Part shown: positions 1-64,000 of the stretch, piece after piece
How the letters are laid out: the number at the start of each line of letters is the position of its first letter
How positions within the stretch are numbered: the first letter of the stretch is position 1
Assembly: GCA_002104945.1 (NCBI GenBank)
Contig: MCFH01000044.1
Coordinates: forward strand, 186,001 to 250,000
Direction: 5' to 3'
DNA length: 64,000 nucleotides
From: Piromyces finnis finn
Lineage: Eukaryota > Fungi > Neocallimastigomycota
Made by a program: the position numbers and the translations under genes
Notes under the pieces: generated by a model
Database searches by the model: none
Told to the model about the DNA's origin: nothing
Seen by the model: only the letters and a program-made list of their open reading frames with translations

Positions 1-1284
1 AGAGATCAAATTACTAGTTTATACAATTCACTTGTTGAATTCTTTAATGTTTTCAATAACTGCACACAAAGTAATTAATTAATACCTTTTAATAAGATTA
101 TTAAAAAATTTATGTCTAAAGCAATTTATTGTTATTATATTAAAATAAAGAAAGCAATAGTGAAGATGAATTAGACGAATTCCATGATATTATTATGCTT
201 GCTTTAGAATTGGTTGTTAACATTATTTCTATTGGTGATAATGGTGCTAATGATGAAGTTCCAGGATTAACTATTGATTCTGGTGATGTTATTTATACAG
301 CAATGAATATTATTATTCCAATGATTACCGAAAAACTATTATTAGTAAGTTGTAATTTTATATATATACTATTTATAATGATGAAGAAAAATTAGTAATT
401 TTTTTTTATTTTTTCATAATTAAAATAGCAAACTGATTTATGCATAAAATATATTGAAGTTATTAGTGATTTAATTGAATTCTACCCAACTAAATTACCA
501 AAATACGCAGAATCTATTTTACCAAGCATCATAAAATCATTAGAATTCGGAATTAATAGATATCCTTTTTTATACATTTATAGATACTTAAATAATTATA
601 ATATTTATAGAATATTTATTATTTTTCTTAACCCACTTTTTTTTTTTTTTGGTTATTACTGTAATTTATGATGTTGCTAAGGTTGCATTTAATGCCTTAT
701 TGAATCTTTCACAGTATTATAATAACCAAAGATTACAGGGTACTAACTTTGCAGAATTCTTAGAATTAGCATTGAATCATTTATTAGAATTAACTATAAA
801 GACATTACTCTTTGAAAATATTGAACAAGATTTGATTGGCCCAGCTAGTTCTTCTCTTTTAACAATGATCACCGCAAGAAAGGTGGATAATTTTTATTTT
901 CTATTATATTGAATAAAATTGTTATTTTCTATCATTTGAAAAATGTGATATTAACTATTTTTCTTTTTTCTTTTTTTTTTTTTTTTATACAACTAATGTA
1001 TTATGTTTATTCATTTCTACTAATATTAGAATATATACATTGAAATGTGTCAACAAATTATGTTGCAACAACAACAAACAAATGCTCAATATAGTCAACG
1101 TTTAGAAATGGCTTTCACTACCTTAAATAATGGTATAGAAGAAATATTTAATGAAAAAGAAAAAGAGCAACCGGGAAGTGTTCAAACAAAGATATATAAA
1201 TTTAACTATAAGGATTTCAATCAATTTGAAAAATTATTCTCTGCATTTTTAATTAATGTCATTGGATTCTTAAGAACTCATTAA
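1..1284 (+). CDS. XPO4: Exportin-4 (importin-beta family), 3' part; 5' end lies outside the window
   Basis: Spliced exons approx. 1-70, 151-344, 429-559, 660-882, 1030-1284 give ...DVIYTAMNIIIPMITEKLLL..LCIKYIEVISDLIEFYPTKL..SLEFGINSVIYDVAKVAFNAL..QRLEMAFTTL..FSAFLINVIGFLRTH*. This is colinear with the XPO4 C-terminus as recalled (VLYGVNLILPLMSQDLL/SLELGMTSMSSEV/QRLADAFNKL/FMANVGGLLCVK). Confidence 0.85.
560..659 (+). other. U12-type (minor spliceosome) AT-AC intron in XPO4
   Basis: 5' splice site ATATCCTTTT at 560-569, U12-like branch site TTTCTTAAC at 624-632, terminal AC at 658-659. Removal restores the frame (AG|T = Ser, GINS-VIYDVAK). No GT donor is available nearby, and read-through runs out of frame to a stop. 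Confidence 0.85.
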
Positions 1285-1907
1285 ACCTTCAAGATAAAAT
1301 AAACAAATAAACAAATAAATATATATTATTATTTTTATATGTTCTTTAGTTTCTATTTTTTCGTTATTTATTTATTCATTTCATTACATTTACTTTTTTT
1401 TTTTTTTTTCTTAATATATAAAATTAAATTATAAATACAAATATATCATTAATAATATTATAGAATTAGAATTATTCTAATCAACTATTAGTATAAACTA
1501 TTTAATTTATTTTATAATATATATAAAAATAAGATAAAATAAAATAACCTTTTTTTTTTTTTTAAAAAAAAAAAAAGATGGACTTTGATTATATTTAAAA
1601 ATTCTTTTATTTATCTATTCATTTTTTCTTTTATACAATGATGAATTTTATAATATTATAAAAGTATAAGTTGAAGATTAAAATAAAATAAAAAAAAAAA
1701 AAAAAAAAAAAAAAATCTAAAAGTGTGGGTGAGAGAGAAAGAATATATGAAATAAACTAAAATTATAGTAATAATAATAATAACAATAACAATAATAAAT
1801 AGATTTACTATTATGTTAAAGTAAATAAAAATAACAATTAAAAAAAGTTTAAAAGAAATAAAAGATAATATATTTATTTATTTTAAAATTTGAAAAAATA
1901 ATTATTT

Positions 1908-6075
<4,168 letters not shown>

Positions 6076-9061
6076 GTTGAATACTTATAACACTTTTTTC
6101 CAAAAAAAAAAAAAAAAAAAAAAAACAGAATTATTGACGGCTATCTTTTTTTATAAATATGTTGTAACAATATTAATAATACCAATATTAAAATGAAATA
6201 TATTGTAATAATTATAATATTGTTGATAGCTTTTGCTCTTTATATATAATAACTATTTGTTATTATTTATTTAAATAAAAATATCTCTTTTATTTGCTTA
6301 AATGTATAGAATAAAAAAAAAAGAAAAAAAAAAAAAAATTAAATTTCATTAGTATTCTATTTATTTATAAATATAAATATAAATATATAAATATAAATAT
6401 AATAAATAATTAATATATATATGATTTTATGTATAATTATTATACTAATATAGAAAATTACTATAATAATATCATTTATCGTATTCATTCCTTTAGCAAC
6501 AATATCAAGTTTTCTCAATTTTATATTTAATTAACTTATAAAAAAATTATATTTCCATTTTTTATTATTATCGTTATTTTAATTTAATTATAAATTGATT
6601 ACTTAATTGTAACTTATAATTATTACTTATATTTAATTATTTTTTTTTAATTTATTTATGTTTATGAAATATATTTCACCCAAACATTTTTATATCTAAT
6701 ATATAGTATGAAATTTGGTAGGCAACTTTATCGAACACTTGTCTATTGATTTTTAAAAATTTTTGTAACTACATTCAATAAGTAACATTAAGCTCGGTAG
6801 AAAATGATATTCCTATGCTCATTAAATCAGTACTTAATTTTCAAATTATATATATATATATATTTAAATCTTCAATTGTTTATTTATTTTGTATTTATTA
6901 ATTCATGAACATATAAATAAACAATTTTGGTTCATTAATAAAATTTATTTGAAAATTATTATATGATAATAGAATTCTTCATGTTATATAATAAATGTAT
7001 CATAATTATTTATTATTATTTTTTTTCATCTTGTCTAATACATTTCCAGATTTACTATAAATGTAAAAAGCATTTTTCATAATTTAATTATTAATGTTAT
7101 ATATTTTTTCATTCCCTACTATAGAAAGAAATAGAAAATTTCAATAAAATTATTTATCTTACAGATTTAACAAGTTCCAATTATTTTATTTATTATTAAA
7201 AAATATACATATATATTTTTTTTAAAGTTTCAATTAATAATTGTTTATTGGCTTTTTTTTTTTTTTAAAAAAATATATTTTTTATATTTTATTTTAAAAA
7301 AGTATTTTATTAATATTTTTAAAAAAAAATGATAAATTTAAAATTTATATTAATTTATTATTAATGATTAAAATGTATTTTTAATAGACAATTGAAAAAT
7401 CAATCAATAATTTAAATAAATTAAATAGTGAAATATTAATTAATACTATTAATATTAATTTATGATTTAGAAATTGATGAAAAGAATAAAAAAAAAAGAA
7501 GAAAAAAAGATAATACATAAAAATAAAAAAAGAGTATAAATAATTTTAATTTACTATTAAAAAACAAATATTTATTTTCATATTTATCTATTTACTTATC
7601 TGTTTATATATATATTATTTATTTATCACATCTTTATATATTTATACTTACTACTACATTCTAGTGTAATTTGTATCCAAAAATATTTTAAAGGCAATAT
7701 ATTATTTAATACATAAATATATTATAATAATATAATTTATTTTTTTACTATATAAATCTTCATTAAAAATATTTCTTTTTAATATATTGATAATATATGA
7801 TTTTTATTGAATTAAGATAGTAGTTCTAATTCTTAAAAATATATGAAAATTTTTCATTTTATTTCAGTATCATGAATTTTATGTATAGAAAGTTTAACAC
7901 ATGAAATTGAAGAAATGATAATAAAAAGTTATGAATCTAATGAATATTACATATAATGAAATAGTTTTCTAATATTTAATGAAACCAAAGGGATTTGATC
8001 TACTTTCAATCATATTTTATACTATAGTATTTTGTTAAGATTAAATGGCATTTATTTTTTACAATTTCGAAATATTATCATTCTTATTTGTATTTATAGT
8101 TTTTCTTGCATTATAAATTTAATATACTTTATATATAATATTATTTTCTAAATATATTTATCAAATTATTCATTATTTCTCTTTTTTTTTTCTTTTCTAC
8201 TTTTTTTATATTCCCATTTTTCATGTTTTATAGTTTAATAACCACTTTTTTCTTTTTTATTTAAAAGTGGCGTTCATTACCATATTTGGTAATTTAATTT
8301 ATTAAATTTTATTTAATATTTTTGATTATATAAAAACTTATTATTATAATATATTAAATATTACAATAATTTTAAATAAAACCCAAATTTTAAATAATAA
8401 ATAAAAACCACTTTAATAATATTTTTAATTTTTATTTTGATTATTTATTACTAATACACAAACACCCTACGAATAATTAATATGCAAAAAGATGCTCTAA
8501 GAATTGATTATAATAATTCAAATTTTATTTAAAATATTTCATAAAATTTGTTTAAGCATTATTATTATTATTATTAATACTTAAACATATTAATTATATA
8601 TACATATTTATTTATAATATTTTAAGATTTATAAATAATCAAACAAGAGTATTACTATTTTCATATAAAAAAAAATAGAGGAGTTTTATAAAAGTTTCAA
8701 AAAATTCTAGGATTGATATTTAAACATTAATTATATTAATGGAAGGCCAAAGTCAATATAATAAAAAGTGTAATATACTAATATATCATAAATAATAATA
8801 GTTGTAATATTAATGATATTATATAATTTTTTATTGAAATAACTAAAAGATGCTGTTGTTTAAATAATATAATTAATAATATTTTGTATCTATAGATAAA
8901 TTTAAAAATCCTTCTGATTAAATATTTTTGAATAAATTATATATGTCGCAGTTATCTTAAAAGTTTATATATTCATGTGAATGTTATTATTATTAAATCT
9001 GACATAACTTTTAATAATAAAGTTCATGTTCTGAAAAAAATATTAAATAATTCTCATATCT

Positions 9062-9532
9062 TTATTTTTTTTCTATAAAAAATTTATCATTCCATCTATC
9101 TAACATTTTATAAATTCTCTCTTCTGGAACATTATGAATAGTTCTTTTAGCTAACTCCTTAACATCTCTTCTTTTCCACCATGGAGTATCTGGTTCACGA
9201 ACTTGAATATCATAACCATACTGAATAGCCATTTCAATATAAACTTTGGCTTCTCTATATCTAACATTAGTATTATCAATGATAATAGGTGTTGTTCCTT
9301 TTCCACAATGTTCTCTACAGCGGTTCTGATTAAATCTATGGGCATCTACAATTTTCGATGAATCATATTTATAAACACCATTTTCTATAAAGAAATCGTC
9401 ACTTGATAAGATAATACCTTGACTTTTATAATTATTAAGAAGTGATTTAGCTAAGGTAGATTTTCCTGAACCTGGTAAACCTCTTAAAATAATCATAATT
9501 TTTTTATATTCGTTAATACTTATATCTTCCAT
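9062..9532 (-). CDS. Stand-alone N4BP2/N4BP2L-like P-loop (AAA_33, polynucleotide kinase-like) protein
   Basis: Single coding exon (ATG 9532) with Walker A IILRGLPGSGKSTLA, plus LSSDDFF, PIIIDNTN, REPDTPWW, ELAKRTIHNVP and KMLDRW, all typical of the N4BP2-family kinase domain. Confidence 0.8.
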   Translation of the reverse strand: MEDISINEYKKIMIILRGLPGSGKSTLAKSLLNNYKSQGIILSSDDFFIENGVYKYDSSKIVDAHRFNQNRCREHCGKGTTPIIIDNTNVRYREAKVYIEMAIQYGYDIQVREPDTPWWKRRDVKELAKRTIHNVPEERIYKMLDRWNDKFFIEKK

Positions 9533-11290
9533 ATTCAACAATATTTTTTCTATTAACTCTGTTTATTATCTTATTTTTTTGATGAACTAAAAGTATTTGT
9601 GTATATATATATAAGAAAATTTTCAATTAATATTCTATCTTTTTTATTAATTATTATTAGTAAACTTAGCCTCTTTATTAATATTTAAAAATTACGCTTT
9701 CTCTCTCTTTCTCTTTTTTTTTTTTTTTTATAACTGAATGGTTTAATGAAATAAAAGAAAATATACATATTTTCTCTTTATATATTTTTTTAATGTTAGA
9801 TTAAATTTTATGGTTAAGTAAATTTTTAAACCATAAAAATTTATTAAATTTTAATATATTCATTAATTCCAACAAAAAAAGAAAATTAAATATATAAACT
9901 TCTGGATTAATCATTAATATTAATTACAAACAAGCAAAAAAAAAAAAAACAAAAAAAAAAACAAATTTTATCCATGGTTATACATACTATGTTATATATT
10001 TCAAATAGGCTAACAATATTTATAATACATTTATAATACTAATCACAAAAATGATAAAAGATATCGAATAAGTGATTGGGACAATAACAGCCAATAATAT
10101 TCGTAATATAAATGAATTGATATAGGGATATATGGATAAATTGATTATAAAGTAATAGCAAATAATATAAAAATATTATATGACTTTATATTTTATTATG
10201 TTAATTATTTTAAAAAATAATAAATATATATCTTTACTCCACAATGAAAAAAAATGTAAAGTAATATATATATGTATGTTTGTATGTTTCCTATAATCTT
10301 AGACAATTATTCATTAATATTAACAAGTTAGAAAACACCTCAGTATTAATAATACTTTTTGTTTTAATAAAGTTCAAGAAATTAATTGTTATCATAAATG
10401 ATTCGATTATAGTTAAAATACTTTTTTTTTAATTGTATAAATTATTGTAATTTGAAAATTTTATAAAGTTTATAGTAAACAAGATCCTTTATAAGATTTA
10501 CATTTCATTATTAAATATTAATTTTATATATTAAAGAAACACATATAATAAAATGAACATATGAAAAAAAAAATTAAAATATTGAACTGTAAGAGGCATT
10601 AATATACAAAAATTAAAAAGTGGGATACATCTAGTTATCGAAAGTATTATTCTAATCACTACTATTCTAATAGATATATAATAAATGATATGAGATTTAT
10701 TGATTGTACTGTAGTTTTTTTTTTTTTTTTTGTTAAAAAAAAAGGATCTTAACAAAAAGTATAATTATCGTATAACATGATATATAACTATATATTTATT
10801 TTATATCTTTATTATTAAATTTAAATATTACTTTAACGAAAAATACTTATTTCCTTTTTTCTTTCTTTTTTTTTTTTTTTTTAGAAAATTAATATATTAA
10901 TAAGTTTGTAAAAATTATTGTTAAATACACAAAAAAAGAAAATTCGTTTTTGTAAAATAGTATATAAACTAAAAAATTCTATTGGTTAGTACAAGTAATT
11001 TAATTTTTCTTATATAATTTTAATTATATTAATTTTATTAATTAAATCTTATTTTTATGATATTTTTTATTAATGAACAAATAAATAAAAATTAAAATTT
11101 TATTATTTAATGATTGTTAAAGACTTGTAGTAAAGTAACTTAATATTTATTTTTTTATAGAGAAAATCTAGTAATTAATATTTTTTTTATTTTTAATTAA
11201 CATCTAAATTTATTATTTACACTATCCAGACCTTTCTAAATTCATATAAATAATAATTACAAAAAAAAAAATAAATAAATAAATAAGAAA

Positions 11291-11949
11291 TTAAACAATA
11301 TTAGTATCTTTGGTAATCTTAGGTGATGTTTTATTTTTCTTAATTCTATTACTTTTACTATTACCAAAATTAATATAATAAATATAGCCAAATACAACGA
11401 TAATTATTATTAAAATCAAAGAATATATAATGATTGATGAGACTATATCTGAAGAATGGCAATTACCTTGAAAATGACAAATATTATTTTGACAGGTGTT
11501 AGAAGCACAATCATCATCATTATTACAATAATAACCATCTAGTCTTCCACAAGTCATTTAATAGTTGATGAAAAGATAAAGATATTATAATGATAGGTAT
11601 CTTGACATTTTTCAATTTCTATATTATTTTTACAATTACCATCATAGTCTTCTTTACAATGATCATTTCTAATGCAATGATTCTCCACACACTTATTTGA
11701 TAAACAATCAGAATTTGATTCACATTCAATTGTATCAGCACAATATATTAGATTTTAAGATAATAAATCATGATTTTCAAATTCACAAACATCAGCAATG
11801 TAACTTTTCATGTTTCCATTAGAATCTGGAAATTCTACAGTTGATTTAGAATAATTTATACGAGTTGCTGACGAACAAATTTCACCCTTACAATAAATTT
11901 TAATTCCACAGCGTTTTAAGTATTTATAGTTGCCATTACTTATATACAC
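11291..11949 (-). pseudogene. Disrupted Cys-rich single-pass membrane protein gene (family expanded in anaerobic fungi, sometimes auto-annotated Dickkopf-like)
   Basis: Continuous Cys-rich reading ...KRCGIKIYCKGEICSS..IADVCEF..DLLS*NLIYCADTIECESNSDCLSNKCVENHC.., then a frameshift near 11558 into MTCGRLDGYYCNNDDDCASNTCQNNIC, a TM helix and a basic tail. In-frame TAA at 11755-11757; no in-frame ATG at the 5' end. Confidence 0.65.
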
Positions 11950-12470
11950 ATTATTTTAATTATTGTTATTTCTTTTTTTTTCTTTCTTTATTTTGGGATT
12001 TTTTTTTATTTTTTAAAAAAAAAACTTTCAAGGATAATTTATCGTTATTAACATATTTAATTTTAATTAAATTGAAAAAAAGATAATAATTAAAGTTCAA
12101 TATTATTTATAATAATATATTTTAATGATGTTAAAACATATATTTAATTTTAATATCAAAATAAATATGTATTATACATTTTGGTGACACATTTTTGGCA
12201 GTAAATGTTTTCATTTAATACAACTACCATAATTAAAAATAAAAACTTTAAAAGTGTATATTTTAATATAAACAGCTATCAATAGAAATATTTATGTTAC
12301 AAGAAAAAGATTATTTGACATGTAAATATAAAGTTTTTTTTTAAAAAAAAATTATATAATATTTTAATTTTTCAATCAGTAATATAAGTTTTTTAATTTT
12401 ATAATCATATATCTTTACAACATTTTTATTACATTTTTATGCATTTTATAATTTACTAAAAAGAAGAAAT

Positions 12471-12473
<3 letters not shown>

Positions 12474-12527
<54 letters not shown>
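12474..12527. repeat. (AAT)n microsatellite, intergenic
   Basis: Direct taataataa tract of about 18 units. Confidence 0.9.
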
Positions 12528-12531
<4 letters not shown>

Positions 12532-12928
12532 TAATACTTAAAGTGAAATATTAAATATGATGATATATAATTATTTTAAGTAGAAATATAAAATTTTAGT
12601 GAAAAAATTATTAACAAATTATTATAATTATTTCAATAATATGTATTACTGTGAAAAAAAAAACTTGATTAAAATTAAATTACAAGCGAGATTAATTTCT
12701 ACTTAAATTATATATGAAAACAAAATATATATATAAAAGATAAATAAGGAACATTGCTATGATTATGTGGAATTTTACTAAAATTTATTATATTTATAGT
12801 TTTTAAAAAGGTTATTAAATAATAAAATATTATTTAATTTTTAATCTTGTAATTTAGGAAATTAATATATATATATTTTTAATTTTTTTAAATTTATAGT
12901 GAAAAATTACATTTTTTAAATAATAATT

Positions 12929-14146
12929 ATGAAGAAAAAAACTTCGGAGCCAACAAAGAAAAAAGGAAAAAAAAAAAAGGTTGTTAAAAAAAAAGAAACA
13001 CCAGTGTGGGGTGATCCTGATTGTAAATCATTTTTATACCATCCAGTTACTGGTAAACCGTTAAATCCATTTCCAAATTTAAAAGAACAAGAATCAATTA
13101 TACCTTTTTTTTCAGATAGAGTAGAACAAAGAAGAAACGAATTAAAATTTAAAAAAAATGAACAAGAAGAAGATCAAACAAAATCATTATATAAACCAAT
13201 TAATTTTATGTCTTTTGGTATGACAAAAGAAAGTTATGAAGAAGAAAAACAGAAGCCAAGAATGATTATGGATTTGCATAGATTTGAATGGATGAATAAA
13301 GAATCATGGATTAGATGTCGACTTCGACAAAAAGGATGGGCTTATCATGATATGTTTTTAAATGTTCAATGTAGCTGGACATTACTAAGATTAAAATTGG
13401 AAATTAAAAAGCATTTATTTGAAGGATCTCTATTACTTGATAATATTTTAATTTATAAAAATGATATATCAAAACAAAAACAAGATATCGAAGATGATAA
13501 AGAAGAAATTAATAATAATGACAATAGTAATGATAATTCTGATGATAATAATAGTAATAATAATGATGAAACGTCAAATGTCATTCATTCTTTTAATAAC
13601 TCGAAATCTTTATTGGATATGAACAATTTAGATAATAATCAAAAAGATGATTTATTGGAAATATTTTCTAAAGATCAAGAATGTAAAGAACCTCTTTATA
13701 AACTTTTCCCAAGAATTCGTTATTTAAAATCTATTGGAAATATGATACCATTTAATGAAGGTTATGCAAAATGTGATGACAATGAATATCCGATTTTAGT
13801 TGTAGGTCAACATCCAATTCATATTTATGAACCACCTCCACCGCCACCACCACCAGAAAAAAAGGAAGTAAAAAAAAAGAAGAAAGGAACAGGAACTAAG
13901 AAAAAAGCTTCAACTTTAACTAAACCAAAAAAAGTTGTAAAAAAAAAGAAAAAAAAGGAAGAGGAAATACCACCTCCTGAAGAAATTGATCCTAATATAT
14001 CACAAGAACCAAATGATAGTGAATTATTAGATATGAAGGATGAAAATATTCAACTTTATACTGAACCCAATAAAATTTTGAAAAATCCTGATCAATATCT
14101 TTACATATTTTTTGATGTAAATTCCCCCTTTGTCCCATCATTATAA
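12929..14146 (+). CDS. Hypothetical protein: Lys-rich ends, poly-Pro tract, possible ubiquitin-like core
   Basis: Uninterrupted 405-codon ORF with ATG and coding-like GC in an AT-rich background. No family recognised with certainty. Confidence 0.75.
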   Translation: MKKKTSEPTKKKGKKKKVVKKKETPVWGDPDCKSFLYHPVTGKPLNPFPNLKEQESIIPFFSDRVEQRRNELKFKKNEQEEDQTKSLYKPINFMSFGMTKESYEEEKQKPRMIMDLHRFEWMNKESWIRCRLRQKGWAYHDMFLNVQCSWTLLRLKLEIKKHLFEGSLLLDNILIYKNDISKQKQDIEDDKEEINNNDNSNDNSDDNNSNNNDETSNVIHSFNNSKSLLDMNNLDNNQKDDLLEIFSKDQECKEPLYKLFPRIRYLKSIGNMIPFNEGYAKCDDNEYPILVVGQHPIHIYEPPPPPPPPEKKEVKKKKKGTGTKKKASTLTKPKKVVKKKKKKEEEIPPPEEIDPNISQEPNDSELLDMKDENIQLYTEPNKILKNPDQYLYIFFDVNSPFVPSL

Positions 14147-14575
14147 TTATACTAAAATTTAATAATTATTATCAATAATATCATCAATAAATTATAAATA
14201 ATAACAATAATAATGAGTTTAATACCATTTTAAACATTATTAAATTAACTACAAACTCATTATAATATTCCTTTAAATTTATCAAAATATAAAATTACTA
14301 ATTACTACATTAAGTTATATTTATTATCTTCTTTAATTAATATATATAATAAAGTATTACTTAAGATGTTAAAAATCATTAAAACTATATGATAAAAAAA
14401 GAGAAAAGAAAGTTTTTATTTTTTTATTTTAAAAATAAATTTATTATTTTAATTTTTATTTTATTAAAATAATAATACTTTTTAATTTAGCTTTTTTTCT
14501 TTTTTATTTTTATTTTTATTTTTTATTTTTATTTTTTTTTTGCTTTTTGCTTTTTGCTTTTTATTTTTGTTAAAA

Positions 14576-14576
<1 letters not shown>

Positions 14577-14622
<46 letters not shown>

Positions 14623-14663
14623 TTTTTATAAATACAATAATTTTGTTTACATATATGATAAAT

Positions 14664-14701
<38 letters not shown>
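14577..14701. repeat. (TAT)n microsatellite plus a long poly-T tract between convergent genes
   Basis: tattattat tract at about 14577-14620 and a T run of about 33 nt at about 14669-14701. Confidence 0.85.
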
Positions 14702-14705
<4 letters not shown>

Positions 14706-14779
14706 ATTTACATAAATGTTTTTTTTTCTTAATTATGTTTATATTTAGTGTTTAAATTTTACTTTTATTTTAAAAAGGT

Positions 14780-16691
14780 TTACTTTTGTGGTCCTTCATC
14801 TTGTTTGTTGAAATCTCTAATATTGGTGGTTTCCATTGGGGTACCAATAAAGTTAATTTGATTGATAACAGTTGTATCTTCGTCTTCTAAATTACTTTCA
14901 ACAAAGAGACTATAATAATTCATATATATTAATAAAGAAACATATTAATGATTATTTATTTGTTTATTATTAGTAATGTATATTTATTAGGAAATATTGA
15001 AAAAGTATATATATATTTTTGATGGTGAAATACATACACAATACTAGTGACAAATTGGTAACGAACAAATTTTAAATTAGTAACATTTGATGGTTCAAAA
15101 TCTTTTTCAGTTAATTCAAGAACTTCAGTTTCCTTGGAATCTTCAGCTTCATCAAAATCAAGTGTTTTTAAATTGATGAAGGTCTTGACTGTTTTTGGAC
15201 CATTATCTAATTAAAAAATATATATATATATATATTAATATATTAACTTAGTATTAGAAATGTTTTGATAAACAAATATTTCTAGTATTTTAAAAAGAAA
15301 AGTATTTGAGTATTAATAATTTACTCTTTGGTGCAGTAAATTTAATAGAATGAAGTTTGACAGCACAGGTAAATGGAACAACAATAATAAGTTGTTCATC
15401 AGCTTCAGATTCTAAGTAAGAATTATCATTCTTTAAAATATTCAAAACATCATGATTTGTGGCTTGATTTAAAGCATGAACTTGAGTTTTATCGATAAAA
15501 GCGCTTAAATCTGACTATTTTTTTTTTTTTGGCAATGTTAAAAAAAAAAAAAAATATATTAATAGGTAATTAAAAAAATCATAAAAAGTGTTTTTTATTT
15601 TTGTTTATTTTTCTTATCATTACATGTCCTGGAACACTATATGGTGTTTCACTAGTTTCACCTTGGTATTGTTTAATGGTATCTTCTAATTTTTTTTTAT
15701 CAGCACCTTTTATTTCTGCAATTTTTGCACCAGCACGATAGAACTTATTATTTTTATTAATATTATTGTTAATATTATTAAAGAAAAAAGAGAATATATT
15801 GTTCATATTATTAACATTTAATAAGAAAAAACTTTAAAATTATTATATTATTTAATAATTACTTGGAAAGTTGGCATAGCAACAATGGAACATCCTTGTG
15901 CAACATCCTAAATTAATTTGATTATTTTATAATTAGATTAAAAAATTTTATTGAAAATTTTTTTAAGCTTGAATGTTCGTAAATTGTAGTACCTTGGCTT
16001 GGTCAACATCAACTTTAGTAAAGAGAACATGACTTAATGTTTTTATATTGATTATATTTTTTTATTGTTGGTATATAGAATTATTAATTTTTTGTAAATT
16101 TTTTATTTTTTAAAGTGGAATATATAATCAATTAAATATTAAAAATTAATTTTCATATTAGAATGAATGCTTTTTGGTTTTATTAATGACATTATTAATA
16201 ATAAATCATTTACTTCAATAAGAAGTTTACCTATATTTTAAACTAAGTTGATTATAGATAGGAGCAATTTGCTTGCATGGACCACACCCTGTTTTACAAA
16301 TTCATAAAAAAAAATTTTAATTGAAATTTTATATAGTTGATCTTGCTAATAATAAATATTTTTTAAAATATTTTAAAATCTTTATTTTTAAATTTCATTA
16401 TAAATTAAATTATATAAAATATTTTTTTTTTTTTATTTTTTGTTTTATATTTACAAGTAGCGAAAAAATCAACAACAACCTATATAAAATAATATATATT
16501 TAATATATATATAAATTAGCATTATTTTAATTTATAGCTTTATTATTTAAAAAATAATTTGGATATTTTATGTTTATATTTAAATATTAAAATATTTTTA
16601 TTTTTCTCCTTACTAATTTTTTTTTGTCTGCGTTGATAACTTTTTGCTTAAATTCAGCGGCATTAGTAATGTGAAGAACTGGACCTTCCAT
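14780..16691 (-). CDS. TXNL1: Thioredoxin-like protein 1 (thioredoxin + PITH domain)
   Basis: Nine frame-consistent exons: 16691-16614, 16479-16455, 16288-16231, 16032-15993, 15907-15863, 15743-15624, 15514-15325, 15206-15038, 14909-14780. Encodes VVVDFFATWCGPCKQIAP, AMPTFQ and PITH motifs LESEADEQL, VKLHSIKF, LKFVRYQFV. Mostly missed by the ORF track. Confidence 0.92.
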
Positions 16692-17324
16692 CTTTTTAAT
16701 AGAATTTATTATATATATATTTACTTTAGAATTATTAAATTTATATACATATATTTTGTAATATTAATATATATATCCTTATTTTTTTTAACCTTTATTT
16801 ATATTTATAATTCGTTTTTATAATGTTTTAAAAAATAATTTTCCTTTATAAAAATTCTAAGTTCCTTTAAGAAAAATATAAAGGAAGTAAAAAAAAATAT
16901 ATATATATTATATAAAAAATATTGAATAATAAAATATATTCAACAATTATTAATTAAATTTTTTCTAAATTTTTTTAATTGAATATTGAATTAAATAATA
17001 TATTAAATATATTTTTTATCATTAATATAGTTTTTTTTATTTAATTATTTACATAAATAAAAATATTAATGTAAAATAAAAAATGCTTCTTTTAAATTAA
17101 TATTAGTCAAATACTAATAAATACAAATAACTTGAAGACATACATAATAAAATTGTTAAATTTAAATAAATGGAATAATCAATACAATATTTAAAAAAAA
17201 TATTCAAAATTGAAATACAAACTAATTTTTAAAAAATAAAAAGGATATACTTTTTTAAAATAGACCAGTATTTTTACTTTTCACAACAATAATAAAATAT
17301 TAATAAAAATACATACTTATAAAA

Positions 17325-18343
17325 ATGCGTTATAATTTCGCTGTAATATGTGCAAGTAATCAAAATCGTAGTATGGAAGCTCACAATGCGTTGAGGTAAA
17401 AGATAAAATGACTATGATTGATTTGTGTGTTAAAATGTTTAATATTTAACCATTATTAATATTTTTATATAATTTGTATAATTTGATTTGATTTAATTTA
17501 AATAAAATAATAGTAAGGGCGGATTTAATATAAAATCATATGGTACTGGTAGTGCTGTTAGATTACCAGGTCCTTCAATTGATAAACCAAATGTCTATCC
17601 ATTTGGAACGGTATTTATTTATTACAATTACAATTTGAATTTTCCTATTAAAAATTACTTTTTTTATTAAATAATTTTAATTTTAAAATATTATCATCAT
17701 TTCTAGCCGTATGAAGATATTTACCAAGATTTACTTAAAAAAGATGTAAATTTATATACACAAAATGGTTTATTAAAAATGTTAGATAGAAATAAGAAGA
17801 TAAAAAGAGCACCAGAAAGATTCCAAGATTCGACCGGAATATTTGATATTATATTTACTTGTGAAGAAAGGTGTTTTGATGCAGTATGTGAAGGTTAGTT
17901 TAGTTAGTAAAATATATAAGAAAATAGAAATTAAAAATAAAAAATCAATTTTTGTTTTATTTTAAATAATTAATTTATTAGTATTAACTATTTTATTCCA
18001 AAATAATAACAACAATAATAGATTTAATTAACAGAGGATGTGAAAATAATAAACCGGTTCATGTTATTAACATAGAAATTAAAGATAATCATGAAGACGC
18101 TGCCGTAGGTGGTCAATTAATTAAAAAATTAGCAACAATGGTAAATATTTACATTAATTAAATAGAAAAATTAAGAAATATAATGTAATCATCATCTTAT
18201 TTAACATTAAATATTGTTAATATATATGTTAATAGCTTGAAAATATAGAAAGTGAAGATATAGGATGTAGTGTTGAAAATACTTTAGAGGAATTCCAAAG
18301 AGAAACAAATTGTAGTATACTACATTCATTATCTTATTATTAA
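17325..18343 (+). CDS. SSU72: RNA polymerase II CTD phosphatase Ssu72
   Basis: Five exons give [20 protein letters not shown] (CX5R catalytic loop), [70 protein letters not shown] and ..LHSLSYY*. Confidence 0.95.
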
Positions 18344-19044
18344 AAAAAAAGTTATTTATCCTTCTGTATCATTAATCATATGCTATTCATTCATTTATTT
18401 ATTTATTTATCACATTATCATTATTTATTCTATTATATAATTTATAAAATTTAAAAATAAACTTTTTTACACATCTTATTAACATCTATTAATATCTTAT
18501 TGAATATATTTAATGTATGGCTTTTATTTATTATGAATATCTAAAAGAAAAAAGTTATAAATAAAATTTAAAAATTTATTTGCTTTTAATGATTAATTTT
18601 TTAACGTTACACGAATCAAAAATTTATATAGTAAAAATTTAATTATAAAATATTATTTAATTAAAAAAAGATAAATGTTATTTCTTTCTACTTTTATTCA
18701 TAATAAACTATTACAATAGTGTATTGATATAAATAATTAAACAATTAATTTTATGATATAATGAAAATAATAATTAAATACTTTAAATTACAAAACATAG
18801 AATGTAAATGTTCTAGATAAAGTTACTTTTTAAAAAAATTTTTTTTGAAAAAGGCTAACTTCAATTCGGATAATTTTAAGAGATAATTAATATTATTTAA
18901 AGTTATATTTTACTAATTAAAATTTAAAATTTATTTTATCAAAATAATTTTTTAAGTATATCTAGTATTGAAATGTTACCTTTTTTTTATTTTATTTTTT
19001 GATAAATAGAAATATTATATTATTATTATTAATAAATTGAAAAA

Positions 19045-22000
19045 ATGAATTATAATGATTACATTGATAATAATAAAAAAAAAAGTAATAAAAATTTAAA
19101 ATCTATAAATGGAAATTTTAGGAATAGGAGAAGCAGTAATGATATTTCATTACAAAATAGTAATTCTAGTATAAGCAATATAATAAGTAATTCAAATCTT
19201 TTTTCAAATAATGATATTCCAAAATTTCTGCAACAGGAAAATCCGGGAAAGTTACAAATATTTAAAACTAATTCAATTACTGAGCCTGAAATAAATACAA
19301 CTACTTTGAATTATAATGGATATACTTCACATGATATGCGCTTATTATGGACGGCATTCGGAAATATGCCAGATGAAGAAAAAAATACTTTTTTAAAAGG
19401 TTTAGTTTATCGATTTAGTCAAAAACAAATTGATTTAACATGTACTTTATTAAATTTAAAAGTAGAAGATTATATGGTAAATTTTAAAATATAATAACAA
19501 TAGTAGTAATAAATATATTACTATTATTACTTACATTATTTTCATTGATTTATTTTAAAATAAATTTATTCAAGACAAAAACTGTAATTCCTTCCGAATA
19601 TAAAAATAAATCGTTTAAACCAAAAATAAAAAACATTTTTGAAAAAGAAATAACTTATGATCATGATTTTCTTAAAGGAAAATTACCAGCATTACCGTAT
19701 GCTTAATAAAACAATAAATAATCACATACACACATATATATATTTATAATTAACACATTTAATTGTTATATTATTTAGAATTAAATCAAACAATAATAAC
19801 AAAAAGGTACAAAGTATAATGAATAAATCAAATCTCTATACTCAACTATTAAATCAAGATTTTGATTGTGATGAAATAAAGAAACAAAGCTGTAATATGA
19901 ATCAAGAAGAAATAAAAAAATGTTTAGAATTTGTATGCGATCGTTGTAAAAAGACTCAAACTTTTTTGAAAGATATTAATGATATTATGATGGAAAATGA
20001 CTTAAAAAAGGACCTTCTTTTACTTATTAAATCTATCAATAAAATTATCAATGGAAAGTATATTTGTTGTTATAGTATTAACAATGAAGATGGTAATAAT
20101 TTATCGGTTCAAGCCTCAAATTGGTCATTTTCTAAATCAGATACAGAAAACCCATCAGTATCTCTATTATCATTACCAAAAGCAGATAATAATATTCCTA
20201 TAAGTTCGATTTTTGCAGGAAAGGATATCATGAATAAAAATACAATAAATGCATTTAATATATACAATTCGGAATATTACACTCATGAAGTTGCCAATCA
20301 TTATAATATAGATATGAAATGTATTTTATCAACACCAATCTTTTCACCAGATAATTGTAAAGTTATTGGCATTTTAGAGGTGATTAATAAAAAAGATGAT
20401 AATGATATACCATATTTTTCAATAGAAGATGAATATATTTTGAAAACTATGAGCTCTATTTGGAGTATTATTTTAAGACAATGCCTAATTCAAGAAAATT
20501 CAGAAAAGCATCTTGATAATATTAAGAATGTATTTACAGTTACTAGAATATTGAATCATACTATGAATGTTGATGAATTAATAAATATTTCAGCATCGTT
20601 ATTAAAAGAAATAACATATTCTACTGGTGCTCATTTATTTATTCTTGATGAAACAGGACAAAGTATGTTTACTGTTTTAAATGATAAGAGAAAAAGTTTT
20701 TTATCAAATTTAGGAATAGTTGGTACGAAATAAGGATTTCTTAAAATAAATTTGAAACATTTAAAGTAAATAAAATTAATTATATTAATTATATTAATTA
20801 TTAATATTTATTAAAAGGTGATGTTATGCATACTGGAAAAACTATAAAAACTCACAAAGGTAAATTTTATATATTATTTTCATATTTGAATTTCTTAGTA
20901 AAATTTTTTTTAATATATATATATATATACGTTAATATTAAAGTATATGAACATCCATTATATAATGAGGAGGTAGATGATTTATATGAAAATATTAATA
21001 TAAAAACAATGATATGCGTTCCTGTTAAAAATAGTGAAGAAAAAGTTATTGGTGTATTTCAGGTTATAAATAAACTTCCAGAAAAAAAACCATTTACTGC
21101 CAAAGATGAAATTCTAATCTCAAATTATTGTTTACTCAGTAATTAAATAAATAATTAGATATATTATTATATATTTATATATTTATAATATTTATTGAGT
21201 ATATAATTTATATATTATTTTATTTTCGATAAACATTTTATTTTTAAAAAGTTGCATCACTTCTTAAGAAAGTTTATTTATGTAAACTTTTAAAAAGGTC
21301 TATTAAGCAATTAAAGAGAAATAATAATATTTTCAGAAATATTGTGGAAAATTTCCCAAATGTTGTTCTTACATTAAATTCAGATGGATCATTAAAAACC
21401 ATTAATCAAAAGGATATGATGTTTTATGAAAATGAAATTAAATTAATGCAAGAAAAATCATATACTCAGTGGTTAGAATCTTATCCAATGCTAGTAGCAG
21501 ATATTACCAAGATTTCTAGAAGAGGTGGTATTGCATATGCTTATAATTATGACATGAGTGGTGATGATGGTGAACCATTTTTTGTTAATTATACAATATT
21601 ACGTTTTAATAAAGAAGATGATCCTAAATATTATGGAATATTCGATGACAAAATTCAACTTAAAATAAATAAACTATTTGAATCCCCCGATGAAGAAGAA
21701 GATAAAGAGGATCATAAAATGAATATTAAAAATACTATTGGCCGATATATTAATAATATTAATTTTGTACTTAATAATAATGAATATGGGTTAGAAAATA
21801 CTACAATGGTTTGTTTTGAAAATGTATCAAATGAAAAACGTTCTATGGTTGCAATAGAAAGGTATATCAAGTTTTGTTACTTTTAAATATTATAAAATTT
21901 TTAATTAATTTAATATATTTAAATAATATAAACACAAAAGGGTGATGGGTTCGACTAATGTAAAAGAATACATAAAAATTAAAGATAAAACTGCTAGAAA

Positions 22001-23208
22001 AAAAAGCCAAGAAATAACTTTACTTGCTATATATATTAAGAATTGTAAAATAATATTTAAAATAAAAAAATAGAAATATAAAAATAAAAAACTAAATTAA
22101 TATTATTTTATATTTTAAAGTTAATGAAATTATTAATAATATGGAGGACACCGAAAAATTAACTGATGTAACAGAAAAATACTTATCTTATATAACAGAA
22201 AAAGTTTCAAAAAACCATGGGGTATGCATATAGTTTAATTTTAAAATATATTTTTATTAAAATCAAATTTTTATCAATAAGAAACCTTTATTAAATTTTA
22301 ATTTTAATAATGATGTATAAATATTAATTCTATAATTATTGTTTTAAAAGAATATATATAGTATGAATGAATCTAAAGTTATTGTTGCCTTCGGTTTACC
22401 AAATTCAACACAAAATGATATAGAGAATGCATTAAACTCTTCTCATGAAATATTAAATGATCAAAGTATCTTATCTCATGATATTAATGTATATCCAGAA
22501 ATAGAACTTGGATTGGCTATTATATCTGGACCAGCTATATCAATTGTTGCCAACACCAATAATCGAGCTGTAAATACTATTTTTAATTATATATAAGATA
22601 ATAAAATAAATGAATTATAAATATGATTCTAAATAATTCTCAATATATTTATATAATTATTTTATAAATATAGATGTTTAATATTTATGGAAGTATGCAC
22701 TATTTTAATATTTTCATATATGTATATATAAAAATTAAAATATTTTTCTTTTTTTTTAGATATATTAAATGTTTTGGAAAAACAATTAAAATATACAGCA
22801 AAGTTTTTTGTCAATTTATTAGTTACAGAAAACATTAATGATGTTGCTAAAAATATGTATCACACCAGAAAAATATTTTCAATTGTTAATAATAATGAAA
22901 CATATAATTGTATGTAAATATTTTACTTTTGTTAAATTGTTAATATATACTTACTAATAATTTCAATATTTAAATATATAGTATTCTCTGTTGAATCACC
23001 ATTAAGAGAAGAACTTTCACAAGATATATTAACATCCAGTATATGCTATGAACTAGGTTTATCTGACTTTATTGCAAAAAATTGGTTTGGTGCATTAAAT
23101 CATTTCAAAAAATCATTTATATTAGTTAATGATGGACCAAGCAAAGCTATGATGAAACGTTGTGAAGATATATTAGAAAATTCAAAAATAACAATGCCAT
23201 CATCATAA
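19045..23208 (+). CDS. GAF-GAF-PAS-class III nucleotide cyclase-like-TPR protein (CyaB-like), catalytically degenerate
   Basis: Multi-exon reconstruction: GAF-A (ILSTPIF..VIGILEVINKK..FSIEDE), GAF-B (YEHPLYNEEVD..MICVPVKNSEEKVIGVFQVINK..FTAKDE), PAS-like (FRNIVENFPNVVLTLNSDGSLKTIN), cyclase-like (TLLAIYIKNF..KVIVAFG..LGLAIISG..NIYGNILNV) and a TPR-like tail (YELGLSDFIAKNWFGALNHF..DGPSKAMMKRC). Confidence 0.75.
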
Positions 23209-23607
23209 ATTTATATATAAAATACATTACAATATAATTTAATAGTTATCTTATATATTTAGTCAATACTTTTATCATTTTATTAATCACTATCTTAAAG
23301 TATTAATCATTTAATTCACCACTATTACTATTTTTTTTTTTTTTTTTTTTTTTAGCAAAGCATTAATAAAATATAATATATTATACCATTGTATATAAAA
23401 AATATATATTTTATTTATTTTATTTTATTTTTTTTATTTATTTATTTATTTATTTTTTTTTTTCCATAATATTTTTATTTTTAAAGAAATAATTAATGCT
23501 CTATACATTTATTTAATTTTTGAGTATTGATATATGATTCATAAAAATTAATATTAATTTTCAATAGAATAAATTATTATTTTTTTTTTTATATTTTAAT
23601 AAAGATT

Positions 23608-26600
23608 TTATTTTTTTAATGATTGAAGAAATTTTCGTGCAATATCAGCTAAACCATTAACCAATTCATCATTATCTCCTTTAATATTAAGAGAAATGAC
23701 AATATCATTATTTTTTCGAATACTTTGTTTTAAAAGTGCAGCTATAATGTTTCCTTGAACTGATTCTCCTACTAATGTAGCTGCACTATTAACAACTTCA
23801 ACTACATACAGTTTTAAAAGTTCCTCAGATGTATACCTTACAATAGATTGTATTTTTTCTTGTGTTATATTAGAAGGTAATGTAACTTTAACGATTGCAT
23901 TTTGCTTAATTTTATTTGGATCTGAAATAATTTCAACAAAATAATCAGAGGTAATTGGAAAACTTGGTTTTTTCATATAAACTGTTAATGGTAAAGAGAG
24001 TTTAAATGATTCTTGATAGTTTTTAGGATCAACAGACAAATCCTATTGATTTTATTTTATTTATATACATATATTAATATTATATTAATTACCAAAATAT
24101 TATATATACCTTCACTATGATTTTATTTCTTTTTTATTTTTATTTTCATCAATTTCATACTTACTTGATATTGAATAGAAGCTGGTAAAGTTAAATCCAT
24201 AATTAATGAACTACTTAAAAGATTAATTTTCTTTTCGACTGTAACAGCTTGATTTGGTGAAACTATAAGTGGAAAACTGTTATCATCATTCACTATATGA
24301 GCCTTCATTGTTTCAGCAATTTCAAATTTTATTATTTTAATATTATCTTTTTCAATATTATTTTTTATTAGAAATTGAACAAGAATAACATTTGGTTCAT
24401 TTGTATATTCCCATTTATATATCATAGAAATGATTTTTTCATTAAGATGAACATTAGAATATTGATTTATTAATTCATTTGTGGATGGAATTTTTCTTTT
24501 TAATGATTTTTTTTCCTTTTTTATTTCAGTCTTAGTTGATATTGATGATTGTATTAATACAGGATTTATTTCTACTAGATTATTTTGATTATTTGATATA
24601 GTTATTGTTTTTTCTCCTACAACTGGCTTTGGAAGTTCTGTTAATTCTTCTGAGTTTCTTTTACTTTTTTTTGTCTTTTTAATTCCCTTTTTTTTCTTCT
24701 TTGATTTAATTTCAGTTTCATCATTAACTTGTTTTTTGTTTTTTTTGGAGGATAACTTTTTGCTCTTTTTCACTTTTTTGTTTTCTTTTACTAATACACT
24801 TGTTTTCATTTCTTCAAACTTTATTAAGTCAAGATTTTTTAATACCTTTTCTTCCTCATCCTTATCATCATCATCATTGATCTCAACAGCACCTTCTGGT
24901 ATTTCTTCATCTTCCAAAAAAACGAAATTATTATCAGTTTCATTTTCATTTGTTGGATTTATAACAAGCTTCTCGTCTTTTAATATTTTATATTATAATA
25001 TAATGTTTTATAAATAAAAAAATAAGAATAAAAGTACAAATCAAAAGTTATACTTCATAATATTAAATTAATATAATATTTATTTTACCGAAATCATAAG
25101 TAAATTTAACAATAGGAATTTCATCAATATCTGGCTCATAAAATGAATTTTGAGGTTTTTCATCATCTTCATCGTCAAGATAAAATAAATTATCCTTTTT
25201 ACTTTGTTCTCTTTTTTTTCTTGCTTCTCTTAATTCTTGCTTAGTAGGTTCTTTTATTTGTTTAGGATTAATGACTCTTGACATCCAGAAATATCTAGAT
25301 TCATCCGCGAATGATGATTCAATTTCATTTAACATTTCTTGAGCTTCTTCATTAATTACATGATCTAAATCTAGCTCATTTGGAACAGGAACCATCTTTT
25401 GAGCTTTAATAGCTACTGGCTTTAATTCACCATCAAATAAAGAATCAATACTTTTAATAAGATCTTTATCTACATCATTAATAGGATCATATTGTTCATA
25501 AATCTTGTTTAATATTTCAAGAACTAAATTGGCTCTGTCTTGAACTTCAATGCCTGAATTGTTCATAAATAATTGTAATTTTTGCATTATCATTGTAGTG
25601 ATTTGTTTAAAAGCATCAATTGATGATTCATTGAAATCAGATTTAAGTAACCAATAAATGTATATCTTTAATATTGCTATTATATAGTTATTTTGAACTA
25701 TATCTGATAATTCTTTGGCTTCGCTTGAAGTTAAACTGAATAGTAAATCCTCAACATTTTCTATATCAATTGAACTGTAATATAACATTGAAATTAATTA
25801 TAAAATAAACAAAATAAATATTAAATAAATTTATATTAATAATTTATTCATTTCAGGATATAAATCATACTTTCTAAACTCTCCAAGTAAATATGATGCA
25901 ACGTATAGTACATTTGAGTTTCCTGCTTTTATAAATTTCTTTTCAAATATTACTTTATTTTTTAATAATTCAATCTAAAATAATAATTAAATAAAAAAAT
26001 AATTAATATTATTTTATATTTTATTTTTAAAATATTACAACAATTCAAAATTATATACCATTTTTTCCATAATGAATTTTCTTAAAGGAGTATCTTTTAA
26101 ACGAATACAAACATCCATCAATTGATTAGCAACATTATCAACATTGTATATATTCTCAACAAAAGAAATATTGCATAATGTACAAATATACCATTGGAAA
26201 TTAGATATATTAGCATATTTATCTTTGGAACATATGTTTAGAATATTATTAACAATACAACTTCTATATTCTTTATCAGTGAAAATATTAATATTGTTAA
26301 ACCATTCATCTTCATCCTTAATAAGATAGCTCATAAGTTTGTCAACAATTGGTATTAGAGTAGGTTTTGTGACCTTAATTAAGTGTATATACAAAATAAT
26401 AATGATAATAATAATAATAATTAAATTAAATAATATGTAAATTATATTTTATTATATTTTTTAATATATACATTTAAAAACTTTATTTTTGTTTACCATT
26501 GATGGAATAAGATCTAAAGCTTTTCTTCTAATTGTAAGATCAATATCATCTAATCTTTCTAAAACAATGTCTGTAAATGCACCTATTACTTTTGGGAAAA

Positions 26601-28244
26601 TTACCACAAGTTCACTTAATGCTGATAAACCCAAATAACGTACTATTATTTATTATTTTTTAATTATAATATAAATATAATAATAATATATTAATTATAT
26701 ACATATATATACTTTTAGATATTTTTCAATATTTTTTTTTCTTTGACTTTTTTGAACATACAATTTGCATCACGATCAATAATAAATTCTTTTAGTTTTT
26801 CAACACAAAGTGAAATTAAAGCTTGATTAGCTTGTTTAATAAGGCCACTTTTTATCATTGAATTTAAGATTTCATATGCAAATGATGTGGCTGATGTTCC
26901 TTCTAAAAGTAAACCAAATGCTGGTAATATTTTTTTTGCTAGACGTGGTTCTTCAGGTGCTAATAAAGCAAACTATATATATATATATATATATATAATG
27001 TAATATTTAATATGAATTATGAATTATATTATTACTTTTAATATATAAAATTTATACTTTTTATTATTACTAACCAACTTGACAATTTTTATAGACAACC
27101 AATTATTCGAACAATTACTAAGAATATTATAAAGCTGCGGAACTAGAGGTAAATAATTTCTAGGATTATGAGTTGCCAATTCACAAATAACACTAACAGT
27201 AGCAATAACAACGCCTATATTATCAATATATAATTATTGATAATTTAATATCAATTCTTATAATTATATATAATGATTGATAAAAATAATTACTTGTATG
27301 TTCATCTTCTAACTTTTCTTTTAATTTTGGATATGCCATAATCAAAGCTTCTGGGTATTGTAAAAAAACTTTATAGAGTAAAACTACAACTCTTTTACGT
27401 ATATATGGCTGAGAATGATTCATCATTCTTAAAAGATCATCAATTAAATCTCTTGCTAAATCAGGTGTTACAATTTGTGATAATCCATTTAATGCTAAAG
27501 CTGTTTCATACATTTTATTTGAAGTTAAATCCTTTATTTATCAGTATGTATTTATTATAATATTAAACAGTATGGAATGTTAGATACTTATTATTATTAT
27601 TATTATTATTTTATTTCATTTCATTTTTTTTTTTATTTTTAGATTTTCTTTTAAACTTTTTTTTTTTTTATTATATCTACTTTTTTAATTAAGTTTGTAC
27701 AAAGCATTAAAACATCTGTATCTTTATTAAATGATTGTGCTGCTGCAAGATAACCAATTCGTTTATATTGAAACTTTTGGGAAGACATTACCTATTCATT
27801 ATATTTATTATATAAATATATATTAATAATTTATAAAAATAAAAGTTCCAATGAAATGCGAATATATATTATATATTTACTTCAACAACATGAAAACTGG
27901 CCCAACTCATATCATAACCTAACATATTTAACTTTTTTGTTTTTGTTTTTATTTGTTGGTTTAAATATGATAATAACATTAATAGTAATAAAGTGGAATA
28001 TTAATTTTTTTTCTTAAGTCACTCTTTTCTCTTTTTCATTAATTACTAATAATTTAAATAATATATATATATATTAATTTAATCATACATAGGTTAATTT
28101 TTGAAGTGCAACTGCCTTTATATCAATATCATTGCTTTTTATTTCTGTTGTAATTTCTTCTAAACATGAAGCAATATAATCTTCTTCGCCCTTTTTATTC
28201 GCTCTTATTCCCCGAATTAAATCGGCCAATGATTTTTCAAACAT
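23608..28244 (-). CDS. AP3D1: AP-3 adaptor complex subunit delta
   Basis: ATG at 28244: MFEKSLADLIRGIRANK..LGYDMSWASFHVVEVMSSQKFQYKRIGYLAAAQSF..VTPDLARDL..PYIRKRVV..NNWLSIKIVKL. Then an acidic/Lys-rich hinge and a C-terminal appendage. About 11 GT-AG-bounded exons. Confidence 0.95.
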
Positions 28245-29554
28245 CTTTTATTATTATTATTATTTATTATTAATTAATTAAATTTCAAAATTTATATTAT
28301 TAATTTTTTTTTTTTTCTTGTAAATTGTAAATGCATTTTATTATTTAAGAGAGTAATTTAGAATACATCAATAATAATATAAATATAAAAATATAATATT
28401 TAAGTAAGTTTGTTAGTTAGTATCAAAATGAATGAATATATATTTTATATATTTAAAACACTAAATGTTGTTAAATATAATTTTATTTATCATTATTAAC
28501 AATTTAATATTAATTTTTGCTAAAAAAAATATATATATTATATAAACCCTGATTTCTTATTCCTATTTGTCGAACAAAATTAACCATATTAAATCCCTGT
28601 CTTAATTCTATACTTTAGTATTTATTCTTTAATATCATGAATGATTTAAATAAATAACTATATAAAATTAATTATTATAGAAATTAATCCAAAAAGAAAT
28701 ATATATTTAATAATTAATAATAATGTTTTTACTGTTTTTAAATATACTAAAAACTTTTCTTTCTTCCATTGATAATTATTTAATCATTATTTATAATATA
28801 TATTTTTAATTATTTTAAAAATATATTTCTTTAATTCTTCAAATAAATTATTTTTATTTCATTAAAAAAGTTAACTTATTTTATTGAATTATTTAATTGT
28901 TAATCTTGGTTTTTTTTTTTTAAAAAAAAAATAAAAAATAAAGAAATAAAATAAAAGGGGGTTATTTGTTATTTAGATTTCATACTTTTATATTTTATGT
29001 ATACTTACATAATAAAAACATTATTAACACATTTGTTTTAAAATTAAAATTTTAAAGATTTTACTCTTATTTTGTTTTATTATTTTATTAAGTATAAATA
29101 ATAAATAATATATTTTAATTATGATTAAAAATTAGTTTTTCCTATATATACCTATAATTATTTAATAATTAATTAAATTTATCAAAATAAATAAATATAT
29201 AAATAAATATATAATAAAATAAAATATTTGTATCACTTAATTGACATACTTTTATACAGAATAATTATCAATTTCAAATAATTATTTATCTTAAAAATTA
29301 TATTATGACATATGAATATATAATTGTTCATTATTATAATTATAAAATATTTTTAATATATGTATTTTTATTTTAAAGATTTTTATTTTTATTTTATTTT
29401 ATTTTTTTTTTAAAAAAAAAAATAAGTTTATAAATGATTTATATTTAAAAAAATATAGCGCCGATAAGATAAATTAAATTAAATAGTTTATGACAATAAA
29501 TAAATAACTGGAAAATAATTAAAAACAAAAAAATCTATAATTATAAATTTATTT

Positions 29555-30437
29555 TTATTCCTGTTGTTCAAGTGATTTCAAGTACTTTTCACATTTCTTT
29601 TTTAATTGTTTTGCGGTTAATTGATATTTATTTAATTTAAGGTCCCTAAACATAGCCTAAAATTGTATAATTGAATTATTATTTGAGAATAATTAAATAA
29701 ATATTTTAAAGATTTTTATCAATCAATTATTATCTTAAATATAATAATTCAAATACTTACTTGATAATCATCTCCATGTTTTGCAATTAAATCTTTACAT
29801 ATTAATTCTTCATTGGAAGATATATGTCTTTCAGGTTTTGGAATAGCATTTGCTGCAGCAACTTGTGCTTCAAGCACTGTTTAAAAAATCATATTTAAAT
29901 ATTTAATAATATGCACAATTAATTGTAAATTTTGAAATTTTAATAAATTTTTAATATATATTTTTCAAATATAAAATAAACACATATATATTATTATTAT
30001 TATTTACTTTTAACAATTTCAGTTGATTCGCTGTTTTGTTTCTTAATACGTTTTTGACCAATTCTAGCACCGATGTGTAATGAATTATAATCTACATTAT
30101 CAACTAATGTAAGTTCTGGATCAGCTGATTCTAAAGAATCTTTTACTTTTTCAGTCATACGTTTAAGATATTCATCTTTTTTAAATTGTTCTTCTTCATC
30201 AACAGTCATGGCTGCAGTATGATTACTATTAATACCACCAGAAACATCATTTAAATTTCCAATTAAACCTATACGTTCATAATTTTGAATAAGTGTTAGA
30301 TTTTTATCCCAATTGTCTCTAATAAGCTTTGGAGCAGTAGCCAAAGAAGGTTTTCTTTTATTATGACGATTTGCTACTCTTCTTGTAACCTTTGAACTTG
30401 GATTCTTAATCTTCTTTCTAGCTGAAGGTCTAGCCAT
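29555..30437 (-). CDS. NOP16: Nucleolar protein 16
   Basis: Three exons: MARPSARKK..IRDNWDKNLTLIQNYERIGL..LEAQVAAA..LIAKHGDDYQAMFRDLKLNKYQLTAKQLKKKC, matching Nop16 motifs. Confidence 0.9.
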
Positions 30438-31556
30438 TTTTTTCTTTTAAATAATATAAATAATATATATAATTAAATAATTAATTTCATTTATAATAAA
30501 ATATATTTGCCTTTTCTAATTTTATTTTTTATATTTTTCTATTTTCCTATTTATATTTATTTTTTTTTATTTATTTTTATTTTTATTTTCATTAATATTT
30601 ATATTTTATATTTCCTAATATTATAGTAATTTCTTTTATACATACAATTCAAAATATTTTATAATTGACTATAAAATTAAAAATTAAAAAGAAAAAAAAT
30701 TTATATTTAAAATTTTTAAAAAAAAAAAAATTAAAATTTCATATATATTAGAATACATTACATTGATAATACTAATCTATTATTGGTTGAATATTTTAAT
30801 GTAATAGAATTTTATTATTTTTAAAATTATCAAAATAATATATTTTTTAAAAAATATAACTATTATTTAATAATAAAGTGATCATAACAATTGATTGGTT
30901 TTTTTTAGTATTTACTATAAAAATTGTTTAATTATAAAGAATTTTATGGCTGATAAATAAAAAAAATAAATATATTATATTAATTATGGCGTAGTTACCA
31001 AATGATCTATAAAGTTATTTTTATATTAAATAAAAAAATGTTTTTTTTTTATTTTTATTTTTTTTTAATTTTTTTTTATTTTATTTTTGTATAACTTAGG
31101 TAAATTTAACATAGGTATAATAGGTATTTATAAAGTGATTTCTTTTGTTGAAATTAAGTAAAAAACTTTTTATTTAAATTTTAAAATCCTCAAAATTCAA
31201 TTTTCTTATATAACTATATAAATTTATACATATATCAAGAAACATTTAAAATTATATTATTAGATAATATATTTTGAATCAATATAAAATATATATTATT
31301 AATAATAAATACTAATTAAATTTTCGAAAAATATAAATTCTTATTAAAGTATTTTTTATTTGTATATAACTTAATAAAGTAGTACATTAAATAAAATAAG
31401 AAAAATAAATAAATAAAAACTTTTTGAAAATTATATTATGTAAATTTATTTATATATATATATATTATTTTATAATTATTTCATATAATTTATTAAATTT
31501 TTTTTTTTCAATTCTCATTTTACAATTTTGATTATATTTGAATATTTAAGAATAAA

Positions 31557-33924
31557 ATGGCAACCGAAGAAAAAAAAGAATGGCCAAAGGGTGTTTCACC
31601 AATTAAAAAAGAATATGTTATCAAAGTTTTTGATAATGAAGATGAATATGAAAATAATGAAAATTCGGAACAAACTTCAAAGCAAGACAAAAAAAGAAAA
31701 TTTGATAAAAAAAATGAAAGGAATAAGAAAATTAGAGGAATGAATAAAAATAGAATTGTTACATATGTAAAAGATGAGACAGATCTTTGTAACAGATTTA
31801 GTAATTATCTCTTTTTAATGTTTAAATATTATAATTATAATTAAACATACTTCAACTTATTTTTTATAATAATTATATAATTTTTTTTATTAAATTTTAA
31901 AAATAATTAAATTAGTTCATGGTACCTGTACTAATGGAGATAAATGCAAATGGGGTCATAACATTAAAGAATACTTGGATCATAAAGAGCCGGATCTTAG
32001 TAATGAATGTCCAAATTATGTAGTGTATAATCGTTGTCCATACGGTGTTAAGTGTAGATTTTTTTCAGGACATAAAGAATTCGAAAAAGTTAATGAATGT
32101 TATAAAAATGGTAAGGATATAGATCCAAATGATATAATTGTAGGTCTTCCACAGACTTGTAACGGAGAAAATGAAGATAGTCAAACACTTAATATTGTTG
32201 GTGGTAATATACAACGTATACTTAGAAAAAAAGAATTTAAATTTGAAAAAGCAGATGAATTTATCAAACGATATGATGAATATAAAAAACAAAGAGATGC
32301 TATTGTTGATAGTTTTTCAAAGAAAATGCAAGAAAGAAAAAGTAATGGTGTTGTTTCATCTTCAGAATCTATTGAAACTAAAACTCCAGACGCTAGTAGT
32401 GCAAATGTTAATGATTCTATACTTGATTTAGCTCCATTAGATGATAAAAGTAAGAGTCAAAATGAATTAAACTATATTCATGAAACCAAACTTAGAAAAT
32501 TTGATCATGACACATATGAAACTAGGTTAAAACCAGAAGAAAAGAAACGCATCGATTTCCGTGATAAACTTTATTGTGCTCCATTAACAACAGTAGGTAA
32601 TCTTCCTTTCCGTAGAATTATAAAAAAATTTGGCTGTGATATTACATGCGGTGAAATGGCTGTTGCCAAAAATATTTTAGATGGAAATAAAAATGAATGG
32701 GCTTTGTTACGTCGTCATAAATCAGAAGATATATTTGGTATTCAACTTACAGGTGGTGACCCAGAATTAATTACACGTGCAGCTGAAATAATTAACCATC
32801 AAACTCAAGTTGATTTTATTGATTTAAATATTGGATGCCCAATTGATGCTATGTTTAATGCAGGTGCAGGTAGTGCATTAATGGGAAAAACCAATAAGTT
32901 AAGAGAAGCAATTCAAGGTATTAATTATGTAACAGATTGTCCACTTACAATTAAATTAAGAACAGGAATATATAAAAATAAAAATATTGCTCATAAATTG
33001 TTGCCAAAATTTGATGATTGGGGAGTTCAATTGTCAACTCTTCATGGCCGTTCTCGTGAACAAAGATATACCAAACTTGCAGATTATGATTATATCAAAA
33101 CATGTGTTGATGAACTTGGTGACCGTCAAATGGTAAGATTAAAATAAAAAATTCAAAAATTTTACCTTTATTAATAAATTATAAATTGTTGTTTATACTA
33201 TTACGAATTATAATATATAATAATATATATATATATTAATTATTATTTATTTTTATTTTATTAAATTTTCGAATAATACATAATAATCATTTTTAAAACA
33301 GGCTCTATATGGTAATGGTGATATTTTCTCATGGGAAGAATACTATCAAAAAAAAGAATATTCGGGAGTTTCTGGAATTATGATTGGACGTGGAGCTTTA
33401 ATTAAACCTTGGATTTTCAAAGAAATTAAAGAAAGACAAAATTATGATATTCAAGCTTCTGAACGTTTAGAAATTATGAATGAATTTTGTAAATTTGGTT
33501 TAGAACATTGGGGTACAGATACTGTAGGTGTCAATACAACCAGAAGATATTTATGTGACTGGCAAAGTTTTCTTCATCGTTATATACCAATTGGATTAAT
33601 GGAAGTTTTACCACAAAAAATTAACGATCGTCCACCAGTATACTTTGGTCGTAATGAACTTGAAACTTTAATGGGTAATATTATCAAAATAATTATTATA
33701 TATTTTTTATTATTAAAAAAAAAAAGTAATCTATTTAAAAGAAAAAATAAATAAATTACTTTATATTAAATATATATAAATCTTTTAATATAATCATAAA
33801 AATTTTATTAGCATCACCAAAAGCCAGTGATTGGATCAAATTAACAGAAAAAACTATTTTAGGTCCTGCTCCAGAATCATTTACATTTACACCAAAGCAT
33901 AAAGCAAATGCTTATGAAGGATAA
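31557..33924 (+). CDS. DUS3: tRNA-dihydrouridine(47) synthase
   Basis: Four exons. Two CCCH zinc fingers, then [64 protein letters not shown] and [12 protein letters not shown]. Confidence 0.95.
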
Positions 33925-36130
33925 ATTAAATTGCAACATTTATATACTTTGCATTTAAAATTATTAATATTCAACTTTTGAAATATAAATTAGATATATT
34001 TATGTTTTTTAATATATTATAAAATTAAAAATTATTCTTTACTAGATACTAAATTAATAAAATTATATAATTTATTCATAATGACACTCATTAAATCTAT
34101 CGATATGTTATCTGATTTTATATCCTCATTAAAAAATGTTTTTAATAATAAAAAATATTTAATAATTTTTAAATAAAATTGATAATAATTAATATATAAT
34201 AATAAAAAGAAAATATTAAAAAGAAAAGTGTTTATTTATTATTATCAAAAAAAAAAAAAAAAAAAAAAAAGAAAAAAAAGAAAGAAAGAAAGAAAAAGTA
34301 AATTGTTAGAATGTAATGATAATTATATTAGACTTTATAAATTTACAAATTAAATAATAATAATAATAATGTTGTTGTTGTTGTTGTTGTTGTTGATATT
34401 ATATTTATAACATAATAATGGATAATCCAAATTCTTAAACTAAAATTGAATGAAATCTGAATTTTTATAATAAATTAAATTGTTAAATAATAATTAAGAG
34501 TTTTTATAATAAATAAAGTTATTAAAATTATTATTTACAAACTTGTCACACATTTTTGATGTATACATTACAAAATTACAATAAAACTTCAAAATAAATA
34601 TTTACTTTTATTATTAGTGATTATTATTAATAATAGAATAATAAAATAGTTGTAGAGTTTCAATTGTATGTTTTAATGTCTTAATATTCTTCAGATAATT
34701 TTGCAAATTATTTATAATAAAACTTTTCATTATATTTTGTTATTAATCATAATAATTTTCCAATTGAATTTTAATTATTATTAAACTCCTCAAACCTTGA
34801 CTTTTTAAAAAAATTCGAATAATCAATTAAGATATATATTAAGTAAATTGATATTTTGCTTTATTATTATAAATAAATTTTTAATTAAAATAAGTTTCTA
34901 ATTCATGTATAAAGATTAACATATCATTAGAATATTGAAATATTTTTTTTAACTAATTTATTATTCAAGCCAGAGTTAATTATACATATATAATTTTTCT
35001 GTATTTAAAATTGATATATAATTAGTGATAAAAGTGTTTTTATTCATTTTATATTTATATTCATTTTTATTATATTATTAAAAATGGTATAATTGAAATT
35101 GTCCTCCCTCATAATCCCGATTATTAATAAAACTTATTAAATTTAAATTTATCTTAGAATACTATTTGATGAATTTTTCATACTTCTGGAACCTAAAACT
35201 TATAATAAATCATTGTTAAAGATATTATTAATTTAAACCAAATTTAAAGGTAAAAAGTTTTTATATAATAGAAGAATTATACTACTAATTATCAGAACAA
35301 TAAGCTATAAGCTGTAATGATTGCAAAAAAAAAAATAAATAAAATATAAAAATTTATATATTATTCTTATCATTGTTATTATATATCGTTATATAACTTA
35401 ATATAAAATCATTATATATACAATATTATACATTAATATAAAATATATATTACGAAATTTTATATATATATTAATATATATTATAATTAATTTTATAATT
35501 TTATAATATCTTAATATTTTATTTTTATAAATAAATTTAATTTATAAAAACTAATTAAATAATAATTAAATAGTATCATGTTTTTAATATTTCAAATTTA
35601 TATATCATAAATATAATATATTGATTATTATTTTATACTAAATATTTTTTTTTTTTTATATTTACATAGTTCATAATATAAATCTAAAGAAACATTATAA
35701 AACGTTTTTCTTTTTTTTTTTTTTTATTTATATTAATAAATATATATATAAAAGGAAATAATTTAAACGTTCTTAACAAAAAATAAAGAAAGAAAAATTA
35801 TAATATACAAAGAATATAAAAATATATTATATAGCTAATTTCTTTCTTTAAAATTATCTTATTTTTTAAATGAATTGTTTAATTCTTATAATATTTATAA
35901 ATTAAAGAATTATTAATACAATTAGTTTTTTAAAAAAATAAGATAAAAAGAACGTTTCATTATAAATAGTAATTCATTTTATAAGTATATATATAGCAAA
36001 AATAAAAAAAAAAAAAAAAAAAAAAAGAAAAGAACAAAAAAAAAAAAAAAAAAATACAAAAGTTTTGAGAAAAAAATAAGAGGAAAAAGAAGCTAAGAAT
36101 TAATCAATACTATAAAAGTAAATTATATTT

Positions 36131-36535
36131 AAAACTATATTATGGATGGATTTTTTAATCACATTATTATTATATTTAATATCAATACAGCATTATTATT
36201 TTTCGTGAAAAAATATTTATTCATTCATAGCTATAATTTAAAACTATAATCTTCAACAATAATAATATAATAAAATTCGAAAAATTTCAATTTATAAAAT
36301 AAAATAAAGAAAAAAAATGTATCTGCAATAATAAAACTGTGTTATGGATGGAATTTTTAGTCACATATTATTATTATGTTTAATATCAATAAAACATTAT
36401 TATTCGTGAAAAAAGTATTTATTAATTTATAGTTATAATACAAAACTATATTCTTCAACAATAATATTTAATAATACAATTCGAAATATTTCAATTTATA
36501 AAATAAAGAAAAGAAATGTATCTTCTTTAATAAAA
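36131..36535. repeat. Diverged direct tandem duplication, two copies of about 202 bp
   Basis: Copy 1 about 36131-36332, copy 2 about 36333-36535. Shared ordered blocks TTATGGATGG (36140 and 36342), TCAC, TTCGTGAAAAAA, TCTTCAACAATAAT, TTCGAAA, TTTCAATTTATAAAAT and AATGTATCT. Confidence 0.85.
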
Positions 36536-37070
36536 GGTTACTTTTACATAAAAAATGAGAATATTTAAATTTGTTTTATAACTAAATATATAAAATGTAT
36601 ATATACACATTTCTTTTAAATATGATTTCAATAAAATAATAATCAGTGTTGAAATTTCTTGAAATCTCAATTTAAAATAATTTCTCAAAATCTATTTTTA
36701 TAATATATAATACTAATATATAAATATAATAATAATAAAGCAATAATGATAAAAATATTATTAATAATAAAAGAAATTAAAGATCAATCATTTATTAAGA
36801 TATATAAGAAATTTCTTCAATATGTATAAATATATTTTTGAATTAAGATTATGAAGTTTATATTTTAATAGTAACTGATTTATATATATATATATAAAGT
36901 ATAAATAAATAAATAAATTATATCATATATTGGAGACTATTAAATTTATAAATATATTGAAATCCATCTTTAAAAGATATAAGTTTAAACATATAACATA
37001 ATAAATTATTAATTTAATATTTTTTTTTTAAAAAAAATAAATCATTTTATAGTTTTTTTAAAAAAAAAAT

Positions 37071-38644
37071 ATGGGAAGCGATTTAGATAGGTATATTATT
37101 TATATATATTGTATATTTTATAATTTATTTTAATAATTTCATTTTATTTTTTTAATTCGTTAATATAATACAAAAATTAAAAGGCAAATTGAGCAACTTA
37201 GACGTTGTGAAGTAATTAAAGAAAGCGAAGTTAAAGATTTATGTAATAAGGCTCGTGAAATTTTAGTAGAGGAAAGCAATGTTCAACGTGTAGATGCACC
37301 TGTCACTGTGAGTGATTTTAACATAATTATATATATATAGCATACAATTAAACTAATTTAAGTAATAATTAATAATAAACAATAAAATTATAATTGCTAT
37401 TTATTCATTTATTATACAAAAAGATTTGCGGTGATATTCATGGACAATTTTATGATTTAAAAGAATTATTTAAAGTTGGAGGAGAATGTCCAGAAACAAA
37501 TTACTTATTTATGGGTAAATAATTCTTTAAAAGGAAACTTTATTTAATATTAATAGTTATATATAATCAATAATTATTGATTAATTAAATATAATGAATA
37601 ATAATATTATAAATTTATCATGATATATATTATAAATAATAATATTAGGTGATTTTGTTGATCGTGGATTTTACAGTGTCGAAACTTTCCTATTGTTATT
37701 AGCTCTTAAAGTTAGATATCCAGATCGTATTACATTAATTCGTGGAAATCATGAAAGTCGTCAAATTACTCAAGTTTATGGTTTTTACGATGAGTGTTTA
37801 CGTAAATATGCTTCAGTAAATGTCTGGCGTTACTGTTGTGAAATTTTCGATTACCTAAGTCTTTCAGCAATTATTGATGATAGAATTCTTTGTGTACACG
37901 GCGGTCTTTCCCCTTCTATAAATACCCTTGATCAAGTAAATATAAATAATTAAAAATATAATAGCACATTTTTAAAAATAAGAATAATATTTTTATACAA
38001 TAGTTATTCTGTAAAATAATAAAAATAATAACTTAATAAATTATGTATTTTTAGATTAGAACTATAGACAGAAAACAAGAAGTACCACATGATGGTGCAA
38101 TGTGTGATTTACTTTGGTCTGATCCAGATGAAATCGAAGGTTGGGGTTTAAGTCCAAGAGGTGCAGGATATCTTTTTGGTGGAGATGTAGTTGAATCGGT
38201 AATGCAAAAATTAATATTAAATAATATATTAAATAGTATTAAATTGGTTATAAATATTAATTATATATAATTTATTATTTTATGTAAAATAATTTAGTTT
38301 ATTCATGCAAATAATTTAGAGTTAATTGCAAGAGCTCATCAACTAGTAATGGAGGGATATAAATCAATGTTTAAAGATACGATAGTTACAGTATGGTCAG
38401 CGCCAAATTATTGTTACCGATGTAACAATGTTGCAGCAATATTAGAGCTGGACGAACATTTAAATAGAAATTATAGAATATTTGAAGCTGCACCTCAAGT
38501 AAAAATTTTTTACTATATTAATTTAAACCTTTATTGAAAAAAAAATAATTTTGTTAATATTTTTTATATCCATAATTATTTTAATTTTTGTAGGAGGCTA
38601 GAGGTATTCCTGCTAAAAAACCAGCACCAGACTATTTCTTATAG
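37071..38644 (+). CDS. PPP4C: Serine/threonine protein phosphatase 4 catalytic subunit
   Basis: Seven exons: [92 protein letters not shown]- and C-termini are PP4-specific (yeast PPH3). Confidence 0.96.
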
Positions 38645-38822
38645 GCTTAATTACTCATTATCTATAAATAAATTTTCTTTAATTTCAATTTTTAAATTTT
38701 ATTTTATTTTATTTTTTTTTTTTTTACACATTTAAATAATAATAACTTTTACTTTTAACTTCAACCTCAAATCCTTCAATTTTATACATTTTGTTTTAAT
38801 TACAATCAATCAAAAAAAAAAA

Positions 38823-38856
<34 letters not shown>

Positions 38857-39012
38857 TAGTTAAATAAATTCACGATAGTTTTAAAATAAAGCAAAACAAA
38901 AACAAAATAAAATAAATAATACCTTGAAAAAATTAAAATATATAAATAATTAGTTTAACATAAAAATTAGTTTTATTTAACTCTAAAATCTAATTATAAA
39001 AATTCAAAATTT

Positions 39013-39055
<43 letters not shown>

Positions 39056-39292
39056 TATTTTTATTTTTATTTTTATTTATTTATCATTTATTTTATCTAT
39101 GTGTTATTTATATAAAGATCGATATACTAATTCAAAATTATTAAATATTTTTAATATTCCTAAAAATAATATAAATATCTATTAAATAAAATAATAAAAA
39201 ATATTCAATATTATTTATTTTAACTAAATCGTATATATTTTCTACTCTAATTTATTTAAATATTTAAAATACAATTATATTAAAACAATTAT

Positions 39293-41573
39293 TTATTCAT
39301 CTTCTTCTATTGCATCTATTTCTTTTGCTATCATTTCACATTCTTCTAAATCAAAACCAATATCTTGTTTTGGAACTTTAAAAGTATGCAATTCTGAGGC
39401 TAATGATTTTAATACTTTTTTACTATATATTATAAAATTGAAAATATTTTATTGTTTATTAATTTCATTTATTATTACAAAAAAAATATAAATTAACAAT
39501 GTAAGTTTAAATTGATTTTACCTGCATCTTTGAACCCATATACAATAATCGTCAATCCAACAACGATTATATATATAATAACTTTCTTGACTTTCAAATA
39601 ATTTCTTCATATGAAGTAACGCTTTAAGAATTGCGACTTTTCCTAATTTAAAAAGAACATAAATATCCATAATGCATTTCATTGATAAATCAAAATTTCG
39701 ATAAAGTGGATAACATAATGAACGTCTAATACATGCTATTAAAGTTTCTTTAAGAGTTGTGAATGTATCAAAACATGAAAGAGAAGAGCTTAAATTAACG
39801 ATTGTCCATGGTGATTCAACAGTAGATTCACCCTCTGTTGTACGATTATCATAACTATATGCAAATAAAAGATCAACTAAACCTAAATATAAAGCTTTTT
39901 CATTAATAATATTAACTATATATGAATTTTAAATAATGATAGAATTATAAAAATTTTTAATATCCATAATGTATTTATTATAAAAAAAAAACCATAAATT
40001 AATATTATTAATTTTTTAAAATATTAAAATTACAAAATAAAAAAAAAAAAAAAAATATTAGATGAAAGAAATTAATTTTGAAATTAAAATTATATTTATT
40101 AAGTTTAAATTACATTCAATATTTGGAAGGTTTGTCATCATTCGATTTTCTTCTTCTGTAAATTTGAAAAATGAATCTATTTTTTCTTCATCAATTTGCA
40201 TTTGATTTTCAGTAGATGATTCACTTAATGGCTTTAATTCATTCATAACCCTATTAATTGGAACATTATCATCCAAAGATTTAATAATAGGTTGTTTTTC
40301 AATCCATTCAATATTTTCATCTAATTTTTTAACATTATCTGAAATATCTTGTACATTATTAAATACTGAAGGTTTCGAAACTTCCAATTTTTTAGTATCT
40401 ATATTAACAATATCAATTTTACTACTACTGTCATTATTATTATCATTATTATTGTTGCTGTTGCTGTTGTTATTATTGTTGTTATCGAAGTCCAATTCAA
40501 TAATTAATGGTTTCTGAGTCTTATTATTTGTAAAATCTTGATTCTTAAATATATCATTTTCAGATGTATTAGTTATATTAAAAGTAGAAGATGAATTGAA
40601 CATTTCATCATCATTTTTATTTTCATTTTTATTTTTATTTTCATCTTCATTTTCATTTGAAAAAGAAACTTCATCTTTGGTATCAGTTTTTGATTTATTT
40701 GAATTAAATAATTGATCATCTTCTGACAAATCAATAATTAATGGTCCTTTCTTTTTATTTAATTGTTGATAATCAACTTCATAATTATTCAATGTATTTT
40801 CTAATTCAATTAATACATTGGAGGTGGTAATAGGTTTTTTATTTGAAGATAGATCTGAAGTATCTTTATTATCTTTTATTTCTAGATTTTCATTTTCATA
40901 TGAATTAGATTCTATTTTATCAATATTTGTATTTGGCAAATCAACATCCATATCAATATTCATTTTTGATACTTTATTTTCTAATTGAGTTAATTCGTCC
41001 TTTTTTTCTTTCTGTATCTTTTTTAAAATAGTCCATGTTTTTGGTTTATATTTTAAAAAGTATTTAATTTCTTCATTGTTTATAAAATTATCCCTAATCA
41101 AGTATTTTTAATTTTAAATTTTTAATACTAATCCTTTTATATATTATCATATATATAAATATATTTAATTATTTACATACATATAATAATCATCATCAAA
41201 TTTTTCATCTTCTTGTATCAAACGTAATGCTCTTCTACTCTCTGGACTAGATGTATCCAATACTTCTGCAAATTCTCTATTTACCACATCTGAACCTATT
41301 TCTTGTAATTGACGTCCAAGTCCAGTATATTTATTATCGAAACCATAATGAGAATTTAATAACAAATCATTATTCTATTTTTAATTAGTATATGTATTTC
41401 AAATGTATAATATTGAAGTTAGAAAAAAAATATTTTAATTTATTATACATTTAATAATTATACAGTAAACTTAATTTATATATAAATGTTAAAAATTTTC
41501 ACTAACTTCAGTTTTTGGTAATTCTTGAGGTAAATCCCAATCAATTTCATCTTATTTAAAACATTTATAGATT

Positions 41574-41616
<43 letters not shown>

Positions 41617-42406
41617 AAAATATAAATATCTTATCTCTTAAATTTAAAATATAAAAATTTAAATTTAAATTTAATCTCAATAATTTTATTGTACCATTTT
41701 CACTTAATCTTGGTTGATTTTCTAATGTTCCTTCACTATTTAATACTTCAACTAATGGATTCATTTGTTTTTCATTTTTCTTGGATTTCGCCATTAAATT
41801 TGTTAATAAATTTAAATCTTGGAAAAATTCTCCTGGAGTTTCTTTTGGAATACGAACAGTAACTTCTGAAGTTTTTATATTATAGGTTGCCTTTTCTCTT
41901 CCATCTTCTACTATTTTTCCTGGTAAATTTAATCTTTCATAAATTAACATTTTTAGTAATTATAAATATTAGTAAAATAATAAAACAAAAATTTATAGAA
42001 AAAAGAAGAAAAAGAAAAGAACGAATGAAAAGAAATATAACGAGAAAACTATTTTACCTTAAATAATATGGTTTAATATAGAATTTAAATTCCGTTCCAT
42101 CCACAAAAAACTCTACATTCTGTGCCTTTATTATATATATAATTTTTGAGATTTCGCATGAAAAAAAAAAATAAAAATTTTAAAAATACATTTAATGCAT
42201 TTGTAATTTTATTTTACTTTATATTTATTATATATCTTTTACTATATTGTTCTAATTTTACTTAAATAGTAATTTTTTATATATTAATTATTACAATTTC
42301 TAAAAAATGAACTATGAACATTTATTAATACCTTTATATATGGGCATTTTATAATAATATTAATAAAATTTTCATCTTGACTTATTTGAAATGAAGGTGT
42401 TATCAT
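39293..42406 (-). CDS. SHQ1: H/ACA snoRNP assembly factor Shq1
   Basis: N-terminal CS domain MITPSFQISQDENF..FKFYIKPYYLRLNLPGKIVE..PKETPGEFFQDLNLLT. SHQ1 domain HYGFDNKY..LYLGLVDLLFAYSYDNRTTEGESTVESPWTI..RRSLCYPLYRNF..WIDDYCIWVQ. About 8 exons. Confidence 0.92.
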
Positions 42407-43224
42407 CTTTAATAACAAAAGATATTTTAAATGTTTATATATTACAAAAAAATACTAAATTTTAATTTAACTAAAAAATAGTAATAATGCTTGTCTATTT
42501 TATTTTTTGTTTTTTAAAAATTTTATTATACAAAATTATTTATGAAATAAATGTGCCACTATATAATATTTCAATATATTACAAAAAATAATTAATATAT
42601 AAAATTTCAAATTTTCAAGCCATATATTTTTTACATATAATAATTGTTTTTATTGGTTGAAATTAAATTTTTTTAAAGAAATGATGAATTTTATCCAATG
42701 AATTAATAGAAAACTTTAAATAATTATATTTTTTTTTTTTATTACAATAATTATATAATAATCAGTTAAAAAAAAATTTCATTATAAATATTTTTTAAAA
42801 AAATATTTTTTCTTCTAAATAATAATTAATAATTTAATATTGCTTTTTTGATATAATATTATAAAGATTATTGATTTAAAATTTCACTATCAAAAAGGAC
42901 ATATAAATATTTAATAATATAATAAAAATTATACTTTTTAAGAAATAAAGGAGAAATGATAACTTCAAAATTACAACAATAGTAGTAATATTAACAAAAT
43001 TTTTAACAAAAAAAAATTAAAATAAAAATTAAAATTATTCTTATCAAATTTTGCAAATAAGGATTTTTTTCAATTTTTACCTTCATTTCATAATAATATT
43101 AATATACTTAAAAATTAATGAATAAAAGTATTAATAATAAATTTCAATGTTAGTTAAATACAATAAAACATATATAAAAATCAAAAATTATCTTTAATTA
43201 TACTGAGAAATTAGATGTTGAAAA

Positions 43225-44636
43225 ATGATTAATTTAATAATGGCAAGTAAAGATGAAGAAATAAATGATATTCAGAAAAAATTAGGAAAAAAAGAAGATA
43301 ATGATCAATCCTCACAAGAATATATAGCAGAGGAAGATTTTAATAAAGAAACATTAGAGATATTCAAAAATCTGGATTATCCAAAATGTCCTAAAAAATT
43401 AGAAAAAATAAATTTAGATAAACTATTAAATTATTCAGTTGAAACTGAAATAAATGATCCAAGGTAAGTTTTATTACATAATTAATATTTATATTTTTAA
43501 AAAATGTATTAATTATTATTTTTGATATTTTTTTATGCTTAAAAAGAAAAAAAAAAAAAAACATTATATTTTATGATTTTATACTTATAATTTTAATTTC
43601 TTTAATATTTAAATATAATAGAAACGAAGATTTAAGTTCTTTTTTCCATTTAATAACATCACACAGTTTTAATACATATTCAGTTTCTTCAGGTTTAAAT
43701 AAAATTAAATTCTTGAAAGATTTAAAAGAAGAAAATTCTAAATCAGAATTAAACTATCAAGTTAATACCCCATCTTCTAATAATGTTCAAAAATCAGAAA
43801 TTTTAATTACTGAAGATCTTGATTCCTTAATAAAAGGTGTTAAAAGTATACCATATATACCAAAATTAGAAAAAATGGCCCCTCTACCGAAAAGAGATAT
43901 TAATACATCTAGTAGTAAAAAGAAAAAGAGAAATAAAAGAAAAAGAAAAAATGAAAAAGATAGACATTACAATGAGAATAAAGATGATAGATCCCTAAAA
44001 TCAAGAAAGCTTGTTAAAAATTGGGATGATAAAACTATTGAAGATTATGAAAGTTTCGATATTGAAGACAGAGAAAATTCATTTGAATCTATTCTTAATC
44101 AATATAATTCAATGAAACAGCCACCTAAAGATATTATACATATAAATCAGATACTAAATCAACCAATTCATGCTGAAACTAATAAAGAAATATTAAATAC
44201 TGACGAAAAAAAAATATCATTACCATCACCTTCATCACCTGAAATAAATAATAAAGAGGATATAATGAATTTATCACAGGAAAATTCAACTAAGTTAATG
44301 AATGATTGTACACCATCTTTATTAGATAATAAAATAGAAGATAAAATAGTAGAAAAGTCAAAAGATGAAGAAAAAAATAAATTAGAAAAAAAAGAAGATA
44401 TAAACAAAGATACTTCTTTTAATTTTTTAAAAAATATAAATAAAGAAGTCTCGGATATGTGGAATAAGGATTCTCCATTATCTAGTAATAGTAGTAATTC
44501 ATCAGTTTCAAATATGAGTGATGAAGAAATAAATTATTCACAAAGCATAAATCATAAAAAGCATATATTAGAAAATCTAAGATATAGTTCTATCCTTACA
44601 CCACCTACACCACCTCAACCATTAGAAGAAAATTAA
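43225..44636 (+). CDS. Hypothetical low-complexity (K/E/N/S-rich) protein
   Basis: Two exons (43225-43463, 43622-44636) joined in frame by a phase-2 GT-AG intron. Start may be ATG 43240. No recognisable domain. Confidence 0.7.
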
Positions 44637-45988
44637 TTTATTGATTTTTTGATACATCAATCATTTTTTTCAATTAAACTAACTATATTTATTATTTAAA
44701 AAAATATTTGTTAATTATATTCAATCGAAAAGTATTTATCAATATACTTCAAAATAATAATAGAAGAAATAGATTTATTTTTTTTACTTGCATTTGTTTC
44801 ATTTAAATAATACTTTTATTAAAAAAAAAAAATATGTAATTTAACATTTATTAAATTTATTATGAAAAAATAGTATTATTTGTGATTTGTGTTACTTTTT
44901 TTCTAAAAGTAATTTTAATATTTAGAAATGATAAAATACTTCATTAAATTTAATTATATTTTTGTTAATCAATTTATATATATAATTATTTTCTATACAT
45001 TATCCTTTTTTTATATTTTATTATTAATACATTTTATAAACGAAACCTTTTTACTTTTATTTATTTAATTTTTTTTTTTTTCCTTTTGTTTATTTATTTA
45101 TTTATTTATTTACTTATTTATATATATATATATATATAACAGATTGTTTCTATTTATTTAAAAACATTATTTCGCATTAGAAATACAAGCAACAACGTAA
45201 ACATATAAAAGAAAATTATAATTATAATAATAAATTTATAAAAATAAAAAATGTATTTATTACAAAATACAAAATAATAAATATTAATTTTTTTTTTTTT
45301 TTAATTTTTAGTTTTATTTTTATTTATAAGCATTATTGTTATTTATTGTTATTGCTGTATTTGATGTATATTAAGTATAAAAAAAAATAATAATAATTTA
45401 TATTTAAACATTTATAAATGTTTTTTTTTAACTGTGATTTGAAACGGCAATTTATAGATTCTTAATTAAATAAGAATGAAATGTAAAAATATATTATATA
45501 CATAATATATTAATTTAAATTAATTTATATTAATATTTAATTATTACACATTACATATATTTTTACATTTCACTTATTTTAACATATTGTTCTTAACTTT
45601 AGAAATATTGAAAGATAATAAAAATTTAAATTTTATTATTCAATATAATTTTATTTAAAGAATTTTTATATTTAGGAAGTAAGTATTTATTAATAACAAT
45701 TGTAAATTAAATATATATATAATAAATATTTTAATAATATTTAATTTTTCTTTTTTTTTTTAAATTTTTTATTTATTAAAAGAAATAAACAAGTATGAAA
45801 ATATTTATGTAAGTCTTTTTATTGAAATAGTAATAAATCAGCAATATTATAATAAGTAATATTATTATAAATCAATAATTCAGATAATATTCACATCGAT
45901 AACACGATAGAGTTTATGAAAATTTATTTAATTAATGAATAATTTTTATATATTATTCATTCTATTCATTTTAACAATAATGACTAAT

Positions 45989-46026
<38 letters not shown>

Positions 46027-46476
46027 CTTCAATTATTAATAATTATATTCTACAACAATAAAACTAATAGTATTCAAAGCTAAAAAATAAAATATATTTT
46101 CCATTAAAAAAAATAATAATAAATAAATTTTCAAACTATAATAAACAACTATCTATATATAAATATATATTTATATATCATAAAATATTTATTACTTATG
46201 AAAATACTATATAATTTATAAAAGTTTTTTACTATAAAAAAAAATAATAATAATTTAGACCGATATATTAAAATTATAATAGTCATAATAATATGATTAT
46301 AAATAAAATAATATATAATTAATTTTATTATTTTTCTTTTTCATATTGTAATTAATTACAATAAATATAAACCTTAAAATTAATTCATTAAAAGATAATA
46401 ACACGAAAGTAAAGAAAATAATAGTAATAAAAGACAAAATAAAATAAAGGAAAAGGGAAAATAGAAAAAAATAAAC

Positions 46477-51556
<5,080 letters not shown>

Positions 51557-52809
51557 AATTACTGAAATGAATTCGTCAAAAAAACAATAACTATAAATAT
51601 ACTAATTAAAAAATATAAATAAAAAAATTATAATGAATAAATAAATAAACAAAGCAAATAAAATATTTTTTTTTAAAATTCAAGTATAGTTAAAATAAAT
51701 ATATTAATAATTAAATATATATATATATATTTATTAAATTTATAATATAAACAAAAATCCAAGTTAGCATTTTTTAAAAATAAACACGAATAATATATAT
51801 TCTCTTCAAATGTCAAATATTAAAAATGAATAAAGCATATAGATTAAATAAAAATAATTTTATGTAATTAATAATGATCCAATGTTTTTCTAAAAAAAGA
51901 AATTATGCAACATCACTAAAATGTTTAAATACATAGATAAGTTGTTTTTTTTTTTTGTTTTTTTTGTAAAGAATATATAACATTACTTTACTATTAACTA
52001 AACTAATTATTTATTTTGTTATATCAATCAATAATAAATATTAATTAATGATATAAAAAATTAAGCGAAAAGTAATTTTTAACATTTTCCCTCATATTTT
52101 TGTATACACAATATTTTTCTTAATAATAGTAATATCTGTTTTTATAATTTAGATCGGTATGTTGAACCTCTTATATTTAATTATTTCATTATTTTTAATT
52201 AAAAAAATAATTTTATTTTATATATTAAATGCTAAGTGGATAAATGAATTAAAAATTTAATTTTATTTTTTTTTTTTATTTATTTAATCCTGAAAAATTT
52301 TTTGTTTTATTTTTTTTAAATAAATAAATAAATAAAACATTGGACTCTTTATATATTAATATACATAAATACTTAGATAAAGAAATAAAAAGAGGGGAGA
52401 AATAATAAAATTAGCTAGTAATAATAATAAACTATAAGAAAAAAATATTACATTAAATATAATAATAAAATAAGTATTAAATTTTTATTTATTTTCTATA
52501 TTTTCTAAAATATAAAAGTATTTCAATTTTAATGTTTAAAAAAAAAAAATAAAAAAAACATTTTTGTTATTGAATAACTTAACAGCATTTAAAAGGAAAA
52601 TTACTTTTTTTAAATAAAAAAATTATCCTTTATTTATTTTAATATAACAATATTTTAATAAAAAAATACTATAAATTTTTTTCTAAGCTTATCATAAATA
52701 TATTTAATTATATATATTTAATAATAGTCTATTTTTCTTTTATGTTTAATAAGTAAATTATAATATAATAAAATAGAAAAACTAATAAAAAAATTAAATA
52801 ATCAATAAA

Positions 52810-55800
52810 ATGGGTAAAAAGTCAAAATACCAGAATTTAGAAAATGAAGATGATAACAATAAAACAATAAAAGCAAATTATCATTTTCCACAAATGGTGA
52901 AAATGGTATTTCCAGAATATGGACAAACCATAAATAGAAAAAAATATAAAAACATAATATGGTTTCAATTACTTATACTTATAGTCATGTTTTCTGGTGT
53001 TTTAATTTTTTCACAAGGTTTTTTATTAACTCGTAGAGCACTGGAAAATGATAATAAATGTAATTTGATAAAACAGGGAAATTTATGGAATCAAAAATTT
53101 AATAACATTACAAATTCAATTCAAATAGAATATAATCAATCTAATGTTGAAGAGACTTGTTGGTATCCTAGACGTTATAAAAAAGCGGTTATTTTAATTA
53201 TTGATGCCTTAAGATTTGATTTTATGAATTGGGAAGATGACCCAAAAAAAATAGACCCTTACTATTCCAATAAATTAACTGTTATTCATAAATTATTAAC
53301 AAAACAACCAAATAATTCTCTCCAGTTCTTATTTAAATCTGACCCACCAACCACCACAATGCAAAGACTTAAAGGTTTACATACAGGTACATTACCAACA
53401 TTTATAGATGCAGGTAAAAATTTTGCGGCAGAATCGATAACAGAAGACAATCTAATTAAAAAAATAGTTGACAATGGAAAAAAAATTAAATTTATGGGTG
53501 ATGATACATGGATGGGATTATTTGGAGATTATTTGGATGAAAAAAGTATTCCATGTGATTCATTAAATGTGTGGGATTTATATAGTGTAGATAATAAAAT
53601 TAAAGAAAATTTGTTCCCATCATTAAGACAAAAAGAAAAGGATTGGGATGTCTTAGTTGCTCACTTTTTAGGTGTAGATCATTGTGGTCATCGTTATAAT
53701 CCTAGCAATGAACATATGGATTCAAAATTAAATGAAATGAACAGTGTTATTGAAAATGTAATTGAAGAAATTGATGATGATACCCTTTTAGTTATTTTTG
53801 GTGATCACGGAATGAGCACCGAGGGCGATCATGGAGGTGAAAGTTTAGATGAGCTTAATGCTGGTTTATTTTTATATAATAAAAAGGGATTTTTCGATGA
53901 AAACTATAATAAAAAGTATTTTGAAGAATTTTTAAAAGAATTAAAGCCGATTGAAATTGAAACTGAAAATGAGGCTTTTAGAACTATACCTCAAATTGAT
54001 TATGCTTCAACTTTAGCATTATTACTTGGTTTACCAATTCCTTTCCAAAATATTGGAACAATCATTCCCGAATTGTTTTGGTATCCTTCACCATATGGTA
54101 ATAATGAAAAGATTGAAGCTAATATTTTACAAAATATAATGGAAGCACTAAGAATAAATACTTTTCAAATACAGAATTTTGTTGATACTTATTATGAAAG
54201 TAACAAGAAAACAAGAGATTTATACAATGAAAGATATGAAATATTAGAAAAAAGGTTGAATATGTTTATTGAAAATCATAAAGAAGGAAAATTTGATGAT
54301 GACATTGAAGAACTAAAAAGTATTATTTTAGAATATATTTCATATAATCGTCAAACTTTACATTCCTTTAGACAAGTTTGGGCTACTTTTAATGTTCCGC
54401 TTTTTACTTTTGGTTTCATTATTTTAATTCTTGCTATTATTTGTGAAATTATTTATATATCTAGTGAACACAATGTAGTTGAATTTAATTTAACTCATCA
54501 CTTTTGGTTTCCAGTGGGCTGCGGTTCAATCTTTACTCTTTTAATTGACTATGGTATTTTCGATAAAGTTGTTAAATCACTTTTTAATGTTGTTATTACC
54601 TTTGAACCATATCAAATGATACTAGGTGGTTTTTCATTTGGTGCTTGCGTTGGATATATTATAAGTTATATTATTAAAAGTAATGGAAGAAAATCAATCA
54701 TTAATCATTTAAAATCGGTTATTTATGATAATACATTTGAACTCTTTCCACTTATCCTTATATTTGGTCATGGTTTTCTTATGAACTCTGATAGTTATAT
54801 TATATATGAAGATTCTATAACTCAATATGTTTTACAGTCATTTGGTATTTACTTAATATATAGAGCTTTCTTACAACAGCTCCCACAAGTTAGAAATAAA
54901 ATGATTACATATTCTGTTATTTTTATGGTCCTTATTAGAATTTCATCCTATTATGATTTATGTAGAGTTGAAAAAACAGGAAAATGTAAAACAACATTTA
55001 AAACTTCTATTCCTAACTATTTTTTATTCTTTGTTAGTTTAGCATTCTTCCCTTATATCTTAAAAAAAATAATGAAAGAGAACTTTCATAATGCTTCAAA
55101 ATATATAATAAAATATTTAATTCCATGTGGTTTAATTTTAGCTGCTATTTATTGGGGTATTGATACTCTTGAGGAATTAAATGGGATTTCAAAAAATCTA
55201 GAATTTTTGATAAATATGAAATTTAATGTTGCTCGTTATGGTTACACTATTATCCCAATTCTTTCCCTTGGGGTTTGGGCATTCTTCCCAATTACATTTG
55301 ATTCAAAAGTAGAACCATCTAAAAATATGAGTAAAAATATATTAAATTTTTATGGTATTAAAAATCATTTGGGTAGTTCTTATTTATTATTCCTTGCTAT
55401 TATAATTATGAGCATTATTCAAGTCTCAAAACCTATTAGTAGCTTAAATATAGTATTATGTTTCTGTTCATTTATGTGTGTGATGGAAATTTTTGCCCTT
55501 GAAAAAGAATGTCAAGAATTGATGAACAGTGCTGAAACTCTATGGAATTCAAAACCTAGAGAAGAAAAAAAAATATTATTGGAAAAAAGCAGTGAGGAAT
55601 TATTAAATGAAGTATCTAAAAAAGGTGGATCTTCTAATCCTAATTCAAATGCAGTAATAGAAAATGCTGATCCTAATAAATATATATACACTTTCAAAAC
55701 TAAAAATGGTTCCTACATGCGAATATCTCATAAGGAAATGCTTGATATTTCTTATAAAAATATATCTTCTTCCTTTAATGTTCCATTATCATACGTTACC

Positions 55801-56298
55801 TTAACATCCTTCCTTACACTCCATATATTTTTTAGAACTAGTCATCAAGCTACCTTACAATCAATTGATTGGTCTCTTGCTTTTATCGGTCAAAAGGAGT
55901 TAAACTTTGTCAAAGCAGGTTTTAATTTAATTTTGAATATTCTTTCAGGACCTATTATTGGCTGTTTCTTTGTTCCATTACTTGTTTTCTGGAAACAAGA
56001 AACTACCAACAATAACGAAAAGCCAATGGTTAAATCTATCAGTAAAGCATTTATAAAATATTCTTTAGCTTATAGCGTCTCACAAGTGTTTTCAATTATT
56101 TCTGCTGGTAATCATAAAAGGCATTTAATGTTATGGAGTGTGTTTGCTCCAAGATATATGATTGGTGGTATTACTTTATGTTTTATCCCACTTCTTTGCC
56201 TTGTTGCTACCTTTATAATCATTATTATGGTTAGAGGTGTTAATAAACATTTAAAAAAAATAGAAGAAGTTAATAATAAATTATCAATAAATAAATAA
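52810..56298 (+). CDS. GPI13: GPI ethanolamine phosphate transferase 3 (Gpi13/PIG-O)
   Basis: Intronless 1162-aa ORF with GFLLTR, ILIIDALRFDF, DPPTTTMQRLKGL, HFLGVDHCGH, GDHGM..GDHGG, QIDYASTLALLLGLPIPF, many TM segments and RHLMLWSVFAPRY. Confidence 0.93.
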   Translation: MGKKSKYQNLENEDDNNKTIKANYHFPQMVKMVFPEYGQTINRKKYKNIIWFQLLILIVMFSGVLIFSQGFLLTRRALENDNKCNLIKQGNLWNQKFNNITNSIQIEYNQSNVEETCWYPRRYKKAVILIIDALRFDFMNWEDDPKKIDPYYSNKLTVIHKLLTKQPNNSLQFLFKSDPPTTTMQRLKGLHTGTLPTFIDAGKNFAAESITEDNLIKKIVDNGKKIKFMGDDTWMGLFGDYLDEKSIPCDSLNVWDLYSVDNKIKENLFPSLRQKEKDWDVLVAHFLGVDHCGHRYNPSNEHMDSKLNEMNSVIENVIEEIDDDTLLVIFGDHGMSTEGDHGGESLDELNAGLFLYNKKGFFDENYNKKYFEEFLKELKPIEIETENEAFRTIPQIDYASTLALLLGLPIPFQNIGTIIPELFWYPSPYGNNEKIEANILQNIMEALRINTFQIQNFVDTYYESNKKTRDLYNERYEILEKRLNMFIENHKEGKFDDDIEELKSIILEYISYNRQTLHSFRQVWATFNVPLFTFGFIILILAIICEIIYISSEHNVVEFNLTHHFWFPVGCGSIFTLLIDYGIFDKVVKSLFNVVITFEPYQMILGGFSFGACVGYIISYIIKSNGRKSIINHLKSVIYDNTFELFPLILIFGHGFLMNSDSYIIYEDSITQYVLQSFGIYLIYRAFLQQLPQVRNKMITYSVIFMVLIRISSYYDLCRVEKTGKCKTTFKTSIPNYFLFFVSLAFFPYILKKIMKENFHNASKYIIKYLIPCGLILAAIYWGIDTLEELNGISKNLEFLINMKFNVARYGYTIIPILSLGVWAFFPITFDSKVEPSKNMSKNILNFYGIKNHLGSSYLLFLAIIIMSIIQVSKPISSLNIVLCFCSFMCVMEIFALEKECQELMNSAETLWNSKPREEKKILLEKSSEELLNEVSKKGGSSNPNSNAVIENADPNKYIYTFKTKNGSYMRISHKEMLDISYKNISSSFNVPLSYVTLTSFLTLHIFFRTSHQATLQSIDWSLAFIGQKELNFVKAGFNLILNILSGPIIGCFFVPLLVFWKQETTNNNEKPMVKSISKAFIKYSLAYSVSQVFSIISAGNHKRHLMLWSVFAPRYMIGGITLCFIPLLCLVATFIIIIMVRGVNKHLKKIEEVNNKLSINK

Positions 56299-56836
56299 AA
56301 AAGAATAAATAAAATTATATACTTCAAGCAATAGAAAATAACTAATATATATACATATAAATAATAATAAAGTATTGGAATTCAATATGAAAATATATAT
56401 ATATAAATTAATATTTATATAATACTAATTTAACATAATTTTTCAAAATAATATAATTATACATATAATATAAATATATATTAAATATGTCACTATTTAA
56501 CATTAAATTAAAAACAAGAAATAGAATTTATATAAAAAATGTGTATATTATAATATTAAATAATAAAACACACTATAAAAAAAAAATAAAATAAAACATA
56601 AAACATTAATTCAAACATATTTTTATACTATTTATAACTTTTTTTTTTATTAGTTTTAATAATTTTATTAAAAAACTATACTAGATTTTACTCTTTTACA
56701 TATATAAATCAAAAGTTATTTTTATAATGAAATAATGAAAAAGTAAAAACATAAGTTTTTATAATTCTATTATATATTTATAATATATATCTACTAAATG
56801 AAAAAAAATATATCCTTTTTTCTTCTTAATTCAATT

Positions 56837-57697
56837 TTAATTGGTCTTACTTTCTTCTCTTAATCTTTTTATAATTTTTCTAAATGAGAATGGTGTAAAT
56901 TTGTAACCAACACCAGCAAAGAACTTAGAATTCTAAAAAATAAATATAAATACAACAAATTGGTGTTATTGGTACATTAATATTGTGATATATTATTATT
57001 ACGTCAATAATTATAATAATAAAAGTAGAATAATTGAATGTATAAATAATCCAATAAATTAAAATGAACAACTTACAAATTCAACCCAATGTAAACGAAG
57101 AGCATGAAGGAAAGCAGATAAACCTTCCATAAGTAAAAGAATTGCAACTGTTAAAGTAAACCATGCTGCAAAGATCGCGAAAATAGCTATAGTTCTAACT
57201 ACTGGATTTTCAAAGTTGAATGCCATATCTAATAACATATTCCATAAAACTTCAGATAATTCTATATATTTGAAAATATATTATACGTTAATATATAAAA
57301 CATTTTTTTATTATAAAAAGTAAAAAAAAATGTCCTTACGTCCGTGAGCAAGAGATAAGGCCCATAAACGAAGATAAGAAGCTGTGTGTGAAATACCACT
57401 TAAACAATATTCAATTGTACCAACAGCACGGTTAATAAATTCATCAGAGAAATTAAATTCCTATTATTTTATTATTATTAAAACAAATAAAAATTTATTA
57501 TTTAGATTTATAATCATAAATCAATATTTTTAATTCTTTAAATTACTTTTGGAGCATATTCTTCTTCAATATCTTCATTAATTTCAAGAGGTTTGTCGTT
57601 CTTATGTTTCATCTTTAAAGCAAATGGTTTGTATAACAATAACCATGGAATACAAATAACAGCAAGTAACACAAGAATCAATTGAATTGTAGCCTAT

Positions 57698-57733
<36 letters not shown>

Positions 57734-60700
57734 ACAAATATTAGTAAATTAAAAATTAATTACATATAAAATAAAATGAAAACTTTCTCTATTGTATAAT
57801 TTAAAGATATTTACCTGACCACTATATAATTGTTCATCTTCTTCAACATTACCAGGACTTAAGAACATGTTAATTAACATGTTTAATAAACTTGGTGGGT
57901 TACCACCAGTCCAGTCAGTACACCACTTATAAACAATTGTAAAGGCAAGATAACCGAAAATTGAAATCATAAAGATTAATTCTGGAATGAAAACACCAAC
58001 TATATTAATTGCACTTCTAAAATGAGCAAAATTGAATACACTAAGAATAGTACCAAAAATCATCTATTATTTTAATAACAAATAAAGATTTGGAATATAT
58101 ATCAATTATACTATTATTTAAAAATATTAATAAAATAAAATAGCATTATTACATGAATAACACCAATAACAACAGACATTTTCATTTTGTATGAATTCAT
58201 GAAAATAAGCTTGTTCTCAGCATCTAACCATGCCTAATAAAAATAAGTGATATTAATAAAAAAAGTTATATATTTAAATTTGTTTAATATATAATATATA
58301 ATACATACTGGATCCATTCCAAATGGATAAGCATTCTTAAATTGTGAAAGATCACCAGATTGATTAATAAAACCTTCTTCATCTGGAGTACCTTGGTTTT
58401 CCCATACCCAATTCTTAGTGCTAAAAAGACTAAGTGGTTTAGCAAACATTTCATTATAAACAAAACCAGTATAAATAGAAAAAGCACCCATTAATAATAC
58501 AACATATCTACCACTGAATAACATACTGAATATCTTCAATAAAATTAAAATAAAAATAGATAAATAAAAATTAATAAAAAAAATAATATTATATTATTAT
58601 TAAATTAAACTATAATTATTTATATATGAAATACTATTATTTGTATTATAATAACATATCTTGTATAAAAAGTATTTCAATAATTCACTTACTTCATTAT
58701 CAATAAGTGCTAACTGTTTTTCTTTAATACAAATAACAAGTGCGGCTAAGAACATTAAAATACCATGACCAATATCACCAAACATAATAGCAAATAAGAA
58801 TGGGAAAGTAATAATAGTATATAATGCTGGATTAATTTCACGATAACTAGCAATACCATATGAATCAACAATAGATTGGAAACACTTTGTGAATTTGTTA
58901 GTGATATTATATGTTGGCTTCAATCTAACAGTTTCTTTTTCATTTATAACAACACTTGTTGGCATTTTTCTCTCCTCCTTTAAAAATTAAGAATTTATTA
59001 CATATATATATATATATTAATTATAATGTCTTTTTTTTTTTTTTTTACTTTCCAAAATATTATTTAATAATATTGTTATTTTTTCACTTAAAGCTAATAA
59101 ATATTTGTTAATTATATTTACCATTGCTCTGCTAATAGTAGATCTAATTTCATCAATTTTGTTAGTTGGAACCCAACCTTCAGCAATAAGAGATTGTTGT
59201 TCATTTTTAAATAAATTCATTTGGCCATAAACACTTTTTTCTTTTCTAACTAAAATACTCCAATCATTAAGATCTTTTTGAATTTCACTTAATTGATCAA
59301 CTCGAGTTCTACGAGTTTGATCGAGAACCTTCTTAATATCAGATAATCTACTATTAACATCTTGCATGTTCTTGTTACGAGTATCCTTATCATCCGGAAC
59401 ATCATATATAACTGCATTAAAAGCATCACATATTCTCTTAATTTTATTAACTAACTCAGCACCATGAACCATAATAATGAAAACGTCTTCATATATTGGC
59501 TCACCATCATCAGTTGACTTTTCAATATTAGGTTCTTCAACTTCAATATGATGAAATAGCAAATTACCACGTAATGCTCTCCATACAATTTTTTGGAAAG
59601 AGTACACTTTATTTCTTTCGATAACCCCTGCAATTAATCTATATGGAAGTTTATCATTTCATATAATATTGTAATAATATTATATGAAATAAATAATTTG
59701 AATTTAAATATATTAATTCATTTTTATGAAAAAGAATAAATTCATTTAATAATTAAAAATAATGTTTTCTAATACCTAAAGTTTTTAGTGCTATTTGGAG
59801 TATGCTCAAGTAAAGTGGAATCTGGAATTTCAATTTGATTTTCATCAGACTTTTGTGAATCACCCTTATAATTACTATCTGTTAAATATTCATCAACTTT
59901 CTCTAGTACATTCTTTAATTGAATTAATTGAACATAACTCTTATTCATATTGTTTTGATTGGCATTGGATTCAATAAGCTTTATTTCATGCTGTTTAATC
60001 TTTTCTTTTAAAGTATCAATGGTTTCGTTTCCTGTAAATTTTGGATTGTGGTTGATATCTCTTTTAATTGGTGGTAAATTTTCATTTTTAATTTGAGATC
60101 TGAAAAATCCTTTTATTAATTTATAATTTTTATAATTTTATTATTTAAAAAAAATATATATTATTACTATTATTGTTAAAATCAAAAAAGAAGTTTTTTT
60201 CTTCGCTATTTTTTTAATACTAATTAAAAAAATTCTATATTACTTAATTCTCTTTCAATTTCATCGCATTTTCTAATTTCTTGAACGTAAACTTTTTGAA
60301 AAGCAGAAAGATTTCTATTTAACTATTATATTTAAAAAAATTATATTTATAATAATATATATTAATCTTTATTTTTATTTTCTTTTAATCCTTTAATTTT
60401 TTAAATAAAAATAAATTATAATATTTAGTATTTAATATAACAATTTAAATTATATATATTTAAAAACTCATTTCTATTCTATACTATCTATTGTGGAAGG
60501 ATTTTATTTAAGATTATTTGTACATTTATTAAATAAATATAATATATTCAAATTATTTTATAGACCCAATATCAACACCTACATCTACAAATTGAACAAG
60601 ACCAATTTCACCAATTTCACTAACAACATGTTTTGCAATTTCATTTGGAATGTAAAATTGTACATAGGACATAACTTCAGATCTAAGGAAGGAAGATTCA

Positions 60701-60735
60701 AGATCTTCCTTATGTTCATTCTCTTTACTAGTCAT
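56837..60735 (-). CDS. VPH1: V-type H+-ATPase V0 subunit a
   Basis: Multi-exon: [100 protein letters not shown] and [23 protein letters not shown]. Confidence 0.95.
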
Positions 60736-60851
60736 TTCTTTGTATAATATCTATATATTTTAATAGTAAAATAGATTAAGTAGAAAAAAGAAAAAAAAAT
60801 TTATCGATTGATAATTTTATATTAAATCCTAAATAAACTTTAATTTTATAT

Positions 60852-60882
<31 letters not shown>

Positions 60883-62055
60883 AAAGAAAAAAATATATAT
60901 TTATTATAATACCCTTATGAGAAAGTATTTACTCGAAATTATAAAAAAAGAAAATATAAAAATAAAAAAAAATTAAAAATATAATATAATTAAAAACAAG
61001 ATTTATAAAAATAATACTATATATAATTTAGATTAATTCTATTCATAATAGATTTTAATTTAATTTATTAGTTTTTGTATGATTTAATATTTAATGTATA
61101 TAAAATAAAATAATTTAATAATTTTAATTATTATAATTATATTTTATTTTCAAAGTATTATAAAAATAAAAATGATATTATTTAAAATTATATTTTAAAA
61201 ATGTTTTTAAGTACTATAAAAAAAAAGTCTCTATAAAATCTAAATTTAAACTCTAAATTCTTTTTTTAATAAGAACAAAATACAGATTTTTAATAATACA
61301 AATAACAATTGCATCATTCTATGATGTAATAAAAAAAAGTTTATATAGGAAACTATTTTTATTTTTTGCTTTTCAAAATATTATATAATATAATGTTAAT
61401 GTTATCTATATTTATTTTTTTATAAAAATATTTTTTAAGATAAAAATTTTGATATATAATTAATCATTCATTATTTAAATTTATGGATCATCCATTATTT
61501 TTTATATTTATATTAGTGAAATTTCATTAAAAATCATGATAAAACAACGATCTTATAATCTTATTTTTTAATATACTAAATTATTTTAATAAATATCCAT
61601 AATTTTCAATATTTTATTTTATTGACTACTTTATTTTTTGTCTAATATTTAAATGAAATATGTTTTTGTTATTTCATTTTATTATTAATAATCATTATAT
61701 TGATTTTTATATGGTGTTTAGATTTAAAATATTTCTTTCATATTAAAAAAAATAAAATAAAATAAAAATATATTAAAGGACTATATTTTTTTAAGATGTT
61801 ATTAACAAAAATTCATGAATTAACAAACCCTTTTCATTTTCAAATTTTTTGTATAAATGTACTCTAAACTAAATCTAAATATAAAATTAAAACATTAAAA
61901 AAAATGTTTTAATTTATCAAATTATATAATTACTCATTATTATATATTAAAATTTATTATGATTTGTGATAATATATTAATTAATTTATTATATGGAAAA
62001 TATATATTTTATTAGTATTGTGATAAATGAATTAACTTTACCAAATTTTAAAAAC

Positions 62056-62079
62056 ATGTCAATATGTCAATATGTCAAT
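62056..62079. repeat. Perfect 8-bp tandem repeat (ATGTCAAT)x3
   Basis: atgtcaat-atgtcaat-atgtcaat read directly in the VPH1/mannosyltransferase intergenic region. Confidence 0.85.
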
Positions 62080-63306
62080 ATATATAAGAAAAATTAAAGG
62101 AATGTTAAAAGAATAGGTTATTACATTTACTAGACCAGCAATATTTTTAAGAATTTTTAAGCATTATCTTATTTTATGCGATCCATAGTAAAGATTACTA
62201 CTAGTTAATAAATACTAAAAAATAAAAGAAAAATATTAATAAAAATAAAAGAATGTAATGTTTTTTATTGTTAAAAGGTAATTAAATTTTAAATTATTAT
62301 TATAATATAATTATATTAATTTATAAATAAACTTTTTTTTCTTATAATTAAATACATTTATAAAATTATATATAATATTTTATATTTCATTTTCTCTCAT
62401 AATATGAATATTATGAACATTTATGAATATAATTTAAATATACCTGCTTCTTCAATTTATTAATCTTCATTTTCCAATTAACTTTTTCCTCAAGCTCTAA
62501 CGATTTGTTTTAAATCATTTTTCATTTATATTTAATTTAAAAATATATTAATAAATAAGGTTCATCATTCGTTATTATTTGTATATTTATCGGTTTTATA
62601 ATTAGTATTGTTTTTTTTTATGTAATATTATATAATAATTTTTTTATTTTTATTTTTAATATTAAATAAATAAAATAAAAAAAATAAAAAATTAAAAAAA
62701 AATAAAAAAATAAAAAAAAAAAGGATAAATATTCTTTTTGAATATTTAACAATCTAAATTAGATGAAAGAATAGAATATTGGATTATTTTATATAACCTA
62801 TTTACATTAATATTTATTTTCATTAATATTAAAGCATAATAGGCCCGAGAAAAGAATTTTAAGAAAAATAAAGATTAAAAAAATTATACTTTATATTTAA
62901 ATAAATACAATTTCGTATCAAATAATATAAATAATTAATCATTAATAATCATCATTGAAAGAAACAACTTCAAATATTTTGGATATTGTTATTCTCAAAG
63001 TCAAACAAAAGTTTCTATTATTCCATATTACATGATATTTGGATATAATATTTTTAAAATATATATATATATATATAAATCCAACAATTAAAGAATTTTA
63101 ACAATAAAAGATTCTAAATAACTCTTTGTTTATTCTCTATTGTTTTTAATTTAAAAAATATTTGCTGGCATATATAATAAAAACAATAATAAAAATAATA
63201 ATATCAAATTTTAAGAAATATAAAGTTGGAAAATTAAATTATAAATTAACAATTATATACATAGACATCTTAAAAATATATAAAGTAATAAAAAGTAGAT
63301 AAAAAA

Positions 63307-64000
63307 ATGAAAATATATTTAAAGAAAAAAATTATTGCAACTTTAGTATTAGGTATCGTATTATTCATTGGTTCCTTTTTATTAATTTTATCAATTGCTA
63401 ATAAAAATAAAAATTATGCTGTTGAAGAAACCATTGATGACATTTTAAATACAAACGATGAACATATGAATATGTTTAACAATGATGAAAACATTAATGT
63501 TGATTTTGACAGAACAAATCCAATAAATAATAAAGAAGATGCTAATATTGACAATGAAAATGTTAATTATTCAAATGAGATTCAATATGATGAAGAAGCA
63601 GAAGAAAGAGAATCTGAATTATATCTTTGTAATGAAAATCTAAAAATGTTAAAAGATAAACTTAATTCTACTATGAGAGAAAATACTAAGAAAGAAAATC
63701 TTATGGAAAACTTTGCATACAAATATTTAAGTACTGATATTGTATTTAATAATTTTGTTGATATAAGAAATCGTGCTGAACTTCATACCATGCTTTGGAG
63801 AAAAATTTATGGAGATGGTCCATATACATCTGCCACACCAGATATTAATGATGTTATTTTGAATCCTGGTAGTTTAACTGGAGATAAAAAACTTTTAGCT
63901 ATTCTTCATAAAAAATTATACCCATGGCTCTATGAAAAATTTAAATCACCTTCTAGTCTTTTAAGAAGTTTTAAGGGTAAAGGTATTGTCATTTGTACTG
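63307..64000 (+). CDS. Type II membrane glycosyltransferase, probably GT71 (MNN1/MNN2-like) alpha-mannosyltransferase; 5' part, runs off the window
   Basis: Open frame from ATG 63307 to the window end: short basic N-terminus, TM anchor (IIATLVLGIVLFIGSFLLILSIA), N/D/E-rich stem, then KLYPWL..SLLRSFKGKGIVICT, resembling the start of the GT71 catalytic domain. Absent from the ORF track because it lacks a stop. Confidence 0.65.
   Translation, partial: MKIYLKKKIIATLVLGIVLFIGSFLLILSIANKNKNYAVEETIDDILNTNDEHMNMFNNDENINVDFDRTNPINNKEDANIDNENVNYSNEIQYDEEAEERESELYLCNENLKMLKDKLNSTMRENTKKENLMENFAYKYLSTDIVFNNFVDIRNRAELHTMLWRKIYGDGPYTSATPDINDVILNPGSLTGDKKLLAILHKKLYPWLYEKFKSPSSLLRSFKGKGIVICT

Follow-up and report, generated by a model that had tools for sequence, protein, structure and literature searches.

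A probable U12-dependent AT-AC intron in XPO4, the exportin-4 gene of Piromyces finnis

Introduction

The genome of Piromyces finnis, a gut fungus of the phylum Neocallimastigomycota, is available as an assembly of 56.46 Mb in 232 contigs, with a G+C content of about 20%. The window analysed here is a stretch of 64,000 nucleotides of this genome, and its first lines hold the 3′ part of an exportin-4 (XPO4) gene in which two exons are separated by 100 nucleotides that begin with AT and end with AC. The question raised by this locus is whether these nucleotides (positions 560-659) are an intron of the minor, U12-dependent class, and whether the fungus keeps the machinery that would remove it. 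As argued below from sequence comparisons, the stretch is very probably a U12-dependent AT-AC intron, the 23rd of the 24 introns of the gene.

Piromyces finnis has already been named as a species with minor introns and minor snRNAs (Larue & Roy 2023, PMC10639083), and earlier reports of U12-type introns in fungi concern Rhizopus and Phycomyces (PMC2396436, PMC2846911). In animals, the first-pass annotation of this DNA had pointed to minor introns in genes of the XPO4/XPO7 family, and the literature bears this out for XPO4, whose U12-type intron is AT-AG in human and GT-AG in mouse (Sheth et al. 2006, PMC1557818 Table 3); a minor intron of mouse Xpo4 is also documented in PMC12956336. The mammalian and the fungal cases thus have in common the gene family and the presence of a minor intron, whereas the terminal dinucleotides differ.

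Gene structure and intron features

The gene is represented in public collections by the P. finnis protein BCR36DRAFT_586032 (P0007; 1130 amino acids), which is labelled hypothetical and bears the UniRef name Exportin-4. This protein matches mouse exportin-4 (chain 5dlq_B, its sole PDB match) full-length, over residues 22-1079, with an E value of 1.4e-79, and it shows a precomputed hit to the XPO4 family PF28490. Mapped exactly onto the DNA, it defines a gene with 24 introns, 23 of them GT-AG and one AT-AC. The features of the window that belong to this gene are the following:

151 to 344, plus strand: XPO4 exon, third before last (mapping of P0007; aligned to the spliced contig L011)
345 to 428, plus strand: ordinary GT-AG intron of 84 nt (mapping of P0007; missing from the spliced contig L011)
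429 to 559, plus strand: XPO4 exon before the AT-AC intron, whose 3′ end is AG, two bases of a Ser codon
560 to 659, plus strand: AT-AC intron, predicted U12 type, 100 nt, phase 2, removed exactly in orthologous spliced contigs
560 to 568, plus strand: 5′ splice site ATATCCTTT, matching the U12 consensus RTATCCTTT in 9 of 9 positions
624 to 632, plus strand: branch-site motif TTTCTTAAC, in which A631, at 28 nt from the 3′ splice site, is the candidate branch point
637 to 650, plus strand: 14 consecutive T that separate the branch motif from the 3′ splice site and increase their spacing
658 to 659, plus strand: 3′ terminal AC, in a context ...TTAC/TGTAATT retained in the genomic loci of relatives
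660 to 882, plus strand: XPO4 exon after the AT-AC intron (mapping of P0007 and alignment)
883 to 1029, plus strand: ordinary GT-AG intron of 147 nt (mapping of P0007; comparison with spliced contig)
1030 to 1284, plus strand: final XPO4 exon, with the stop codon TAA at 1282-1284

Positions 1290-1342 hold 3′ UTR and AT-rich downstream sequence. Full-length comparisons relied on the public protein, and exons were searched individually: exon C searched alone yielded no relative in the PDB, and single exons gave no match against Pfam. Word searches from single exons or from P0003 led to metagenome fragments only, the full-length proteins being reached by word search with the 660-residue open frame of contig L017. 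P0005 is an exon-sized ORF of another organism with identical exon borders.

The exon that precedes the AT-AC intron, which aligns with residues 938-976 of mouse exportin-4, closes with GGA ATT AAT AG at position 559. The intron opens with ATATCCTTTT at 560-569, and T660 completes the codon AGT (Ser), after which the reading continues as VIYDVAK. The 5′ splice site, branch motif, terminal AC and product (GINS/VIYDVAK) read by the first-pass annotation were all confirmed, and so was the long distance between branch and 3′ end, of 28 nt with 14 T, counted from position 631, the motif's second A, to the last base of the intron. The motif TTTCTTAAC agrees with the branch consensus TTCCTTAAC in eight of nine positions, and the single mismatch still leaves G-U pairing to the U12 box GUAAGGA. 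The junction itself cannot slide: base 559 differs from base 659, and base 560 from base 660. Taken by itself, the 5′ motif does not exceed chance in the window, where RTATCCTT occurs in 9 copies (7.5 expected); only the copy at 560 lies at an exon edge, the other eight being found elsewhere. What carries the case is the position of the motif, its conservation and the spliced contigs of relatives.

Use of the AT and AC borders

The public P. finnis model splices the AT-AC intron correctly, reading ...GINSVIYDVAK... over the junction, and is not mis-modelled. Across this junction, the segment SLEFGINSVIYDV of P0007 and the segment SLELGMTSMSSEV of 5dlq_B align free of gaps, with the split Ser codon opposite residue 978 of the mouse chain.

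Removal of the intron at exactly these borders is demonstrated in relatives. The JGI contig L011 (= L016), from a relative about 90% identical, has none of the three introns found here and shows the junction AATAG/TGTAATT. A second JGI contig, L017, is an exact match to the genomic exons of Neocallimastix 'constans' (L018, GCA_050613775.1) with 14 introns removed, among them the AT-AC intron at L018:6828-7034. These contigs without introns are mRNA-like and use the AT...AC borders exactly, and the protein of a further relative (P0008) has the same reading across the junction. The first part of L011 (L011:1-250) is not alignable to the P. finnis upstream region and carries a reverse-strand ORF; a chimera in the assembly is possible, as is a different exon upstream.

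In P. finnis itself, removal is supported indirectly, by the public model and by the share of words found in four sequencing runs of this organism, presumed to be RNA. Of the words sampled from window positions 150-1300, these runs contain a fraction of 0.58-0.61. Fully spliced RNA should give 0.62, and retention of the AT-AC intron 0.74; the runs thus fit, as indirect evidence, intron removal and not retention.

Could the AT and AC borders nevertheless be an artefact of modelling, with a canonical GT/GC-AG pair, or retention, as the real state? Such a reading would draw on the 11 frame-preserving GT/GC-AG combinations that lie around the site, and the first statement that no GT-AG alternative exists has to be narrowed on this account: frame-keeping pairs do exist, but every one of them deletes conserved residues or inserts junk such as a hydrophobic run, and the colinear product of the relatives results from none of them. 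Retention, for its part, would bring an in-frame stop at 669-671 and the loss of the last ~160 residues of XPO4. Moreover, in three relatives whose flanks are identical the borders used are exactly AT...AC, the spliced product is colinear with mouse XPO4, and the word share in the runs points to removal, all of which makes an artefact extremely improbable. Removal from AT to AC is therefore the preferred reading, and the stop met on retention suggests that full-length P. finnis exportin-4 would depend on minor splicing.

Machinery encoded in the genome

The first-pass annotation had taken the intron as a sign of a minor spliceosome in this fungus and had proposed an Rfam search for its four snRNAs. 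All four genes are present in the P. finnis genome, two of them with scores just under the cut-off, and they support the existence of this spliceosome:

U12 snRNA: 66.6 bits (Rfam cut-off 53)
U6atac snRNA: 52.1 bits (Rfam cut-off 33)
U11 snRNA: 38.2 bits (Rfam cut-off 39, just under)
U4atac snRNA: 49.2 bits (Rfam cut-off 53, just under)

The U12 snRNA keeps GAGUAAGGA, and its box GUAAGGA is complementary to TTTCTTAAC; the branch motif of the intron could pair with the U12 of its own genome. The U11 gene lies at L003:1380-1615 (G000:C152, about 317393-317628) and begins with the conserved 5′ end AAAAAGGGCTTATG. An AT-rich insertion of ~120 nt splits this end from the remainder of the gene, so that the true 5′ end, AAAAAGGGCTT, is found 120 nt upstream of the Rfam model match, which starts at L003:1501, and the low score of U11 is explained by this separation. 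A SNORD14-like C/D box snoRNA is located on the minus strand (L003:2162-2325), at a distance of about 550 nt from U11; its match of 52 bits is below the Rfam cut-off of 64.

The 5′ end of U4atac (CGUCCUUAUCU) forms a perfect pairing of 11 bp with U6atac (AGAUAAGGACG). This pairing is kept although both sides differ from human, which points to compensatory change and, in turn, identifies the locus as U4atac and not U4. U6atac is present as a single copy, in which GCCGA replaces the human AAGGA of the 5′ splice-site box, and this box pairs poorly with ATATCCTTT. A '[GU]CCGA' or CC variant has been described in Trichoplax, cnidarians, Acanthamoeba, Physarum, a moss and oomycetes, and species with a CC-variant U6atac are known to splice U12-type introns (PMC2396436). 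Decay of U6atac was considered as the origin of GCCGA and rejected, given the single copy, the co-variation with U4atac and the published CC variant. A further difference, seen at the loci L002:1501-1649 and L004:1501-1640, concerns the AGC triad of U6atac and its partner in U4atac. The A position of the triad is G in the P. finnis U6atac (GUUGGCAC, human GUUAGCAC). The stem I partner in U4atac shows the matching C (UGCCA vs UGGCA), which suggests selection rather than an error.

As for the proteins, a SNRNP25-type ubiquitin-like domain (36 bits) is found in the genome. Of the minor-specific proteins that the first-pass annotation had named for a search, SNRNP48 may be represented by a U11-48K CHHC zinc finger (27 bits), while the Pfam profile of PDCD7 (59K) gave no match in an exon-wise search of the genome, which is a weak test.

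On the established mechanism for introns of this class, the U11 snRNA would recognise ATATCCTTT with its conserved 5′ end (AAAAAGGGCUU), and the GAGUAAGGA of U12 would pair with TTTCTTAAC, bulging the branch A. The U4atac/U6atac.U5 particle would join next, and the RNA would be cut at AT...AC.

The poor pairing between the U6atac box and the XPO4 splice site would speak for another reading, in which the AT-AC intron is removed by the major (U2-type) spliceosome and the minor snRNA genes are either irrelevant to this intron or decaying. AT-AC introns of the U2 type carry major-type 5′ splice sites, whereas ATATCCTTT is a full U12 match that does not vary over four species of two phyla. Likewise, the complementary 5′ end of U11 is kept, U4atac and U6atac co-vary, and the species with a CC-variant U6atac splice such introns (PMC2396436).

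Distribution in other fungi

The genomic loci of four relatives (L006, L007, L008 and L018) show ATATCCTTTT at the same codon and ...TTAC/TGTAATT at the 3′ end. Beyond these, public XPO4 proteins from four further fungi were mapped to their own genes and then aligned. The XPO4 gene of N. constans shares 24 of 24 intron positions with that of P. finnis, the AT-AC one included. More distantly, XPO4 of Ambispora gerdemannii (Glomeromycotina) has a U12-type intron of 74 nt (L019:5239-5312) at the same codon and in the same phase 2; its exon continues as GGA ATT ACG AA/ATATCCTTTCC and, after the intron, as C CCC ATC TAT GAT. The 5′ splice site ATATCCTTT is identical in P. finnis, N. constans, the L006 relative and Ambispora, and the Ambispora branch motif, AACCTTAAC, is canonical. 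This intron therefore resembles that of P. finnis in codon, phase and 5′ site, and differs in its compact length and in a branch that lies 11 nt from the AC. With another AG in frame 3 nt before its AC, the Ambispora orthologue may end as AT-AG instead of AT-AC.

The public Ambispora model (P0009, GCA_910591945.1) has a GT-AG intron at 5224-5309 instead of the AT-AC intron at 5239-5312. It thereby drops the residues EFGITN and gains DT, and its intron falls six alignment columns off, beside a gap of five residues. Judging from the DNA, the splice of P0009 is an annotation error, in which a GT-AG-only model has replaced the U12 intron. The warning of the first-pass annotation that GT-AG-only gene finders mis-model such genes thus applies to the Ambispora orthologue and not to the public P. 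finnis model.

No intron is present at this XPO4 site in the chytrids Rhizoclosmatium globosum and Podochytrium or in the fungus of P0004, and the AT-AC intron has apparently been lost in some fungal lines. Since Ambispora carries it at an identical codon and phase, the intron must be old within fungi, older than the split between the chytrid lineage and Glomeromycotina. It would have been inherited from an early fungal ancestor, with codon and phase still shared by Glomeromycotina. The suggestion that the intron is ancient consequently stands within the fungi; its animal part amounts to the presence of a minor intron in human and mouse XPO4.

Distance between branch motif and 3′ splice site

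In U12-type introns, the branch point is usually found about 10-20 nt from the 3′ splice site. The P. finnis intron departs from this pattern, with 28 nt and a run of 14 T where introns of this class usually have no polypyrimidine tract. Classifiers of U12-type introns search for the branch site at -40 to -5, a range inside which 28 nt falls (PMC2846911). Among the orthologous XPO4 introns, the motif and its distance to the 3′ end are as follows:

Ambispora: AACCTTAAC, 11 nt
P. finnis: TTTCTTAAC, 28 nt
N. constans: TCTTTAAT, about 100 nt
L006 relative: CTTTAAT, about 95 nt

The motifs of P. finnis, N. constans and L006 are the sole U12-complementary ones in this intron, and the introns of N. 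constans and L006 have no good branch motif within 90 nt of the 3′ end. Their distant motifs lie in a block, AAGTTATnnCTTTAAT, conserved between these two species, and the stretch from motif to 3′ end is made of T-runs and AT repeats, free of AC or AG. These distant motifs may be the branch sites actually used, and the spacing pattern would then agree with a rule by which the first AC after a remote branch is taken. In AT-rich gut fungi, the expansion of T-runs and AT repeats would have carried the branch motif away from the 3′ end. It is conceivable, if somewhat doubtful, that the minor spliceosome of anaerobic gut fungi has lost the strict rule for the spacing between branch and 3′ end.

Removal by the major spliceosome would find support in the same distances (28 nt in P. 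finnis and ~95-100 nt in two relatives), as well as in the T-run before the 3′ end, which resembles a polypyrimidine tract. However, the orthologous intron of Ambispora carries a textbook branch motif at -11, and together with the invariant 5′ site and the conserved snRNAs this makes a U2-type removal very unlikely. From these comparisons, we infer that the intron at 560-659 would be U12- rather than U2-dependent.

Compared with the U12-type AT-AC introns of early-diverging fungi, the P. finnis intron shows the same ATATCCTTT, a branch motif like TTCCTTAAC, the terminal AC and a genome with four minor snRNAs. The difference lies in the branch, at 28 nt with a T-run in P. finnis and at ~95-100 nt in two orthologues of Neocallimastigomycota, as against the usual 10-20 nt.

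Across the whole P. finnis genome, ATATCCTT followed by TYCTTAAC gives 73 matches, compared with 57 in the reversed control, which is a weak enrichment. Several further pairs of ATATCCTTTT and T[CT]CTTAAC, 40-110 nt apart, occur, for example at C2:1082820-1082895, C13:201990-202063 and C112:1188693-1188762. From their motifs, these pairs look like other compact U12-type introns.

Significance

Minor splicing in P. finnis is already published, and the XPO4 intron is a sound but ordinary example of it. It contributes a further well-documented case of a minor intron, conserved in fungi from before the split between chytrids and Glomeromycotina, and, as a by-product, an annotation error in the public XPO4 model of Ambispora gerdemannii has come to light. 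For P. finnis, the intron implies that full-length exportin-4 would need minor splicing. Finally, the orthologous XPO4 introns show an expansion of AT repeats that shifts the branch motif, and they could serve as a test set for the branch spacing that the minor spliceosome requires.

What the first reader, a model, noticed from the sequence alone, without database searches (positions are those of the whole stretch)
19045..23208. CyaB-like GAF-GAF-PAS-cyclase-TPR protein with a dead catalytic site: candidate pseudo-cyclase cNMP sensor
Seen in sequence after splicing: the domain order matches cyanobacterial CyaB1/B2-type adenylyl cyclases. Both GAFs keep the N-K-x(n)-F-x3-D-E signature (INKK..FSIEDE; INKL..FTAKDE) that marks cNMP-binding GAFs of PDE2/5/6/10/11 and CyaB. 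In the cyclase-like domain, canonical VLFSDIRSF reads LLAIYIKNF (first metal Asp to Tyr), DKYIGDAIMAVFG reads YSMNESKVIVAFG (second Asp and the specificity Lys lost), and GDGVNLGSRLE reads GNILNVLEKQL (Asn kept, Arg to Lys). The frame is intact to the end, so it does not look like a decaying pseudogene. Inference: a cNMP receptor/scaffold, or an allosteric partner in a heterodimeric cyclase, possibly acting in zoospore signalling.
Basis: partly seen in the sequence, partly recalled or inferred. Interest (0 to 1): 0.7.

Follow-up and report, generated by a model that had tools for sequence, protein, structure and literature searches.

The report
Dead CyaB-type cyclase in gut fungus
This is a real, well-conserved fungal gene descended from a bacterial-style cAMP-making enzyme that has lost its catalytic residues and probably its cAMP-sensing pocket, yet is still kept by selection, so it must now do some non-enzymatic signalling job.

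Summary
Window 19045-23208 (+) is a 12-exon, 1,054-codon gene, GT..AG at every junction, including a 19-nt micro-exon. Its domain order is a conserved N-terminal motif, GAF-A, GAF-B, PAS, class III cyclase-homology domain (CHD) and a TPR-like tail, the order recalled (not verified here) for cyanobacterial CyaB1.

The six canonical class III positions (D, K, D, T/D, N, R) read Y813, S854, S858, N926, N933, K937. Two further anaerobic-fungus orthologues in syntenic loci are intact. They read Y-S-S-N-N-K and Y-S-S-N-S-K. Selection is purifying (omega 0.10-0.11 overall, 0.12-0.17 in the CHD).

- The gene belongs to one orthologous family spread across Chytridiomycota. Blyttiomyces and Phlyctochytrium bullatum keep all six residues; other lineages lost them at least three separate times.
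- The window lineage has also rebuilt the cNMP-type pocket of GAF-B. The CyaB2 Arg291 equivalent is Gly, the TG..T block is gone, and only 25 of 61 family-conserved columns are kept. NKFDE alone therefore does not support a cNMP sensor.
- The CHD lacks both half-sites, so it cannot complete an active site in a heterodimer.

Best reading: a selected, non-catalytic signalling scaffold. It is a new variant of a known kind. Splicing could not be confirmed with reads.

The parts
19045..19476 (+). Exon 1 (aa 1-144). Low-complexity N-terminus followed by a conserved motif (aa ~95-140, nt ~19327-19464) shared with the chytrid orthologues; its function is unknown.
   Evidence: ATG and GT donor. Consensus H..IQ.TW..F..M.D..RN.LLKGL......KQ...ICT.LN in A1. 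7 of 10 chytrid-conserved columns kept. No Pfam hit. Atlas lead Beta-TrCP_D at 0.85 only.
19575..19696 (+). Exon 2 (aa 145-185), a linker.
   Evidence: AG/GT flanks conserved in L001 and L004.
19779..20722 (+). Exon 3 (aa 185-500). Helical lead-in, the whole of GAF-A (aa 245-430, nt 19957-20514) and the first half of GAF-B. Includes Gly468 (20626-20628) at the CyaB2 Arg291 column.
   Evidence: PDB phmmer 5w10 E 7.5e-4. AF2 pLDDT 84.3 and Foldseek top hits PDE5A, PDE2A and CyaB2 GAFs. NK..F...DE columns invariant or >=90% conserved. 20 of 24 conserved columns kept in GAF-A.
20818..20859 (+). Exon 4 (aa 500-514), the GAF-B middle piece (GDVMHTGKTIKTHK).
   Evidence: Conserved as 42 nt with AG/GT flanks in L001 and L004.
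20944..21138 (+). Exon 5 (aa 514-579), the GAF-B C-terminal half with INKL...FTAKDE. The 'D..TG..TR' block of the relatives reads DDLYENINIKT here.
   Evidence: Pfam GAF 27.8 bits (cut-off 22.4). Alignment A6. Family profile versus CyaB2 1ykd E 2.7e-72. Only 25 of 61 conserved GAF-B columns kept.
21252..21861 (+). Exon 6 (aa 579-782). GAF-B C-terminal helix/linker, then a PAS domain (about nt 21314-21861) with a ~50-residue disordered insert before the last strand.
   Evidence: hhalign A3 versus the bacterial PAS profile A4: 99.4%, E 3.3e-21. AF2 model with core pLDDT 84-94. Foldseek top 50 are all PAS/LOV.
21941..22044 (+). Exon 7 (aa 782-817). Linker and the first CHD strand. Tyr813 (22032-22034) sits at the first metal-Asp column (LLAIYIKNF).
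22121..22221 (+). Exon 8 (aa 817-850), CHD helix 1-2.
22351..22569 (+). Exon 9 (aa 851-923), the CHD core. Ser854 (22360-22362) is at the substrate Lys column. Ser858 (22372-22374) is at the second metal-Asp column, with Glu857 next to it.
   Evidence: Orthologous fragments P0275 and P0276.
22674..22692 (+). Exon 10, a 19-nt micro-exon (MFNIYG). Asn926 (22680-22682) is at the second substrate column. The exon is needed to keep the reading frame.
   Evidence: AG|ATGTT...GGAA|GTATG conserved in L001 (5008-5026) and L004 (6305-6323). Skipping it gives a stop after two codons (sequence).
22760..22909 (+). Exon 11 (aa 930-980), the CHD C-terminal part. Asn933 (22768-22770) is kept and Lys937 (22780-22782) sits at the Arg column.
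   Evidence: The Asn column is Ser in L004.
22982..23208 (+). Exon 12 (aa 980-1054 plus TAA), the TPR-like tail (ICYELGLSDFIAKNWFGALNHFKK...DGPS...RC).
   Evidence: 14 of 20 chytrid-conserved columns kept. Profile positions 222-247 hit consensus/engineered TPR proteins. Pfam TPR_2 is only weak on the exon alone.

Best explanation
The gene encodes a non-catalytic ('pseudo-cyclase') descendant of a CyaB1-type, GAF-regulated class III adenylyl cyclase.

Shown:
- It is an intact 12-exon gene whose product has an N-terminal conserved motif, two GAF domains, a PAS domain, a cyclase-homology domain and a TPR-like tail.
- It is the anaerobic-fungus member of a single orthologous family found across Chytridiomycota, whose nearest outside kin are bacterial-type GAF-GAF-PAS-adenylyl cyclases with all six catalytic residues.
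- Five of the six catalytic positions are replaced in the window protein (Y, S, S, N, N kept, K). All six are replaced in one sister orthologue.
- The cAMP-contact residues of GAF-B are also replaced.
- All domains remain under strong purifying selection.

Inferred:
- As a homodimer it cannot bind the two metals or the nucleotide in the canonical way, so it makes no cAMP or cGMP.
- It probably no longer senses cAMP through GAF-B as CyaB1/2 do.
- Selection is retaining the dimeric GAF-GAF-PAS-CHD chassis itself. The best-kept parts are the N-terminal motif, GAF-A, the PAS and the TPR-like tail. I therefore expect it to act as a signalling scaffold or sensor whose output is a conformational change or protein-protein contact, with the CHD dimer and TPR tail as the output face, rather than second-messenger synthesis.
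- The ligand, if any, and the partners are unknown.
For: - Gene model and conservation. Synteny of the three loci, with Ssu72 upstream and AP-3 genes downstream.
- Domain verification.
- CHD homology of the window protein itself: chytrid C-terminal HMM 166.6 bits; canonical-only HMM 70.9 bits, E 5e-18, one continuous match over aa 747-1048.
- Six-residue table: the window and L001 read YSSNNK and L004 reads YSSNSK. All 13 complete bacterial-type rows and the chytrids P0164 and P0168 read DKD(T/S)NR.
- Tree: the fungal clade has 100* support, the canonical fungal members are nested inside it, at least 3 losses are required, and each catalytic column changes 6-14 times.
- GAF-B pocket: CyaB2 contact residues from PMC4411481 were mapped through the printed 1ykd alignment to G468, H470, V, L, D and E529. 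The pocket lacks the Arg in all three orthologues.
- Selection: omega 0.10-0.11 overall, CHD 0.12-0.17 (bootstrap 0.10-0.30, p=3e-11 against neutrality), GAF-B 0.07-0.11.
Against: - No biochemical data exist. Inactivity is inferred from residues only.
- The full spliced protein could not be sent to Pfam, AF2 or fold search, so there is no structure-based superposition of the window's own CHD. Glu857 lies next to the Asp2 column, and a register shift cannot be formally excluded.
Run X1's 0.68 share of words equals the 0.681 expected for a fully spliced mRNA, but it also fits genomic DNA at about 98.8% identity.
- Extreme AT bias and a very long branch (2.11) may inflate the apparent remodelling and distort NG86 omega values.
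- The scaffold or output role is an inference by elimination, and no partner has been identified.
Confidence: 0.7

Rival explanations
1. It is a regulatory subunit that heterodimerises with a catalytically intact class III cyclase. It would either complete one active site, as in mammalian C1/C2, sGC alpha/beta or chytrid RGC/NeoR, or poison it as a dominant-negative decoy.
For: Class III cyclases act as dimers, and obligate heterodimeric cyclases exist in chytrids (RGC1/2 with NeoR, PMC7655827; PMC10622942). Unchecked notes from this scan report other cyclase genes in the same genome, namely 12-TM adenylyl cyclases. Some chytrid orthologues (Rhizophydiales: D K D T/S L/Q R) keep a full metal half-site and would fit a C1-like role.
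Against: The window CHD has neither half-site: Y and S at the metal columns and S, N, K at the Lys, Thr and Arg columns. Even the Asn is Ser in orthologue L004. A heterodimer with an intact partner would therefore have no complete site, and only the decoy version survives. No same-family paralogue with canonical residues appeared among anaerobic-fungus sequences in the exon-3 and exon-9 searches, although those searches cannot see distant paralogues. The tree looks like one orthologue per lineage.
Confidence: 0.15
2. It is still a cyclic-nucleotide receptor. One or both GAF domains bind cAMP or cGMP despite the substitutions, and the dead CHD merely relays the signal.
For: Both GAFs keep the NKFDE positions and the GAF fold. 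The family's GAF-B belongs to the cNMP-type subfamily, with top PDB hits CyaB2, PDE5, PDE2A, PDE10A and PDE6. The chytrid orthologues keep the CyaB2-like pocket almost intact. GAF-B in the window lineage is under strong constraint (omega 0.07-0.11), so the pocket may still bind something.
Against: The Arg that hydrogen-bonds N1 of cAMP in CyaB2 (R291) is Gly, Gly and Asn in the three anaerobic-fungus orthologues. The T293 column is His. The 'EIR.P', 'D.RF' and 'TG..TR' blocks are replaced, and only 25 of 61 conserved GAF-B columns are kept. Fungal GAF-A lacks these residues throughout the family. NKFDE is also present in the second GAF of PDE5 in the alignment.
Confidence: 0.12
3. It is a still-active cyclase that uses non-canonical residues, for example Glu857 together with another acidic residue.
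For: Glu857 is adjacent to the Asp2 column, Asn933 is kept and Lys937 is a conservative replacement for Arg. The domain is under purifying selection.
Against: Tyr sits at the first metal column, with no acidic residue from five positions before it to five after; the nearest are Glu806 and Glu819. The phosphate-loop 'GFT' reads 'NFN'. Five of six residues are changed, the Asn is not conserved among orthologues, and these columns drift freely across the fungal family.
Confidence: 0.03

Closest known systems
Cyanobacterial CyaB1/CyaB2 (GAF-GAF-PAS-class III adenylyl cyclase; the TPR-like tail of CyaB1 is from my own recollection of Kanacher et al. 2002, not verified here) and the bacterial-type GAF-GAF-PAS-cyclases found here (P0169-P0190, e.g. 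a Chloroflexi MAG protein)
   Same: The domain order is the same and the proteins are collinear over about 70-80% of their length. The family's GAF-B profile hits the CyaB2 tandem GAF structure 1ykd at E 3e-72. The PAS is homologous at 99.4%. The CHD and tail match a profile of these proteins at 70.9 bits.
   Different: Those proteins carry D K D T N R and, where tested (CyaB1/2), are cAMP-activated enzymes. The window protein has Y S S N N K, a rebuilt GAF-B pocket, an extra ~250-residue N-terminal region with a fungus-specific conserved motif, and lineage-specific inserts in GAF-A and the PAS.
The chytrid orthologous family (e.g. Spizellomyces punctatus SPPG_04984 / XP_016607637, Batrachochytrium hypothetical proteins, Blyttiomyces KAJ... 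P0164), annotated only as hypothetical or 'guanylate cyclase domain-containing'
   Same: Full-length collinear homology including the N-terminal motif and TPR-like tail. One clade with 100* support. Widespread degeneration of the catalytic residues.
   Different: The window lineage sits on a very long branch (2.11) and is the most degenerate at the metal and substrate columns. It alone has also lost most of the otherwise highly conserved GAF-B pocket (25/61). Blyttiomyces and P. bullatum are still fully canonical.
Known non-catalytic or half-site class III cyclase domains: mammalian AC C1/C2 and sGC alpha/beta pseudo-symmetric sites, and the chytrid NeoR/RGC heterodimers including the dead CcNeoR4
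   Same: A class III cyclase fold is retained while catalytic residues are lost. There is a precedent in zoosporic fungi: CcNeoR4 lacks metal- and base-binding residues (PMC10622942).
   Different: Those are complementary halves of heterodimers, or a recent dead paralogue. Here a homodimer-type soluble GAF-regulated cyclase has lost both half-sites yet is conserved as a single-copy orthologue under purifying selection.

Membership tests
Class III nucleotidyl cyclase (catalytically competent) | Cyclase-homology domain (sequence/fold homology to PF00211) | tested here: met
   Chytrid orthologues score 35-98 bits on Pfam Guanylate_cyc. The family profile including the window exons hits 2w01 at E 3e-39 and 3r5g at 1.5e-31. 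A canonical-only HMM matches the in-script window model at 70.9 bits, E 5e-18. Exon by exon, the window alone gives no Pfam hit.
Class III nucleotidyl cyclase (catalytically competent) | Two metal-binding Asp | tested here: not met
   Tyr813 and Ser858 in the window. The same residues occur in L001 and L004.
Class III nucleotidyl cyclase (catalytically competent) | Substrate-specifying pair (Lys + Asp/Thr for ATP; Glu + Cys for GTP) | tested here: not met
   Ser854 and Asn926.
Class III nucleotidyl cyclase (catalytically competent) | Transition-state Asn and Arg | tested here: not met
   Asn933 is kept, but the Arg column is Lys937. The Asn column is Ser in orthologue L004.
CyaB1/CyaB2-type GAF-regulated adenylyl cyclase | N-terminal tandem GAF, then PAS, then CHD (then a TPR-like tail in CyaB1) | tested here: met
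CyaB1/CyaB2-type GAF-regulated adenylyl cyclase | NKFDE motif in the GAF domains | tested here: met
   INKK..F...DE in GAF-A and INKL..F...DE in GAF-B. These columns are invariant or >=90% conserved in A5 and A6.
CyaB1/CyaB2-type GAF-regulated adenylyl cyclase | cAMP-contact residues of GAF-B (CyaB2 R291, T293, I308, T309, D356, N359; PMC4411481) | tested here: not met
   The equivalents are G468, H470, V (kept), L, D (kept) and E529. The Arg column is G, G and N in the three orthologues.
CyaB1/CyaB2-type GAF-regulated adenylyl cyclase | cAMP binding and cAMP-stimulated cyclase activity | not testable with these tools
   Needs binding and enzyme assays.
Chytrid GAF-GAF-PAS-CHD-TPR orthologous family (unnamed) | Full-length collinear homology including the N-terminal motif and tail, and placement inside the fungal clade | tested here: met
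   166.6 bits for the C-terminal part; clade 100*. Conserved columns kept: N-terminal motif 7/10, GAF-A 20/24, PAS 7/10, tail 14/20.
Half-site subunit of a heterodimeric class III cyclase (C1-like or C2-like / NeoR-like) | One complete complementary residue set: D+D, or K+(D/T)+N+R | tested here: not met
   Neither set is present.

The most novel reading that the evidence does not exclude
Zoosporic fungi carry a single-copy descendant of a CyaB1-like cAMP-autoregulated cyclase. It has been converted several times independently into a non-catalytic signalling module. In anaerobic gut fungi both the input (the cNMP pocket of GAF-B) and the output (the active site) were rebuilt, while the dimeric chassis, an added N-terminal motif and the TPR-like tail stayed under strong selection. 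On this reading the protein has acquired a new ligand and a protein-interaction output. It would be a natural case of a second-messenger enzyme turned into a pure sensor or scaffold, and it could be tested side by side against still-canonical orthologues (Blyttiomyces, P. bullatum).
Probability: 0.35. Interest if true: 0.65.

Novelty: new variant of a known kind. Interest (0 to 1): 0.5.

Why it matters
Pseudoenzymes derived from class III cyclases are known mainly as the degenerate half of heterodimers. Here a whole soluble, sensor-coupled cyclase has lost catalysis, and in this lineage its cNMP pocket too, yet it persists as a conserved single-copy gene across an entire group of flagellated fungi. 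Active and inactive orthologues exist side by side on one tree.

That offers a natural series for asking two questions. What does a cyclase-homology dimer do when it no longer makes cAMP? How does a GAF-PAS sensor get rewired? It also warns against counting 'guanylate cyclase domain' or 'NKFDE GAF' annotations as cNMP signalling capacity in early-diverging fungi. The Spizellomyces orthologue lies in a genetically tractable chytrid (PMC7213984), so the question is experimentally approachable.

Tried and rejected
- **Exon-by-exon Pfam and PDB searches of the cyclase region.** These found nothing, because the domain is split into five small exons. Homology had to be shown through relatives and profiles.
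- **Full-length anaerobic-fungus protein model.** I looked for one in the protein collections so that a referenced sequence could be folded, and found none. Only exon-sized ORF calls exist.
- Pfam, PDB, AF2 and fold search on the joined spliced protein were not run. The joined model was used only inside local scripts, as an alignment row and as an hmmsearch target.
- **`read laying`.** Those places were sent to no search tool afterwards. Two local scripts that read window.fa aligned the region, that intron included, with fetched loci.
- **Pseudogene reading.** Rejected, given three intact orthologues, conserved splice sites and omega about 0.1.
- **Separate active paralogue.** I considered whether the canonical chytrid proteins were a distinct paralogue. 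This is rejected as the simplest reading, because they nest inside the fungal clade next to degenerate Chytriomyces on short branches.
- **Beta-TrCP D-domain lead for the N-terminal motif.** Pfam gave no support on ten N-terminal segments.
- **Literature.** Five searches found no description of this family.


Full report
**Gene model**

The window is about 20% G+C and its genes are interrupted by short introns. Between 19045 and 23208 on the + strand I derived 12 exons, all bounded by GT..AG. They give 3,165 coding bases, 1,054 codons and a TAA stop at 23206-23208.

One exon is only 19 nt long (22674-22692). Without it, exon 9 runs into a stop after two codons of exon 11.

The joined model existed only inside local scripts.

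**Orthologues and selection**

A word search with exon 3 found three exon-sized fragments at 83-92% identity. A word search with exon 9 found two more. Their contigs hold two complete orthologous genes:
- L001 (JGI 3300019378; L007-L009 are the same type)
- L004 (ENA ERZ27247467; also L005 and L006)

Both lie in the same neighbourhood as the window gene, with Ssu72 upstream and AP-3 subunit genes downstream on the other strand.

All 12 exons, including the micro-exon, and their AG/GT flanks are conserved. Between the window and L001, exons are 76-90% identical and introns 65-80% with many indels. Both orthologues have intact reading frames of 1,055 and 1,049 codons.

Nei-Gojobori estimates of omega over the three pairwise comparisons:

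| Region | omega |
|---|---|
| Whole gene | 0.10-0.11 |
| GAF-A | 0.05 |
| GAF-B | 0.07-0.11 |
| PAS | 0.05-0.07 |
| CHD | 0.12-0.17 |
| Tail | 0.09-0.16 |

For the CHD in the window-L001 pair, the bootstrap 95% interval is 0.10-0.30 and neutrality is rejected at p=3e-11. The gene is therefore not a decaying pseudogene. The strong AT bias makes these estimates approximate.

**Domains**

- **Exon-by-exon scans.** Only GAF in exon 5 passes Pfam (27.8 bits). Exon 3 hits a cAMP-binding GAF structure (5w10, E 7.5e-4). The 73-residue cyclase-core exon finds nothing on its own.
- **Full-length relatives.** The one large representative search, run with exon 3, returned relatives of 943-1,115 residues. 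All named ones are from Chytridiomycota: Batrachochytrium, Spizellomyces, Polychytrium, Cladochytrium, Clydaea, Boothiomyces, Phlyctochytrium, Chytriomyces and Geranomyces. A later search added Entophlyctis, Globomyces, Polyrhizophydium and Blyttiomyces. Seven of the first ten carry GAF plus Guanylate_cyc in Pfam, with modest cyclase scores of 35-77 bits.
- **C-terminal region.** An HMM of the chytrid C-terminal region matches the window model over residues 783-1051 at 166.6 bits. An HMM built only from canonical bacterial-type cyclases matches residues 747-1048 in one continuous alignment at 70.9 bits, E 5e-18 for a nominal 10^6 sequences.
- **Solved structures.** A reference-only alignment of chytrid CHD-plus-tail segments, with the window's exons as separate rows, hits solved class III cyclases at E 3e-39 (2w01) and 1.5e-31 (3r5g, CyaB). 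Its tail columns hit consensus TPR proteins.
- **PAS.** The region is homologous to the Pfam-verified PAS of the bacterial-type relatives (hhalign 99.4%, E 3e-21). An AlphaFold model of the window's own exon 6 has core pLDDT 84-94, and all of its top 50 Foldseek hits (E ≤ 0.0023) are PAS/LOV structures.
- **GAF-A.** A model of the window's GAF-A (pLDDT 84) matches the PDE5A, PDE2A, CyaB2 and PDE6 GAFs.

The domain order GAF-GAF-PAS-CHD-TPR-like is therefore confirmed. It is preceded by about 250 residues holding a motif conserved with the chytrids.

**Catalytic residues**

I defined the six columns on a canonical sequence and read them across 35 proteins.

| Group | Asp1 | Lys | Asp2 | Sub2 | Asn | Arg |
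|---|---|---|---|---|---|---|
| Bacterial-type GAF-GAF-PAS-cyclases (all 13 complete rows) | D | K | D | T/S | N | R |
| Blyttiomyces, Phlyctochytrium bullatum | D | K | D | T | N | R |
| Rhizophydiales, mostly | D | K | D | T/S | L/Q | R |
| B. dendrobatidis | N | S | D | T | Q | R |
| Other chytrids | zero to three of the six kept | | | | | |
| Window and L001 | Y | S | S | N | N | K |
| L004 | Y | S | S | N | S | K |

The phosphate-loop 'GFT' also reads 'NFN'. The single canonical residue kept in the window (Asn933) is not conserved among its closest orthologues.

**Phylogeny**

An IQ-TREE analysis (31 rows, 873 columns, quick search, SH-aLRT support) gave these results:
- The fungal proteins form one clade (100*), separate from the bacterial-type proteins (100*).
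- Subclades roughly follow chytrid orders.
- The fully canonical fungal proteins nest next to degenerate Chytriomyces (97*) on short branches.
- The window clade sits on a branch of 2.11 substitutions per site, weakly (87) sister to Spizellomycetales.

Parsimony needs at least three canonical-to-degenerate transitions. Each catalytic column changes 6-14 times within the 19 fungal rows and is constant in the bacterial-type rows, apart from one T/S. The simplest reading is one orthologous family, ancestrally an active adenylyl cyclase, that lost catalysis repeatedly.

**The GAF pocket**

The family's GAF-B profile hits the CyaB2 tandem-GAF structure at E 3e-72, followed by PDE5, PDE2A, PDE10A and PDE6. 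This places it in the cNMP-type subfamily.

PMC4411481 lists the CyaB2 GAF-B residues that contact cAMP: R291, T293, I308, T309, D356 and N359. It also says NKFDE is conserved in most characterised cNMP-binding GAFs. The printed 1ykd alignment has a chain offset of 57, which lets these residues be mapped to family columns.

- In chytrid and bacterial-type relatives the Arg and the surrounding blocks ('AER.xLF', 'EIR.P', 'D.RFN', 'D.KTG..TR') are highly conserved.
- In the window they read 'STGAHLF', 'KSFLS', 'HPLYN' and 'DDLYENINIKT'. The R291 equivalent is Gly468, T293 is His470 and the N359/'TG' position is Glu529.
- All three anaerobic-fungus orthologues lack the Arg (G, G, N).

Counting columns that are at least 85% conserved among 15 chytrid proteins, the window keeps the following:

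| Region | Columns kept |
|---|---|
| N-terminal motif | 7 of 10 |
| GAF-A | 20 of 24 |
| GAF-B | 25 of 61 |
| PAS | 7 of 10 |
| CHD | 9 of 20 |
| Tail | 14 of 20 |

Fungal GAF-A lacks the Arg and the D..TG..T block in every member. The NKFDE positions are retained in both GAFs. They are also present in the second GAF of PDE5 in the alignment, which from my own knowledge does not bind cGMP. The motif alone therefore does not diagnose binding.

In this lineage the two most-changed modules are the presumed cNMP input (GAF-B) and the cNMP output (CHD). Both are nonetheless constrained today.

**Mechanism**

*Shown:* the architecture, the loss of five of six catalytic residues (six of six in L004), the loss of pocket residues, purifying selection, and family-wide repeated degeneration.

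*Inferred:* in a homodimer each class III site needs the two Asp from one chain and Lys, Thr/Asp, Asn and Arg from the other. This is established knowledge of class III cyclases. The window protein supplies neither set. A homodimer should be inactive, and a heterodimer with an intact cyclase would have no complete site either. Only a decoy role remains for the heterodimer idea.

Chytrids do have obligate heterodimeric cyclases, and even one dead paralogue, CcNeoR4 (PMC7655827, PMC10622942). Those subunits keep complementary sets.

My best explanation, at about 0.7, is a selected, non-catalytic dimeric sensor or scaffold whose output is conformational or protein-protein. The N-terminal motif, GAF-A, the PAS and the TPR-like tail are the parts that matter. 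What it senses and whom it contacts are unknown.

**Expression**

Four public runs of the coded 'organism A' hold 21-68% of the sampled 31-mers. None is on record as RNA, and the tool only guesses RNA. The best share, 0.68, equals the 0.681 expected if a run held the fully spliced mRNA and no introns. Genomic DNA at about 98.8% identity would give the same number.

Transcription, splicing and zoospore expression therefore remain untested. I sent those places to no search tool afterwards.

**Organism**

I did not verify the organism with a marker gene. Three observations fit an anaerobic gut fungus (Neocallimastigomycota):
- the composition of about 20% G+C
- orthologues found only in metagenome or Logan assemblies
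- placement within or next to Chytridiomycota

Earlier notes of this scan also call it a gut fungus (unchecked).

**Novelty**

Five literature searches found no description of this fungal family. Its members are annotated as hypothetical or 'guanylate cyclase domain-containing'. Pseudo-cyclase domains as such are known. This is a new variant of a known kind, with a family-level pattern, active and dead orthologues on one tree, that makes it experimentally attractive.

Noticed in passing
window 19327-19464 (aa ~95-140 of the protein): A short N-terminal motif (H..(I/L)..(T)W..F..M.D..(R/K)N..LKGL......KQ...(I)CT.LN) is conserved between the window protein and all full-length chytrid orthologues and is absent from the bacterial-type relatives. 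It has no Pfam family. The ESM Atlas feature search points weakly to the beta-TrCP D (dimerisation) domain / DUF4508 (score 0.85), but Pfam did not confirm this on ten N-terminal segments.
   Followed up: partly
window 22674-22692: A 19-nt micro-exon flanked by introns of 104 and 67 nt is conserved in length and splice sites in two orthologous loci. Automatic gene callers are likely to miss it, which may explain why no full-length model of this gene exists in the protein collections.
   Followed up: yes
window ~17495-18150 (+) and 23608-27800 (-): The neighbours are collinear with L004 and L007. An Ssu72-like phosphatase gene lies upstream. Several exons of AP-3 adaptor subunits (Mu_AP3, AP3D1, Adaptin_N by the precomputed Pfam hits on the loci) lie downstream on the minus strand. 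My own Pfam scan of four window ORFs there gave nothing at E 0.01.
   Followed up: partly
window 20130-20190 (GAF-A, aa ~303-323) and 21630-21800 (PAS, aa ~705-760): Lineage-specific, low-confidence (pLDDT < 50) inserts sit in a GAF-A loop and before the last PAS strand. They are present in all three anaerobic-fungus orthologues and absent from the chytrid relatives.
   Followed up: partly
P0164 (Blyttiomyces sp. JEL0837) and P0168 (Phlyctochytrium bullatum): These two chytrid orthologues keep all six catalytic residues and score 89-98 bits on Pfam Guanylate_cyc. Their tree neighbours Chytriomyces sp. MP71 and P0029 are degenerate. They would make a natural active/inactive pair for experiments.
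   Followed up: partly
According to the tool, the filter also trips by chance. Nothing further was done with them.
   Followed up: no
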